In this document: one piece after another, positions 1 to 64,000 of the stretch
Layout: the number at the start of each line of letters is the position of its first letter
How positions within the stretch are numbered: position 1 is the stretch's first letter
Origin: Chlorokybus atmophyticus
Lineage: Eukaryota > Plantae > Mesostigma and Chlorokybus algae
Reading direction: 5' to 3'
DNA: 64,000 nt
NCBI GenBank assembly: GCA_009103225.1
Contig: RHPI01002955.1
Location: 30,486 to 94,485 of the forward strand
The notes under the pieces: generated by a model
The model's database searches: none
What the model was told of the DNA's origin: nothing
The model's input: only the letters and a program-made list of their open reading frames with translations
Position numbers and translations under genes: made by a program

Positions 1-3
1 AAG

Positions 4-1397
4 ATGAGTGGTGCGGAGCTGAATTACCCCGTGCACGAGAAGGAACTTTTAGCGCAAGTCATGGCGCTACGACAATGGCGTTGTTTTTTGGAAGGCAAAA
101 AGTTCGTGCTTGAGACGGATCACTCTCCATTGAGGTACTCGCTCAAGTGCAGCCCGAGTGGACCGACCAGATTCGGCAAGTGCTTCGTGAAGACACGGAG
201 GGTATGAAAGTGTTGCAAGAGCTGAAAAATACAGCTACGGACACAAGTGGGCACTGGTCAATGCGCGACGGGCTGCTGTGGCACCATGGGCGCTTGTACA
301 TCCCCAACGTCGCGCATATCCGTGTGAAGTTGCTGAAGGAAGCTCATGATGTGCCCATTGCTGGTCACCAAGGGTTGGAAAGGACTTTGGCAAGCTTAAA
401 ACAGCGTTTTTACTGGCGAGAGATGCATCGCGATGTGCGCGACTACGTGGCGTTGTGCGACGCATGCCAAAGGGTGAAGGCAAGCAACCAAAAGCCAGGT
501 GGGTTGCTGCAACCTCTCCCTGTGCCATTGTCCAAGTGGGAGCAAGTTACCATGGACTTTATCACGGGGCTACCAAAGACAAAAGAAGGGTACGACGCTA
601 TACTTGTGTTCGTCGATAAAACCAGCAAAATGTAAGTTTTGGGAGGCGCTGCATAGTGCACTGGGTACCACACTGAAGTTTAGCACGGCATTCCACCCGC
701 AAACTGATGGGCAAACGGAGCGGGCCAACCGTGTGATCGAGGACATGCTGCGTTGCTACGTTAACGCGCGACAAGACAATTGGGAGGAGCTGCTTGAGTT
801 GGTTGAGTTTGCGATCAACAACCACCACAATGCAAGCACAGGTGTCACTCCCTTCCTTATGAACTACGGGCAACATCCNGGGGCAACATCCATTGACACC
901 GTTGACGGCATGGACACCGCGACGACATGACGTGCGTGTGGAGGCAGGAAGGCGACATTGTGTTACTCTCCGCGAAGCACGTCCAGGTGCGTACGGGAGT
1001 TCGCAAGCTGAATGAACGCTGGTTGGGACCATTTAAGGTCAGCAAAGTTATCTCGGACGTGGCGTACAAGTTGGAGCTACCCGACACCATGCGTGTGCAC
1101 CCCGTTTTTCACGTCTCCCTTCTGAAAGCATATCGAGGACAACCGCCAGAAAGGCCACCCCCCGAAGTTGGCACAGACGGTGAACCCGAGTGGGAGGTAG
1201 AAGACATCCTTGGTGAGAAGTTTGTGCATGGCGTACGCAAGTTCTTAGTGAAATGGAAGGGCTATCCGTTGCATGAAGCATCCTGGGAGCCAGAGGCACA
1301 CTTGACTAATGCTCAAGACGTTGTGCGTGCCTATCTTGCTCGACGACACCCTCGCGAGCTTCGAGGACGAAGCTCACCTGGGGGGGGAGGAGTGTAA
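4..1397 (+). pseudogene. pol: Gypsy pol remnant with frameshifts and internal deletions
   Basis: Split over ORFs 4-207, 147-635, 499-930 and 927-1397; part of the integrase core is missing after KTSKM. Confidence 0.9.
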
Positions 1398-2064
1398 CAG
1401 TCAAGGCCAAATTCTGTGATTTTCATGGCCGTTTTAGGCCTTATTTGTAAGGTACATGTTTTTAATGACTTGTGGCGGATATCGGCGAGTTATGAGTCTG
1501 CCGCGGATATCGACCGGGGCCCCAAGACCAGTCCGGAAGGTGCCAGAAAACGGAGGGCCAGTCGAGAAGGGCTCGACCAGATTTCTGGAAGGGCCTGGCG
1601 CCAAGTAGTATAACTTGACCATATGAGCAGCAAATTAGGAGATCTTTGGTGCGTTGGAAAGGTCTAGAAGTGTACTACAAGATTCTGCAATAATATCTTA
1701 GCTTCTAGTTCCGTCTAGCGCTAGAATCGTCTAGACAGTAGCATGTGCAGACTGGTAGGTATAAAAGTGACATTCTACAATTTGCAATACAACCTTTAGC
1801 TCCCTAGTTTCTGGTGTGCAAGCTTGGTGGTGGTTAGCATAGGTTGCTAGCGTGTGTCCACTGGTGTGTGCTTGCTTGTGTGACGATCCAAGGCGCTACA
1901 CGAGTCGGTGTGTAGCTTCGAGCGCATGTGCGTGCGTACGCGAATGGCGGGGCGCGCGTGTGTGCTTGGCAGAGGGGGCAAGGTTCCGGTGTGAATACCG
2001 TGTCTTGGTGAGAGGGTTGTTGATTGGACCAACTCATAGGTGACAAGGCACGAGCACCGTCACA
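1393..2064 (+). repeat. LTR family A (672 bp)
   Basis: TG..CA termini directly after the PPT; homologous to 18291-18955 and 45265-45973. Confidence 0.95.
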
Positions 2065-3400
2065 CCCTTCCTGCCGCGGATACTCACTTGCCACCGCACT
2101 CTGACCATTTGGAGGCATCTCCATCAAGAAACGGCTGTGGCTCGCCCTCTCCCTCTAAGCTTGCCACATTGATCCCAGCCTGTTTTGTTGGTAAAGAGAT
2201 TGATCGAGGTGTCCTGAAAGCTGCGCTGAAAGACAAAGGCTTCATGCTCGACCTTATGAAGCAACATGAGGTCGTGGAGGAACGGGCGGCAACCAACAAG
2301 CGCAAGGCTGTGGAGCAAGAAGATAACGCCTTACCTCTTATGAGTGACAGTGCCACGGAGAGCGCCTGCCAGGATGTGCAGGGTGACAAAAAAAAAAAGA
2401 AGAAGGTTGTTGGAACAAAGGACGCTGACATGACCACAAAGGGAAAGGTGAGGCATCGTTACAACATTAGAAGAAGCACAGCGCCTTGAAGCCTTACTGG
2501 GGCTGACTGTGTGTCCTGAGTAGGCACAGGCGGGTTTACAGCGTCAAGTGGCTGCTCAGCATCGTCTAGAGAGACATTCGGTGCGGCACGAGCTGTCTAA
2601 GCTAAAAACACCGACGCGCAAATGCTTCGAGGGGCTGACTCGTAGTGCAAAGGAGTTGATCACCCTACAGTACGCCCAAGACGCGCTGCATCACCGCATG
2701 CGGCATGCCTCGAGGTGGGTGACGAAAGTATGCAATAAGTGGGAGCAAACGCGGAGAGTGCGGTCTAAACAGACCTCTGGGGATTGGCCGTGGTTGGAAC
2801 CCATATACGATATGGCCATCTGTAGTACGTTGTTGCCCCTCGCCGTCCTCGATATGATGGTGTTGTTGCTGCCGCAGCAACCCGGCAATGTGCAAGAGCT
2901 ATCTGCGGAGCAAAACTTCGACCTGCTGCAGCAGATGTTCCTGTCGATGTCGACTGTTGTGGGTTGAGATGTGTGCCACTACCTGAGCAAACATACTGGA
3001 TGGCAAGTAAAACCATTCGAGCTGTACATGGCATGCTTTGGCTGGCAGTGGCTGTATGTCATACGGCACGTCGAGCTGATTCTGTGAAAGCTTGAAGAAA
3101 ACGACGATGCGGGGGAGTACAAGAGTGACGACAGCCATGTCGAGGGTCTGGATGAACGCATGCTGAACGAGACCACCAAGACCAGCAGGTGGTGTATGGC
3201 GGCAGATGGGCAACAAGTGATCAAGCAGGCAGTAAAGCGTTATGCTGCGCCATTTAGATGGGAGTCGCTACGCCTGCAACGCGATAATAGAGTTTGGTGG
3301 CAGAGGCAGCTTGCACACCCGCGTGCACCATGTGTGCTGATTTGTCGCATTGAAAAGCCACCCCAGCGAATGGGGAGACGCCCTGTTGCAAGAAAGTGAT
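2065..3400 (+). pseudogene. Unidentified protein-coding remnant, 5' end cut by the Gypsy LTR
   Basis: Consecutive protein-like plus-strand ORFs (2040-2489 Lys/Glu-rich with a KKKKKK tract, 2548-2967, 3160-3399) separated by stops; no motif recognised. Confidence 0.35.
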
Positions 3401-4036
3401 ATGCCATGTCTGCATCATAGCACATCAAAAGAATGTGGCAAATAAATCAAAGAATCTACAAGCGTGTCTCTTCTGCAAGCAACCTCACCCGTTTTGGTCG
3501 CCACGCCTGATGCAAGTCGCCAACGTGTCGGCGGTGATTTGGCCCCCGCCTTGATGCCAATTGTGCATGTATTGTAGTTTTGTGTTGGCTTCCTGTAAAA
3601 CCATATAGGTACATGTATAGTTGCAGCATGGTGCATGGTGCACAAGAGATCTGCTGTTGTCAGAAGCATTGGCTGTACATGTGTATGATGACTGCCCGGT
3701 GCATGAGTCAGTGCATGGCTTGCATACCTCGCTGGTTTAGAGCGTGGTTGACAGCAACAAACTCGGACATCGCTCTGGGTTCCATGGCATGACAGCACAG
3801 TATTACTCTATGATCGTGGTAGTATGCGAGTATCCTTGTACTGTAGTACCATTAACAGAAGAGTACTATTCATGTTGATGTAGTACCATGCATGGGTTTG
3901 CAATAGCGTCCTGGTACAATCGTGCTTCACTTGAAGTTTGACCCATTTAGGGTTCGTAAGCTGGCAACCCTAAATTGATGCTCATACCCTAAAGTCTCGC
4001 TCAGTTTGTGGGCAGCCGTGCCAATTCCTATTTTGC

Positions 4037-5805
4037 ATGATGTCGGCGGCAGCGTTTAAATCCTCACCTAGGAGACCATGCTTGACGTGCCCACAATGCA
4101 ATGCGTACGTATGTGCCAATGGCCGTAGGCAGCAAATGCGAGCACACTTGACCGAATGCCAGCGAGCGCAGACAGTGTGCCACGGTTTTAATGCTGCTTG
4201 CTGGCATCACACCACACACAATGTTGAAGTGTTTGGCTGCCGCCTCGGCCAAGTGCTGTGCAAGGAACCCGAGTTTCTCCATTGCGTGCAGTGCGTGTGC
4301 GAATCGTGCTCGCGCTCATGCTTCGAGTGGCGAGGGGAACCCATGCGCTTTCTCACATAGACAACACCGGGACATGTGGTTAGTGGACAGGTGGTGGATG
4401 CTGTGGAGATAATTCGGCAGAGTGGATCACGACGTATCACTGCATGTTATGTTGGGCGTATGCTTATTTCATGCATGTTGAAGATGTTGTCGCATTCAGA
4501 GCAGTCTTCCACGGTGTGGGCGTGGGCAGTTCCATCCCCTGGCCGCTGTAGAGGAGGCAAACCATCGATCGTTGAACAGCGCACTGCATCGGCTGCGGAA
4601 CACAGTTAAGTTGGGATGCGAGCAGCTGAACGGTGTGAGTGTCATGGTGCATTGGCCGCTGGATGGGGAATGGTACGCGGGCGTTGTGGAATCATTCAAG
4701 CAAGCGTCAGGTCAGCATCGCTTCGTGGCGTGCGAGATTGAGGACGCATCATATATGCATGGTGCAATGAACAATGTCTTTGCAGGGCAGCACCGTATAG
4801 TATTCGATAACGGTGATCGACCACAAATCATTAACTTCAAAGGGCACAACGTATTCGCGTACACATCAGTTGACGGGGCACGCCATGCTCTGCGCGCCGG
4901 AGGGGAGAACGTCAGTCGCAAAGTAAGCCCGGACGCCATCATTATTGATCCCTGGCCAGCACCACGGCCAGCCTTGACCACATACACGCCATTTGACAAC
5001 AAGCTTGGACGCACACGCAGACCAAAGGCACTCGACCTATTCTGCGGCGGTGGCGCTGCCAGTCGGTGTATACCATGCAGGCTTTGACGTGACCGGGATG
5101 GACATAAGTCTCTCCTCTGAGTACCCGCTGCCCTTCATACATTGCGATGTATGCACCCTGAGTGCAGGAGAGCTAAGCGAGTACGAGCTCATCTGGGCTA
5201 GTCCACCATGCCAGGCCTATTCAGGTGCTATCCCGGCACCTCAACGGGCGGCACATGGCACATCCTACAGACACCAGGATATGATACCGCTCGTCCGACG
5301 TCTGCTGCTTGCAAGTCAGGTCAAGTTTGTAATTGAGAATGTGCCAGGAGCAGCTTCCTCATTCAGACCCAATCTGTCCCTTTGTGGCACGATGTTTGCC
5401 AATCAACTTTCCGACACCGTCCTTTTGAGACACAGCCAGTGGTAGCTACCCCACCAGCACGCTGCTCGCACGCGGGCAAGGCAGTTGGACTGCTATCGCC
5501 GCACCTGTCCGCTAGCGCGAAGAAGACAATCGTGACATCAAATGCACAGCAGATGTACCCGGTCTATGGCCTTCTAAGCACCAGGGGCGGCATTGCTGCG
5601 TGGCAAACAGCGCTGAGAATGCTGGATGACCTCGTCCGTTTCCATAGCGAATGCAGTTCCTCCCGCAATGGCGGAGTGCATAGGGCGTCTCATGCTTGAA
5701 ACATTGGATATGCGCTGTGACTACCCTCCTGTGTCATGGAACTATGAGGCTTGGATGTGGTGCACTGTATTGTTGCTTAATGCCACACGGCGGACTGATT
5801 GTTGA
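4037..5805 (+). pseudogene. Cys/His-finger + Tudor + C5 cytosine DNA methyltransferase (short phage/bacterial type), disrupted
   Basis: Motif I LDLFCGGG (5031-5054), II GMDI, IV ASPPCQAYS (5200), VI IENVPG (5335), VIII LCGTMF..RHR.FET (5412), X WMT..IANAVPP..ECIGRL (5623-5690). Tudor VMVHWPLDGEWYAGVVESF..GQHRIVFDNGD is interrupted by a 75-nt GT-AG intron (4711-4785). Three frameshifts and a TAG at 4358. Confidence 0.88.
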
Positions 5806-5957
5806 ATGTCGCATGGCACATTCGATTGTGGTGACAGTTGTGCAGTGACAGCTTCCCGGTATTGTACACATCCACATGCAAAAGTCTTAGCATACGATTA
5901 GCAATGCCTAAGTGACTGATATGCTCCAAACTCAGAGTAGTGAGACAAGTACGTGTG

Positions 5958-8900
5958 TCACGTGGAAGTGTAGTGAACGTTCACCCAATACTTGCCCTCT
6001 TGTACACGGGCGCTGTCCTGATTAAACATGGGGAGCAGCTGGACAATGCCTTTGACTTGCTCTAGAGTCACGACATCGAGATGTGGACCGCCTCGACGCT
6101 TTTCCCATTCCAGAGCGATGCGCTTTGTGTCGCTCGTCACATCCAGCTTCGTGTACCAGCGGACAAACACGACCCCCTTCCACACGCGCTCGCCGCTACC
6201 ACCCCACACCACCACGCGCAGAAAAAAGAGTGCCTGAGCCCACCACGTCACGTTCACACCGTCCTCATCACCTTCCAACTCAAGTGTAGAGAACCAAGGC
6301 CGCCCATGGAACATCCCAGTTGCGCGCGCCATGCTGACTCTTTATGTTATGTACACCGCTGCGCCTCCGCTCACCACGCAAACAGCACGCCACCCGTCGG
6401 CCAACTCCAGTTGTTCCCTCCTCAACCAGCTGTCCAGGGTGGCAGGCAGCTTGTCGGCGAATTGAGTCTTCAAGGGGACTTGGCGGCTACGCGCAGATCC
6501 GCAGTACGGGATGGACTCCCTCCTTGTCAGCACATCCATCCGTAGCAACTTGTCCGTCTTCTCCATGACATTACAGCACTGCTGCCGCACCTGCGCCATG
6601 ACCGAGCGCATCTCGGGATCCACGACCATGCCATCCTCTCTCACATATTCCGCACAGCTCCATGCCTTTAGGATACGTGCCTGGTAGTCCCGGTTATTGC
6701 CACCACGCGCCCAGCGTTTGATATTTTGGGCGTGCGTCTGCTCCATGCGGTTGGCGCTGAACCAATCTGGGTGTCCACTGCTGACAATTGCCGGCCCAAA
6801 ATGAGTGAGCTGATGCATCTTCTCGATCTTCCAACCTGACTTCTGTGCAGAATATGACGACAGTAGCGGATGCAACACTGCAGCTTTGAAGGCAGCCAGC
6901 TCGTTGTCGGCTGTGGTCAGGGTCTCTCTTGTGTGTTCATGCGCCTTCAGCAACTTCTTGTTCCACTGGGCAAGCGATGCGGCAGCAATGGTGAAGATAT
7001 CGTTGCCCTCACTGTCGAGCAGCAAACCGTCTGCGAGGACCGGCAGCAGCTGCAGCACCGCCACTTTCTCCACCACTTGAAAGGAGTGGTCGGACAGGAA
7101 GAAATCTACTGTGCTTGTGGGTGCCTTGAAGTGCAAAACCCGCAGAGTCGCCTTGCATGCATTCAGCCTGTGCACATCTGCTTGTGAGCACGTGTCGTTG
7201 GCTTTCGTGTTCAACACAAAAGCAACACCAAAGACGTGCCTGGCCTGCAGAATGTGTCTCGTGGATGGACGCATTCGTTCCTTCGCGGCGTCGTACACAG
7301 CAGCAAGCAGGTGGTCAATGATGCCTCCCAGCACATACATTGCGTCAGGGGCAAGACGAGAGTAGCAGTCAGCTCCCGGCACCCGCAACTATCGCCAACC
7401 CCACAGTGCATTCTATTGCCAAACCACATTGCCTGGTTTCACGGAAAGCCATTCATCCTCACGATTGCCGATAATTTGACCGTTACCTCCTCGACATGCA
7501 TGGAGTGCTGCTCTTTGAAAGCCTTGGCTGTCTGGCGTGCATTCCTAACACCGCTATGCAGGTCCGCCCGCAGCTGACGTATTGCTGGTGTGTAGAAGGC
7601 CTCGGTTCTCAATTCCCGGTCCTCATCCATCTTCAACAGATCTGATTTGGTGACGAGACGAATATCGCAAGGATGTCGTGTTTGGTTGCCCGACACAGTG
7701 CGTGCGAGTGTGGCAGTCTCCTACAACACGACAAACTCAGATGTTCTACTGACAACATCCTCCATGCACTGTTTGCTGGCGGGCTGCATCCGGTTACAAC
7801 CATTCATGCCCACTACCTGCAAATCGCTGATGTAGTTGGCAAGCGCGGGAAACACACGACGCTCGATGCCATTCGGGTCGATGAGCTGCAGACCTTCCCA
7901 ACTCGCCCGCTTCACATCCCCTAACACTACATTCAAAGCGTCATGAAAAATCTCACATTTTCGAATGGAGAACGATTCCTTGCCCTGAAGCGCTATCATA
8001 ACAACCCCCATGTTGCTAGCATACATGTCCCAACTGTAGTTGGCAAGCGATGCCATCAGAGGGTAGCCAGAGCGCTTGCCCGCGCTGTCCAGCGTGGTCT
8101 TGTCACTGTACAGAATGGCAGGCGCCAAGTAGGACGCTTCCCCCACCTCTCTCCTCAAATCCACCTCCACATCCTTCCACCAATCGCCCGTGGAAGGATG
8201 GCCAAAGCTGTGCTCGTCACCAGTGTACTGGAGATTGAAGCCATTGGCGGCATGTGGATTGCCATACAACCGCGCGAGCCATACCTGCTCCGACCAAGAG
8301 CATTACTTACTATGCTGGCCTCAGAATAGATACTGCATCGATACTGCATTAGGTACTGCATTTCACAGACCTTGGCCGGCATATATGTGACGCAGATGTC
8401 CTGATCCTCAGGGTCTCCAGGCTTGCGCAGGTCAGCCGTCACGTAGTTTTGATACGGCAGCACACTCGCATGTGCATATGTGACATGGCTCTGATGGTTG
8501 AAGCACATGCACATCGGTCTCCCACTGGAGCTCTTCCGTCAGGAAGTGTGCATTTCGGAAACACTTGATGATCCGCCCCATGTCGGAGGCCGACAGGCCT
8601 TGGCCGTTGTTGCACTGCACGAATGCCACTGCAAGAGCATGCTCCGAGCCATACCACCTGGATTCCGACGCGTGCGAAGGGACGCCTCCACTTCCATGTT
8701 GGCGTGCCACAGGTTTCTCAGGCACACGCACACATCGAAAGCCCTCGTTCACTTCCTCCTCCTCCTGTTGCTGCTGTGCGTGTGTCTCCTGGAGGAATCC
8801 TTCAGCATCAAGCATGTGAGCATCCTGGATCGAACTCCCCAGTTCAACATGACCCGCATCGTACTGTAATGGACGCTGGCCGACATACAGCTTGATCTGC

Positions 8901-8986
8901 TTGCACACCCTGCTGTTAATAATGTGCATGTAGACCGAGCTGCGTGTGGCGAAGCGCATGTGGCAATACGGACAAAGGACTCCCAT
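5958..8986 (-). pseudogene. Plavaka-family (CMC/EnSpm-related) transposase, multi-exon, decayed
   Basis: N-terminal C2H2 finger (CPYCHMRF..MHIINS), TGDWW, PAILYSDKTTLDSAG..YPLMASLAN, FHDAL..EGLQLIDPNGIERRVFPALANYISD, KMHQLTHFG..GHPDWFSANRMEQTH, and C-terminal FVRWY..IVQLLP..YWVN. Confidence 0.88.
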
Positions 8987-9475
8987 ATCTCACTACTAAC
9001 GTCGACACAGGTGTCGCCAATGTAATCTGCATCATGTCCAGCAACACGCACAGCCGCCGCCGCCGCCGCCACCGCCACCGCCACCGCTACCCTTGCATGC
9101 CAGAGGCGGGAAACTTGGCCGCCATTCACTGGCTCTGTCGTACCATTATAATGGTACGATCGAGCCATTGCACGTCCAGGGTGAGTCTCTGTATATATAT
9201 ATATATATGTATGTATATCCTGATTGAACCGTTTCAATGATACGAAGATGCCTTTGCCAAAAGGTATAGGCATTGTACAAAGGTATCATTGAAATGGTAC
9301 CTTTGTATAATGGCAATGGGAGTTCGTACCATTGACAACTCTGGCAATGTCAATCCCCCTGCGCATGAAAACACCATTAATAGCTCCGCCAAGCTATGCC
9401 CTTACAGGGGCGTCATGCCGAGGGTATGTGGCGTTTGGAGGATCGTTGGCGGCGCTGCCAGGGGCGTAATGGGCA

Positions 9476-10334
9476 TTGTGGTCGAGGTCCGGGATGAATT
9501 CCATGTTCGCACAGGGCGGGCAATGTGCCGGAGGGGTGTCCTCGGTGTCAAACCCTACCAAGACTACCAAGGGCACATCCAATCACAACAGTGACTCGGG
9601 CGATATCTTACAGGGCTCCCCCTCCGAGTGGGCAAAGGCACACCACAATACTGCCTCTAAGAAAATCCGACCCACCAGCAGCTGCGACCACGGCGACATG
9701 ATTGAAGGGACCAAACAAGACTGGCATAACCAAGGTGGGTTACGATGCACTGTCAATGCCACGTGCTAGGGTTCTTTTATCTTGCACATGCACAGCCTCA
9801 AGTATCTTGCACTTGACATACACTATCAATACCACATGCACACCCTCATGCACAACCTCCAGTGTCATGCACATGAACAGCATGACCAATCTCGCAAATG
9901 CACAGCCTATTTCTACTTGCGGGAGCTCACAAGTGGCAAAAGAGAAGCTGCGGAGTACCACGAACGTGTAATCCATGACCTAGTTTAATGTTTCTAGCGG
10001 TAATTAAGCAGTATGCTTGCAGATTGCCATGTTGGTCAGAGTGAACCGAGAGCAGCGCGGTAGGCTGACTGTCTGCCTGGCGGAGTGCAACAAAGCGGAA
10101 GACGAGGTAAGCGTGTGTATGCTGATGGGCTAGTCCTCTGGCAGCACGCCACTCTTACAGCATTACCAAATGCAGGTGGTCACTCTCAAAGCGACCATCA
10201 AGCGCATGCGCGTGCACGGCGAGGCGCTGACATTTAAGCTGAAGGACGAAGTAGCCGCTGTACTGTTAGCGAGCGAGGCAGCGGATGAAGATGACTCCGG
10301 CGCTGAAGCAGAAGACTCGTCGGAGGAGGAATAG
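9476..10334 (+). CDS. Putative small multi-exon gene divergent from the Plavaka transposase, acidic C-terminus
   Basis: GT-AG-bounded segments; last exon VVTLKATIKRMRVHGEALTFKLKDEVAAVLLASEAADEDDSGAEAEDSSEEE*. No family recognised. Confidence 0.3.
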
Positions 10335-11883
10335 GAGGAGGGGGTTTGAGGAGGAGTTCTGCGGTAGGCACCACGGGTTGACAAGCTGCGCATGAGTCCG
10401 ACAGCTAGACTCAATGTTATAGGGTACTTTCATGCGCAAGTCGGCTGCTCAGTTGCAAGTGGACATACTCTCACCACTGCCGGTACATTGTATATATTGT
10501 GGGCTTATAGGTGCAAGACCAAACAATCAGTCCAAGGTTTGTACAAGCTGCATGGCATGTTAGTGTTGGCTTACAGCAAGAATTGCCAACTTTTGTCAAA
10601 TGGCAAGGGTCACATATTAACAGCAGTGTAGCGGCAAAGAAACTGCCGGCTATTGCTGTCAGCTGTCCGTAACTACCGGCTAACGGCCGTCTGTGCACAT
10701 CGACCAAAGGGTAACTGGTTGACAACTCTCGGCCGGTTAGTGCCACTGACAACCACTTTCAGCCCGCGGCCGTCTGCGTCAGTCCACTTAAGCCAACGGC
10801 AAACCACACAGTCCAAAAGTAATATTTCAGGCAGCGACAGGCAGGCTCAGGCAGGCTCAGGCACCAGTCACTCCCTTAATCCTTAGCCAGTCACCGTGTA
10901 AAATTTGCGACGAATTATCAGACCTAAGTATGCTATGTTCAGTGCCGCAGTGCAGCTGGTCGGCGGCGGTGGCAGTGGTGTAGTTGCTGTTGGCGGCGGC
11001 GGTTGTATTTTAGCTGACCGCTAGTGCATTTTAACAGATGGCATTGTTTAGAGTGTAGCCGAAGCTTGTAATTGATAAGTTGCAATTCAAAAAGCATGGT
11101 GCGGTAGGTAAGTGAGTGCTGGCTTTGGGCGGTGGTATGGGCGGCGATGTGAGGGGCGTAGCTGGTGGTGTGAGCGAGCCATGTCTATTGAAGCTTGATG
11201 CTTTTGTTGACTGCTAAGACGTATTTGTAGGTTAATCTCGGCCACAGGGTTTCACTGCTGAGGACATGAAGTCATGCGGTGAGGGTAGGGATGTCCCGGC
11301 GCTCCTGCAGGAGGTTTCAAGGAGCACACATGGCGCCACTTGACAGGTTATTGTGCGAACATGTAACCAGTCTTGTATGCATTGTTTGACACTTGGAATT
11401 TGATATCGCTGTAATGCTTAACACGCGCTAGTTGATTCAGCAGTACGATTCCGTGCTGGCAATCATAAAAACTAAAAGGCGCAACACACACAACTGCATG
11501 CACACAGCAATTTGCAGCAACTATAGACACTTGCACACACACCCATGTTGCTAACAAGCGGCTTGTGTGTTTACACGTGTGATTTTTCTGCATAATAAGC
11601 ACAGTGTACTGCAGCAGGGGAGCTGCCTCTTGGTAAATAAACAGTTGGCATGTACTGGCACACACCTATCATCATGCAAAATCCGCATATAATAGCACAT
11701 GCATAAATGCATACACATATACACAATGTCGCCTCATTACTCTATAATTCTTGCAGTTGCTTTAGATTTCAGACGATGTTGTCACAACCGCACACAAAGC
11801 CCTACACCCTGAGGTGTTGAAGTTCCTAGTCTGCAAGACTGCGTTACTAGTAGTTCAGGTTCATTGCATGCCAATCCGCATGC

Positions 11884-12350
11884 TTGAGATCTTGGAGGTC
11901 CAGGAACCTCACTCACTGTGCGTTACTGGACCTCAAAAATCTCAGGTTGGCGATATCCTTCGTTCTTTAATGGCTGAGATCTTGGAGGTCCAGCAACCTC
12001 ACTCACTGTGCGGTGCTGGACCTCCAAGATCTCAGGCGGCGATATCTTTCGTTCATAGGTGCCTGAGACCTTGAAGGTCCAGTAACCTCACTTACTGTGC
12101 ATTACTGGACCTCCAAGATCTCAGGTCAGCAATATCCTTCGTTCTTAGGTGCCTGAGATCTGGGAGGTCTAGTAACCTCACTCATTGTGCGGTGCTGGAC
12201 CTCCAAGATCTCAGGTTGGCGATATCCTTCGTTCCTTGATGATGAAATCTTGGAGGACCAGTAACCTCACTCACTGTGCGTTACTGGACCTCAAAGATCT
12301 CAGGTCGGCGATATCTTTCGTTCTTAATGCCTGAGATCTTGGAGGTCCGG
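11884..12350. repeat. Tandem array of ~89-90 bp units, each an inverted-repeat hairpin (5 full + 1 partial)
   Basis: Units start at ~11884, 11974, 12063, 12153, 12242 and 12331; consensus CTGAGATCTTGGAGGTCCAGTAAC-ctcactcactgtgc-GTTACTGGACCTCCAAGATCTCAG plus a conserved linker. Confidence 0.93.
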
Positions 12351-12373
12351 ACCTCATACTGTACTAAGCGGGT

Positions 12374-13526
12374 TGTAAGTTTTAAACACCGTAAACTCAC
12401 TCTAGCATCTTGCCTTTAGGTGGACTATCAGCCGTACATCAACCGGCTTAGCCAAGGACATTGTCAATGTGTGTGGCAATTCAACGGAGGCAACATCGTT
12501 GGTTCTCAAGGACTTGATGACAAAGCAGCTGTAACGATACCACTCACTTACTTGCTGTACGGCTTGGCAAACTTATGCACAAGCACAAGGACTTACTTCC
12601 GGAAGCCCGAAGGAACACACGGTGCAGTACCTTGAAGGGGAAGTCACAGCACCGCACCAAGGAAGGAGAGGATGCCACCAACCTCTCTACTCAACTCCCA
12701 CACACATGCACACTCAAGCACACCCCACACACATGTGCAGAGCTGCCACAAGCATCACACCCCACATGGGAAGAGAGGGAGAGCCCCTTGAACAATCAAA
12801 CTAGGCACCCCACACACAAGAATCGAGTATGCACATGCTGAGCCCCCTCAACACTTGTTGAGGCCGTTCATATACCCCCTCTTTGCTGGTCTCCGACCTA
12901 GAACATCCAAGTCCAAGGCTACTTGCCTTGTCACGGCTGCGTTGACCACAACTCATGTCTAGGGCTGCCACATCAGCCCTTGGACCTCTTGTTTAGTGTC
13001 CAAGACTGATTACACATCAGCCTCGGACATCGTGAACGTCCTTGGCTGGCCACATCAGCCTTGGACATCACAAACATCACCCTTGGGCAACGTGAACGTC
13101 CTTGGCTGGTCATATCAGCCTAGGACATCACACACATGCATACATATGCATCCCTATGCATAAGTATGCGCGCATATGCACACATATGCGCATGCATGCA
13201 TACACATGCATACATCAAGTACGTACCTCATATTGTCACATATGCACTCATATGCGGACATATGCACATGTAAACATATGCACACGCATGCGGACACATG
13301 GCTCACATGGCCATGTCTCAATGGTACCGACCAGCTCTGTGCTTGCTGATATGCAATACCTTGTGTAGTTTATCTCACTCAAGGCCTCATAGGCTCAAGA
13401 GCAGACCACGTGAGAGCCACCCCACAAGCACTACACATGCTTATCACATGGAAAACGCACCCGGTCTCATCTTACTTACATAAGTAAGGAACAGAGAATG
13501 ACTTTAGCAGCCTTATAGGCGTGACA
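12374..13526 (-). repeat. LTR-like repeat family C (~1.15 kb), isolated copy
   Basis: Minus strand runs TGTCACGCCTATAAGG..CTTACA; homologous to 43319-44463 and 18956-19016; no TSD found. Confidence 0.65.
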
Positions 13527-13539
13527 GCAGCCGTTGCTG

Positions 13540-16500
13540 CAAGCTGCCGTTTAACACGATGAAGACTTTCAGCCTGTTGCCGATGCCCCAGCCCTTCGCA
13601 CCGTTACCAAAATGTATCAAAAAGCCTATTAAGAAGTCAAGGCAGCAAACACAGAAGCCCATCGTCATGCGCGAGCCGTGCTTGTCAAAACCGGTAGCAG
13701 TGTGTTGTTGAAAGTCTCGAACGACGTACGTGTCGCTCAAAAGCTCGCTGCACTCCTTAACATCAAACGTCATCGGTTTTTTTAGCTGATATCAATCCGG
13801 AATGATTGGATCCTGAAGCATAATAGCAAACGCAAAGACAGCTTGCGTATGGCCTTGTGGAATTTGATCCAACAATTTGGCATGACAACGCTAGAGAGTC
13901 TGCATCCAAACACGATCAAAGTCACGCTCGAGATGAAGTCATTAACAAGAGGCTGCGCAATATCGAAATCTTTAAAAGACATTTGAAAGGCACTACGCAC
14001 ATAGAGCTCTTCTTAATGTTTAAAGAGCAGCACCCGGAAGTTCAAGTACTGCAGCGGTTATTTGAGCTACTGAAAGCTGAAATCTTACTATATCAAAGGA
14101 CGAGACGTTCAACATGTTTGTGTTTGTTCAGCACATACAAAGGACGAGACGTTCAACATGTTTGTGTTTGTTCAGCACATAAAGAACAAGCAAATGTGGG
14201 TCACCCTTACCAATTTTATGCGCTTGCGGCACAATGATAACTATCGCCGTCCCTGCGATTACTGTGAGGTAAGCAAGCTGGCAGTCACTCGACATGTAAC
14301 ATCTTACAAGCCGCATGCCGCTTGCATATTGTTCAACATATACAAAAGATCTGCGGCTGCGATGCTTTTTGCAATCATATTATCTACAACAAGTGTTTAC
14401 TGGCCCGCAAAAAATTTTCGAGCCAGATCAAACGTCGTGAACTCTATCATGTGTCCAAAGGAGCCTGGTGAAGAATATTATAGGAAGCGCTGTGTCCAAG
14501 GGGAAAGCAGTCGGTGTGGCTGAGACAAGCTTGCTCCAAAATGTCCTACATATTTGCAAGGCGTCACTACGCGACTATGTCCGTCCCCTTACAAAAAGCA
14601 AAAGCAGAGAGGGCGCGCTGCTGATGGTGCTGTCAAAGAGTACGAACGCGTGGATTTCGTCAAGCAATCACTTACTTACTCAGCATTCTGCATGTGATAC
14701 TGACCTATGCTACAGGACTTTTGCTGGCACACGTTTCTGGGTTCGTGGCAAGCTTCTCAGCGACGACAGTGCTTACACACGCGGCACCATTGTCATCAGT
14801 GACTTTTCGGAGAAGTATACCATTCGCCTAAACAACGAGCTGATGCAGCAGCACTTTCAACTGCACCTGTAGTAATCTATGTTATGATAGTGTAATGCCG
14901 GTTAATGTGGAATAGGCTAAGAAGGGCTTGTGCAGCATTAATAAGCATTTCACAACCACTCGTAGCAGCGTCATTTGCTATCATGGCCTAGTCGGCAAAG
15001 CCCCGCATTACATCGGTACTCGGAGCTCTAAAGGTCGTGAGTTCGAGTCCCATCAGGCGCAAAGAATTGCGCGCGAGTGCTTAGGTTTTCGCGACCGTCG
15101 GAAACGATCCAAGGCCGTTAAGTAGTGAGAAGTTACAAACTTAACTACGAGATTGAGTGGGTTGAGTAGGCGCGCAGGGTCGCTCCTGCGCGCGGCAACG
15201 TGGCAAGTCGCCGCGGAAAACTATGCGGTATGACCGGTAACGGCTGGTCATGGCCGGACGCGAGCAAAACCCTGCCGGTCAGGAAGGACCAAGATGTGCA
15301 GGTGAAATTGCGGTTAAAGCCGGGTTAAATGTAATGGTTAATATGAAATAGGCTAAGAAGGGCTTGTGAAGCATTAATAAGCAATACACAACCTCTTATG
15401 GTAGCAACTTTTGCTATCATGGCCTAGTTGGCTAAGCCCCACATTAGTGCATTTGCACGCGCAGATTGAGATCGATGGCATCGAGTGTACAGATGAGGAG
15501 CCTGTGAGCATGAAAAAGGTAAAACAGCATGTGTTACGTCAATGGACCTTTTATAGCTGACTTGCCCGCTGACCAGGTTGGACTCAGCCGTATTTCACGC
15601 AGGTGCACTTTTTCATAACGGATGACACCATTAAAGACAGCTTCATAGTGCATCATTGCATCAGAAGACTCCTGAGGGGGTATTGGCGCAGCGACAATGA
15701 TGTACACAAAATCGTCAGTTGAAGTAATAAATGTAGCATACAATTCAAGTGCGCGAAACAATTTGGACAGATAGCAAAGTCTGGAGTGCTTGTTCCCACG
15801 ACCTCTGCATCGGCTGTTGAATGCAAGAACGACCCTGCGGCTTATTGCCATGTAAAGTTAGAGTGGCATTATCCTTGCCCTCAGCACGGCAAAGGAGAAC
15901 ACGGCGGCTAGGGAGGAACATTAAAGCACCTTCTTGACAGAGCAGTGCTGCAGGACGAACAGATAGTGAATGCTAAGTCTGCAACACATTACGCTAATGA
16001 GCACCTGGGCCAAGGAGCTGTATCCACGTATGTATCTCGAGAAGGCGAGATGTGTGTGGAAGCGCTTTTTTCACCTTTTTGATATTGACAAGGTTGTGCA
16101 TAAACCGGAAGCAATTACCGGACAGTGCCATGCACTATAAAGTTTCAGGTCATGCGAGCAACGGGTGAGGCGGACCGCTTTATGTCCCGTGCGCTCACTT
16201 GCTTTTGTGCACCATGTGTCGAGGAGCTGCATTCTAGCTGCGTCAACAAGGAGTATGCGGGCAGGTGGAAGCGGCAGGTGCTTGTGGCTAGAGATGATGA
16301 AGCGGAGGAGGCTAAGCAAGAGGTAGGCATTTCTCAGATCTTGAAAGTGCAGCATTTGAACACTTAGATTTGCATGAGATGTTTAAAGTAAATAGTTGCC
16401 AGCACATGTAGCTGAATGTTATGTGAGACAGTGCTGAGCCTGCAAGTATAGTGAAGGTTCAGTATCCTGAATTGCTTGCTGACTGTGCACCCTTATACAT

Positions 16501-17105
16501 AAACGTCATGAGAGACATTACTGAGCTTGCTAGTTAATCAACATCCAGCATCTTGCAATGCGTGCTGATGCAAGCAGGGTATTGCAGTTTTTGTAATTTT
16601 AGTGCTTGCTGTCTTGCGGACATTAATGCTAAACCAAGAGACGCTGATATTGACCTTGAAGAAGTGGGATCTCTTCGTTGTATCTTCAGACAAGAGCGCT
16701 GAAGATCACGACAGGGATGCACTTTATTTATTGGATCATTCAATGTGTGGAGGAGGCAGAAAAAAATCGTCAATCCACAACCCTTGTGGACAGCTACAGC
16801 AACAGGGTGCTTCCGGACACCCTGTATGTTACACGAGTATACTTTTGCAACTCACGCAACAACATGTCCAAGTTTAAGAGTTGCCAAAACGGTCTTTGTG
16901 GTTCCGACCGCCTCAACCCCACAAAATGGCAAGAGTACCAGCTTACATACTGCAGTGCGCACCCAAGGTCACGTTAAAGCGGGAGTTCAAAAGTAAACGA
17001 CTTACCCGGAGTAAGAAATCCAAGCTGAAGACATGGATAGGTATAAGGGAGTCGTTGTTTCGCATACGGGACGAGTTGCATGAGGCCATCCTTGAGGTGT
17101 TGTGA
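13540..17105 (+). pseudogene. Sola2-like DDD/E DNA transposase remnant
   Basis: LFLMFKEQHPEV..FELLK, CLC, CPKEPG..CVQG.SRCG, ISDFSEKY..ELMQQHF (14801), FITDD, QFKC (15741), EWHY..QHGKGEH (15885), LTCFCAPC..SCVNKEYAGRWK. Many stops and frameshifts. Confidence 0.7.
14900..15445 (+). repeat. ~105-bp diverged direct repeats enclosing a ~330-bp insert that begins with a tRNA-like B-box
   Basis: AATAGGCTAAGAAGGGCTTGTG..TGGCCTAGT.GGC.AAGCCCC.CATTA at ~14905-15009 and ~15345-15445; GAGTTCGAGTCCC at ~15039-15051. Confidence 0.7.
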
Positions 17106-17468
17106 AGTAAAACAACTAGGGTTGTACATTTGTGTGGCTAAGTGTAGACTGTTTACCAAGGTAATGCAAGTTGCTGTAGTTGATGTTGAATCATGTTTTC
17201 CATGTATAATGTGCTGCCGTGGATATCGCTTCATGTATCTTCAAAAGTTGCAAATTGTGTAAACATCATCATGTTTTCATGTGGGAATTAGCTCATTTAT
17301 TATGATGAGTATTATGTGCATTCAAGATAAAATCTCATGCAATATAAAAGGAATGTAGGGTCCCATACATTCAGTTGTTTTCAGCCTATCTTAGGCCCAT
17401 TTTTACAACTCTGAAGCCCCCAAGCCATTTGCAAAAAGTGTAACCCCAGACCTTGCTACACGCCTATA

Positions 17469-18955
17469 ATGAAGTTTAGCACGTCATGCCGTCCGCAAAC
17501 AGCTGGCCAAACGGAGCGCGCAAATCACGTAATTGAAGACATGCTGCGATGCTACGTGAACGCACGACAAAATAACTGGGCGGAGCAACTGGAAGTGGCG
17601 GAATTCGCAATGAACAATCACAAGAATGCAAGCACCGGCGTAACCCCCTTTCTGATGAATTACGGTCAGCATCCATTGACGCCGTTAACACATGGGTACC
17701 ACACGGAGATGTGCATGTGAGGCGGCGGGTGACTTCTTGAAGACATGTGTTAACATCACCAAAGCGGCCAAACAAGCTTTTTTAGTGGCGCAAAACAGGC
17801 AGAAGCAGCACGTAGACGCACATTGCCGGCATGTTACATTGAATGAAGATGACATGGTATTGCTTTCTGCGAACTTGCTGGTACGTGCTGCAGTTTGCAA
17901 GTGAAGTAAACGCTGGCTTGGACCATTTAAAGTCATTACGGTGATCTCGGACGTCGCGTACAAGTTGCAACTACCTGAGACTATGCACATCCACCCTGTC
18001 TTTCATATATTCCTGCTAAAACCATATCGAGGAGAACCACCATTGCGTCCACCGCCTGAATTGGCTACAGACCATCATGTGGAACATGAAGTGGAGGACA
18101 TTGTTGGGGAGAAAATGGTGCGCAACATGCGCAAATGCTTAGTGAAGTGGAAGGGCTACCCTATGCATGAGGCCACTTGGGAAGCGGAGGAGCACCTAGC
18201 GAATGCACAACAAGTTGCAAGCGTATTTGCAACGACGTTCAGTACAACCTTGCGAGCTTGGAGGACGAAGCTCACCTAGGGGGGGAGGAGTGTAACAGTC
18301 GCCGTCAATGTCATGATTTCATGACCTTTTAGGCCTTATTTATCAAGTATCATGTTTTCATGACTTGTGGCGGATAACGGTGAGTTGTGAGTCTGCCGCA
18401 GATATTGACCGGCCCCAGGACCGGTCTAGAACACGCCAGAAAACGGAGGGCCAGTCGAGAAGGACTCGACCAGATTTCTGGAAGGGTCTGGCGCCAAATA
18501 GTATAACTTTGCCATCTGGGCATCTTTTGAGGAGTTCCTTGGTGCGTAGGAAAGGTCTATGAGTGTAATACAAGGTTCTACAAGAATATTTTAGCTTCTT
18601 ATTCCGTCTAGCTCGAGAAACGTCTGGACAGTAGCATGTGCAGACAGGTAGGTATGAAAAGGACATTTCACTTTGCAATACAACCTTTAGCTCCCTAGTT
18701 TCTTGTGTGCAAGCTTGGTGGTGGTTAGCAGGGGTTGCTAGCGTGTGTCCACTGGTGTGTGCTTGCTTGTGTGACGATTCAAGGCGCTACACAAGTCGGT
18801 GTGTAGTTTCGAGCGCATGCGTGTGCGTGCGCGAGTGGCGGGGCGCGCGTATGTGCTTGGCAGAGGGGGCAAGGTTCCGGGGTGAATACCGTGTCTTCGT
18901 GAGAGGTTAGTTGATTGGACCAACTCATAGGTGACAAGGCACGAGCACCGTCACA
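17469..18955 (+). mobile_element. Gypsy chromovirus family A, 5'-truncated copy (integrase C-terminus, chromodomain, LTR 18291-18955)
   Basis: QTAGQTERANHVIEDMLR, GPF, chromodomain LVKWKGYPMHEATWE, same PPT and LTR as 1393-2064. Confidence 0.93.
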
Positions 18956-19016
18956 CTTATCATGAAAGTAAAGTAAGTGACAGAGAGGGACTTAAGCCAG
19001 CCTTATAGGCGTAACA
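18956..19016 (-). repeat. 61-bp 5' fragment of LTR family C
   Basis: Reverse complement starts TGTTACGCCTATAAGGCT and aligns with the start of 12374-13526. Confidence 0.65.
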
Positions 19017-19929
19017 ATACCTTAGGGTATGGTGTGGTAGGCATTTGCATGCAGCATTGCCTTGCTGCGCATTCTTTACATCAGGTCGCGTGTGCAATAT
19101 CATTTTATGCATACACCCAACAGGTGACAACAAAAGCGTTGCATGAACAGTCAATTTTATCTCTGAGGCCTATATGTCTATTGCTGCATTAACTGCATAC
19201 AATTGTAAGCAAATATTGTAATATTCACATACTCCACACCTGCATGATAAGTTTGTATGAAAACCGCATCGTGACATAATTGTTTGACATCGATTGATTG
19301 CTGCGTAATCATGAGGTGTAATTGTAAACATTTATGGATGTTTATTATCATTGAATAGTGTTGTTATGAATTTAGTAGATTTGAAAAGTATCGTGCTCAA
19401 AAGACGTTTATATATGCTATTTGCTTGGTCAAACACTGTACAACATACGGTATTGCATTTCAAGTCAATCGTAAACATAAGAATAAGAAAAAACTCCGAG
19501 ACGGCATGTCATGAAATTTTTATCTTTCCAGCAGCTCAACTTCTGCAATCGAGTGATAACCAACTGAAATGCGTAGGTTGGGGAGGGTTTGACGGATAGT
19601 ATATTAAATGTTTTTGCAAAGCTTCCTATGAACATTTTGGCGCAGTACGATACTGTCACGCGCTTTGCTGAATGCAATGACATCACATATACATCACATC
19701 ACACATCACACATTGCAGGAATATATTGTCATATTATGTCAGGCAGACAGCTTGAGTGAATGAACCACCTTGAAAACCATCTCTCTCAAATGCAAATTGC
19801 AGTCTGAACTGATCTCATTTGTAAAGGCTGATGCGGTGTGCAATGTATTGTTTTTCACGAGCACCGTTCGGATAGCGCTTAGTTGCCAACGGGCAAGTTG
19901 ACACAGAGGAGAGTCTACCTGGGTATTGT

Positions 19930-20099
19930 GCCACGTCGGCTTGCATGTTTGCCACGTCAGCGAGCGCCTGTTTTCAATCGGGTTCTTAACAGGACCTGCC
20001 CACGAAAGAAGATCCGGATCCGGATCAAAGTGTCGTGCTGATCCGAAGTGCAGAAAATGCAAAATTTGGCGCCTCCGTGCTTATCGCCACGTGGATAAG
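19930..20099 (+). promoter_or_regulatory. G-box/ABRE cluster plus I-box upstream of PEX11
   Basis: GCCACGTC at 19930 and 19951, GCCACGTGG at 20086, GATAAG at 20094; 170-335 bp upstream of the ATG. Confidence 0.4.
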
Positions 20100-20264
20100 A
20101 CTGGCGTCTCTCTGGTGTCTGTCTGGGGTTTAAGGCGGCGGCGGCGGTGGCGGTGGCAAGGAGGAGAAGGAATAGGACGAGGGTTTGGAGGGCAAGGGAT
20201 TCAAGAGGAGACGGAGGAAGTGCTGGGTGCTGTTATCGGGGTGGGGCGGTTCTGGTTGGGAGAC

Positions 20265-21726
20265 ATGGACGCGCAGCAGTGCGAGGTGGCCGCGTCGTCT
20301 GTGGCGCTGGCCAGGGCGCAGGTGGCGCTCATTGCGGCGTTTTTAGGCAAGACGGAGGCGCGCGACAAGATTGTCAGGACAATACAGTGAGCTCTTTGTG
20401 TTCAACGTCAACATCGTCGTGTCTGCATAGAGCCCAGATTTGGTGTGCTGCTGCCTTCATCGTGCTTCTTCCCGTGAGTCTGGTTAGCAGCAACAGTTTG
20501 TGCTTGTGTGTACACTCATGTACGTGACCAGTTACCGTTTATTGTTGCAATTGGAGCCACAGCATGCCATGGCAATAAAAGCACAGCACAGCATACTTGA
20601 GCGCACCGCCGCTGCAACTGCTACTAGTGCGGCTGCTGCGTTTGCTGCTAGCATGGCCGTGCACAATTGAGTCAGACTTAACGTGTATGTGTGTCTGCGC
20701 GCCCGCATCCGCACATTTGCGAATGCATGCAGGCGCACATACACACGCAGTCTGATCTGACCCGAACGAGCATGGAAGTGTGGGCAAACATGCGAATGAC
20801 AACTTGGTGGCATTGGGGTTTCACAGAATGCCAAGGGGTCAGTGTGAACTGCGTGCGTGCGTGTGCGTGCGCATTTGCATTGCTTCAGCATGTGTTTGCC
20901 TTCGAAGATACGAGCAAGCACTTGGCACTGGGTCTGACAGGTTCCCAGTGAATCAATTTGTGCATTTCCACAGGTATGGGTCGAAGGCGATCTCGGCTGG
21001 GGAGAAGGGGCCGCTGCTGGATTTGGAGAAGCATGCGTCGATGGCGCGCAAGCTGTTCCGTCTGGCGAAGTCGGTGAACGACCTGCAGCAGCTGCTTGCG
21101 CCCGCACCCAGGGACCAGCCTGCTCCCATTGTGCTGCTCACGCGCGCCAAGCACGGCCTCCTCGGCACCTACTTTGCGCTCGACGCCGTGCTCTGGGCCG
21201 GCCGTGTCGGCGTGTACAAGAACAAGGACCGCGCCGAGCTGCTCGGCCGCATCTCCGTCTGGTGCTGGATGGGCGCCAATTACTGCACCATCGTCACGGA
21301 GGTAAGCGCGGGGGGGTTCAAGTGCGATGACGGTGTGTTAAGCTGTCGCTCTCTCCCTGGACGCTGTGTTGCGTGCAGCTGTCGCAGCTGGCGGCCAAGC
21401 GGCGAGGCGATCGGGCGCGCTACCTCGCACTGCTGAAAGCCTGCCTCGACGTCGTAACAGCGTTTGGGATCCTGCAGCTGGGCCAGAGCGTGCTCAAACC
21501 GCGGCTACAGGGCGTTATCGGGCTGATCTCCTCTCTCATCTCGTGCTACCAGGTATCGTCCGTAGCTCTTTCGTCGCATGGCATACAAGCGCAGCGCTGC
21601 ATGTCCATTCCCGGAATTGTGCACACCGTGCACTTTGTGTCTTGCACTTGCTGCGATGACAACCTGAGTGTCTTGCAGGTTTACCCAGCACAGCCCGCTC
21701 CAGCCCTTAAAGCAAAGGCTGCGTAG
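20265..21726 (+). CDS. PEX11: Peroxisomal membrane protein PEX11 (plant PEX11c/d/e type), 223 aa; exons 20265-20386, 20974-21301, 21379-21552, 21679-21726
   Basis: Spliced product has FLGKTEARDKIVRTIQYGSK, ARKLFRL.K.VNDL, LGRISVWCWMG and SSLISCYQ; GT-AG introns with consistent phases; C-terminal KAKAA. Confidence 0.95.
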
Positions 21727-22697
21727 CGCTATGAGCTGTACTTTGTTTCTTGTACCGTGTAATTGTTTAGTGTACATACGACACATTGAAGCAACAGCCG
21801 CTTGCGCTTGCTCCAACCTGAAGCCGATGAGATGGCGGACCAGCTCTCGTTCAACTCGTGTGCAATCCTGGGCAACGCAAACAGCAGCACAACAAGAGTA
21901 GCCATTGAGAAATGGCACTTCAGACTCCAAAATACTGAGCCATACGGCATGATAGTCTGACCGCGCGGTGCTTGCACAACTCACGAATTCCATGTGTTAT
22001 GGTCCACATTGAGAGGCCTTGATGTGCAGTTTGCGTAAGTTGTACATTAGGGTTCATACTTGTACAACGTTGCACAACAGGCGAATGGATCCAAATTGCT
22101 GCAAGTAGTGCGCATCCCGTTCCATTTGTCATTCACTCATGCTTTGTTGCATAATATTGACCTCACATTGGCATGTGTATGTAAGAACAAGTTGTTGTGA
22201 CTGGGAGCTGGGGGCTGGGTAAGTTAGAGTAAACACATAGCTTGGCGATGCTGAATAACATGTGATGGTGACTGCGATGACATATTCCTCTCGCATTTTC
22301 TGTACAACACTAGCAATGTGTATTAGCCCGGTGATGGTGTATACGAACATGCTTGCATGTGGGTTGGTCTGCAAATGTGTGTGCATGCATGCCTATAACT
22401 GCCACGCGTATAACTCGTACGCAAGCATGTGTGCCCTACAACAACAGAGTGTGCATGCAAACATTGCAGTTGTCAGCATGACTGATCAATCATCTAGTAC
22501 ACTTGTGACCACATGGAAGCAAGGATTTACTAGTACAGCAACATCGTCATACAAAGCTACGCACTGTCAGCCATGCCTATCACACTGCACCAGTAAACTC
22601 AAACGCACGCAAGCACGCCTACACATGCACACCATTGCATATAATCTACACATCTACACGGCTGAAGCTGCCAAAGGAAGGGGTGGGGGGGCGCTCN

Positions 22698-23200
<503 letters not shown>

Positions 23201-25158
23201 AGTAGACCCCAAGGGTAAGTTTGTGAAAATATTGCATATACTAGATATGTACACTTACATGCGAACAATGTACCGTCATTGCGCAACACTATATATGTAT
23301 ATAGTGGCAACAGAGTGATTTTATCTTTAGCTACATTCTCATGTACCTTGTACGTATGCAACATTTTGTCCTGTAACTCTCAGTATAAATGTGTGCGCGC
23401 GCGCGCATATATCATGCATGTCTGAGTAATGTCATGAGTTTATGCATGTATGTATGGGTAACATCATGAGAACAATGCAATAACAAGCATGTTCACTTAT
23501 TTGCAAACAATGTACCGCCAATGCGCAACACCATACATAGTTGCAACAGAGTGCTTTTGACATTAGACACATTCTCATGTACTTATGCAATACATTGTTC
23601 TGTAACTCTGCATGTGAGTGTGTGAATATGTGTGCGCGCATATAACATATAAAACCAATATAATACATGCACATACACATGTATACATGTTTTTATGCTG
23701 TATGCGTGCGCGCGCGCGTGTGTGATGATAAATATAAAAGCATGGGGCTACAAAGAAGAATATACCTCACGCTCGCTCTGTGCACGCGATCACACACATG
23801 CGCATGAGGTGTTCGTATACTAAAATTATACACCATAAAGTCGTTAAGGTAATGATTGGTGCGAGTTAGCTGTCACGCCTAGCATGCAAGGCCTGAATAC
23901 TCTCAACTGCTATGTCGTGACGTATGACAGCATGGTTGAATGGGACTCCTACTCCTTACTATCCATAGGTTTACAGGATACGTGAGCAACCGATATGTGT
24001 GCAGTACCCAACTGCAGCGCTCATGCAATCAGCCTTTGTGCTCGTTGAGTCGTGAGCAAGGTACACTGTGCAGTGCATTAATGAGCAGCTAGCACGTTGT
24101 TGGTCAGTGTCTTCTAACAAGACATGTTGTAAGTACGTGTCATATCTACATATCGATGTCACAACGTGCAAATACCGTTGTCTGTTGAGGACATGCATGG
24201 TCAGGAGATAAGACCGCTAGCACACGCGAACCAATAAGGCAATGTGCTGTAAGGTAAGCGCATGGCCATGCGGGAAGGCCATTGTGGGAAGTGATTTAGG
24301 CTAAGCCACAAGGTATTTGGCATGTACTAGTAGTATTGTGTTGCCTGACAATGAGGCGGGGTGCTTAGCTATTTCGGGGCCTTCTTCCCCCTTCTGGTGA
24401 GAATAGTACCGATGTAACAAAGTTGGTATTACACTTACTACTAAGCTAAATTTCTAGCCCTTTTACCCCAAAACAGCCCTGTTTAACAGGCCTGACGCGT
24501 TATGCGTATATAAAGTTCCAAATCGCCGGGTTATTCCCACATCAAGGGCGTGTGTTATAAAGGTCACGTAAGCATTATGCGCTGACATTTGACCACCGTT
24601 GACAGTTTCTATGCGCCGACGCAGTTTTAAACAGCTAATACACATGTTCTAGGCATGTGTTGGCGGTGTAGTCAACATAGTTGACTTCTACAATATTAGT
24701 ATAGCCTCTTAGGTATATAAGTAGCTAGTATACTGCTAGGAAGGGAGGTTGGACCAAACGGAAATTAAGTTATTTGCCCTTGTTGTGGACGGTGTGTGCG
24801 TGCTTGTGTAGTTTGCATCCATGGTGCGAGTGTGCGCGTGGGTTTGCTTTTGCTACAGCTCTTGCACGGAACAGACTGCCCCCACAAGCTTTGAGGCGCC
24901 TACATTGCCCTCAAGGTGTTCAACCCCACGGTGCGAATACTGTTGTTGATTGATTGCGAGTAGGTGCACGTGTGATAGCGCCATTGGTGTGCTCTGTTGC
25001 ATCCTAGCTCGTTCATCAGGCTGGTTGCTCTGGTGAGGTGTTCAATCAGCACGAGCATTGTTACATTTTGGTATCGGAGCTAGTTTTGCAGGTGGTTATT
25101 AGGTGAATAGCCACATATATTGACCCTTGTTACATCGGACACTTTTCCTCTGCCCACC

Positions 25159-26226
25159 ATGGTGAACAACACCCAATGCATCAAGGTGCTGAGTAAGCAG
25201 CTCCAAAGCTTGATGGCTCGCCTTACCACCAATAAGGAGCGTTTACAAGTAGCTGAGGAGGCTGCCAATTCTGCCAACCAAAGCGCGTTCGCTGCAGAGG
25301 AGCGTCTACGTGCGGTGGAGGGGCGCTCAGCAACCTCTTTGGATGGAGTTGCTGCAGTGTCACCAGGTGCTGGAGGTTCTATTACGTCACCCTCCCATCA
25401 ATTTAAGCCAGCAAAACCGGACTTCTATCACGGTCAACGAGATGAGGACAAAGTTGATGCGTATTTATTTCATTATCGGCAGTACGTCGATCTTGCGCGT
25501 GTCCCATCGCATCAGCACGTCGTTGCTTTGGCCATGTATCTGCGAAATGCTGCATTGACATGGTGGAGGTCTTATTTGTCTCGTGTGGAGAGTGGAAATG
25601 CTCCAACGCTGTCAACCTTTGAAGAGTATGATGCGGAAGTGCGCAGGCAATTTGTTCCCATTACTAGTAAGCAAAGTGCTCGAAATCGCCTTCACGCATT
25701 GACTCAAATGACATCCGTTGCTGTCTACACGGAGAAGTTCTTGCACATGACTCTGTTTATCCCCGGCATGACTGATGAGGAGCGCTTGAACAAGTTTGTT
25801 CGTGGGCTCAAGCCACACATTCGCCTGGAAGTTGCGAAGTCTGATCCGGCCACTCTGCAAGATGCTATCAAGCGAGCGGAGCGTGCGGATGCTCTTCTTC
25901 AAAGATCTTTCTCTCAGTCCCGACCTGCTTCGCATGTGCGGCCTGGTCAACCATCACGCTACGAGGTGAAGTCATATGCTGCTGCTGCAAGTAGTGATGC
26001 TGATAGAGAGGAAAAAGGCGATGTTCCTTCTCTTGCTGCAACCTTTCAGCGTGCTGCTAAAGGCACCCATTCACGTGGTTTTTTTTGCTGGAATTGTGGA
26101 GACAAGTTCCACAAATTTACTGCTTGCAAAGAGTCTCGTCGACCTGAAGGAGTACTCCCCTTCAAGCCCAAGCATCTGAATGCGACAAGCAGCATCAAGC
26201 AGCAGGAAAACGGTCAGTCTCAGTAG
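25159..26226 (+). CDS. gag: Retrotransposon Gag with CCHC zinc knuckle
   Basis: Uninterrupted ORF: KPDFYHG, L...ALTWW, LHALTQ..SV..Y..F, F..GLKP.IR, CWNCGDKFHKFTAC. Confidence 0.9.
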   Translation: MVNNTQCIKVLSKQLQSLMARLTTNKERLQVAEEAANSANQSAFAAEERLRAVEGRSATSLDGVAAVSPGAGGSITSPSHQFKPAKPDFYHGQRDEDKVDAYLFHYRQYVDLARVPSHQHVVALAMYLRNAALTWWRSYLSRVESGNAPTLSTFEEYDAEVRRQFVPITSKQSARNRLHALTQMTSVAVYTEKFLHMTLFIPGMTDEERLNKFVRGLKPHIRLEVAKSDPATLQDAIKRAERADALLQRSFSQSRPASHVRPGQPSRYEVKSYAAAASSDADREEKGDVPSLAATFQRAAKGTHSRGFFCWNCGDKFHKFTACKESRRPEGVLPFKPKHLNATSSIKQQENGQSQ

Positions 26227-26252
26227 ACATTGGGGCTACTACTGAGACTAGG

Positions 26253-28100
26253 ATGCAGCCTCATGTGCGGACAGCTGAGTTGTTTACTGCATCTGCTTGC
26301 GATGGAGTTGAGTTGCACACGCATGCCCATGCGGGATTAATGATCCTCGAAGCCCAAGTCGGAGGTCACGATGGTCATTTTCTCGTCGATTGTGGCGCGA
26401 CGCACAACTTCCTCGATATCGAGTTTGCTCGCAGACATTCCTTACTGTCTAGCATTACTAGTGGCACCGTTATGTTCCCTGATGGGCATTGTGCTATGTC
26501 GGAGTTGAGCAACCGGGTATTGGTCGAGCTTACTCCAACCATAGATGATTTTCTGCAGTTCACTTGCACGTTGCTGCGTGGCAAGTATGTTGGCATTCTT
26601 GGCATGCCTTGGCTCGAGCTGCGAAACCCTTCTGTTGACTGGAGATTGAAGACGTTGTGTGTCCCTGTGGCACCTTCTTCATCTGCCATCATTTCAGCTA
26701 TGGGAGTTGACACATCTAGCCGGTACGCTTTATCTGTTACATGCCCATGCTCGACGGTTGTTCAGCAATGCACGCATCTACCGTGCGGGTATGTACGATC
26801 GGCTACACCGCATGTTGTCAATAACTCCACTGCTGTTGTCTCTGCTGTTGCTGATGCTCCGAAGAGGGATCGGCTTGAGACTATCATGCTGTCATCTCGT
26901 TGTGAATCCTTGACCAATAGAGCTTGTCACAAAGTTGAAGGCAGGCGTTTGAGACTTAGGCGCTCTCGTCCCGATCATGATGATGGGTCGTTGCTTTGTG
27001 CCCTCTCCCCTGCGAACTTTATGAGGCAAGTGTGCAGCAATGCAACGGACGGCTTGCTGTGTGTTATTAAGAAACGCAAGTATGATGGTGTTGCTGAGGA
27101 GACAAGTGGTGAGACTTCACGCACTCCGGAGTTGAAGACGCTGTTGCGTGACTTTGCTGATGTGCTGGTTGAAGGTCTACCCAGTGGTCTACCTCCAAGG
27201 AGACATGTTGATCACAGTGTGGAGTTGCTTCCTGGTGATCACAATCGCCATGTTTAAGATGTCCCCTGCTGAGGTGGCAGAAGCAGAGCGGCAAGTGCAG
27301 GACTTGCTGCACAGAGGTCTGATACGGCCCTCAAAGTCATCTTACGGTGCACCGATCCTGTTTGCAAGGAAGAAAGATGGCAAGCTGCGAATGTGCATTG
27401 ACTACCGTGGCTTAAACCGCATCACCAAAAAGAACAGATTCCCGCTGCCACGTATTGATGAATTAGAGCAATTGTCTGGATCTGCATTCTTCAGCAAGAT
27501 TGACTTGGCTGGTGCTTATCATCAAGTACGAGTTGCGGATGAGGACATTGAAAAGACTGCTTTCAACACTCGATATGGGCATTACGAATGGTTAGTCCTG
27601 ACCTTTGGTATGACAAACGCCCCAGCTACATTTCAGGTAATGATGAATGCGGTTTTCCGAGATTTGCTCGGCAAAGGAGTACTTGTCTACCTCGACGACA
27701 TCCTGGTGTACAGTACGACATTGAAGCACCTTGAGCTATTGAAGCAGGTGTTGCAACGTCTGCGAGAACACCAGTTATACGCACAACTCCCAACGTGTGA
27801 GTTTCTTCTTGATGAGGTGGAGTACCTTGGCCATGTTGTATCTGCTACTGGCATCCGTCTTAATCCACGAAAGATACAAGTTGTACGTGATTGGCCTGAC
27901 CTTACTACCAAAGCTGAGGTACAATCTTTCCTTGGACTTGCGGGGTACTACAGGCGCTTTATTGCCAACTACTCTCGCATTGCTGTTCCCCTTACCGCTC
28001 TTACTGCTGATAAGGCCAAGTTTCATTGGGGACTTGAGCAAAAGCAGGCTTTTGAGCAGTTGAAGATGGCATTGACTTCAACTCCTGTATTACTGTACCC
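26253..28100 (+). pseudogene. pol: Gypsy protease + reverse transcriptase, frameshifted and 3'-deleted
   Basis: FLVDCGATHNF, ILGMPWL; RT motifs SPYGAPILF-like, KKDGKLRMCIDYRGLN, FGMTNAPATFQ, VYLDDILVYS. Confidence 0.92.
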
Positions 28101-31100
28101 CCACCCTTACCTTACACCATTACAACTAGTAGTGCAGATTCGAGGACGAAGCTTCTGTAAGCGGGGAGGAGTTGTAACAAAGTTGGTATTACACTTGCTT
28201 TTAAGCTAAATTTCTAGCCCTTTTACCCCAAAACAGCCCTGTTTAACAGGCCTGACGCGTTATGCGTATATAAAGTTCCAAATCGCCGGGTTATGCCTAC
28301 ATCGAGGGCGCGCGTTAAAAAGGTCACGTAAGCGTTATGCGCTGACATTTGACCACCGTTGACAGTTTCTATGCGCCGACGCAGTTTTAAACAGCTAATA
28401 CACATGTTCTAGGCATGTGTTGGCGGTGTAGTCAACATAGTTGACTTCTACAATATTAGTATAGCCTCTTAGGTATATAAGTAGCTAGTATACTGCTAGG
28501 AAGGGAGGTTGGACCAAGCGGAAATTAAGTTATTTGCCCTTGTTGTGGACGGTGTGTGCGTGCTTGTGTAGTTTGCATCCATGGTGCGAATGTGCGCGTG
28601 GGTTTGCTTTTGCTACAGCTCTTGCACGGAACAGACTGCCCCCACAAGCTTTGAGGCGCCTACATTGCCCTCAAGGTGTTCAACCCCACGGTGCGAATAC
28701 TGTTGTTGATTGATTGCGAGTAGGTGCACGTGTGATAGCGCCATTGGTGTGCTCTGTTGCATCCTAGCTCGTTCATCAGGCTGGTAGCTCTGGTGAGGTG
28801 TTCAATCAGCACGAGCATCGTTACAACCGATGTGTTATGTGTATGTGTTGGGCGTGGAGGTGCAGCTTGAAAGAAGGGCGCCTCTCCTTGCTGCACTTGG
28901 TGGTGAAGCCATCAACAGCTGAGTGTTGCCTTACTCATTCGATAACCCCTCAAACATAATCCCCTACAATGGAATTGAAGGGAACCTTATGAAGGGGGGG
29001 GGGGGGGGGGGGGGGNATACGGTTTGCCATGCTATGGGCAATACGAGATATTCTTGTATGAGTAACGTGAACATGGCAACAATCTTTTGATACACTAATT
29101 ACAAGTGCGGCGAATTACAATATAGCATTCACTCACAACTTATGTAACATTTTAACAGTATACAGTATTTGATTCGCAATGAGTAATACACGATATGAAT
29201 ATGTAATGTATTGTTGTAAGAGATGGCATTCGGGTTATGTTAATGTACGCGTAGTATAAAAGTATAAACATGAAACGTTGTATGAAAAATGCAACCTTAT
29301 GTTGTCTCCTTGCCACTATGTATGCGATACCGTATGTGACGTTAATCCTTATTGATAAGGAGATTGTTCAAGGTGTATGCAACGGCATGCAATATACTAT
29401 CACAGTTTTTACTCAAGAACAGTAGGATGTAAGCTCGTGTTGACTCTCTACGAATGTACGCACTATGTGTCATCAGCATGTCAATCTTTGTCAGCGAGAC
29501 ATTCAATTGCTTTTAAGTTGCATAAAAGTCATATTGCAACCCGGTTTCGTAAACCGGGTATCATTAGCAAGGAGACATCTATTCATTATTTGACTATTGC
29601 TGATTATCAAACAAGTAACATTAATAAGCGAAAAGAGTTAAAAATTGAGGTACGCTTACTGGCATTGCGCAGATACATGCATATATGAGGCACCCTGGTG
29701 TGCTATTGCTGGGTTGCTCGCATGGTGTCTTGCCGCACTACATTTTGTGGTGCTCACACATGAAAAAAACGGCAATTTCGGGACTTTTAAGGTTTTCAAC
29801 AACATACCAGCAGAAAAAATCAATTGTCCCCAAATTGTCAATGAGATTTATGTGTAGCCTGAGAGCCTCTGAATTTAATCAATGAACTTGTTGTACCGTA
29901 TTATAAGTGTTGCTAAACTTCCTCTTAGCAAAGAGGGCTATATTTGAAGATGTAAGCCTTACATTGCAAGCACGAGGACTTGAGTAGTCCTTGTGCTTGT
30001 ATATATGCTAAATAGTTTTATACGAACAAGCAAGTAAGTGAGTTGAAACAAACCTCTGTGGACGTCAATGATATGGTATAATGCATAAGGGAATGGCTTC
30101 TCACCGCTCATTACGACAACACGCGCAAACATTAACATTGTTAATAATGTAGCATACAATCGAATTGCAGCTCGTGCGGGACTTTAATGCATGCTTCATT
30201 GCAAAACGGCAGGCGACGGGGGTGGCTTATGCGTTCTTTGCGGGTGGGATGCAACATTGCATAGCTCACCACCGCCATGCCCAATAACAAGTGCAAAGCT
30301 ATTTGTGCGCAGTGTCCAGTCATATACTCACATGCACAGTGTCGTGTCTTCTATGCATATGCGTATACGCAATTAGCTCAGCTAGTAGTACCCAGATGCT
30401 TGTGTATGCATGGCTAATATTGGTTGTTACATTATTGCCAGTGGGTGGGGGTTGAGGTTCTTTGAGTTCAGTTCTAGGATTCCATAAGATCATAAGTTCA
30501 TCAGCGTGCATTGTATGCGCTTCATGACCTTATATATCATTGTCTTTTTGTAACGCGCATACTTGCTACTATATGTACACGCGTGACGTGTGCACGCCAC
30601 TACGTAAAAGATGTGCATGCCTGCTATGGCCTGAGCAATGCAGCTAACGCTCCTCCGACAACATTGCATGTGTAAGCTAGCATATTCATAAAACTTGTGA
30701 GCTGTCGCCTGTAGGCAAATGGCAAGCTCAAGTTTGGCTTTTGAGCCCAAACCAATAGCCCCCTCGACGAGCTCGGCAAGTAAGGAGCGCTTCTTCTCAT
30801 GCAACTTGCTGGTGGATGCCGGACCATCATCGATTCACGGGTTTCAATCCCACAAAGCAAGAGAACGCGGCATGTGCATCGCGATCATCAAGAGCTGTCA
30901 CCATTGACTCACACAGGAGCTGGTCACCTGCAAGCAAGTTGGGTGTCTATACGAACTTCAACTCCTCCTTAAAGTTAATTTGAAAGGGACATGGGTTACC
31001 CAACTCTGTCATGAAATGTTGCATTGTCTTGTACTGGCTTCGTAGCAGCTGCAACTTGTAGTGGCAACATGTCTTAATGTCTACCGACATAGCTTGATAA

Positions 31101-31235
31101 CGTTATGAAGCGCAGTAAAACTACCATTTCTCGAAAGCAATTGATAAGCATGTTTAGAGACCATCAAGCTGATTGTTATATTGCATTGCATTGCGCCACA
31201 ACTTTGCAAAGCGGAACTTTGAGAACTCACGTGAC

Positions 31236-31274
<39 letters not shown>

Positions 31275-32498
31275 AGGAGGAGGCAATGGAGGGGATGAGG
31301 GCGATGAGGTGGGCCTCCACGAATTGAAATCCGCGCTATAGAGCTCCCGTTGAATCTCAATCGTTCGCAGGGCAATTGCGCAGACCACAGCTCACTACTT
31401 GCGTGGCTTGACTTTTCCCCTAGCCTGTTTTGCCGCTCACCATGGACGCGGCCAGGACGTTAATCTTACTTAAGGCTTGGAGCGGGCGCGATCAGACTCG
31501 CTAATAGCCCCTCTCGCACCCGAATTTTTTGACCCACTATGCTGGAGAGGCTTCTCCTCCCCTGCCAGCTTCCCTGCTAGGGCTGAAGCCGGGGGAATGA
31601 AAGTCGGTAGATGCGCAGCACCCTCTCGCGTAGCAGGCCGGCTATGCACACGGAATTTTTTCCACGGACCAGCCATGGTCCGCACGTACGGACCAGGGCC
31701 AAAACGCGGCTTGGGGCCCGGACCAGGGCCGCCCGCCTTGGTCCGAACACGGGGACCAAGCCTGGTCAAAAAATGCGGGTTTGTCACGCTTGGTCCCGGG
31801 ATCAGGACTAGCCGTGGTCTCGGTACAAAACCGATGAAAATGGACCATACATGGTTCTTTGTATTTTATTTGGGGACCATCATTGGTCTGAGATCGTGTT
31901 TTGCAAGTCTATTTGCCTGTGACAGGAGCCATGGTCTTTACCTACGGACTATGGCTTGTGCGCGTCTGCTGAGATAGTTTACAGCCTGGTTTGTTGACCG
32001 GTCGGCTGCAGCCGGCCGGTCATTGAGAATTGACCAGTAGCGGTCAAATGCTTTTGATTACTTTGGCAATTAACTCCCGAGCAGACTGCGCCATACATGA
32101 TTGTAGCAGCACACACGCAGTACAGCAAGATATACATAAACAAGTGTAAATCACGTGTCCATGTTGTACAGGTATCGCTACAACGGAGCAAAAACCCTAC
32201 CACAAGCCTTCACATCTGAACTGCTGCAACGCACATATCAACAAGCAATGTACGCACACAACAAGCGACAGCCGACCGACATACAAGCACAGTCGTAAGC
32301 ATATGAATTTAAAACTTGTACCTCCTGCTTATGATACAGCCCGCTGCTGAGTCCCTCCTCCTTCCCAAGGCGGCCACACCTTGGCAAGTGGGTAGGGCGT
32401 GCACATGTGCGTCTGCATGTGTGCGCAAGCACGTTCACATTGGGACAACCGTCGACAGCCACTGAGAATACTGCCATTGTACAAGAATACAACAACTC

Positions 32499-32751
<253 letters not shown>

Positions 32752-32771
32752 NCCCCTCCCGCCTACACACA

Positions 32772-32848
32772 CCTCTTGTGGCCTTGGAGAGCGAAATCCG
32801 CTCACTCCCGCCAGGTCCACGAGCCAGAGCTTGCCGGGGAATACATCC
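32772..32848 (-). pseudogene. Isolated kinesin motor-domain exon fragment (switch II)
   Basis: AG/GT-bounded segment reading GKLWLVDLAG then, after a 1-nt frameshift, SERISLSKAT. Confidence 0.7.
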
Positions 32849-35800
32849 TGGTGTGCAACAAGCAGGGTAGAGTAGACAGAGTTAGTGGTTGAGGCAGCGC
32901 TTTACGCTTTACGCAGCAATAAGCATAGCATAAAGAAATATATGCGTGTGGTCTCTCGGTTGGTGCGTGTCATTGTGTGCTTGAACACAACAGGCATGAG
33001 CTGGAAACCAAAGCATGTGCATGTGTTTGCACTTGATCAATGCGCATATGTCATACAAACATGCGCGCGCACGCATGAACACACATATGGGCTAGATTCC
33101 ATTGAGTATCGCTGTCTTATAAGCGGCATTGGTTAGTGCCGTCGCCGATCTCGTTTATAGTGACTGCCTCATAAGTTACACTACTCAATGCAGCATATGA
33201 GGCAGTTACTGTCGGAATTGCCTATAGTAACTGCCTCATAGTCTGCACTGAATAGTGCAGCCTATGAGACGGCTGCGGTAGATCTATGAGCCATTCTAAC
33301 TTGTGTGCATGTGTGCATGATGAAAAGCCCATCGGAGAGAGTAAGAGACCATGCATGCTTGCAAACATGCCCGCGTGTGTGCGCTTGCGCGTGTACTTGC
33401 GGATGCGCGAACATATCCTCCCCCTCCCCTTACCTCTCCGCTCACCTTGCGATGCAGCAGGTGCATCTGATTTGCCTCCAGTCCCGCACCCTGTGAAGAG
33501 CAGCAGCATCGCGCTCCCCAGCGACAGTGATGTCGCCGATCGCATGCAGTGCCTGTTTCAAACACATGTACGGTGTTACATACGATTGTGTACGTGCACA
33601 AGCAGTCGCGTACGCACACCTTAGCACAGGCGTATGCATGCATGCACGCACGTGTGTGTGCATGCGCGCTCGCACACACATGCACGGTGCATGCGTGTAC
33701 TCTGGGTGCGTATATGCATGTGTGCACGTGTGTGCACGGACAGCGCCTATGCTTTCTAGTCTACAAGTGCAGCTGGCTCATGGGCCGCAATAATCAGGGT
33801 GGTCTATGAGCTAGCCTATAGCAACTGCCTCATAGACACTGGTCAGTGCAGCGCACTGACCAGTGCTTATGAGCCAGCCTCATAGGCTGCACTATGAAAG
33901 CGTGTAGCCCAACAAATGTGTGCACTCAGGCACGCACCGTTGCGCACTCATGCGCCTGACACACACCAATTGCACAAACGCACACACTCATGTGCAAACA
34001 CACTCATCGCACCTTGACGAGGCCGAGGGCACGGAGCTGGGGCGAGTAGTGCTTGCGTACGCAGAGCTGTGCACCACACAAACTTCTCTCGTTTAGCAGC
34101 GAGTTGCTAATTAAGCTTGGGGGGCAGTCCGCATACCTGCACGTGTGCTACTGCGTGACCGCATGCACATGCGTACAATTGCATGCGCGCATGCTTGTAT
34201 GTGTATGCGTGCACGTCTTTTGTAAGGAGAGAGGGGGGAGGGGGGGGGCACCTGTTCAAATGCATAACTGCCTCATGGGCCGCACTGGACATTCAGTGCG
34301 GCCTATGAGGCAATTGCTGGCGCATGGGCCGCACTCGACAGACTGTCAGGCATGCAGTGCCTAATGAGTGCGGTTATGAGCTCAAACTGGACCAGTATAT
34401 GCACGTGTTTGTACGTGTGTGTGCCAATCCAGACATGTGCACTTGGATGCGTGCATGCATGCGTGTGTGCAGGTGCTTGCGCATGCACGTGCATACGTGC
34501 GAAAGCGCGCACGCCCCCCCCCCNCGAGTCTCTCTTATTTTTTCCCTTTCCCTCCCCCGCTCACCTTGAGGTCCAGCTGCAGCACCCCTCGGTCATGCAC
34601 CGTGCGAATGGCAGCAGCGTCAGGCTGTCCCCACCGATGGTGACACCCTAGATAAGCACTGCACTGTTCATTGCGCGGCTTAGGGGGCAAGCCCTACGCC
34701 TGGCAAGGGTGTTTTAATAGTGTTGAGGACATGTGTTTTTTTTGTATGACCAGAGCCACAGACACGCACGCATGAACACGCACACGAGCGCACCTGCAAG
34801 TACCCAGCGCGGGCAGCGCGTTGAGTAGGTGGGGACAAGCGCGTGTGTGTTGGCAAGTGCACATGCGTGTGTGCTTGCATGTCAAAGACCCTCCATCTCA
34901 ATCAGGCCGTGTCGTCGGGGCCCGGCAGCAGCCTGTGGCACCCTGCGTATTAGACACAAACATTGTCATAGACCGTACATCGGTCTATGGCGCTTTTGAA
35001 CAGCCGTCAATGAGTTCTACAATCCATCGACTAGGCATTATTGCCTCATAGGCTGCACTGTCTAGTGCAGCCTATGAGGCAGGTAATATCTGTCTATAGC
35101 GCAATACTACAAAATGTGTTCGTGACAACGAGCACATGCGTGCTTGCACGTGCATGCCCATAAGCATGCGCATGCATACGCAATTAGTTGGGTAAGTGGC
35201 TGGTGAGTAGGCTCTTGAGCAAACGTACTCGTGGTTGTGAGTACAAGTACAAGCAAGCACTGCTTGCTTAGAACGTGGTTGAACCACGTCCTCAGCTGAA
35301 CCGTTCAGCACACGCAGTTGGGTCATGCACACACTCCCCTCCTTTTCCCTCCCCTTACCCCTCCTCTCACCTTGAGGTCGCAGCAGGTGCATTTACTTGA
35401 AGAGCCTCCCAGTCCCACACCCTGACCAGAACAGCAGCATTGGACTCCCCCCTGACCGACAGTGACGCGTCGGGTCACCTGTGCAGTGACTGTCTTCAAC
35501 ACATGTGTTCATGCCCAACAGTCATGAACATGTTCGTACGCCAAAGCACGTGCGCACACACATAAACATACACGTGCACATATGTATGCATGTATATATG
35601 ACTATGCGCACGCACACGCGCGCCTGCAAGCTTTCTGTGTAATGTTTTTAAAACACAATGATATACACACATGATCAATCTCACGGCGCCTTTAGGCAGG
35701 AGTTGCCTGCCATTTGCACGGTGGCCACGCCTCCTCCGTCAAGCAGCTTCTGGTTGTCCTCATTTCACTTGAGCATTCGCCTGCATGATCCAGGAAGTCA

Positions 35801-38800
35801 ATTTGCAGTACACCAACCATGCAAAGCAACTTTACCTAATCTAGTTGCTAGCCCATGGAGCTGTGGGCACAAGGCAATTAGCCTCTGGGCAAAAGTCGAC
35901 ATGCGCATGTGCATTAACCCCGTTTATTTGTGACCCAGCAGCCATCAGCTGCCGACTTGGGCTTGGTACAAGATCAGAGGCATGCTCATCCATCACAACC
36001 GGTATTGCAGCTACAATTCGATCAGCCAGCCAGTTGACAAAAAGCACACAAATGAGTTGTTACATGTTGTCATGCATACATGACCACCAAAAGCAGCACT
36101 TACAAACCACTGGTCAGCACATACAAATTGCTGCCGGCCGGCTGCACCCATCACAATGACACAAGTACAAGCAAAAAACAACATCAGCTGCAAAATAAAC
36201 AACTGCGGCAGCAGCAGCCTGACTGAGCAGGCGATGTTGCACTGCTTGCATGAAGCCTACAGCGGCAACAATGCTCAAGTATGTGAATGCTTTGGCTATC
36301 AGCAAAGAACTTCCATAAACAAACTAATGCTCACCAACACTGCCCGCACCACCCACCGCCGCCGCCAGCTTTGACCGCAGTGCCAAAAACGGCGCATCCA
36401 GTAGGTTCCATGGATGCTTTCGGCAAGCGATGATAAACTAGGGTAAATAGAGCGAACTTCGTAGTACGCCCTGATTTCGTTACCTGTCATTGTAACTGCT
36501 CTGGCAGGCGCATCTCTGCTTTGATTGGTCTGATATTATAGGGTATAATCTACATGGGTGTAGGCTTCTATAGAGCTAAAAAGTAGAGCGAACGGACTTG
36601 TGTGGCGGCTTACTCCATTTTTTGAATAGGGGATATATAGGACATTTTTAATGTGTACATGGTACCCTAACTTTAACAGATTATAACTTGGGCTGTAGTT
36701 GTCAGAATTAGGTGAAGTTAAGCGCAAACAAGTCCTTGTATAATGCTTTGACAATGTCCAAACTTTCACATCAATTTTTACGCGGGGGTGCGAAAGTTAT
36801 CAAACTAGGGTGATGGGGGTAACGCGTGACGCATTGGTGAAAAACAAAAATGTGCTATACTTGGCTTGCACGTTTGAAATTTGGCGCGCTTGCCTAACGT
36901 GTGGGGATGTTTAAAATGAGTTGTGAGAGTGACCAGCCCACTCAAGCCATTGTGAGTTGAGCTAGTGCATTGGAGGGTTGAGTGCGGGTTGCTAGGTACA
37001 TCTTGGGGTGAGATTGCAGTGCATACAAGTGTGTTAGCCGCGATGCAGCAATCAGCAATGTGTTTTGAGTGTTAGTAGCAAGCAAGCAATCAGAAAAGAA
37101 GACAAGGAGTAGCTAGTTGCAGAAGAATAGTGTTGGGCAGTCTAGCTCATACTTCTACCTCATACTAGGACTACCTCTACCTCCACCTATGCCAGGCAGC
37201 AAGGGAGTTCGGGTGGGTGTGCAGTGTCGCTGGAACTGCAGCATCATCCTTGTGGCTTGCATGCCACTCAGACCACCCGTTGTCACTCATGTTGTTGCGT
37301 GCATGTGCATGCAGGGCAGCAAGCGTGTTAGAGCGAAAGCACCCAGCAAAAAGGGACCCAGAGGCAGCTATATTAACCACCGCCTCCACTTGGAAGACAT
37401 CAACCGTGTGGTGAATGCAGTCAACAGAGGGTGTATGACTGTGGGCATAGCAACAAGAGAGCTCAACATGCCCTACACCACATTCCGCGACTATTGCCAG
37501 CACCTAGACAAGCTGCAACATTACAAGTAAGTAGAGTTAGTGTGTGCTGACAGTGTGCATGTATATGAGTGTGCAAAGTTGCCAACTGAAATGCATGCTG
37601 TGTAGGCGTCCAGGTGCTCCCTCTCTGCTATCTGAGGCAGAGGAGAAGGACCTGGCAGAGTATGTGAATGCACGAAACCAAGTGGGAAGGGCAATGGCAT
37701 GGACGGAGATCTGCCTTGAAGTTGGCAAACGGCTTGCAAAAGATGAAAGAAGACTGCAGCTGCAGCATGGCTTACCTGGGCGGAAATGGTGTGATGCCTT
37801 TCAAGCGAGGAACAACCTCACTTCAAGGAAGGCTGAACCTCTGGATCGCTCCAGGAGGGTGGGGTTGAGCAGGTCAGTGGTTGAGCATTACTTCAACTTG
37901 TTGGAGGAGGTTGTGCACAAGTTGGGAGTGGGCCCTGACCGCATTATCTCTGCTGACGAGATTGGTGTGGAACCTGACACGGCAATGCAAAATTAGAGAG
38001 TGATAGTGGCAAGGTGAGATGCATTGTGTGATGCAAGGCATGCTGCATGCAATGCACAATGCAAACTCAGGTAGACTCTGACTCATATGGCTTGTGTGTT
38101 TGCAGTGGTTCCAAGTGGGCTCAAACTGCCACCACTGGCAGCAGAGAGCATGTGACCCTGATGTGTGCTGTGAGTGGTGCTGGATATGTATTCCCACCTT
38201 TGGTGATTGTCAAGGGCCAGAGACTCACGGGTGACTACAAGATCTTTGACGTGGCTGGAGCACGCTTCAAGGCACAAGAAAACGCATGGATGACTACTGA
38301 CATCTTTGAGGCGTGGGTGGAGAAGATTCTGGTAGCACACATGCCGGGAGGGGTCTCTACTACCAACCCTGCCCTGCTGGTCATTGATGGACATGTGAGC
38401 CGCTACAACCCTGCAATGATACAGTTCGCCAAAGATGCTGGCCTGCATATCCTCATCCTTCCTCCTCACACCACGCACAGACTGCAAGTGCTAGATGTGA
38501 GTTGCTTCCATCCATTCAAGGAGGAGTACATAAAACAATAGTAAGAGAGGATGCGCAAGCGCTACAACTACCACCTGTCTCGTGATGAGTTCCTAGGCTT
38601 GATGGTGCAACCATTCAGAGTTGGACTCTCCCCGCAAAACATCATCAACGGATTTCGTGCATGCGGACTCTACCCCCTAGACAAGCACTGTGTGGACAAG
38701 TACCTGCCCCCTGTGCAGCCGGCAGGCCATCTGGGAGCCCTGCTGGAAGCAATTGATGCAGAAGACGATGCCAACGCTGCTGCGGATGCCACGAACCCAG

Positions 38801-39028
38801 AGGTGGAGGACTGCACCCTCCACACAAAAGCTCCCAAGAGAAGGAGAGGTGTCACTTCAGCCCACTTGCTCACCAGTGATGAGGCACATGCAATGCTAGT
38901 AGAACAACACAACGAGAAGGAACGCAAACGCCAAGCCAAGGTTAGGAGAGCAGAAGACAGGGAAGAGAAGGCCGAGGCAGCGAAGTTCGCTGCTGCTGAG
39001 AAGGGGAAGGCTCAAGCAGTGAAGAAAG

Positions 39029-41372
39029 TCTCCATGCATGGTCTGTAGTGTCCGAATCTCAACAGGTTATGGGCCCACACTACGCTGGTCTAGCAAGTGT
39101 CTAGAGGCGTGATAACGGCAGTAGGCCAGGCAAGGAGTTCTAGCTAAGTCTTGTGAGGTTGGGTGAGTCCTAGAAGATGGCAACCAACTACGACAAGGTG
39201 ACCGTGGAGCCTTTTGACATGAACAACTACAACACATGGAGCGTGCGCATGAAGATGTTGCTGGTACACAAAGACTTGTGGGAGTGGGTGGACCCGGAGG
39301 AGGCTGACCCTATGTCTACAAGGCAGAGTTCGGTGTTTAAGCAGCAAAGTGGGAGAGCGCTTGCCCTGATCGGTCTCAACGTGAAGGATCATCATGTGGT
39401 GTTGGTGGATGGCTGCAAGACTGCACGAGAAGCTTGGGAGAAATTGGCATCGCACTTCGAGGCGAAGATAGCGCGAGGAAGGTGCAGCTGAAGAAAGAGC
39501 TCGCTGGGTTGAAGAAGCAAGGCGCAGTGGAGCCTCTTACCAAGTATGTGTCGCGTGCACGAGAGTTGCAGAAGGACCTTCAAGGCGTTGGCTATGAGGT
39601 GAAAGAGTCCGAGTTGGTGTGGCAAGTACTGTCTGGGTTGCCTGAAGACTATGACACGGTGATCACGGTCAACTTGGAGGCAGAACCCACGGTGGACGAG
39701 GTGGTTCCAAGATTGCTGCAGGTGGAGTCGAGGCTAGCGAAGAAGCATGAGGAAGGCCCGGAGGCGACGGCTTTCTCAGCGACTTCAGGAAGAGGTACTG
39801 ATCGTTTTCAGCATGGGTCTGGGCGTTTCAGTGGTGATGGTGGCGGTGGTAGTGGTGGTGGAGCGTCGAGGAGTGACAGGGTCTGCTACTATTGCGGGAA
39901 GAAGGGCCACATCAGGGTGCATTGCTCGATGAGGAAGCAGCACGAAGAGGAGCGTGGTGGAGAGAAGCATCATGCCATGACGGGACGTGTTCGAGAAACG
40001 CCTATTGCCTTTCATGCAACAACGGATGGTGAGGCAGCTGGGTGGGTGCTGGACTCGGGTTGCACGAGGCATATGACGGGTGATCGTGAGAAGTTGTCAA
40101 AGTACAAGGTCTTGGAGAAACCTATGAAGGTGAAGTTCGGCAAGACGGAGGTGTTCGCGGTTGGTGTAGGAGAAGCCAAAATCCTGTCCCAGGTTGGAGG
40201 AAGGACGAGGCAAGTGTTGTTGAGAGAGGTTTTGTATGTCCCAGGGCTAGAGGTTAGCCTATTCTCTGTGCGCATCGCGGCGAGAGTTGGTGCTGTGACA
40301 GTGTTTAGTGGGGACATAGGAAGGGTAGTGCTGCGTGGTGTCACAGAGTTGGTTGGCATCAACGTTGGAGGGCTCTACATCATTAAGGAGGTCAAGGGTG
40401 CGGAGATGCACAAGAAGACCAAGGTGGAGGTGTCCAAGTCAGCACCAATTGTGAAGAAGATGAAGAAGAAGGCCAAGGTCGAGCCTGTTACTCATAAGGG
40501 AGCGGGAGCTCAAGAGAAGGTGACGAATAGCGTGTCACATGCGAGTGGTGGAGTGATTCCACATGTGGAGGTTGCTGATGGTGTCAAGAAGGCTGAAGGT
40601 GCAGTTCCGGAGCCCGTGGGAGCCAAAGGCGGCGTTGGCATCAGCAAGGACAAGAAGGAGAAGCATGGTGGTGGTGGTGTGCAGGACGTTGCCGAGAGTG
40701 AGCACGTGGGAGCACATGCAAATGACCATGAGAGTTGCAATAAGGGTGTGCAAGTGAAGAGCTTCAAGGAGGCGCTCATGAGAGGTGCGGGAAGTGTCTT
40801 CAAGATGGTTGGAAGAGCAAAGGATGGCGTGGGAGTTCGTCGCGCATAAGTACGCAAGGAGTTGGCATCGAAGGTGTTAAAGGCCAAGCTGCCCGCGTGG
40901 GAGTGTTGAGGATATTCTTGTATCCGGTCAGCTTGCCCTGTGGATAAGAATAGCCGCGAGAAGATTCAGGCGCGAGAAGGTTCCAGTCGAGAAAGGTCCA
41001 GGCGAGGACTTCAGTCGAGAAGGTTCCAGGCGCGGAGTCGAGTCCGGAGTCTGGAGACTTCCAGGCGCTGTAGAAGAAACGTTGTAGCTCGGTGGTTACG
41101 TCATTGTATGGCGCGTGTCATAGCTTGTTGGAAAGCTCTTGAAAGTAGCTACGTGGTGCAACTTAGAGCGCAGGAATCGGTTGAGTGTAGAAGTCGTGGT
41201 GGCTTCTAGAGTAGACAGGTGCAGAACTGGCGGGTATAAAAGCCCGCGGTATGACTTTGTTGTAATCCTTAGAAAGCCTTTTGTATCAGCCTTGTGTGTA
41301 TGCTCTGGTAGAGTGTGTGTACTTGTGCTTGCACCAACTCCACGCATGGTCTGTAGTGTCCGAATCTCAACA
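39029..41372 (+). mobile_element. Non-autonomous Ty1/Copia element encoding Gag + protease only; 5' LTR internally deleted
   Basis: TSD GAAAG; 3' LTR 40904-41372 (TGTTGAG..CTCAACA); 5' LTR reduced to 39029-39064; PBS GGTTATGGGCCCA at 39065. Confidence 0.93.
39177..40849 (+). CDS. gag: Copia Gag-protease with Lys/Val/Gly-rich tail, one frameshift near 39480
   Basis: NYNTWSVRMKMLL..KDLWEWV, VLSGLPEDYD, CYYCGKKGHIRVHC, WVLDSGCTRHMTG; no integrase, RT or RNase H motifs. Confidence 0.9.
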
Positions 41373-43318
41373 GAAAGCCGCCAGCGAGGCGAAGAAGAGG
41401 CTGGAGCAAGCAGAGAAGGATGAGAGGAGGGCAAGGCAGCAGGAGAAGCAGCAAGAGGCAGACAGGCAGAAGGAGGAGCAGGAGGCAGCAGCTCACCTTG
41501 AGAAGGCACAGAGGGAGAAGACTGCAGCAGAGGCCAACGCCATTCTCATGCGCTATGTTTGGGACCCTGTTTTGTGTGACAACCAAGCAGGAGAACCTTT
41601 CGCAGACACAGCTGAAGACTACGTCAACAACCGCTTTACTCCCCATGCAGCTGCAAGGGAAGCTGGAGCTCGCTGGAGAGCGCAAAGGCACGAGCGCGAG
41701 GCAAGAGAGGCGAGGAGGAGAGCTGCAAAACAGAACAAGTAATTAGCCTAGACATCAAGGCAGCCAAGCAGTTGCAGAACACGCACGCACATTGCATGTA
41801 CCCTAAGCCAGCAACTTGCATGCAACGCTGTACATATGACGTAGCTTGCATAACACAACTACATGCATGCATGCACCACTCCCCAGCTTACACCTCACCT
41901 TGCTTGTCGTGCTTGCTGCTGATGGCGTGCGCCCTCCATCCTTGCTCAACCCCATAATCAGCGCTGCCGCCGCCCACACAACCTCGCAAACTGACTCAAC
42001 TTGGCGGCAAGGTTGCACGCAACCTTGCCGCCAAAAAATGGCTGCAGCCAATAGGCTGCACGGCAACCCTTCAACAGGCATGACAGCACCGCCTGTCATG
42101 CCGATACTTCCACTGATAGGGCCCCACACCCCTCAACCCCTCTCACACCACTCACTGTGCACGAAATGCCTGCCACAGGTACTTTTTACTCACGAAATTA
42201 GGGTGAAATCCGGTTTTGAGATACGCCCTCCACACCTCAACTTTGGCGCGCTGTTGACAGCGCGCCACTAGGCCATAACTCGTGCAAAAAATATCGCTGT
42301 GTTTTGTAGATAAAAACTTTATCTACAAAACGTACAGCCACATCACCGCCAAAAAACCAACGTAGCGGCAGCCATAACCTAATGTATAAAAAAACCTACG
42401 AAGTTCGCTCTATTTACCCTACAAGCTGCAGCTCTGCTGACGTATGCAAGCTGCTTGATGCCTCCGTTGTCTCCGGTGGTAGTGAGCAGCAGACCGCAGT
42501 GCCAGGTCACCGTACCAGGTGTGGGACGCCACGGCACGGTTTAACCCTGCTGCTCCGCCATTGCATTAGAGTGTGGTCCATAGGCCGCGGGACACCACAT
42601 GACCAGCACTGATGTGATCGCGGGAATGGGCCAAATCTGGTACGCAATAACCGCCAAGGTACCGGACCAGTAATGTGCTGGTTAGTAGGCCGCGGGCTTC
42701 GCGACCAGCCTGGTCCTACTGCTCAAGCCGCGTGCTGACCAATGCTGCACTGGTTCGCAGGCCGCGGGGCCCGCGACCAGCCCTGGTCCGGTCTATCGGA
42801 CCAGGCCATCCGGCTCCGGGACCACCGGTGGTCCGGTCACGCCGGACCAGTCGCGGCACTGGTACGCCACAGCGAATCAGACGTGGTCCGCGCGTAAAAA
42901 GCCCTGTGATGCAACGGCAAAGGCATCCAAAGGGGGGCAACCCTGGGGGGCAACCCTCAACACACGGATAAGATCATCACAATAATTGTTGCTCAATTTG
43001 TGCGTGAGAATGCATTGCTTGCGGCTACATCTGGCAGTGATCAATTGTGTGTTACGATTATGGGGAATTAATCTGATGAATGGGGACTTTATCTTCGCGC
43101 ACGTGCTCTTATTTTTTTATTTGCATACACCCCATCCATGTCCACTGCAAGCACTACTCGGCTGGCATGGTTAAATAGAGTATGTACGGATGTGCATGGG
43201 GGTTACGCAGTTGTCTTTTGCATATCACTTGTCCAGAAGGGAATTTCAATGCATTTTCTCGTTTGCGACACGTGCGGACAAGCTGTTCGCAAAATTCCAT
43301 GCGGGCAAGCTTCCACTT

Positions 43319-44463
43319 TGTAACGGGCACCCTATGTGAGTCCTGCGGTAGGAGTCTCTTGCGACTACAAGCTACTGAGCGTCATTTATTGCTACCAAGC
43401 TGGAGCTTGTCCCAATTCTTGGTGCAGCGCTTTGCTCATACGGCTAGATGGGTGATGCTCTCCATGCGGGCCGTTTCTCCCCACAAATTGACATACCCAG
43501 CTGTTGCTATTGCTTCTCACATACGCTTGGAGCAAAGATACCCTGCACCATTTTTTGCACTGTGCAGCGTGCAGGAGGAGGGATCACGCGGACAATGGAA
43601 TTCCTCACTCCGCTGTCTCTCCCCACCTGCTACTTGTGCCGGGAGCGATGTAACGATACCACTCAATTACCTGCTAGTGAGCCTCACCGACTTGCGCACA
43701 AGCACAAAGGACTTATGCAGCACACCCTGGTGCAGCACCTCATGGAGGGAAGACACAACACCAGAGTCGGGTAGGAGAGGATGACCGCCAGTCCTCCAAC
43801 AGCTCCCACACACACACAAGTGCAATTACCAACCAATGCCATATACACACCCCACCAAGGATGAGGGGGGGAGAGCCCCTTCAACAGCTACAACAAGGCA
43901 CCCCACACACAAGTGGCCCTTAAGTGGTGAACACACTTTGATCCCTACTCAAGGTTGCTACTGAGCATATATACCACTTGCCGCTTTCCCTACCTGGCAC
44001 ACAGCATTTTCAAGGTCCAAGGCCTTGTCACTGTGTGCTAACCAAGCAGCACATGCTGACTGTGCCAACACTGGACCTGTTCCATCACAGGACATCAACC
44101 TCGGGATTGTCAAACACAAAACCTTGGGTTTATGAACTGCCACAACCCGTCCTGTGATTGTAAAAACACATCATACTGGCAAATCGCATACTAATTTGTG
44201 ATTTGCCACTTGCAGCACGTATGCAACCCAAGTGTTACAGCACTGGCACTCCACAAGTGATGCATGTCGCATCGACTAGCCCTAAGTGTGCTGATATATT
44301 GTGCAGCTACATAGCCCTATCTACTAAATAGACAAGGACTAACCGCATAAGCACACATGCCAAGTGCTTCACACCATGGCATGCGGAATCCTCACTTGGT
44401 CCCACTTACTTACTACATAAGTAAAGAGCTGAGAATGACTTTCGTCACCCCATAGGCGTGACC
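43319..44463 (-). repeat. LTR-like repeat family C, second isolated copy
   Basis: Shares blocks with 12374-13526 (CACAAGCACAA.GGACTTA, TACATAAGTAA..AGAGAATGACTTT..ATAGGCGTGAC). Confidence 0.65.
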
Positions 44464-45264
44464 AGCAAGGCCATACAGCTTGTCCGTGCAGTCCACTTGA
44501 TGCAGCTGCTTGCCAGCAAGATGCCCGCAGGCCCCTCAGGTGCTGGAGGATGATTGGGTCGCGGCCCCTTCCTCTTCATCGTATTGGAGGTCATGATATC
44601 CAGCTGCTTCGGCAGTGCCTCATCCTCCATCCTCGTTGAAGCCACCTTTTTTGAACATTAACGGGCGGGTTACAGCTTCTCTTTAATTGCCTCGCACTCT
44701 CCCCCCCTCGCCTAACAGCAAAGCCTCGACTCCTGCTGCACCTTCTCAAGTCTCTTCCTCTCCGCACAAGCCCTTGCTCTCGCTTGTGAAACATGAAGGA
44801 GTGCACTTATCTCCCGCTGCCAAGCTCGGAGTCAAGCAATGGGCCCCCACCACAAAGCACCTATCGAGCAATTATCTGCATTAATAGGTCAGGGTCAGGC
44901 TCTTTTGCATGAGTGGCTGCAGCTGCTGCATTCATCATTAGGTTTGGTGCAGCGCCCACCCCCCGTGCCTCACAGCGGTAGGGCAGGTGCGGCCTTCCCT
45001 GCAGCTCCCTAGCCTTGCCTACTAGACACTTTGGCGCCATTCCTTGCAGCTCCTTTTGCCCATGCTCAGACGATGCTCTATCTGCATTAATTCATTCGGC
45101 CCCGCTGACATTCCCTTATGGCCCGGCCCTCCCGCTCAGCGCTCAATGCTGCACCCTCTCTTTTCAAATGCTGGTGCAACATTCTGGAGGTACAAGAAGC
45201 GGGCGGCTCCACTCTTCATGAGTAACAGCCCATCGCCGACCCTGTCATGCAACGCGGCTCCTCT

Positions 45265-45973
45265 TGTAGCAGTCGAGGTCAAATTTCATGATCTTAGGAC
45301 TTTTTGCCCATTTATCGAGCACCACGTTTTTATGACTTGTGGCGGATATCGGCGAGTTGTGAGTCTGCAGCAGATATCGACCGGGGGCCCAAGACCAGAA
45401 CGGAAGGTGCTAGAAAACGGAGGGCTAGTCGAGAAGGGCTCGCCACCACATTTCTTGAAGGGCCTGGCGCCAAATAGTACAACTTGATGATTCTTGCAGC
45501 AAATGAGGAGATTTTCCTCATTTGCTACAAGAATCATCAAGTTGTACTATTGGCATCTTTGGTGCGCAGGAAAGGTGTAAAAGTGTACTACACGGTTCTA
45601 CAAGAATATCTTAGCTTCAAATTCCGTCTAGCTCGAGAAACGTCTGGACAGTAGCATGTGCAGACTGGTAGGTGTAAAAGGGACATTTCACTATGTGCAA
45701 TACAACCTTTAGCTCCCTAGTTTCTTGTGTGCAAGCTTGGTGGTGGTTAGCAAGGGTGGCTAGCGTGCGTCCACTGGTGTGTGCTTGCTTGTGTGACGAT
45801 CCAAGGCGCTACACGAGTCGGTGTAGCTTCAAGCGCATGCGCGTGCGTACGCGAGTGGCGGGGCGCGCGTGTGTGCTTGGAAGAGGGCAAGGTTTCGATA
45901 TGAATACCGTGTCTTGATGAGAGGATTGTTGATTGGACCAACTCACAGGTGACAAGGCACGAGCACCGCCGCA
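45265..45973 (+). mobile_element. Solo LTR of Gypsy family A with TSD CCTCT
   Basis: TGTAGCAG..CCGCA, CCTCT on both sides (45260-64, 45974-78); aligns with 1393-2064. Confidence 0.93.
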
Positions 45974-48294
45974 CCTCTTGTGCGTCCGCTGGCGAGATCG
46001 TGCTGATCGTGTTGAGATAAGCTGTCGCGCACCTTTGCCCAAATCATCAACATCTCATGGGAAGTCACATAAAGAAGCTGCACCTCGTTCCTGTCATTAC
46101 CCAAGGCATGTATTATGGCGCACGAGTCGCTCGTATCCTCCTTACAAACATTACTCAAGCAACGGGCATGCACGTAGGGTCTTATGACACCTCTCTTCTT
46201 CTATACGGCTCCCCAAAATCATTCATTCGTGCAAGCTTGCGCCGCTCTCTTGACAAGCTGCATTATCACATGCACTTGAAGACGGATTATGCTATCTGCA
46301 ATGTAGTAGCGGTGAGCAGGCGAATCATTTCTCTACTCTGGCCGGTGCTTCCTGCTAGCGGGCCCTATGCACCAACTAAGCCCACACAGCAATGGAGCAC
46401 CTTGGGGTGCTCACGTCTCAGCGCAGCGCAATGCTATTATCTCTCTTGCCCCAGCTGCACACCGCGCTCTTGTCGCGTGGCGATATGAGATGCGCGCTTT
46501 TTATTTTCCCCCTCCCTCCACTCCTACCTCTTGTCGTGTCTCTTCACCCCGGATGAACTCCCCCAAAGTCAGGACGGTGGTGAAATGCCTCTGCGAATCC
46601 GTCCTAGAGCACATGGACATGACCCCGCAGCCTTCGCGCGCTGCTGATGCTCGAGCACGCGCTCTCCCCCCCATTGAGCTAGATGCTGTCTGGCCCTGTT
46701 CATGGTCCTACACTCTGCGGCAGGTAGGTAGTGGATGGGAGATTGCATACGCCGTCCTCCCGGCGCCGCTCCCTTCTCAAAATAGGCAACCTTTGAGAGC
46801 AAAGATCGCTTCCCTCTAAAGGAGCACTTACACACAGCAGTTGTGTCGGCGCTTGGCATTCCTTTGATGACCAGCTAGCTCACGTGAGAGGCAGCCTTGA
46901 GCGTGGTGACTATGTTAATGGCGCTCATCTATCGCATCTGGGTCTGGTCAACGCATCTGTCAAGCGACCCCGATGCCGTCTGTATCTATTCCGATGCTGG
47001 CTCGCACAGCGTCCGAATCGACATTTCGCTCATATGCCGTGTTGAATCCAGCAAGGTGTTTGTCTTGAACCCTCTCTCCCAAGTGCGGCGTACCGAGCAG
47101 CAGCAGCTGCATCATCTCGGCAATCTGCAGGTTGAGGTGGATGCTTAGCTTCTACACTCTCTTAAGCGGGACGTGGAAGAGGTAGTTGTTGCCCCCCTCC
47201 CCGCGCTGTTTCCCTAACTTCCTCTAAAATGCACCCCATGCAAAATTTATCATGGGATTCGGGGGCAGCGCATGTCTTTTCACACGAGCCAATAGAGCCT
47301 TCCAATGTCACGCGTGCGTCCTTGAGGACCCAACTCCAAGCAAGTCATTTTCTTGCAAGAAAGCTGAAGCTTAAAAATTTTTGCATGGATTTGTGGCTGC
47401 ACAAGTTCTGGTGCGCGGGGGGGTGTCGCCCGCATTTGAGTGTTGCGGTAGAGTTGCCCAACTGTTCCATTCAATGTGGCATCCTCAGGCCTTTTTTATT
47501 CAATTTTGCAGCAACAGTGAGATGGTGCTGCCCTAGGCTATGGTGGGAGGGTGGCATCCTCCTTCTCGTAAATGTTCGTGCCCACAATTCCTTCTGAGCA
47601 CGGGAGGCTTTTTTTACAATTGAAAGCGCACTTGTTTAGACCGGTGAATTATGTTCGAAGAGAAGAATGAGACAATGGGCGCACACCTTGATTATTCACA
47701 TCTCTCCTCCTACTATGGCGCAGCTCACGGCCTCCCAGCGTCTTGCTTGCTGGGCAATTTGACTTGAGGTACTTACCGGGTCTGTCACCCTGAGCTGCGG
47801 AAGTACACGTGGGCGAAGAAGCAAGCCCTTAAAGACATATAGGCGGCGCGCATTGACCGCTTCTACGGCTCCCGCATTTTGTGCACCTTTTTATATGATG
47901 TGACCATGCGTATTAGGGAGATTCAATTTGCCCACAAGCCCATCGTTGCCACTTATTGTGTTGCATCCGCAGTGCTTAATGGACTGAGCTTGTGCAAGCT
48001 GGACCCTGCCCTGCTCGAAGACGTGCAATTTTGCAACAATGTTGAGGAGGTGTGTCACACTATGAAACGTCAGCAGGGGGCTGCACTTGTCTGATATTTT
48101 AAGAATGGGCTGGCGGACACGGAGTGCCCGGGGCGAGAGCATGCCTAGCGTCATGAAGATGACAATGAGCGGGAGAATTGCACCATTTGCACCCTGCGGG
48201 TTGTCATGCCAGTGAAGAACTTAAGCTACGTTGTCTCGGGATATGACTACATGCAGGGGAATAACAGACTTTGGGCTGGTTGTAGGCATGAGGT

Positions 48295-50735
48295 CACATG
48301 GGGCCAGCGCCTTGTGCCAATACTAGCACAAACCCGTGCTAGTACTGGCACAAAAAGTTTGTGCCAGTACTGGCAACCTGCAAACCAGTCAAGCCATTAC
48401 TGGCACAAACCGTGCCAGTACTGGTCGAAATCTTACAAAGCTACAACTCTCATGCAAATGCTGGCACAAAACCGGACAAATAATGGTTTAAGAAATTTAT
48501 ATCAATATTAAAACCCAATTGAAACAGTGTTCAAACGGCACAAGACCTAAAAGACCCCAAAATTGGCATAAAAGACCTAGTCTATAGAGCTTAAACCCGG
48601 CGGAAGCTTCTGTCGAAACCCGGATAAGTACTGACTCACTCAGCACTTATCCGATCTCAGTGAGCCCGTCTTCATCGCTAACGTGTCAACTACTTATTTC
48701 ATCGTCATCTAACTAATGATTGAGAACTTTTAACTAATAAGACAAGTCGAACGAGTCGGTTAATACACTACATAGCCACTCCAACCAATAGCTTATGTGT
48801 TATAACTAAGTATTTGTAACTTGTAAGCTTGTAACTTATAAGCTGACAAATTGTAGGTGAAGTTCCCGCCCAAGATGCTGGCGGTATTATAGCCGGCAGA
48901 GCTCAGGCTGTGCGGGCGGGCGGTGCAGCCGGCAGGTGCGGGTTTGTGTGCATTGGCTGGCATGGTGTTTGTGTTGCGACAGGTAGCACGCAGCAAGCAC
49001 CTTGCTGCCTAAGCTGCTCAGCGAAGCAGCTAGACGCAAGCCGGCAGCGGACCAGCAGGCAGCAAGCGGCTTGCTGCGTGCTGCCTGCGCACTACATGCT
49101 CTTAACCATTGTTTTGTTTGTTGCTTACCAAGTGTCTGCTTGCTTACCAAGTGTCAAGCTGCTGGCTTGACGCAAGCCAGCAGCTTGCTGCCTGCTGCAC
49201 TCTCTTGCTCTCAATCTCTCCCAATAACTCACGCTCAATGTATGTGTCTGCTAAAAAGCTGCTTGCATTTGTCAAGCTGCTCAAGAACGCAGCTTGACGC
49301 AAGCCAGCAGCTTGCTCCGATTTGCCTGCTGCTCCGACCTTAAACTCGCATGTATTTCGCAGGCAAGTTGCTTGCAGTAACCGCTTACAGCTCACACACT
49401 TGTGGCTTGTTTTGTTCTTGTAGTAGCTTTGTGGTGTTCAGGCACAGCAGCTGACGGTTGCCGTTCTACTTGCTGTTTGCAATCAATGACGGCAAATAAC
49501 TTGGTAAGTTACTCACGCAGTGGCAGGTGCCTAGTGAGCTGCTCAGAGCAGAGTCTCATGGCCGTTTGATGCTTGTGTTGTTTGTTATTTGTTGTTGTTG
49601 TTGTTGCGTTCATGTGTTTACCCACATGTCGTGCATTTGCTTGATACTTACGATGCTGTGCCTGGCAGGCCCGTTGGACGGGTAGCAGAACCACAACCCG
49701 CCCATCGAGCTCACAACCATGCAGCGCGTGCGACTTCAGGTATGGTAGTAAGTCAATCGTGCATATAGGAAGACTGTTGGCTTAAGCCAGTGACACTTGC
49801 CAGCAGCTAGAGCTAGAGCTAGAGCTAGAGCTAGAGCAGTAGTGCATGGCAACTTGAACAACACTTGTGAACTTGTTTCTCTATAAGTCTTACAGCAGAT
49901 ACAGTGCTTTGTGTGCAGCCGCAACATGGCTATTGTACGCGCAAGCAGAACCACAACATAATGGTCACTGTCACTTGTTTGCTTCTTATGGGTTTTTTTG
50001 CTGGTTTGCTAGTTGCTAGTTCGCTTAATGGGTCTGTTGGGCTGTTGGTCTTCATTGCTTTATTGGTTTGCTGGATGGTGTGGGTCTGGTCTGTAAGCCT
50101 AGATGGTTAGGTCTGCTGGGTTGCTGGGCTGGTAGTCTAATAGTTTGTTGCTGGTCTGATTGTGTCAGCTCTGCAGCTACTGCGTTGGAGCAGGCGATGG
50201 CGCTGGAGCTGGCGTTGCAGCTTGCGCTCGAGCTAGATGTTAGAGACTAGTTATTATTATCAATGTTGTGATTACTGTCGTTGCATATGCAAAACATTAG
50301 CTTTATTGTTTTTCAATTGTTTGTGTGACCTTCACGCATAACCACAATGGCAATGCTATGAGCATGCGCAATAGCTGGTGCCAATACTGGCACGCAACAG
50401 CCGCACTTCATAACGCCCACGCTAGCGCTGGCACAATCTTCATGTGCAAGTGCTGGTACATGAAGATTATGTGCCAGTGCTTGTTTTTTTTTTCATTTTT
50501 TCCAAGGACCAGTTCAGGCACGGTTGTGTTGTGCCAGTGCTGGCTCCGGATTTATTATGCTAGTATAGGTAGTAAACCGCTTGTGCCAGCGACTAATCTG
50601 TGATTAGCGACCGGTGCTGGCATAAGCGGTTTGATGCCAGTTTTAGATGGTTTTGAGCCTAGACCCGAAAAGCCCATGCCATTACTGGCACAAATGGGCC
50701 GTGCCAATACTGGCACGGCCTGCAGGCCCGATGTG
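48295..50735. mobile_element. CACAT-ended non-autonomous CMC-like element, 2-bp TSD
   Basis: TIR CACAT(G/C)GGGCC(A/T)GC; TSD GT; many TACTGGCAC/GTGCCAGT subterminal repeats; the empty site is seen in A2 (GGCATGAGGTAG). Confidence 0.85.
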
Positions 50736-51569
50736 GTAGATAGATGTGCTTGTAGAAGCATATTTAGACAGTAATGTCTGTTGGGTTTTGTGATGGGAAG
50801 GTAGAGATGAGGATGTTATCGAGTGAGGGGAAGTGCATTTGGCAAGTTGCAGTCAATGTAACCGGACATCAGCGTAATTCAAAACTGATGGGTGTAATCG
50901 GAACTATTTTGGGAGTTGTGAGTGGAGAAGGACTAGTGGAAGGAGTGGGCATCCATGTGGCAGTCAAAAGCTGAACATGGAGACGATCTACTCATCATTT
51001 GAGGAGTGGATTGGAGCTGAAGCTTGAGGAGAGCAAGTCCAAGCTAGCTTTGACCATGGTCTAGTGCATACCTAATTGGTTGTGCTAGATTTAGACATGC
51101 GAGTTATATCGTTGACTTGTTCATTGTATAAGTAGTGTCACTGATTAGATGTAGCTATCTGGTCAGCAAGTTACCATACCATACCAAGTTACAAGTGCCA
51201 TAACAATAGCGCAATACATTATCGTGTGTTGTATGTAATTGGTGCCTTAGCTGAGACTGTTGTTGTGAGTATGTGACATTGGCACATACCATCATTTCCT
51301 GCTTAGCAAGTACATCTACAAGAAGGACGAGGACGTCATCATCACCATCTTGTAGACTGTTCACTTGCTGATCAGATATAGGGACTTTGATGGTTGGTAA
51401 GACCGGTGTGTGGTTGACGAGATAGTCAATGGTAGCATGGCTAGAGTGTTCAGTCTCATATAGGATGACACTAGCAGCACCAGCACATCATTGTCACTCA
51501 GTGAAAGGCTAGGAACATTGTCATTAAGGGAGCTTGTTGTGAAGTTCAAGGCTGAGTGTTTGCAATGGG

Positions 51570-53277
51570 AGACACGAGACCGATCGTGGACGAAGGAGAA
51601 GACATTCCAATTGATCCCATGACACTTAAACACGAGGCATACACCGTCTATGAGCAGATCGTCACTGAGAGGGAGCTTGCAGCAGCTGGCACAGGGGAAC
51701 GAGCATTGAGGTCGGGAGGAGCGCCGGCATCAACAACATCATCCATCGGGAGGAGCCCCCCCCCCCCCNNNNNNNNNNNNNNNNNNNNNNNNNNNNNNNN
51801 NNNNNNNNNNNNNNNNNNNNNNNNNNNNNCCCCCCCCCCCCCAAAGTACAAGAGGTTGAAGGAAGCATTCAAGCCCATGACAGCTGAAAAGAATAAAGGA
51901 GCTGACTCAATTTCAAAGGAGAGAGGGTGAGACACCAAGGATGCTGTACGGAAGGATGTACCAACTGTTGGAGGACACCGAGTACTCGATCTTGAAGGAC
52001 AAGGCAGCCGCGATCATCTATGTGGAGCAGCTGGAGCAACACGAATAAAAAGAGAGGTGAGGATTGTTGAAGGAGTACTCGTTGCAGCATGCGTTCAAGA
52101 TGGCGGAAGCGGTACAGCACGCGGTGGAGTACAAGAGGAGTATCCTAGCTCTAAACATAGGGGAGACCAGCAGCAAGGAGGTGAAGCAACCAACGACAAC
52201 GACGGTGAGGATGACGACACCGACGGGGCGGAGCTACTACGCGTGCGGTGCAGCCGATCACATCCAACGCGATTGTCCGAGGAGGGGCAGCAGCTCGAGG
52301 GAGGCTCAAGCTGATCAGTGTGGACATTGCGGGAAGACAGGCCACATCATGGATGGATGTTGGAGCAAGCATCCAGAGCTGAGAGCAAGTGCGAGACGAG
52401 CACGACGCGGGGCGGGTGCCGACGCAGCAGGTGCTGATGGCGCGAGGGAGTGCCGCGGACACGACACCGACGATGGAGGCAATCACGACCAGCAACGAGG
52501 CTTTGGCAGAGGCCGCCGCGTTGCGCAAGGAAGTGAAGGAGTTGAAGGCGGCCTTGGAGCAGCTGCAGACACAGATGCAAGGCATGCCATTCGAGTACGA
52601 AGCTTACGCGGTGTGGCAAACACGGCGCACAGCTGGCGCGGTTGGCGAGCATTTACCCGGCAAGGGGGGTGACTGTACCGCGCGCGGAGCTGGTTCTAAC
52701 CAGCACGAAGGTGATGAAGGTTGAGGACAAAGTGCAAGTGTGTCATGTGAGGACCATCACGGCACCGGAGCAGCCATGCGAAGTAGAGGAGATGATGGAG
52801 GTGGTGCGAACAGCTGCGCGCAGCGACGACACCTTCATTCTCATGAGGTCGGCGGTGCGTGCGCGCGTATGGCCGCGAGTGGCAATGGTGGACAATAAGG
52901 AAGGACACATGAGCATTGGAGGGTATTTACCGCGCTCGGTGTTGTTAGACATAGTGCGCAACCAGTCATGTTGGGAAAGACGGCGATGGAGGCGTTGCAG
53001 CTGAGCGACATCGACCTCAAGCCCATTCAACATGGAGACAGCGCTGGGGGCAACGGAGTCCATCCGAGGACGTACGAAGGAACAGCTACCTATTAAGTTG
53101 TGTGGCGATGAGAAAGGGGAGGACTGCATATTCTGGACAAAATGTGTTGTGACGAACTCGACATCATTTGACTTGTTGGTGGGACAAGACTGCATGTATC
53201 CGGTGGGGATGTGCATCGATAACTGGTCGGAGACAGCATGTTTGTGTGTCCGCAATGGAGGAGTGGCAGTGGCGTGA
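51570..53277 (+). pseudogene. Gag with two CCHC knuckles, coiled coil and retropepsin-like protease
   Basis: YYACGAADHIQRDC, CGHCGKTGHIMDGC; VLLD(I)GAQPVMLGK (frameshifted) and SFDLLVGQDCMYPVG..IDNW; N gap at 51769-51829. Confidence 0.75.
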
Positions 53278-54432
53278 AGGCTTGTATACCCTTACAACTA
53301 CACTACATGGCACAAGGACCGCGAGGGGACGCGATACGGCTGGTGCAAAAGGCGACAGCGGGAAGCTACGCGCACAACAACGGGGAGTTGGACTGAGGCA
53401 GTGTGGTGGACTACATGTGGCGAGTATTTCGGGGACCTCAGCAACTCCAAGGGGGGTGGGTGTAGCCTGTACGCTACACATGTAGCTAATCATACCAGTA
53501 TATGAGTAGAAGGAGCAAATATTGCATGAACTTGCAGTGTTGTGTATGAGTAGCAGCATGGTCTACATGTGCTAGTGGGTGCATCGAGGTAACATGGCAG
53601 TCAAGGAGACGTGGCGCGACAGCTGTCATGCCAATGAAGGACTTGAGCTAGGTTGTCTTGGGGATATGACTACATGCAAGGGAATAACAGACTGCGACAC
53701 ACGGCTTGACGTTGAAGGACCATGCATGGTCCTTTCACGAACCCGCAGACCATGCATGGTCCGTACCTTGCGGGCCAGGACTGCCTGGTCCGCGGGGGAC
53801 GGACCGTTCCTAGTCCGTTCGGGGCCCCGCGGCCCGTAAATGGAGTGGCGCGCGGCGACGCGCACCACGCATGGTCTGTGCCGCACCAGCCTTGCGGCAC
53901 GGACTAGTTGTGTACGCTGGCCCTTGAATGCGGACCAGGTGCGGTCCCGCGGTCCTGTGGCCCTACTAGCGCGCACCGTACATGATGCCGCACGGTCCGT
54001 GCCGCACTATGTAGGGTGCGGCACGGACCAGTAACCGCGGCCCTGCCGCTATCATGAGTAGGTAGCAACAACCTACGTAAGGTACACAAGATTGCCTAAA
54101 TGCCTGATTGCACAAATGCACTTAACGTGTTAATTGACAAGCCGCACCGACTGTCGGCTATACATCGTGGACAGCCGCAAATGGTCGGCGGCTGATTGAC
54201 AGCCGGCTGTCAATCAAGCTGTAAGGGGCTGTCTATGCAATCAACATACTTCATAGTACGTGCATTTGCAAAAGTTTGTGAACATGCACCATTAAAATGT
54301 TCTATGCGATTATCTAAGTATCTACGTATATACGAACATTTTTACATGTGTATACGTCAATGTACTATATATCACATGTAATACATATATATACATGTTA
54401 GCATGTGCATAAATGGTTCTATTTTTATACGC

Positions 54433-54508
54433 ATAGATACGCAGGTCTGAATGGTTGTATCAATAGTATTATACTACTGATACAACCATTTAGAAGCTGC
54501 GTATCTAT
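54433..54508. ncRNA. 76-nt near-perfect hairpin, pre-miRNA-like
   Basis: ATAGATACGCAG-g-TCTGAATGGTTGTATCA-a-TAGTA-tta-TACTA-c-TGATACAACCATTTAGA-ag-CTGCGTATCTAT; structure only, no expression evidence. Confidence 0.35.
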
Positions 54509-54704
54509 TTTGGGGTGAGCCGTATACAAGGTATGTCTCATATACAAAATGTATAAGGTGTATATATAAATGACGTCACTTGATATAATAGCCTCTTATA
54601 AGATCGCAGCATGATTGACAGCCCCGACCAATTGTGGCCAACCTGTTAGTAAACACTTACGTTGGTGCCGCAATGCAGTTTTAATATGTATATTATGTAA
54701 ACAC

Positions 54705-54738
<34 letters not shown>

Positions 54739-55140
54739 GTGTTTATATATGTCCATATATATGTATTTACGAACGCTTACATGTCCTGCATATTTTGCTT
54801 GCGTGCGCATACACACACCTATGTGTGTATGCGCACTCAGCAGGATATTAGTAAAACCCTAACAAAGTTACATACTTATGGACAGCCCCCCCAACAAAGC
54901 ATTGCAGTTTACAAACCTTGGCAGCCGCCGAGTTGCGGCTGTCTGTGTCATCAATAATGACCTAAAATAATGTAATACCGTTGATTAATACTGGTACAGC
55001 CTTTGCACATTGATAGCGCATGCCTATGGGCCTGTCAATTCACAACGCCCACTTCCTGTGCAATTTCCGCCGCCGACAGTCGCCAAGCGGCCGTCGGTAC
55101 AATCTATAATGCAAGTACTACGCTGACACCATCGGTACGT

Positions 55141-55212
55141 GCACATGTAGCTTAGTGGTTAGGGTGTCGTGTTTGAATTCCAAAGGCCTTGGGTTCGACT
55201 CTCGGTGGACGC
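55141..55212 (+). other. tRNA-derived sequence (SINE head or tRNA pseudogene)
   Basis: A-box TAGCTTAGTGG (55148), B-box GGTTCGACTC (55192), ~33 nt apart; acceptor and anticodon stems do not pair. Confidence 0.55.
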
Positions 55213-58200
55213 ATGTGTTCTTCACTAATCAGTTCGCCGCGGCCTCGTGCGCTGCAGCCTGCGGTCCCGCAGGCTGGGTGTGGCCGGTGCCGTCGGCTCA
55301 AGATAGAGCACTTTTTCTGCAATTGCACCAAAATCTGATCATTAAGAATATTGTGGTCGATGGTCCGCTGGCCGGACCAGTAATAATTGTTAAGTACATG
55401 TCAGACAAAATTAAGTCCCTGGTCCGCTGGCTGGGTCGTCCCTGGTCCTGACACGACCGGAAACCGGCCGAACCAAACATGGTGCGACCCATGGAAAACT
55501 TGGTACCGTTCACGTGAGGTTTGGACCATGCATGGTCGGACTGTCAATGACCGTCCGACCAGACATGGTCCACGGCATTCACTTAGCAGGGGAAAATCCC
55601 GATCCGAGGGTACGGACCATTCATGGTTCTTTGACGTCAATCGGTGTGCGAGCTGGTTGTAGGCATGAGGTAGTTTGTAGAAGCATATCTAGACAGTAAT
55701 ATCTGCTGGGTTTTGTGATGGGAAGGTAGATGAGGATGTTATTGAGTGAGGGAAGAGCATTTGGCGAGTTACAGTCAGTGTAACCGGACATCAGCATAAC
55801 GCAGATTTGATGGGCGTAATTGAAACTATTTCGGGAGTTGTGAGTGGAGAAGGACTAGTGGAAGGAGTGGGCATCCACGTGGCAGTCAAGAGCTGGATAT
55901 GGAGACGATGTACTCATCGTCGGAGGCGTGGGTTGGAGCTGGAGCTTGAGGAGAGCAAGTCCAAGTAGCTTTAACCATGGTCTAGAGCATACCTAGATGG
56001 TTGTGCTAGATTTTGACATGCGAGTGATGTATCAGTAATGTGACTGAACAGATATAGATATATCGTCAGCAAATTTACCATACCATACCAAGTTACATGT
56101 GCCATACAAGTGCCATAACAATAATGCAATATATCTTCGTGTGTTGTATGCAATTGGCGCCTTAGCTGAAGCTGTTGTTGTGAGTGTGTGACACTGGCAC
56201 ATACCATCGTACCCTGCTCAGCAAGTACATCTACAAGAAGGATGAGGACGTCATCATCACCCTCATGTAGACTGTTCACTACACATGTAGCTAATCATAC
56301 CGGTATATGAGTAGAAGGAGCAAATATTGCATGAACTTGCAGTGTTGTGTATGAGTAGCAGTATAGATAATATGTACTAGTGGGTGCATCGAGGTAACAT
56401 GGCAGTCGAGGAGGCGTGGCGCGACAGGGTGGACACAACAGAGGCCCTCGTGCAATTTGCGGCGGATACGCAATCGTATACAAGATTGCCGTGACTTATT
56501 GATCAGCTCTGCAATTTGGAAGACAACCTGCTGAAGGGCGCCTTTCTAAGCTGCAACAGTCGCTGACACCCGGAATGCGAGCAATGACGAAGTTCCATTT
56601 GCTGCGGGCAAGCAGGCAAAAGTCTCCTCACTATTGCTTTCAGTTTCATACTAAATAAGTCCTCTTTCGCCTGTCCTCCTTGAGCCCTTGTAAGATGACT
56701 TGCGTCCTGGCCATTAACACATGGTGTGTGCAGCTGCTGGTGAGTGTAGCCTACTAATCGCTCATGCGCAACGTCCCCGCATTTAATTACGAGAGCAATC
56801 GCCTGCGCACCTTGTACCAGATAGCGGCGGCTTCATGTGTGATTAGCATCTATTGGGCCATGAGGGCTGGTAGCATCATTTTGTGGAGTTTTGCACGCCT
56901 CGTGGTTGGGCAACTTTGCCGGCACACCCTGGTATAGTCGCCCTGTTCCTCGTTTTAAGTGCGAGTGGAGATCTCCACCCGGCACCAATAAAGCATGCCT
57001 TAGCGGCCATACATGCTATGACAAGCTAGACCTCGCCCACTGCGAGTACCCGTGTGACAATAGTATGTGAAGCTGCTGGCCGGCTGCTACCGTCGAATAT
57101 GCGGATGAAAGATGCTGATACGCTTGAGCTCTTAAATGCGTCGCCAATATTAGTATACGTATGTCTGCAGTTTTGTGGTATTGATACACGACTCATCTCT
57201 TTTGTAAATAAAGGTATCTACAAGGTGTCTATACGCAAGGACTACCATCATAACGCACGCATGTGCAGCTGGTAATCTTGACCATGCAAGGGAGTAGGGC
57301 ACTTGCATTGACGGTTTTGCATCGAAGGTACTGTTCATCAAACGCTGTTGCATATAATCTTTGTCTTACATGAATCATACCTGCATCTCATTTAAGCCCC
57401 ACCTTGCGCGAGCAAAAGACATCCTTTGCTCCAAACTCAAACAATCTCTCTTGTTCCAGCCTTTGCTACACTGCTCCCCTACTAGTTTCATATGAGAAGT
57501 ATATGTAACAATTCTGCAATACATTATACTTGGTCCACTATAGGACTTGCCTACTTAAAAGCCAACTGGCACACATCATCGGTATTAAGCAGCGTTGTGG
57601 AATGATAGGTGCCACAAATACCATGGTCTGCTTGGCCTTGTGGTTGAGCTAGTTAAATGAAGGTCTCCACCCCTCCTCATGAGCCGCCACTGCATTAGGG
57701 TCCAATGAAGTGCGAGCCATTGACGCCCTTGCATTCACTTATCCTGATTGTGGCCTCCACAATTTTTATACCACCTTTCTTGCCTCTCTTATATCGCAGC
57801 GTGGTTTGCGGGAACATCTTCTTGACATAAGTTGCATCAGACACATCCAGTTTCAGCACGCTAAAAAGCTACATTACGTGTTGGAGCAAATATACTACTT
57901 GTGGGCCACTTCACTCTCTGCCCTCTTTAAATGTACATGGTTGTGCCTAATGGTGGTTCTTGCGCACACGCGTGTTTTACGCGCGTCGAACCTTATCAGC
58001 CTGTTTGGAAAAGTGTGCACCACGCAGCTCCTTCTTAGTGAAGCCATTAAGCATGAGCTAGCGGAGGAGCCTCACGTTCTCCACGTAATAATGTGACTGT
58101 ACTTGTGTTAAGGAACCTCCACCCACTTGCTAGCCCATCCTTGCTGTTGGCACGGCACTCTCATGCAAGTGCCAAAATAGCCATAATTAAAGCAACATCG

Positions 58201-59689
58201 GCAGCTGTGCATGGCACCATACGTGACCCGGATATCTAGCACCCGGCGGAGATAAAAGAATACGATATATTATACTCGCTGGCATATTTCACGCTTTTAG
58301 TCACCTTGCCCGCCTTAGATCGCCGTGCCTATTCAAAACAAAGAAGGCCTTGCATAAAAGTCACAAAGAGCGCTAAGTGCACGCATAAGAAACCGTATGC
58401 TGATGATGTATTTTAAACTTGTTAAAAAGCAACATCAACCTTATGTACCAAACAGCCGATGCTGTTGGAATTCTATGGGCTAATAACTTCAACATTGATG
58501 CTCATCACATATTGAACTTATTCGGTTTGCGCCTCTTTCTTATGCGCATGTTTATAACAGCTTTACGTCTATAAGTTTTAGCCGCCTACCCGTTGTGTCA
58601 CGCGGTATTCAATACCAAGGAATGATATTGGAAACCCTTGACGCCTCTCCTCATCATAATGCTTTCGCTATGATGGCCTGAATAGTTGTGACATTGGTAT
58701 TTAGAGCTTGGGGCATATATTTGTATCTCACTGCAGATGCGGATGGGTGAGAAGGGCGACTATGCTTGATGTTTTCGGCCATTTGGGTCGACACGCGGAT
58801 CGCACCGCGTGCGGCTCGGCGCGCGCTAAGCCTTGGTAATTTGGCGATACGGACCCTGGTGGGCACAACATCCGTACATGAGACGCGGACGGAGGTCGCC
58901 GCGGGTTAACGCCGGGAGGAATGTCATGCGATATTAAATACCAATTAAAAACATAATAAACCCCTGACGCCTCTTCTCATTGTAGCGTCTGTTTCACAAT
59001 GACCTAGATGGTTGTGAAACGTTGCTTGTGGTTAGTAGTGTGTGCTTGCGGCGGTATATGCATGCACTTTTGTGTGAGGCAACATGAGTGTTTTTATGAT
59101 TGGATTTAGCTGCTTAGGTAACTCAAACACTTGTATCACCCTGACGCTTAAAAGTTTGCCACCCAAGTTTAAAAAGTTAAGATCGAATGGGGATCTTGTT
59201 GTGCAAGTAGTATTGTTGCAACAAATCCTACCATAGGCGAGAGCTGCATGTGAACACAGTGTAGGTATACGCGCTTGAAACAGCAAGAGGAACATGGGCC
59301 ATATATGAAATTGTACGAGCAATGTTTTTTTGCTTAGATGCGTCTTTGCAATCAAATCGCAAAGGTAATCTTCAAAATATACCTTAACATTGTATCTTCT
59401 TCATACATTTGTTGCAAAATTTTAACAATCTTTTACCATGTTATTTGGTAGCTGAGAGATTGGAAATGGGAGATTACAACAACAAGGTAAGCATGATAAC
59501 ATCTTTAGTATGAGGTGCATGTGCACTGCATTGCGACCCAAAAGTTGAGTAAAGTAAATGGTTTGCAAGATATGCATAAACGAGCGAAAGACGCATGTAA
59601 CAGCAGGCAAAAAAGGGTATGCAATATGCAACATCGTTTTTGCAAGCGTTTGCATGCTGACGCATGTTTATACAGGGGGGACAGCTGAA

Positions 59690-61680
59690 CGACGTGACAA
59701 AGGCACCGCAGAAGGCTTGATGGAATTGTCCATTAACATCTTGTTAAAGGTTATAGGTTTTTGAAGATACATGTATAGGCGGCGCCTACATGTAGTTGGT
59801 ACGATCAGCTTAATAGTTACGGGAGTTACGAAAGTTACAGGAGTTACAGTAGTTGTAATCAACCATGGTTAACTTTGACTTTGATCGTTTACTTTGACCG
59901 TTAATAGTGTTGACTAGTGTTGGCTCTTATCAAAGTTGATTAGTGCTTGGTAGCATAGTATATAAGACACTGAATATAGCTTAGTATAGCGGGCTGCACA
60001 TTGTCTTTGCAGTTGGCGCGCTTGCTGCACGTGTCCTTAGTGCACATTTGTATATGAGAGGCGCATACACATATGCTAGGCGCATCATTAGTTCTCAACA
60101 CATCTCCTACGTTTACACGTAAGAAGAAATAGTTAACAAAAGACACAGCCACATGCCGTTGATCCGCAACCAGTAGCGGGTATAACTAACTTTATTACAC
60201 CAGCAGACCCAAACCACAAATTGTTGTTAAAACTTGTAGGCTATATATATAATAATGCATGCAATTCTTGTGCAAAAAACGCCTACAACAACAGGTACAA
60301 GTGGGTATATAATCTGCATCATTTTTCTTGCAAGCAATTGCATGCAAATGCATGTCAATGCGAGGGGAACAGCCGAATGATGTAATAAAAGCACAACAAT
60401 AGGCTAAATAGTAATGCCCAATTACGTCTCCTGGATTAACATATGAGAAATTAGGTTTAACAGAGACACATCCACCTGCCATTGATCCGCAACCAGCAGC
60501 GGGTTTAACACTCTGTTACACCAGCAAAACCCAAACCACAACCGAGTAAATTTAAAACTTGTAGACCATACAACGATGCATGCAATTGAATGTTTCAAAC
60601 TTGTGGGCGTCCATGGTAATGTGCAGCATACACGTGTCTATGGTGGACGCCTATCACTCATAGGCGTCCATGCTAACAAGTAGCCTGCATGTGTGAATGG
60701 TCTAATTTACTTACATGGCCTCGTAGATTGGGAGATTCACGAGGTTTCAACTAGGTCACGACATTGCAACCGCGCAAAAGCGAGTACAACCAAGTTAATG
60801 ATAACCGGAACTGACCAACGCAACAAATGTTGTTGGCTACAAATTAAACATGTTTAAATTAGTTACAGCAATCCTACCATTGGAAGGAAGCATAGTTTAC
60901 AAGACTACAAATTTAATATTTAAGGGTAAGGTTTCTACCGTACCCAATGCATGGTACGTGACATTTGCCAGCAATGATATCTTGAGCGTACGAACATTGC
61001 TATTCATTGATAAGTATTACATCGCGTCCGTACAAGCCTTAACTAGTCGAAAATTGCATAGCATTAGCCACATTACATCAAGTTGGACTTTGAGGTGATA
61101 AAGGACAAAAAGGATGTGAAGGAGTTTTATTATAAAATTTTTGATTTATGTTTTATTGTATAATTATTTTGTATAATTTTAATGTATTGGCGGTCACGTC
61201 CGCATCGACAACATTGCTAGATGCATTTATATCACACGCGGCAAACCATTCAAGCTCAGTGTGGAGTTTGTGTTGAAGGTTAATCATATGAGATTTGCTA
61301 GTATAGTATGCTTATGGTATAGACAGCTTGTTGATATTACTTAGACCATGTGCGGCGGTTATGCTATGGGAGTTACAGTCAATAGGAGTTATGAGAGTTA
61401 TGGGAGTTACGACAATTATGGTCAACTTTGACTTTGACCGTTGACTAGTGTTGACTAGAGTTGACTAGTTATGTCTAGTGTTAACTAGCTTAATTAACTA
61501 GTATATAAGTCATTGTACGTGGCGCGTATAAGTGAAACTGCAATAAATCTCTCTTTTGTGTTTACATGCTTGTATGTTACACTTGGTGTTCCCCTAGTGT
61601 GAGCGCATGTGTAAGATAGGGCACATATATGACACTAGTTCTTAACAGCTTGCAGCAAAAGTCACCTATATATAAGTGCG
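59690..61680. repeat. Degenerate ~1.55-kb-period duplication with GAGTTA and TTGAC microrepeats
   Basis: GGGAGTTAC..AACTTTGACTTTGA.CGTT..CTAGTGTT at ~59820-59930 and ~61368-61480; a further ~200-bp duplication at ~60100-60240 and ~60420-60570. Confidence 0.6.
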
Positions 61681-62632
61681 TGTGATTGCTAGAGCAAGCA
61701 CAACGATGGGATAGGGAATTTAAAGATTAGCACAAGCATGAAGCACTGAAAGCGATTGTAGGTGTGTACATGATAGTGTTTTGATCCTATTATCATAACC
61801 TTAGGAATAGTGAAGATACTTGATGTTCACAAGTACATCTGATTAACGAGTGGCAAGTACTTGCAAAGGCTCACAACATGCAACATTGAACATCATTATC
61901 TTGAGGGAAATAAATTTATTGAGGGGTGTCAAGCACATATAAAGGCTGACAAGGCAACACTGGACGTGCCCAATACCTTGAGGAAAAGTGCCACTAAAAA
62001 GGAAGCTTGAGTTGGGCGCTCAAGCTGCTGCACTTGTTAAAATGTCGCTGAACATTGTAACACAATTGAAAATAGAAAACAAGAAGCTCACTAAGGAGTA
62101 CCACCCACAGTCGTAGGTGGTGGATCGAGTAGAAGAGCCGTTCTCACATAAGAACATGGTAACTCATATAACCAACAACTTGATGTTAAAATTGACAATC
62201 GTGGCTGTACCTTCCACGTACGCATCGTGTTTATGGAGCAAGTATGTTATAATGACATGGCATGCGCATTATTGCAAACCTCGTGCTTGAGATACCAATT
62301 ATGGTTGCACGCACAATCAACGCCTGCAGCCAAAGTCTCATAGCAGTTGCCGTCTGGAGACACCGCAATGCGCATTGTCGAGACCCTTGGGGTAGGTTGC
62401 AAGAGATGGCAATTGGTTTTTAAGTGGCATCAAAGAGCCCTTCACACCTGTAAGAGGGATCCCGCATTGCTGACTTTCAAAACGGCAAGCTGTGCGATGA
62501 ATTGCTGCATCTTCATTGGCTTTACCCACATGACTGGAAGCATGCACTGCGCCTTGATGCGATGTATCTTGAGGCGCTGCCACCTTCAACATATAAGGCG
62601 CTTGCAACAAGCTGACAGCACTTTTTGCGTCG

Positions 62633-64000
62633 TGTAACAAGAATCAATATATGTGGCTATTCACCGGATAACCACCTGCAAAACTAGCTCCGATACCAAA
62701 ATGTAACGATGCTCGTGCTGATTGAACACCTCACCAGAGCTACCAGCCTGATGAACGAGCTAGGATGCAACTGGGCACACTAATGGCGCTATCACACGTG
62801 CACCTACTCGCAATCAATCAACAACAGTATTCGCACCGTGGGGTTGAACACCTTGAGGGCAATGTAGGCGCCTCAAAGCTTGTGGGGGCAGTCTGGTCCG
62901 TGCAAGAGCTGTAGCAAAAGCAAACCCACGCGCACACTTGCGCCATGGATGCAAACTACACAAGCACGCACACACCGTCCACAACAAGGGCAAATAACTT
63001 AATTTCCGCTTGGTCCAACCTCCCTTACTAGCAGTATACTAGCTACTTATATACCTAAGAGGCTATGCTAACATTGTAGAAGTCAACTATGTTTACTACA
63101 CCGCCAACACATGCCTAGAACATGTGTATTAGCTGTTTAAAACTGCGTCGGCGTATAGAAACTGTCAACGGTGGTCAAATGTCAGCGCATAATGCTTACG
63201 TGACCTTTTTAACGCGCGCCCTTGATGTAGGAATAACCCGGGGACTCGGAACTTAATATAAGCATAACGCGTCAGGCCTGTTAAACAGGGCTGTTTTGGG
63301 GTAAAAGGGCTAGAATTTTAGCTTAAAAGCAAGTGTAATACCAACTTTGTTACAACTCCTCCCCGCTCACAGAAGCTTCATCCTCGAAGCTGCACCACGG
63401 CGTGCATGATATCCCTCGAGGATGGCAGGAGCATTTGTTAAATGCTACGCGGGTTTCCAAGTCGACTCGTACACAGGGTAGCCAACCTACTTAACCAAAT
63501 ACTGTTGCACGCCCTTTCGCACGGCATCATCCACAATGTCCTCCACCTCGAACTTGATGATAAGAACCAGCCAAGTCAATCTTGTTGAAGAATGCAGATC
63601 CAGACAATTGCTCTAACGATTCATAAATACGTGGCAGAGGGAATCTGTTCTTTTTGATGATGCGGTTCAAGCCACGATAGTCAATGCACATTCGCAGCTT
63701 GCCATCTTTCTTCCTTGTAAACAGGATCGGTGCTTCGTAAGGTGACTTTGGAGGTCGTATTAAACCTCTGTGCAACAAGTCCTGCACTTGGCGTTCTGCT
63801 TCTGCCACCTCAGTAGGGGACATCTTAAAGACAGGGCGATAAGGAGGCTTATGATCACCAGGAAGCAGCTCCACACTATGATCAACATGTCTGCTTGGAG
63901 GTAAACCACTAGGTAGACCTTCAACCAGCACATCAACAAAGTCTCGCAACAGCGTCTTCAACTCCGGAGTGCGTGAAGTCTCACCACTTGTCTCCTTTGC
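62633..64000 (-). mobile_element. Gypsy family B copy (RT N-terminus deletion-fused to chromodomain, PPT, LTR 62702-63354, then PBS plus 69-bp leader)
   Basis: ORF 63527-63961 matches the RT of 27148-28100; chromodomain EVEDIVDD..QYLVK*VGYPVYESTW; 653-bp LTR matches 28173-28825. Confidence 0.93.

Follow-up and report, generated by a model that had tools for sequence, protein, structure and literature searches.

Transposons as a rule serve as targets of cytosine methylation, and elements that carry a writer of their own are rare. To our knowledge, the writer-carrying elements described so far are DNMT3 retrotransposons and one virus-borne mariner. Other modifying enzymes travel with Plavaka and KDZ transposons of fungi, which carry TET/JBP dioxygenases; the target duplications reported for Plavaka are 2-3 bp long (Iyer et al. 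2014; PMC12730594). In red algae, giant Plavaka elements (with PAG1-3) carry one gene that combines an N6-adenine methyltransferase (PF01555) with SET and another that combines ParB with a 2OG oxygenase (bioRxiv 10.1101/2025.02.11.637652). Retrotransposons of dinoflagellates and Klebsormidium encode DNMT3, for which self-methylation has been proposed (PMC5890265). The elements in question belong to the Copia, DIRS and LINE groups, and the DNMT3 contained in their polyprotein derives from the host. Mariner-1_OLpv, which resides in a phycodnavirus, is a cut-and-paste transposon with a C5 DNA methylase (Bao & Jurka 2013, PMC3627910).

The window analysed here is a stretch of 64,000 nt from Chlorokybus atmophyticus (GCA_009103225.1, RHPI01002955.1:30,486-94,485, forward strand). 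It very probably contains part of one degraded member of a multi-copy family of Plavaka-type cut-and-paste transposons (EnSpm/CACTA-related) of a Chlorokybus-like streptophyte alga. A gypsy LTR adjoins this copy on the left, and its tail-to-tail accessory gene combines a Cys/His-rich N-terminus, a Tudor domain of the PDS5C/MSH6 type and a small giant-virus-like C5-MTase (Table 1). That this structure, together with the mechanism proposed below, is the best explanation overall we regard as probable.

The locus shares with fungal Plavaka/KDZ elements the PF18759 transposase family, the cut-and-paste mode and a DNA-modification accessory gene. In contrast to the fungal TET/JBP cargo, its predicted product is a C5-MTase that would write 5mC instead of acting by oxidation, is fused to a Tudor domain and occurs in a streptophyte host. 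Like the red-algal giant Plavaka elements, it is algal and large, has chromatin- or DNA-modifying cargo and exists mostly as degenerate copies. However, this cargo is a Tudor-C5-MTase, and the domains of PAG2/PAG3 (PF01555 and SET, ParB and 2OG oxygenase) were not detected by Pfam in the ORFs of 2040-3800 and 9289-10752 or in the two genes. With the DNMT3 retroelements it has in common a cytosine methyltransferase on a mobile element, but here the carrier is a DNA transposon, and the methyltransferase, of the phage/giant-virus type, has an intron-bearing gene to itself. Mariner-1_OLpv likewise unites a cut-and-paste DNA transposon, a C5 methylase and a link to giant viruses. It differs in belonging to the Tc/mariner superfamily, in lying within a virus genome and in having a restriction-type endonuclease as partner and no histone reader. 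The gap-free Tudor match (7DE9) and the tethering to a DNA-acting enzyme resemble Arabidopsis PDS5C/RDM15 and MSH6, where the domain is joined to a cohesin regulator or mismatch-repair protein, whereas the Chlorokybus partner is a predicted methyltransferase. In the literature on this transposon group we found no description of a Plavaka element with a C5-MTase. An earlier note, made from the DNA letters, had considered the pairing possibly undescribed; for the exact combination this agrees with the literature we found, but the mariner C5-MTase and the red-algal N6-MTase temper its novelty.

Table 1. Features of the Plavaka-type unit and its surroundings (positions in the window).
Feature	Position	Strand	Remarks
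3' LTR of Ty3/gypsy chromovirus	1393..2066	+	~82% to 18291-18956 and 45265-45975
Region upstream of methylase gene	2067..4036	+	at least 3500-4036 in repeated unit
Putative first exon of methylase gene, Cys/His-rich	4037..4360	+	ORF; junction to next exon putative
Tudor domain, PDS5C/MSH6 type	4626..4870	+	intron-split; PDB 7DE9, PF21743
75-nt in-frame GT-AG intron in Tudor part	4711-4785	+	predicted from splice sites
Small C5 cytosine methyltransferase domain, phage/giant-virus type	5020..5805	+	motifs, relatives; frameshifts 5061, 5397, 5622
Spacer between converging stops	5806..5957		152 bp; X2 record 12, X3 records 17 and 18
Plavaka transposase pseudogene	5958..8986	-	Plavaka core 7721-8269; N-terminal C2H2-like finger
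98-nt GT-AG intron	7389-7486	-	predicted; joins two transposase frames, without indel in family contig
Probable second intron of transposase gene	~8288-8369	-
Palindromes on GTACCATT/AATGGTAC	9127..9333		inverted repeats I5 and I6, upstream of transposase start
Candidate right terminus, TTGCGACG on + strand	10905..10912	-	weak: sole exact end-motif match in window

The transposase gene ends with a TGA stop at 5958-5960 on the minus strand. Its core was assigned to Plavaka clearly above the gathering score (PF18759, residues 18-152: E=3.7e-18, 66.3 bits versus a cut-off of 26.3 bits), in agreement with the classification in the earlier note. The reading frame is not open: premature stops are present at 7721-7723 (TAG) and 6342-6344 (TAA), approx. 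62 nt are lost at 8512 and a further 3 nt at 6501. In a word-index search the core retrieved a single fragment (134 aa, on a contig of 552 nt), and a 348-aa transposase piece yielded no match. A metagenome scan with the transposase piece did not produce a match either.

The C5 cytosine methyltransferase gene is located on the plus strand and terminates with a TGA at 5803-5805. Comparison of the piece 4993-5445 (150 aa) with PF00145 revealed a weak similarity (E=0.003); its 17.5 bits fall short of the gathering threshold of 22 bits, which was passed by the relatives P0001, P0002 and P0016. A read-through in which X stands for each of the three breaks aligned over its full length with P0003, P0004 and P0007. 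Compared with these proteins and P0016, the C5-MTase motifs I (DLFCGGGAA), IV (ASPPCQ), VI (ENV) and VIII (FRHRPFE) and the C-terminal (A)VPP motif (AVPPAMAECIG...DYPP) are retained in the correct order. High-depth contigs of the family contain additional nucleotides at exactly the sites of the frameshifts (+GT at 5061, +G at 5397 and +CA at 5622). As these insertions restore a single frame, the family consensus is open at these positions and the window copy is dead. Relative to the Cys/His-rich exon, which gave no match in Pfam or PDB, the contigs have an additional A at 4053 and an additional TC at 4059, which together preserve the frame. The previously suspected introns in both genes are borne out by predicted GT-AG borders, and the several disabling lesions ascribed to both are present as frameshifts in the methylase gene and as stops and deletions in the transposase gene. 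No RNA run was found to contain this stretch. Neither protein can be made from this copy, in which both genes are dead.

The methylase alignment drew 80 metagenomic and 80 viral loci, every one at 46% identity or less. The nearest relatives are encoded on giant-virus-like contigs, some of them with an MBD reader, and the contigs of P0003 and P0006 harbor topoisomerase II, ribonucleotide reductase, mRNA triphosphatase and TBP. Neither Plavaka nor Tudor neighbours were found by tblastn in the first 80 of the 160 loci and in two contigs encoding relatives. Such kinship would also suit another function of the same structure, namely a giant-virus-derived methylase acting as an anti-restriction or immunity device, which shields element or host DNA from virus-encoded restriction nucleases or marks incoming DNA. 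The virus-borne mariner with its C5-MTase and restriction-type endonuclease (PMC3627910) provides a parallel. However, no adjoining nuclease gene was seen in the window and a histone-reader fusion fits chromatin targeting better than sequence-wide protection, so that we consider this function unlikely. The giant-virus relatives, as well as the Plavaka-flanked giant repeats that accompany viral insertions in Amoebidium (PMC11244446), might moreover point away from a cellular transposon and to a piece of a giant virus or virus-like giant repeat that became endogenised. This origin is highly improbable given the short, predicted spliceosomal GT-AG introns in both genes, flanks devoid of viral hallmark genes, and a neighbourhood of LTR retrotransposons and the host gene PEX11, whose 77% identity to the Chlorokybus protein also speaks for a Chlorokybus-like host.

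The preferred reading, a cellular Plavaka-type transposon with a Tudor-methylase gene, assigns the predicted methylase a chromatin-reader-type partner. The spliced Tudor peptide matched PDB 7DE9_A, the Tudor domain of Arabidopsis PDS5C with bound H3K4me1, over 42 residues without gaps (E=1.5e-7, 34 bits), and the aromatic residues W, WY and F fall on W, YY and Y of that structure. Similarity to PF21743 remained under the gathering score (E=6e-4), and Atlas features reached a score of 0.86. A single-sequence AlphaFold model of the Tudor piece, in which the intron translation was included, had a pLDDT of 42.8 and was unfit for structure search. The match to 7DE9 supports a fusion of the methylase to a PDS5C-type Tudor domain on its N-terminal side, and the methylase-reader fusion predicted beforehand thereby gains a defined reader type.

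Positions 3500-9499 were compared with public contigs of two organism labels, A (runs X1/X2) and B (run X3). Jointly they cover the whole interval, and the repeated unit continues unbroken from before 3500 to past 9499 under both organism labels. Word depth amounted to ~90-200 in X1/X2 and 130-430 in X3 versus 3-6 in variant contigs; it was flat over the whole 6 kb and 20- to 40-fold higher than in the variant contigs. As contig depth does not equal copy number, it gives weak grounds for saying that both genes are present in most copies. Altogether 129 X1 and 388 X3 contigs displayed graded identity (at least 99%, 95-99%, 90-95% and below 90%), demonstrating dispersed, repeated copies of the Plavaka element. 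The two genes converge, as first noticed, with approx. 150 bp between them. The 2.5-kb X2 record 12 corresponds to 4419-6914 and unites methylase, spacer and transposase tail in one contig, and X3 records 17 and 18 (5629-5853) cross the methylase stop into the spacer. Since X2 record 12 bridges both genes, there is no element boundary between 5805 and 5958; a boundary at this place would, according to the earlier note, have spoken against its proposal. Two independently decayed insertions that became adjacent by chance are contradicted by the bridging contig and by the flat, repeat-level depth across the junction, and we give this explanation hardly any credence. Together with the graded X1 and X3 contigs, these alignments support the view that both genes are parts of one repeated, co-inherited unit, as originally suggested. 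The unit is present throughout the span first assigned to it (4037-8986), but these limits were too narrow, as it exceeds both ends.

On the left, X1 record 1 (depth 87) matches 3500-4385 at ~96% and extends 429 nt beyond 3500. The LTR end at 2066 is the left limit of the Plavaka remnant inside the window; it belongs to a gypsy element whose integrase and chromodomain were identified by Pfam at 147-1397. The left end of the transposon lies either outside the window or past this gypsy element. Two ORFs in between (2040-2489 and 2548-2967), for which Pfam revealed no known domain, may represent orphan cargo. On the right, the sequence TTGCGACG at 10905-10912 is at chance level, as ~2 matches are expected per window, and two occurrences of the 10-mer CGGCCGTCTG (10684 and 10767) lie close to this candidate terminus on its inner side. 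The candidate termini CGTCGCAA differ from the fungal TGT..ACA and CATCA..TGATG ends. When the window was compared with itself, neither a second copy nor a bracketing inverted repeat was found, and within 2000-12000 no inverted repeat encloses the unit.

The lack of a bracketing inverted repeat and the chance level of the end-motif match would be compatible with a host multigene family or segmental duplication, in which the Tudor-methylase gene is repeated along with Plavaka and not mobilised by it. In contrast, the same junction appears in high-depth contigs under two organism labels, the hundreds of contigs of graded divergence are typical of a transposon family, and the methylase is of the phage/giant-virus type and not of the host DNMT1/3/CMT type. 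A host family or duplication is therefore a decidedly unlikely source of the repeat. Upstream of the transposon's two genes, the 8-mer of the palindromes near the transposase start recurs at 3846-3853, ahead of the methylase start. It occurs 7 times versus 1.96 expected, and 7 occurrences were reached in none of 100 shuffles. Judged from this shared motif, co-regulation of the methylase and transposase genes is possible.

In intact copies, the Tudor domain might tether the methylase to transcribed chromatin marked by H3K4me1. The simplest methylation target would be the transcribed body of the element itself, and therefore 5mC would be deposited on the transposon and its neighbourhood and the element would set its own epigenetic state. 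In this respect the gene would resemble accessory genes that other transposons carry, namely those of the TET/JBP, N6-MTase/SET and VANDAL types. We put forward the mechanism as a whole only tentatively. The CpG observed/expected ratio of the element (~0.8) resembles the window mean (0.75) and thus gives no sign of special CG self-methylation. Among the 18 C-to-T differences listed, 4 are in CG, 5 in CHG and 9 in CHH context, a distribution that is not CpG-specific.

The value of the dead window copy lies in the evidence it offers for the family and its gene junction. A still more doubtful extension is that an active transposon family in this early-branching streptophyte alga encodes a cytosine methylase of viral descent that is guided by a Tudor domain reading H3K4me1. 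In that case, 5mC on transcribed chromatin would be deposited by a selfish element instead of by the host; the element would influence how it is itself silenced and might also shape host methylation resembling that of gene bodies. If true, the family would represent a natural experiment on DNA methylation directed by a reader and a possible route of viral methylases into eukaryotic genomes. Furthermore, it would provide a testable transposon that sets its own epigenetic state in a lineage sister to all other streptophytes.

The earlier note had proposed, from the sequence, that a Plavaka DNA transposon carries its own cytosine methyltransferase at 4037–8986. Both genes proved to be real. The Plavaka transposase domain on the minus strand matched Pfam PF18759 (E=3.7e-18; 66.3 bits, cut-off 26.3 bits), and the protein has a C2H2-like finger at its N-terminus. 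A 98-nt GT-AG intron links both transposase reading frames in phase, and a second intron probably lies near 8288–8369. On the plus strand, the small C5 cytosine methyltransferase gave only a weak Pfam match by itself (PF00145, E=0.003, under the cut-off). A full-library HMMER search returned 2083 methylase relatives, 472 of them with E≤1e-10. With an X placed at each break, the methylase could be aligned with the database relatives P0003, P0004 and P0007 over the span between motif I and its C-terminal end, and kept the motifs DLFCGGGAA, ASPPCQ, ENV, FRHRPFE and AVPPAMAECIG...DYPP. The genes converge as described, their stop codons being 152 bp apart.

A 75-nt in-frame GT-AG intron interrupts the methylase gene within its N-terminal domain, which gave no Pfam match with this intron left in. 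After its removal, the peptide matched PDB 7DE9, the Arabidopsis PDS5C Tudor domain in complex with H3K4me1 (bioRxiv 10.1101/2022.05.28.493846), gap-free over 42 residues (E=1.5e-7), as well as PF21743 (PTM/DIR17 Tudor, E=6e-4), which bears out the proposed fusion to a domain of the chromatin-reader type.

Self-comparison revealed no second copy of the unit within the window, and the protein and metagenome collections searched do not contain this genome. The unit was therefore tested with public sequencing runs, four of which contain parts of the stretch. Run contigs were placed on 3500–9499 at ≥80% identity (129 from X1, labelled organism A, and 388 from X3, labelled organism B) and fell into identity classes of ≥99%, 95–99%, 90–95% and <90%. 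Word depth of the main contigs was about 90–200 in X1 and 130–430 in X3, that of variant contigs 3–6, and depth was comparable over the entire 6 kb, including 3500–4036 and 9300–9499. Record 12 of X2, a second organism A run, covers 4419–6914 (2521 nt, approx. 97% identity) and thus joins methylase, spacer and transposase tail. This contig placement demonstrates that the Plavaka family is multi-copy, that the methylase-transposase junction is common to family copies and that no element boundary lies between 5805 and 5958. Independent public data thereby support the view of the earlier note that both genes form a single co-inherited unit. That most family copies carry both genes is weakly suggested, because contig depth does not equal copy number.

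Introns and disabling lesions were found in both genes, as the earlier note had described. The methylase frame of the window copy shifts at 5061, 5397 and 5622, where family contigs carry +GT, +G and +CA, precisely the insertions that hold a single open frame through the methylase. The transposase has two premature stop codons and two deletions, one of approx. 62 nt at 8512 and one of 3 nt at 6501, the latter filled by +CTC in family contigs. The window copy is dead, and the family consensus, as placed from these contigs, is open at sites where the copy is broken.

Compared with X1 contigs over 3500–9499, C-to-T and G-to-A changes predominate in the window copy (80 versus 25 in the reverse direction): most differences place A or T in the window opposite a contig G or C, a pattern consistent with a silenced copy decaying through deamination. 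Where their sequence context was listed, these changes displayed no CpG specificity, and CpG observed/expected in the element (0.8; window mean 0.75) gave no sequence sign of CG-specific self-methylation; despite the A/T-ward excess it is not below the rest of the window. Divergence from high-depth contigs over 3500–9041 is approx. 3% on the methylase side, where indels are numerous, and drops to 0.3–1.3% on the transposase 5′ side, possibly reflecting a mosaic, gene conversion or a subfamily mix.

Features of the element and its surroundings (window positions)
Feature	Position	Strand	Remark
Ty3/gypsy 3′ LTR	1393–2066		left of Plavaka unit
Two ORFs (149 and 139 aa)	2040–2967	+	no known domain
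Single GTACCATT/AATGGTAC 8-mer	3846–3853		upstream of methylase start
Methylase intron	4711–4785	+	GT-AG
Methylase stop codon	5803–5805	+
Transposase stop codon	5958–5960	-
Premature TAA	6342–6344	-	transposase
Transposase intron	7389–7486	-	GT-AG
Premature TAG	7721–7723	-	transposase
PF18759 piece	7721–8269	-	transposase
GTACCATT palindromes	9127–9170, 9266–9333		upstream of transposase start
Candidate right-end motif CGTCGCAA	10905–10912
Tandem array	11881–12362
Further LTR copies	17845–18956, 45265–45975
PEX11 exon	20780–21436	+	host gene

The window is eukaryotic and repeat-rich, with Ty3/gypsy and copia fragments; the host is a Chlorokybus-like streptophyte alga, since the PEX11 exon is 77% identical to a Chlorokybus atmophyticus protein. 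The element remnant spans at most approx. 2067–10912, because the gypsy LTR ends on its left and the candidate right end lies on the other side. The right-end motif has its sole exact match in the window there, and the 10-mer CGGCCGTCTG occurs twice directly inside it; both are near chance level. The 2-kb LTR-to-methylase interval contained orphan ORFs without a known domain, and the two of 149 and 139 aa may be orphan cargo. The chromovirus LTR is present in three copies (approx. 82% alike), two with an attached integrase/chromodomain end. The tandem array just past the candidate right end consists of units of approx. 90 bp and is partly self-complementary. The 8-mer GTACCATT/AATGGTAC occurs seven times in the window (1.96 expected), and its position upstream of both genes hints at shared regulation or a candidate binding site.

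The nearest methylase relatives are just 42–51% identical. The P0003 and P0006 contigs encode topoisomerase II, ribonucleotide reductase, mRNA triphosphatase and TBP and are giant-virus-like; more distant members reside on hundreds of phage-sized viral contigs. An alternative role of the methylase would be to guard against virus-encoded nucleases. A methyl-CpG-binding domain (MBD, PF01429) accompanies nearest relatives on three contigs (L164:9239–10534, L001:2028–3050, L163:447–1616) and is inserted within the same enzyme in P0004 and P0007; these relatives themselves resemble methylases of a reader-writer type. The MBD is located inside the enzyme in some nearest relatives and is the next ORF in others. 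Of the three contigs, L164 is giant-virus-like, and both L001 and L163 are short. No Plavaka or Tudor neighbour was found among the first 80 methylase loci and two relative-encoding contigs, and both the Tudor fusion and the transposon link appear lineage-specific.

Fungal Plavaka and KDZ elements bear TET/JBP dioxygenases (PMC12730594), giant Plavaka elements of red algae contain genes for N6-MTase/SET and ParB/2OG proteins (bioRxiv 10.1101/2025.02.11.637652), retrotransposons of dinoflagellates and Klebsormidium bear DNMT3 (PMC5890265), and a mariner in a phycodnavirus bears a C5-MTase and an endonuclease (PMC3627910). The element belongs to this known type, in which a transposon bears an accessory gene for DNA modification. 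Plavaka elements have been reported from streptophyte algae, in a paper that names no cargo (PMC13519894). Our literature search found no paper pairing Plavaka with a C5-MTase or Tudor-MTase, in line with the earlier note. The sequence and contig results show a multi-copy Plavaka family with a linked Tudor-C5-MTase gene in which catalytic motifs are present; independent public contigs support the gene as Plavaka-linked cargo of putative function. As such cargo, the methylase would be anchored by its Tudor domain on H3K4me1, a mark of transcribed chromatin, and the element would methylate its own transcribed body or neighbourhood and thereby set its own epigenetic state.
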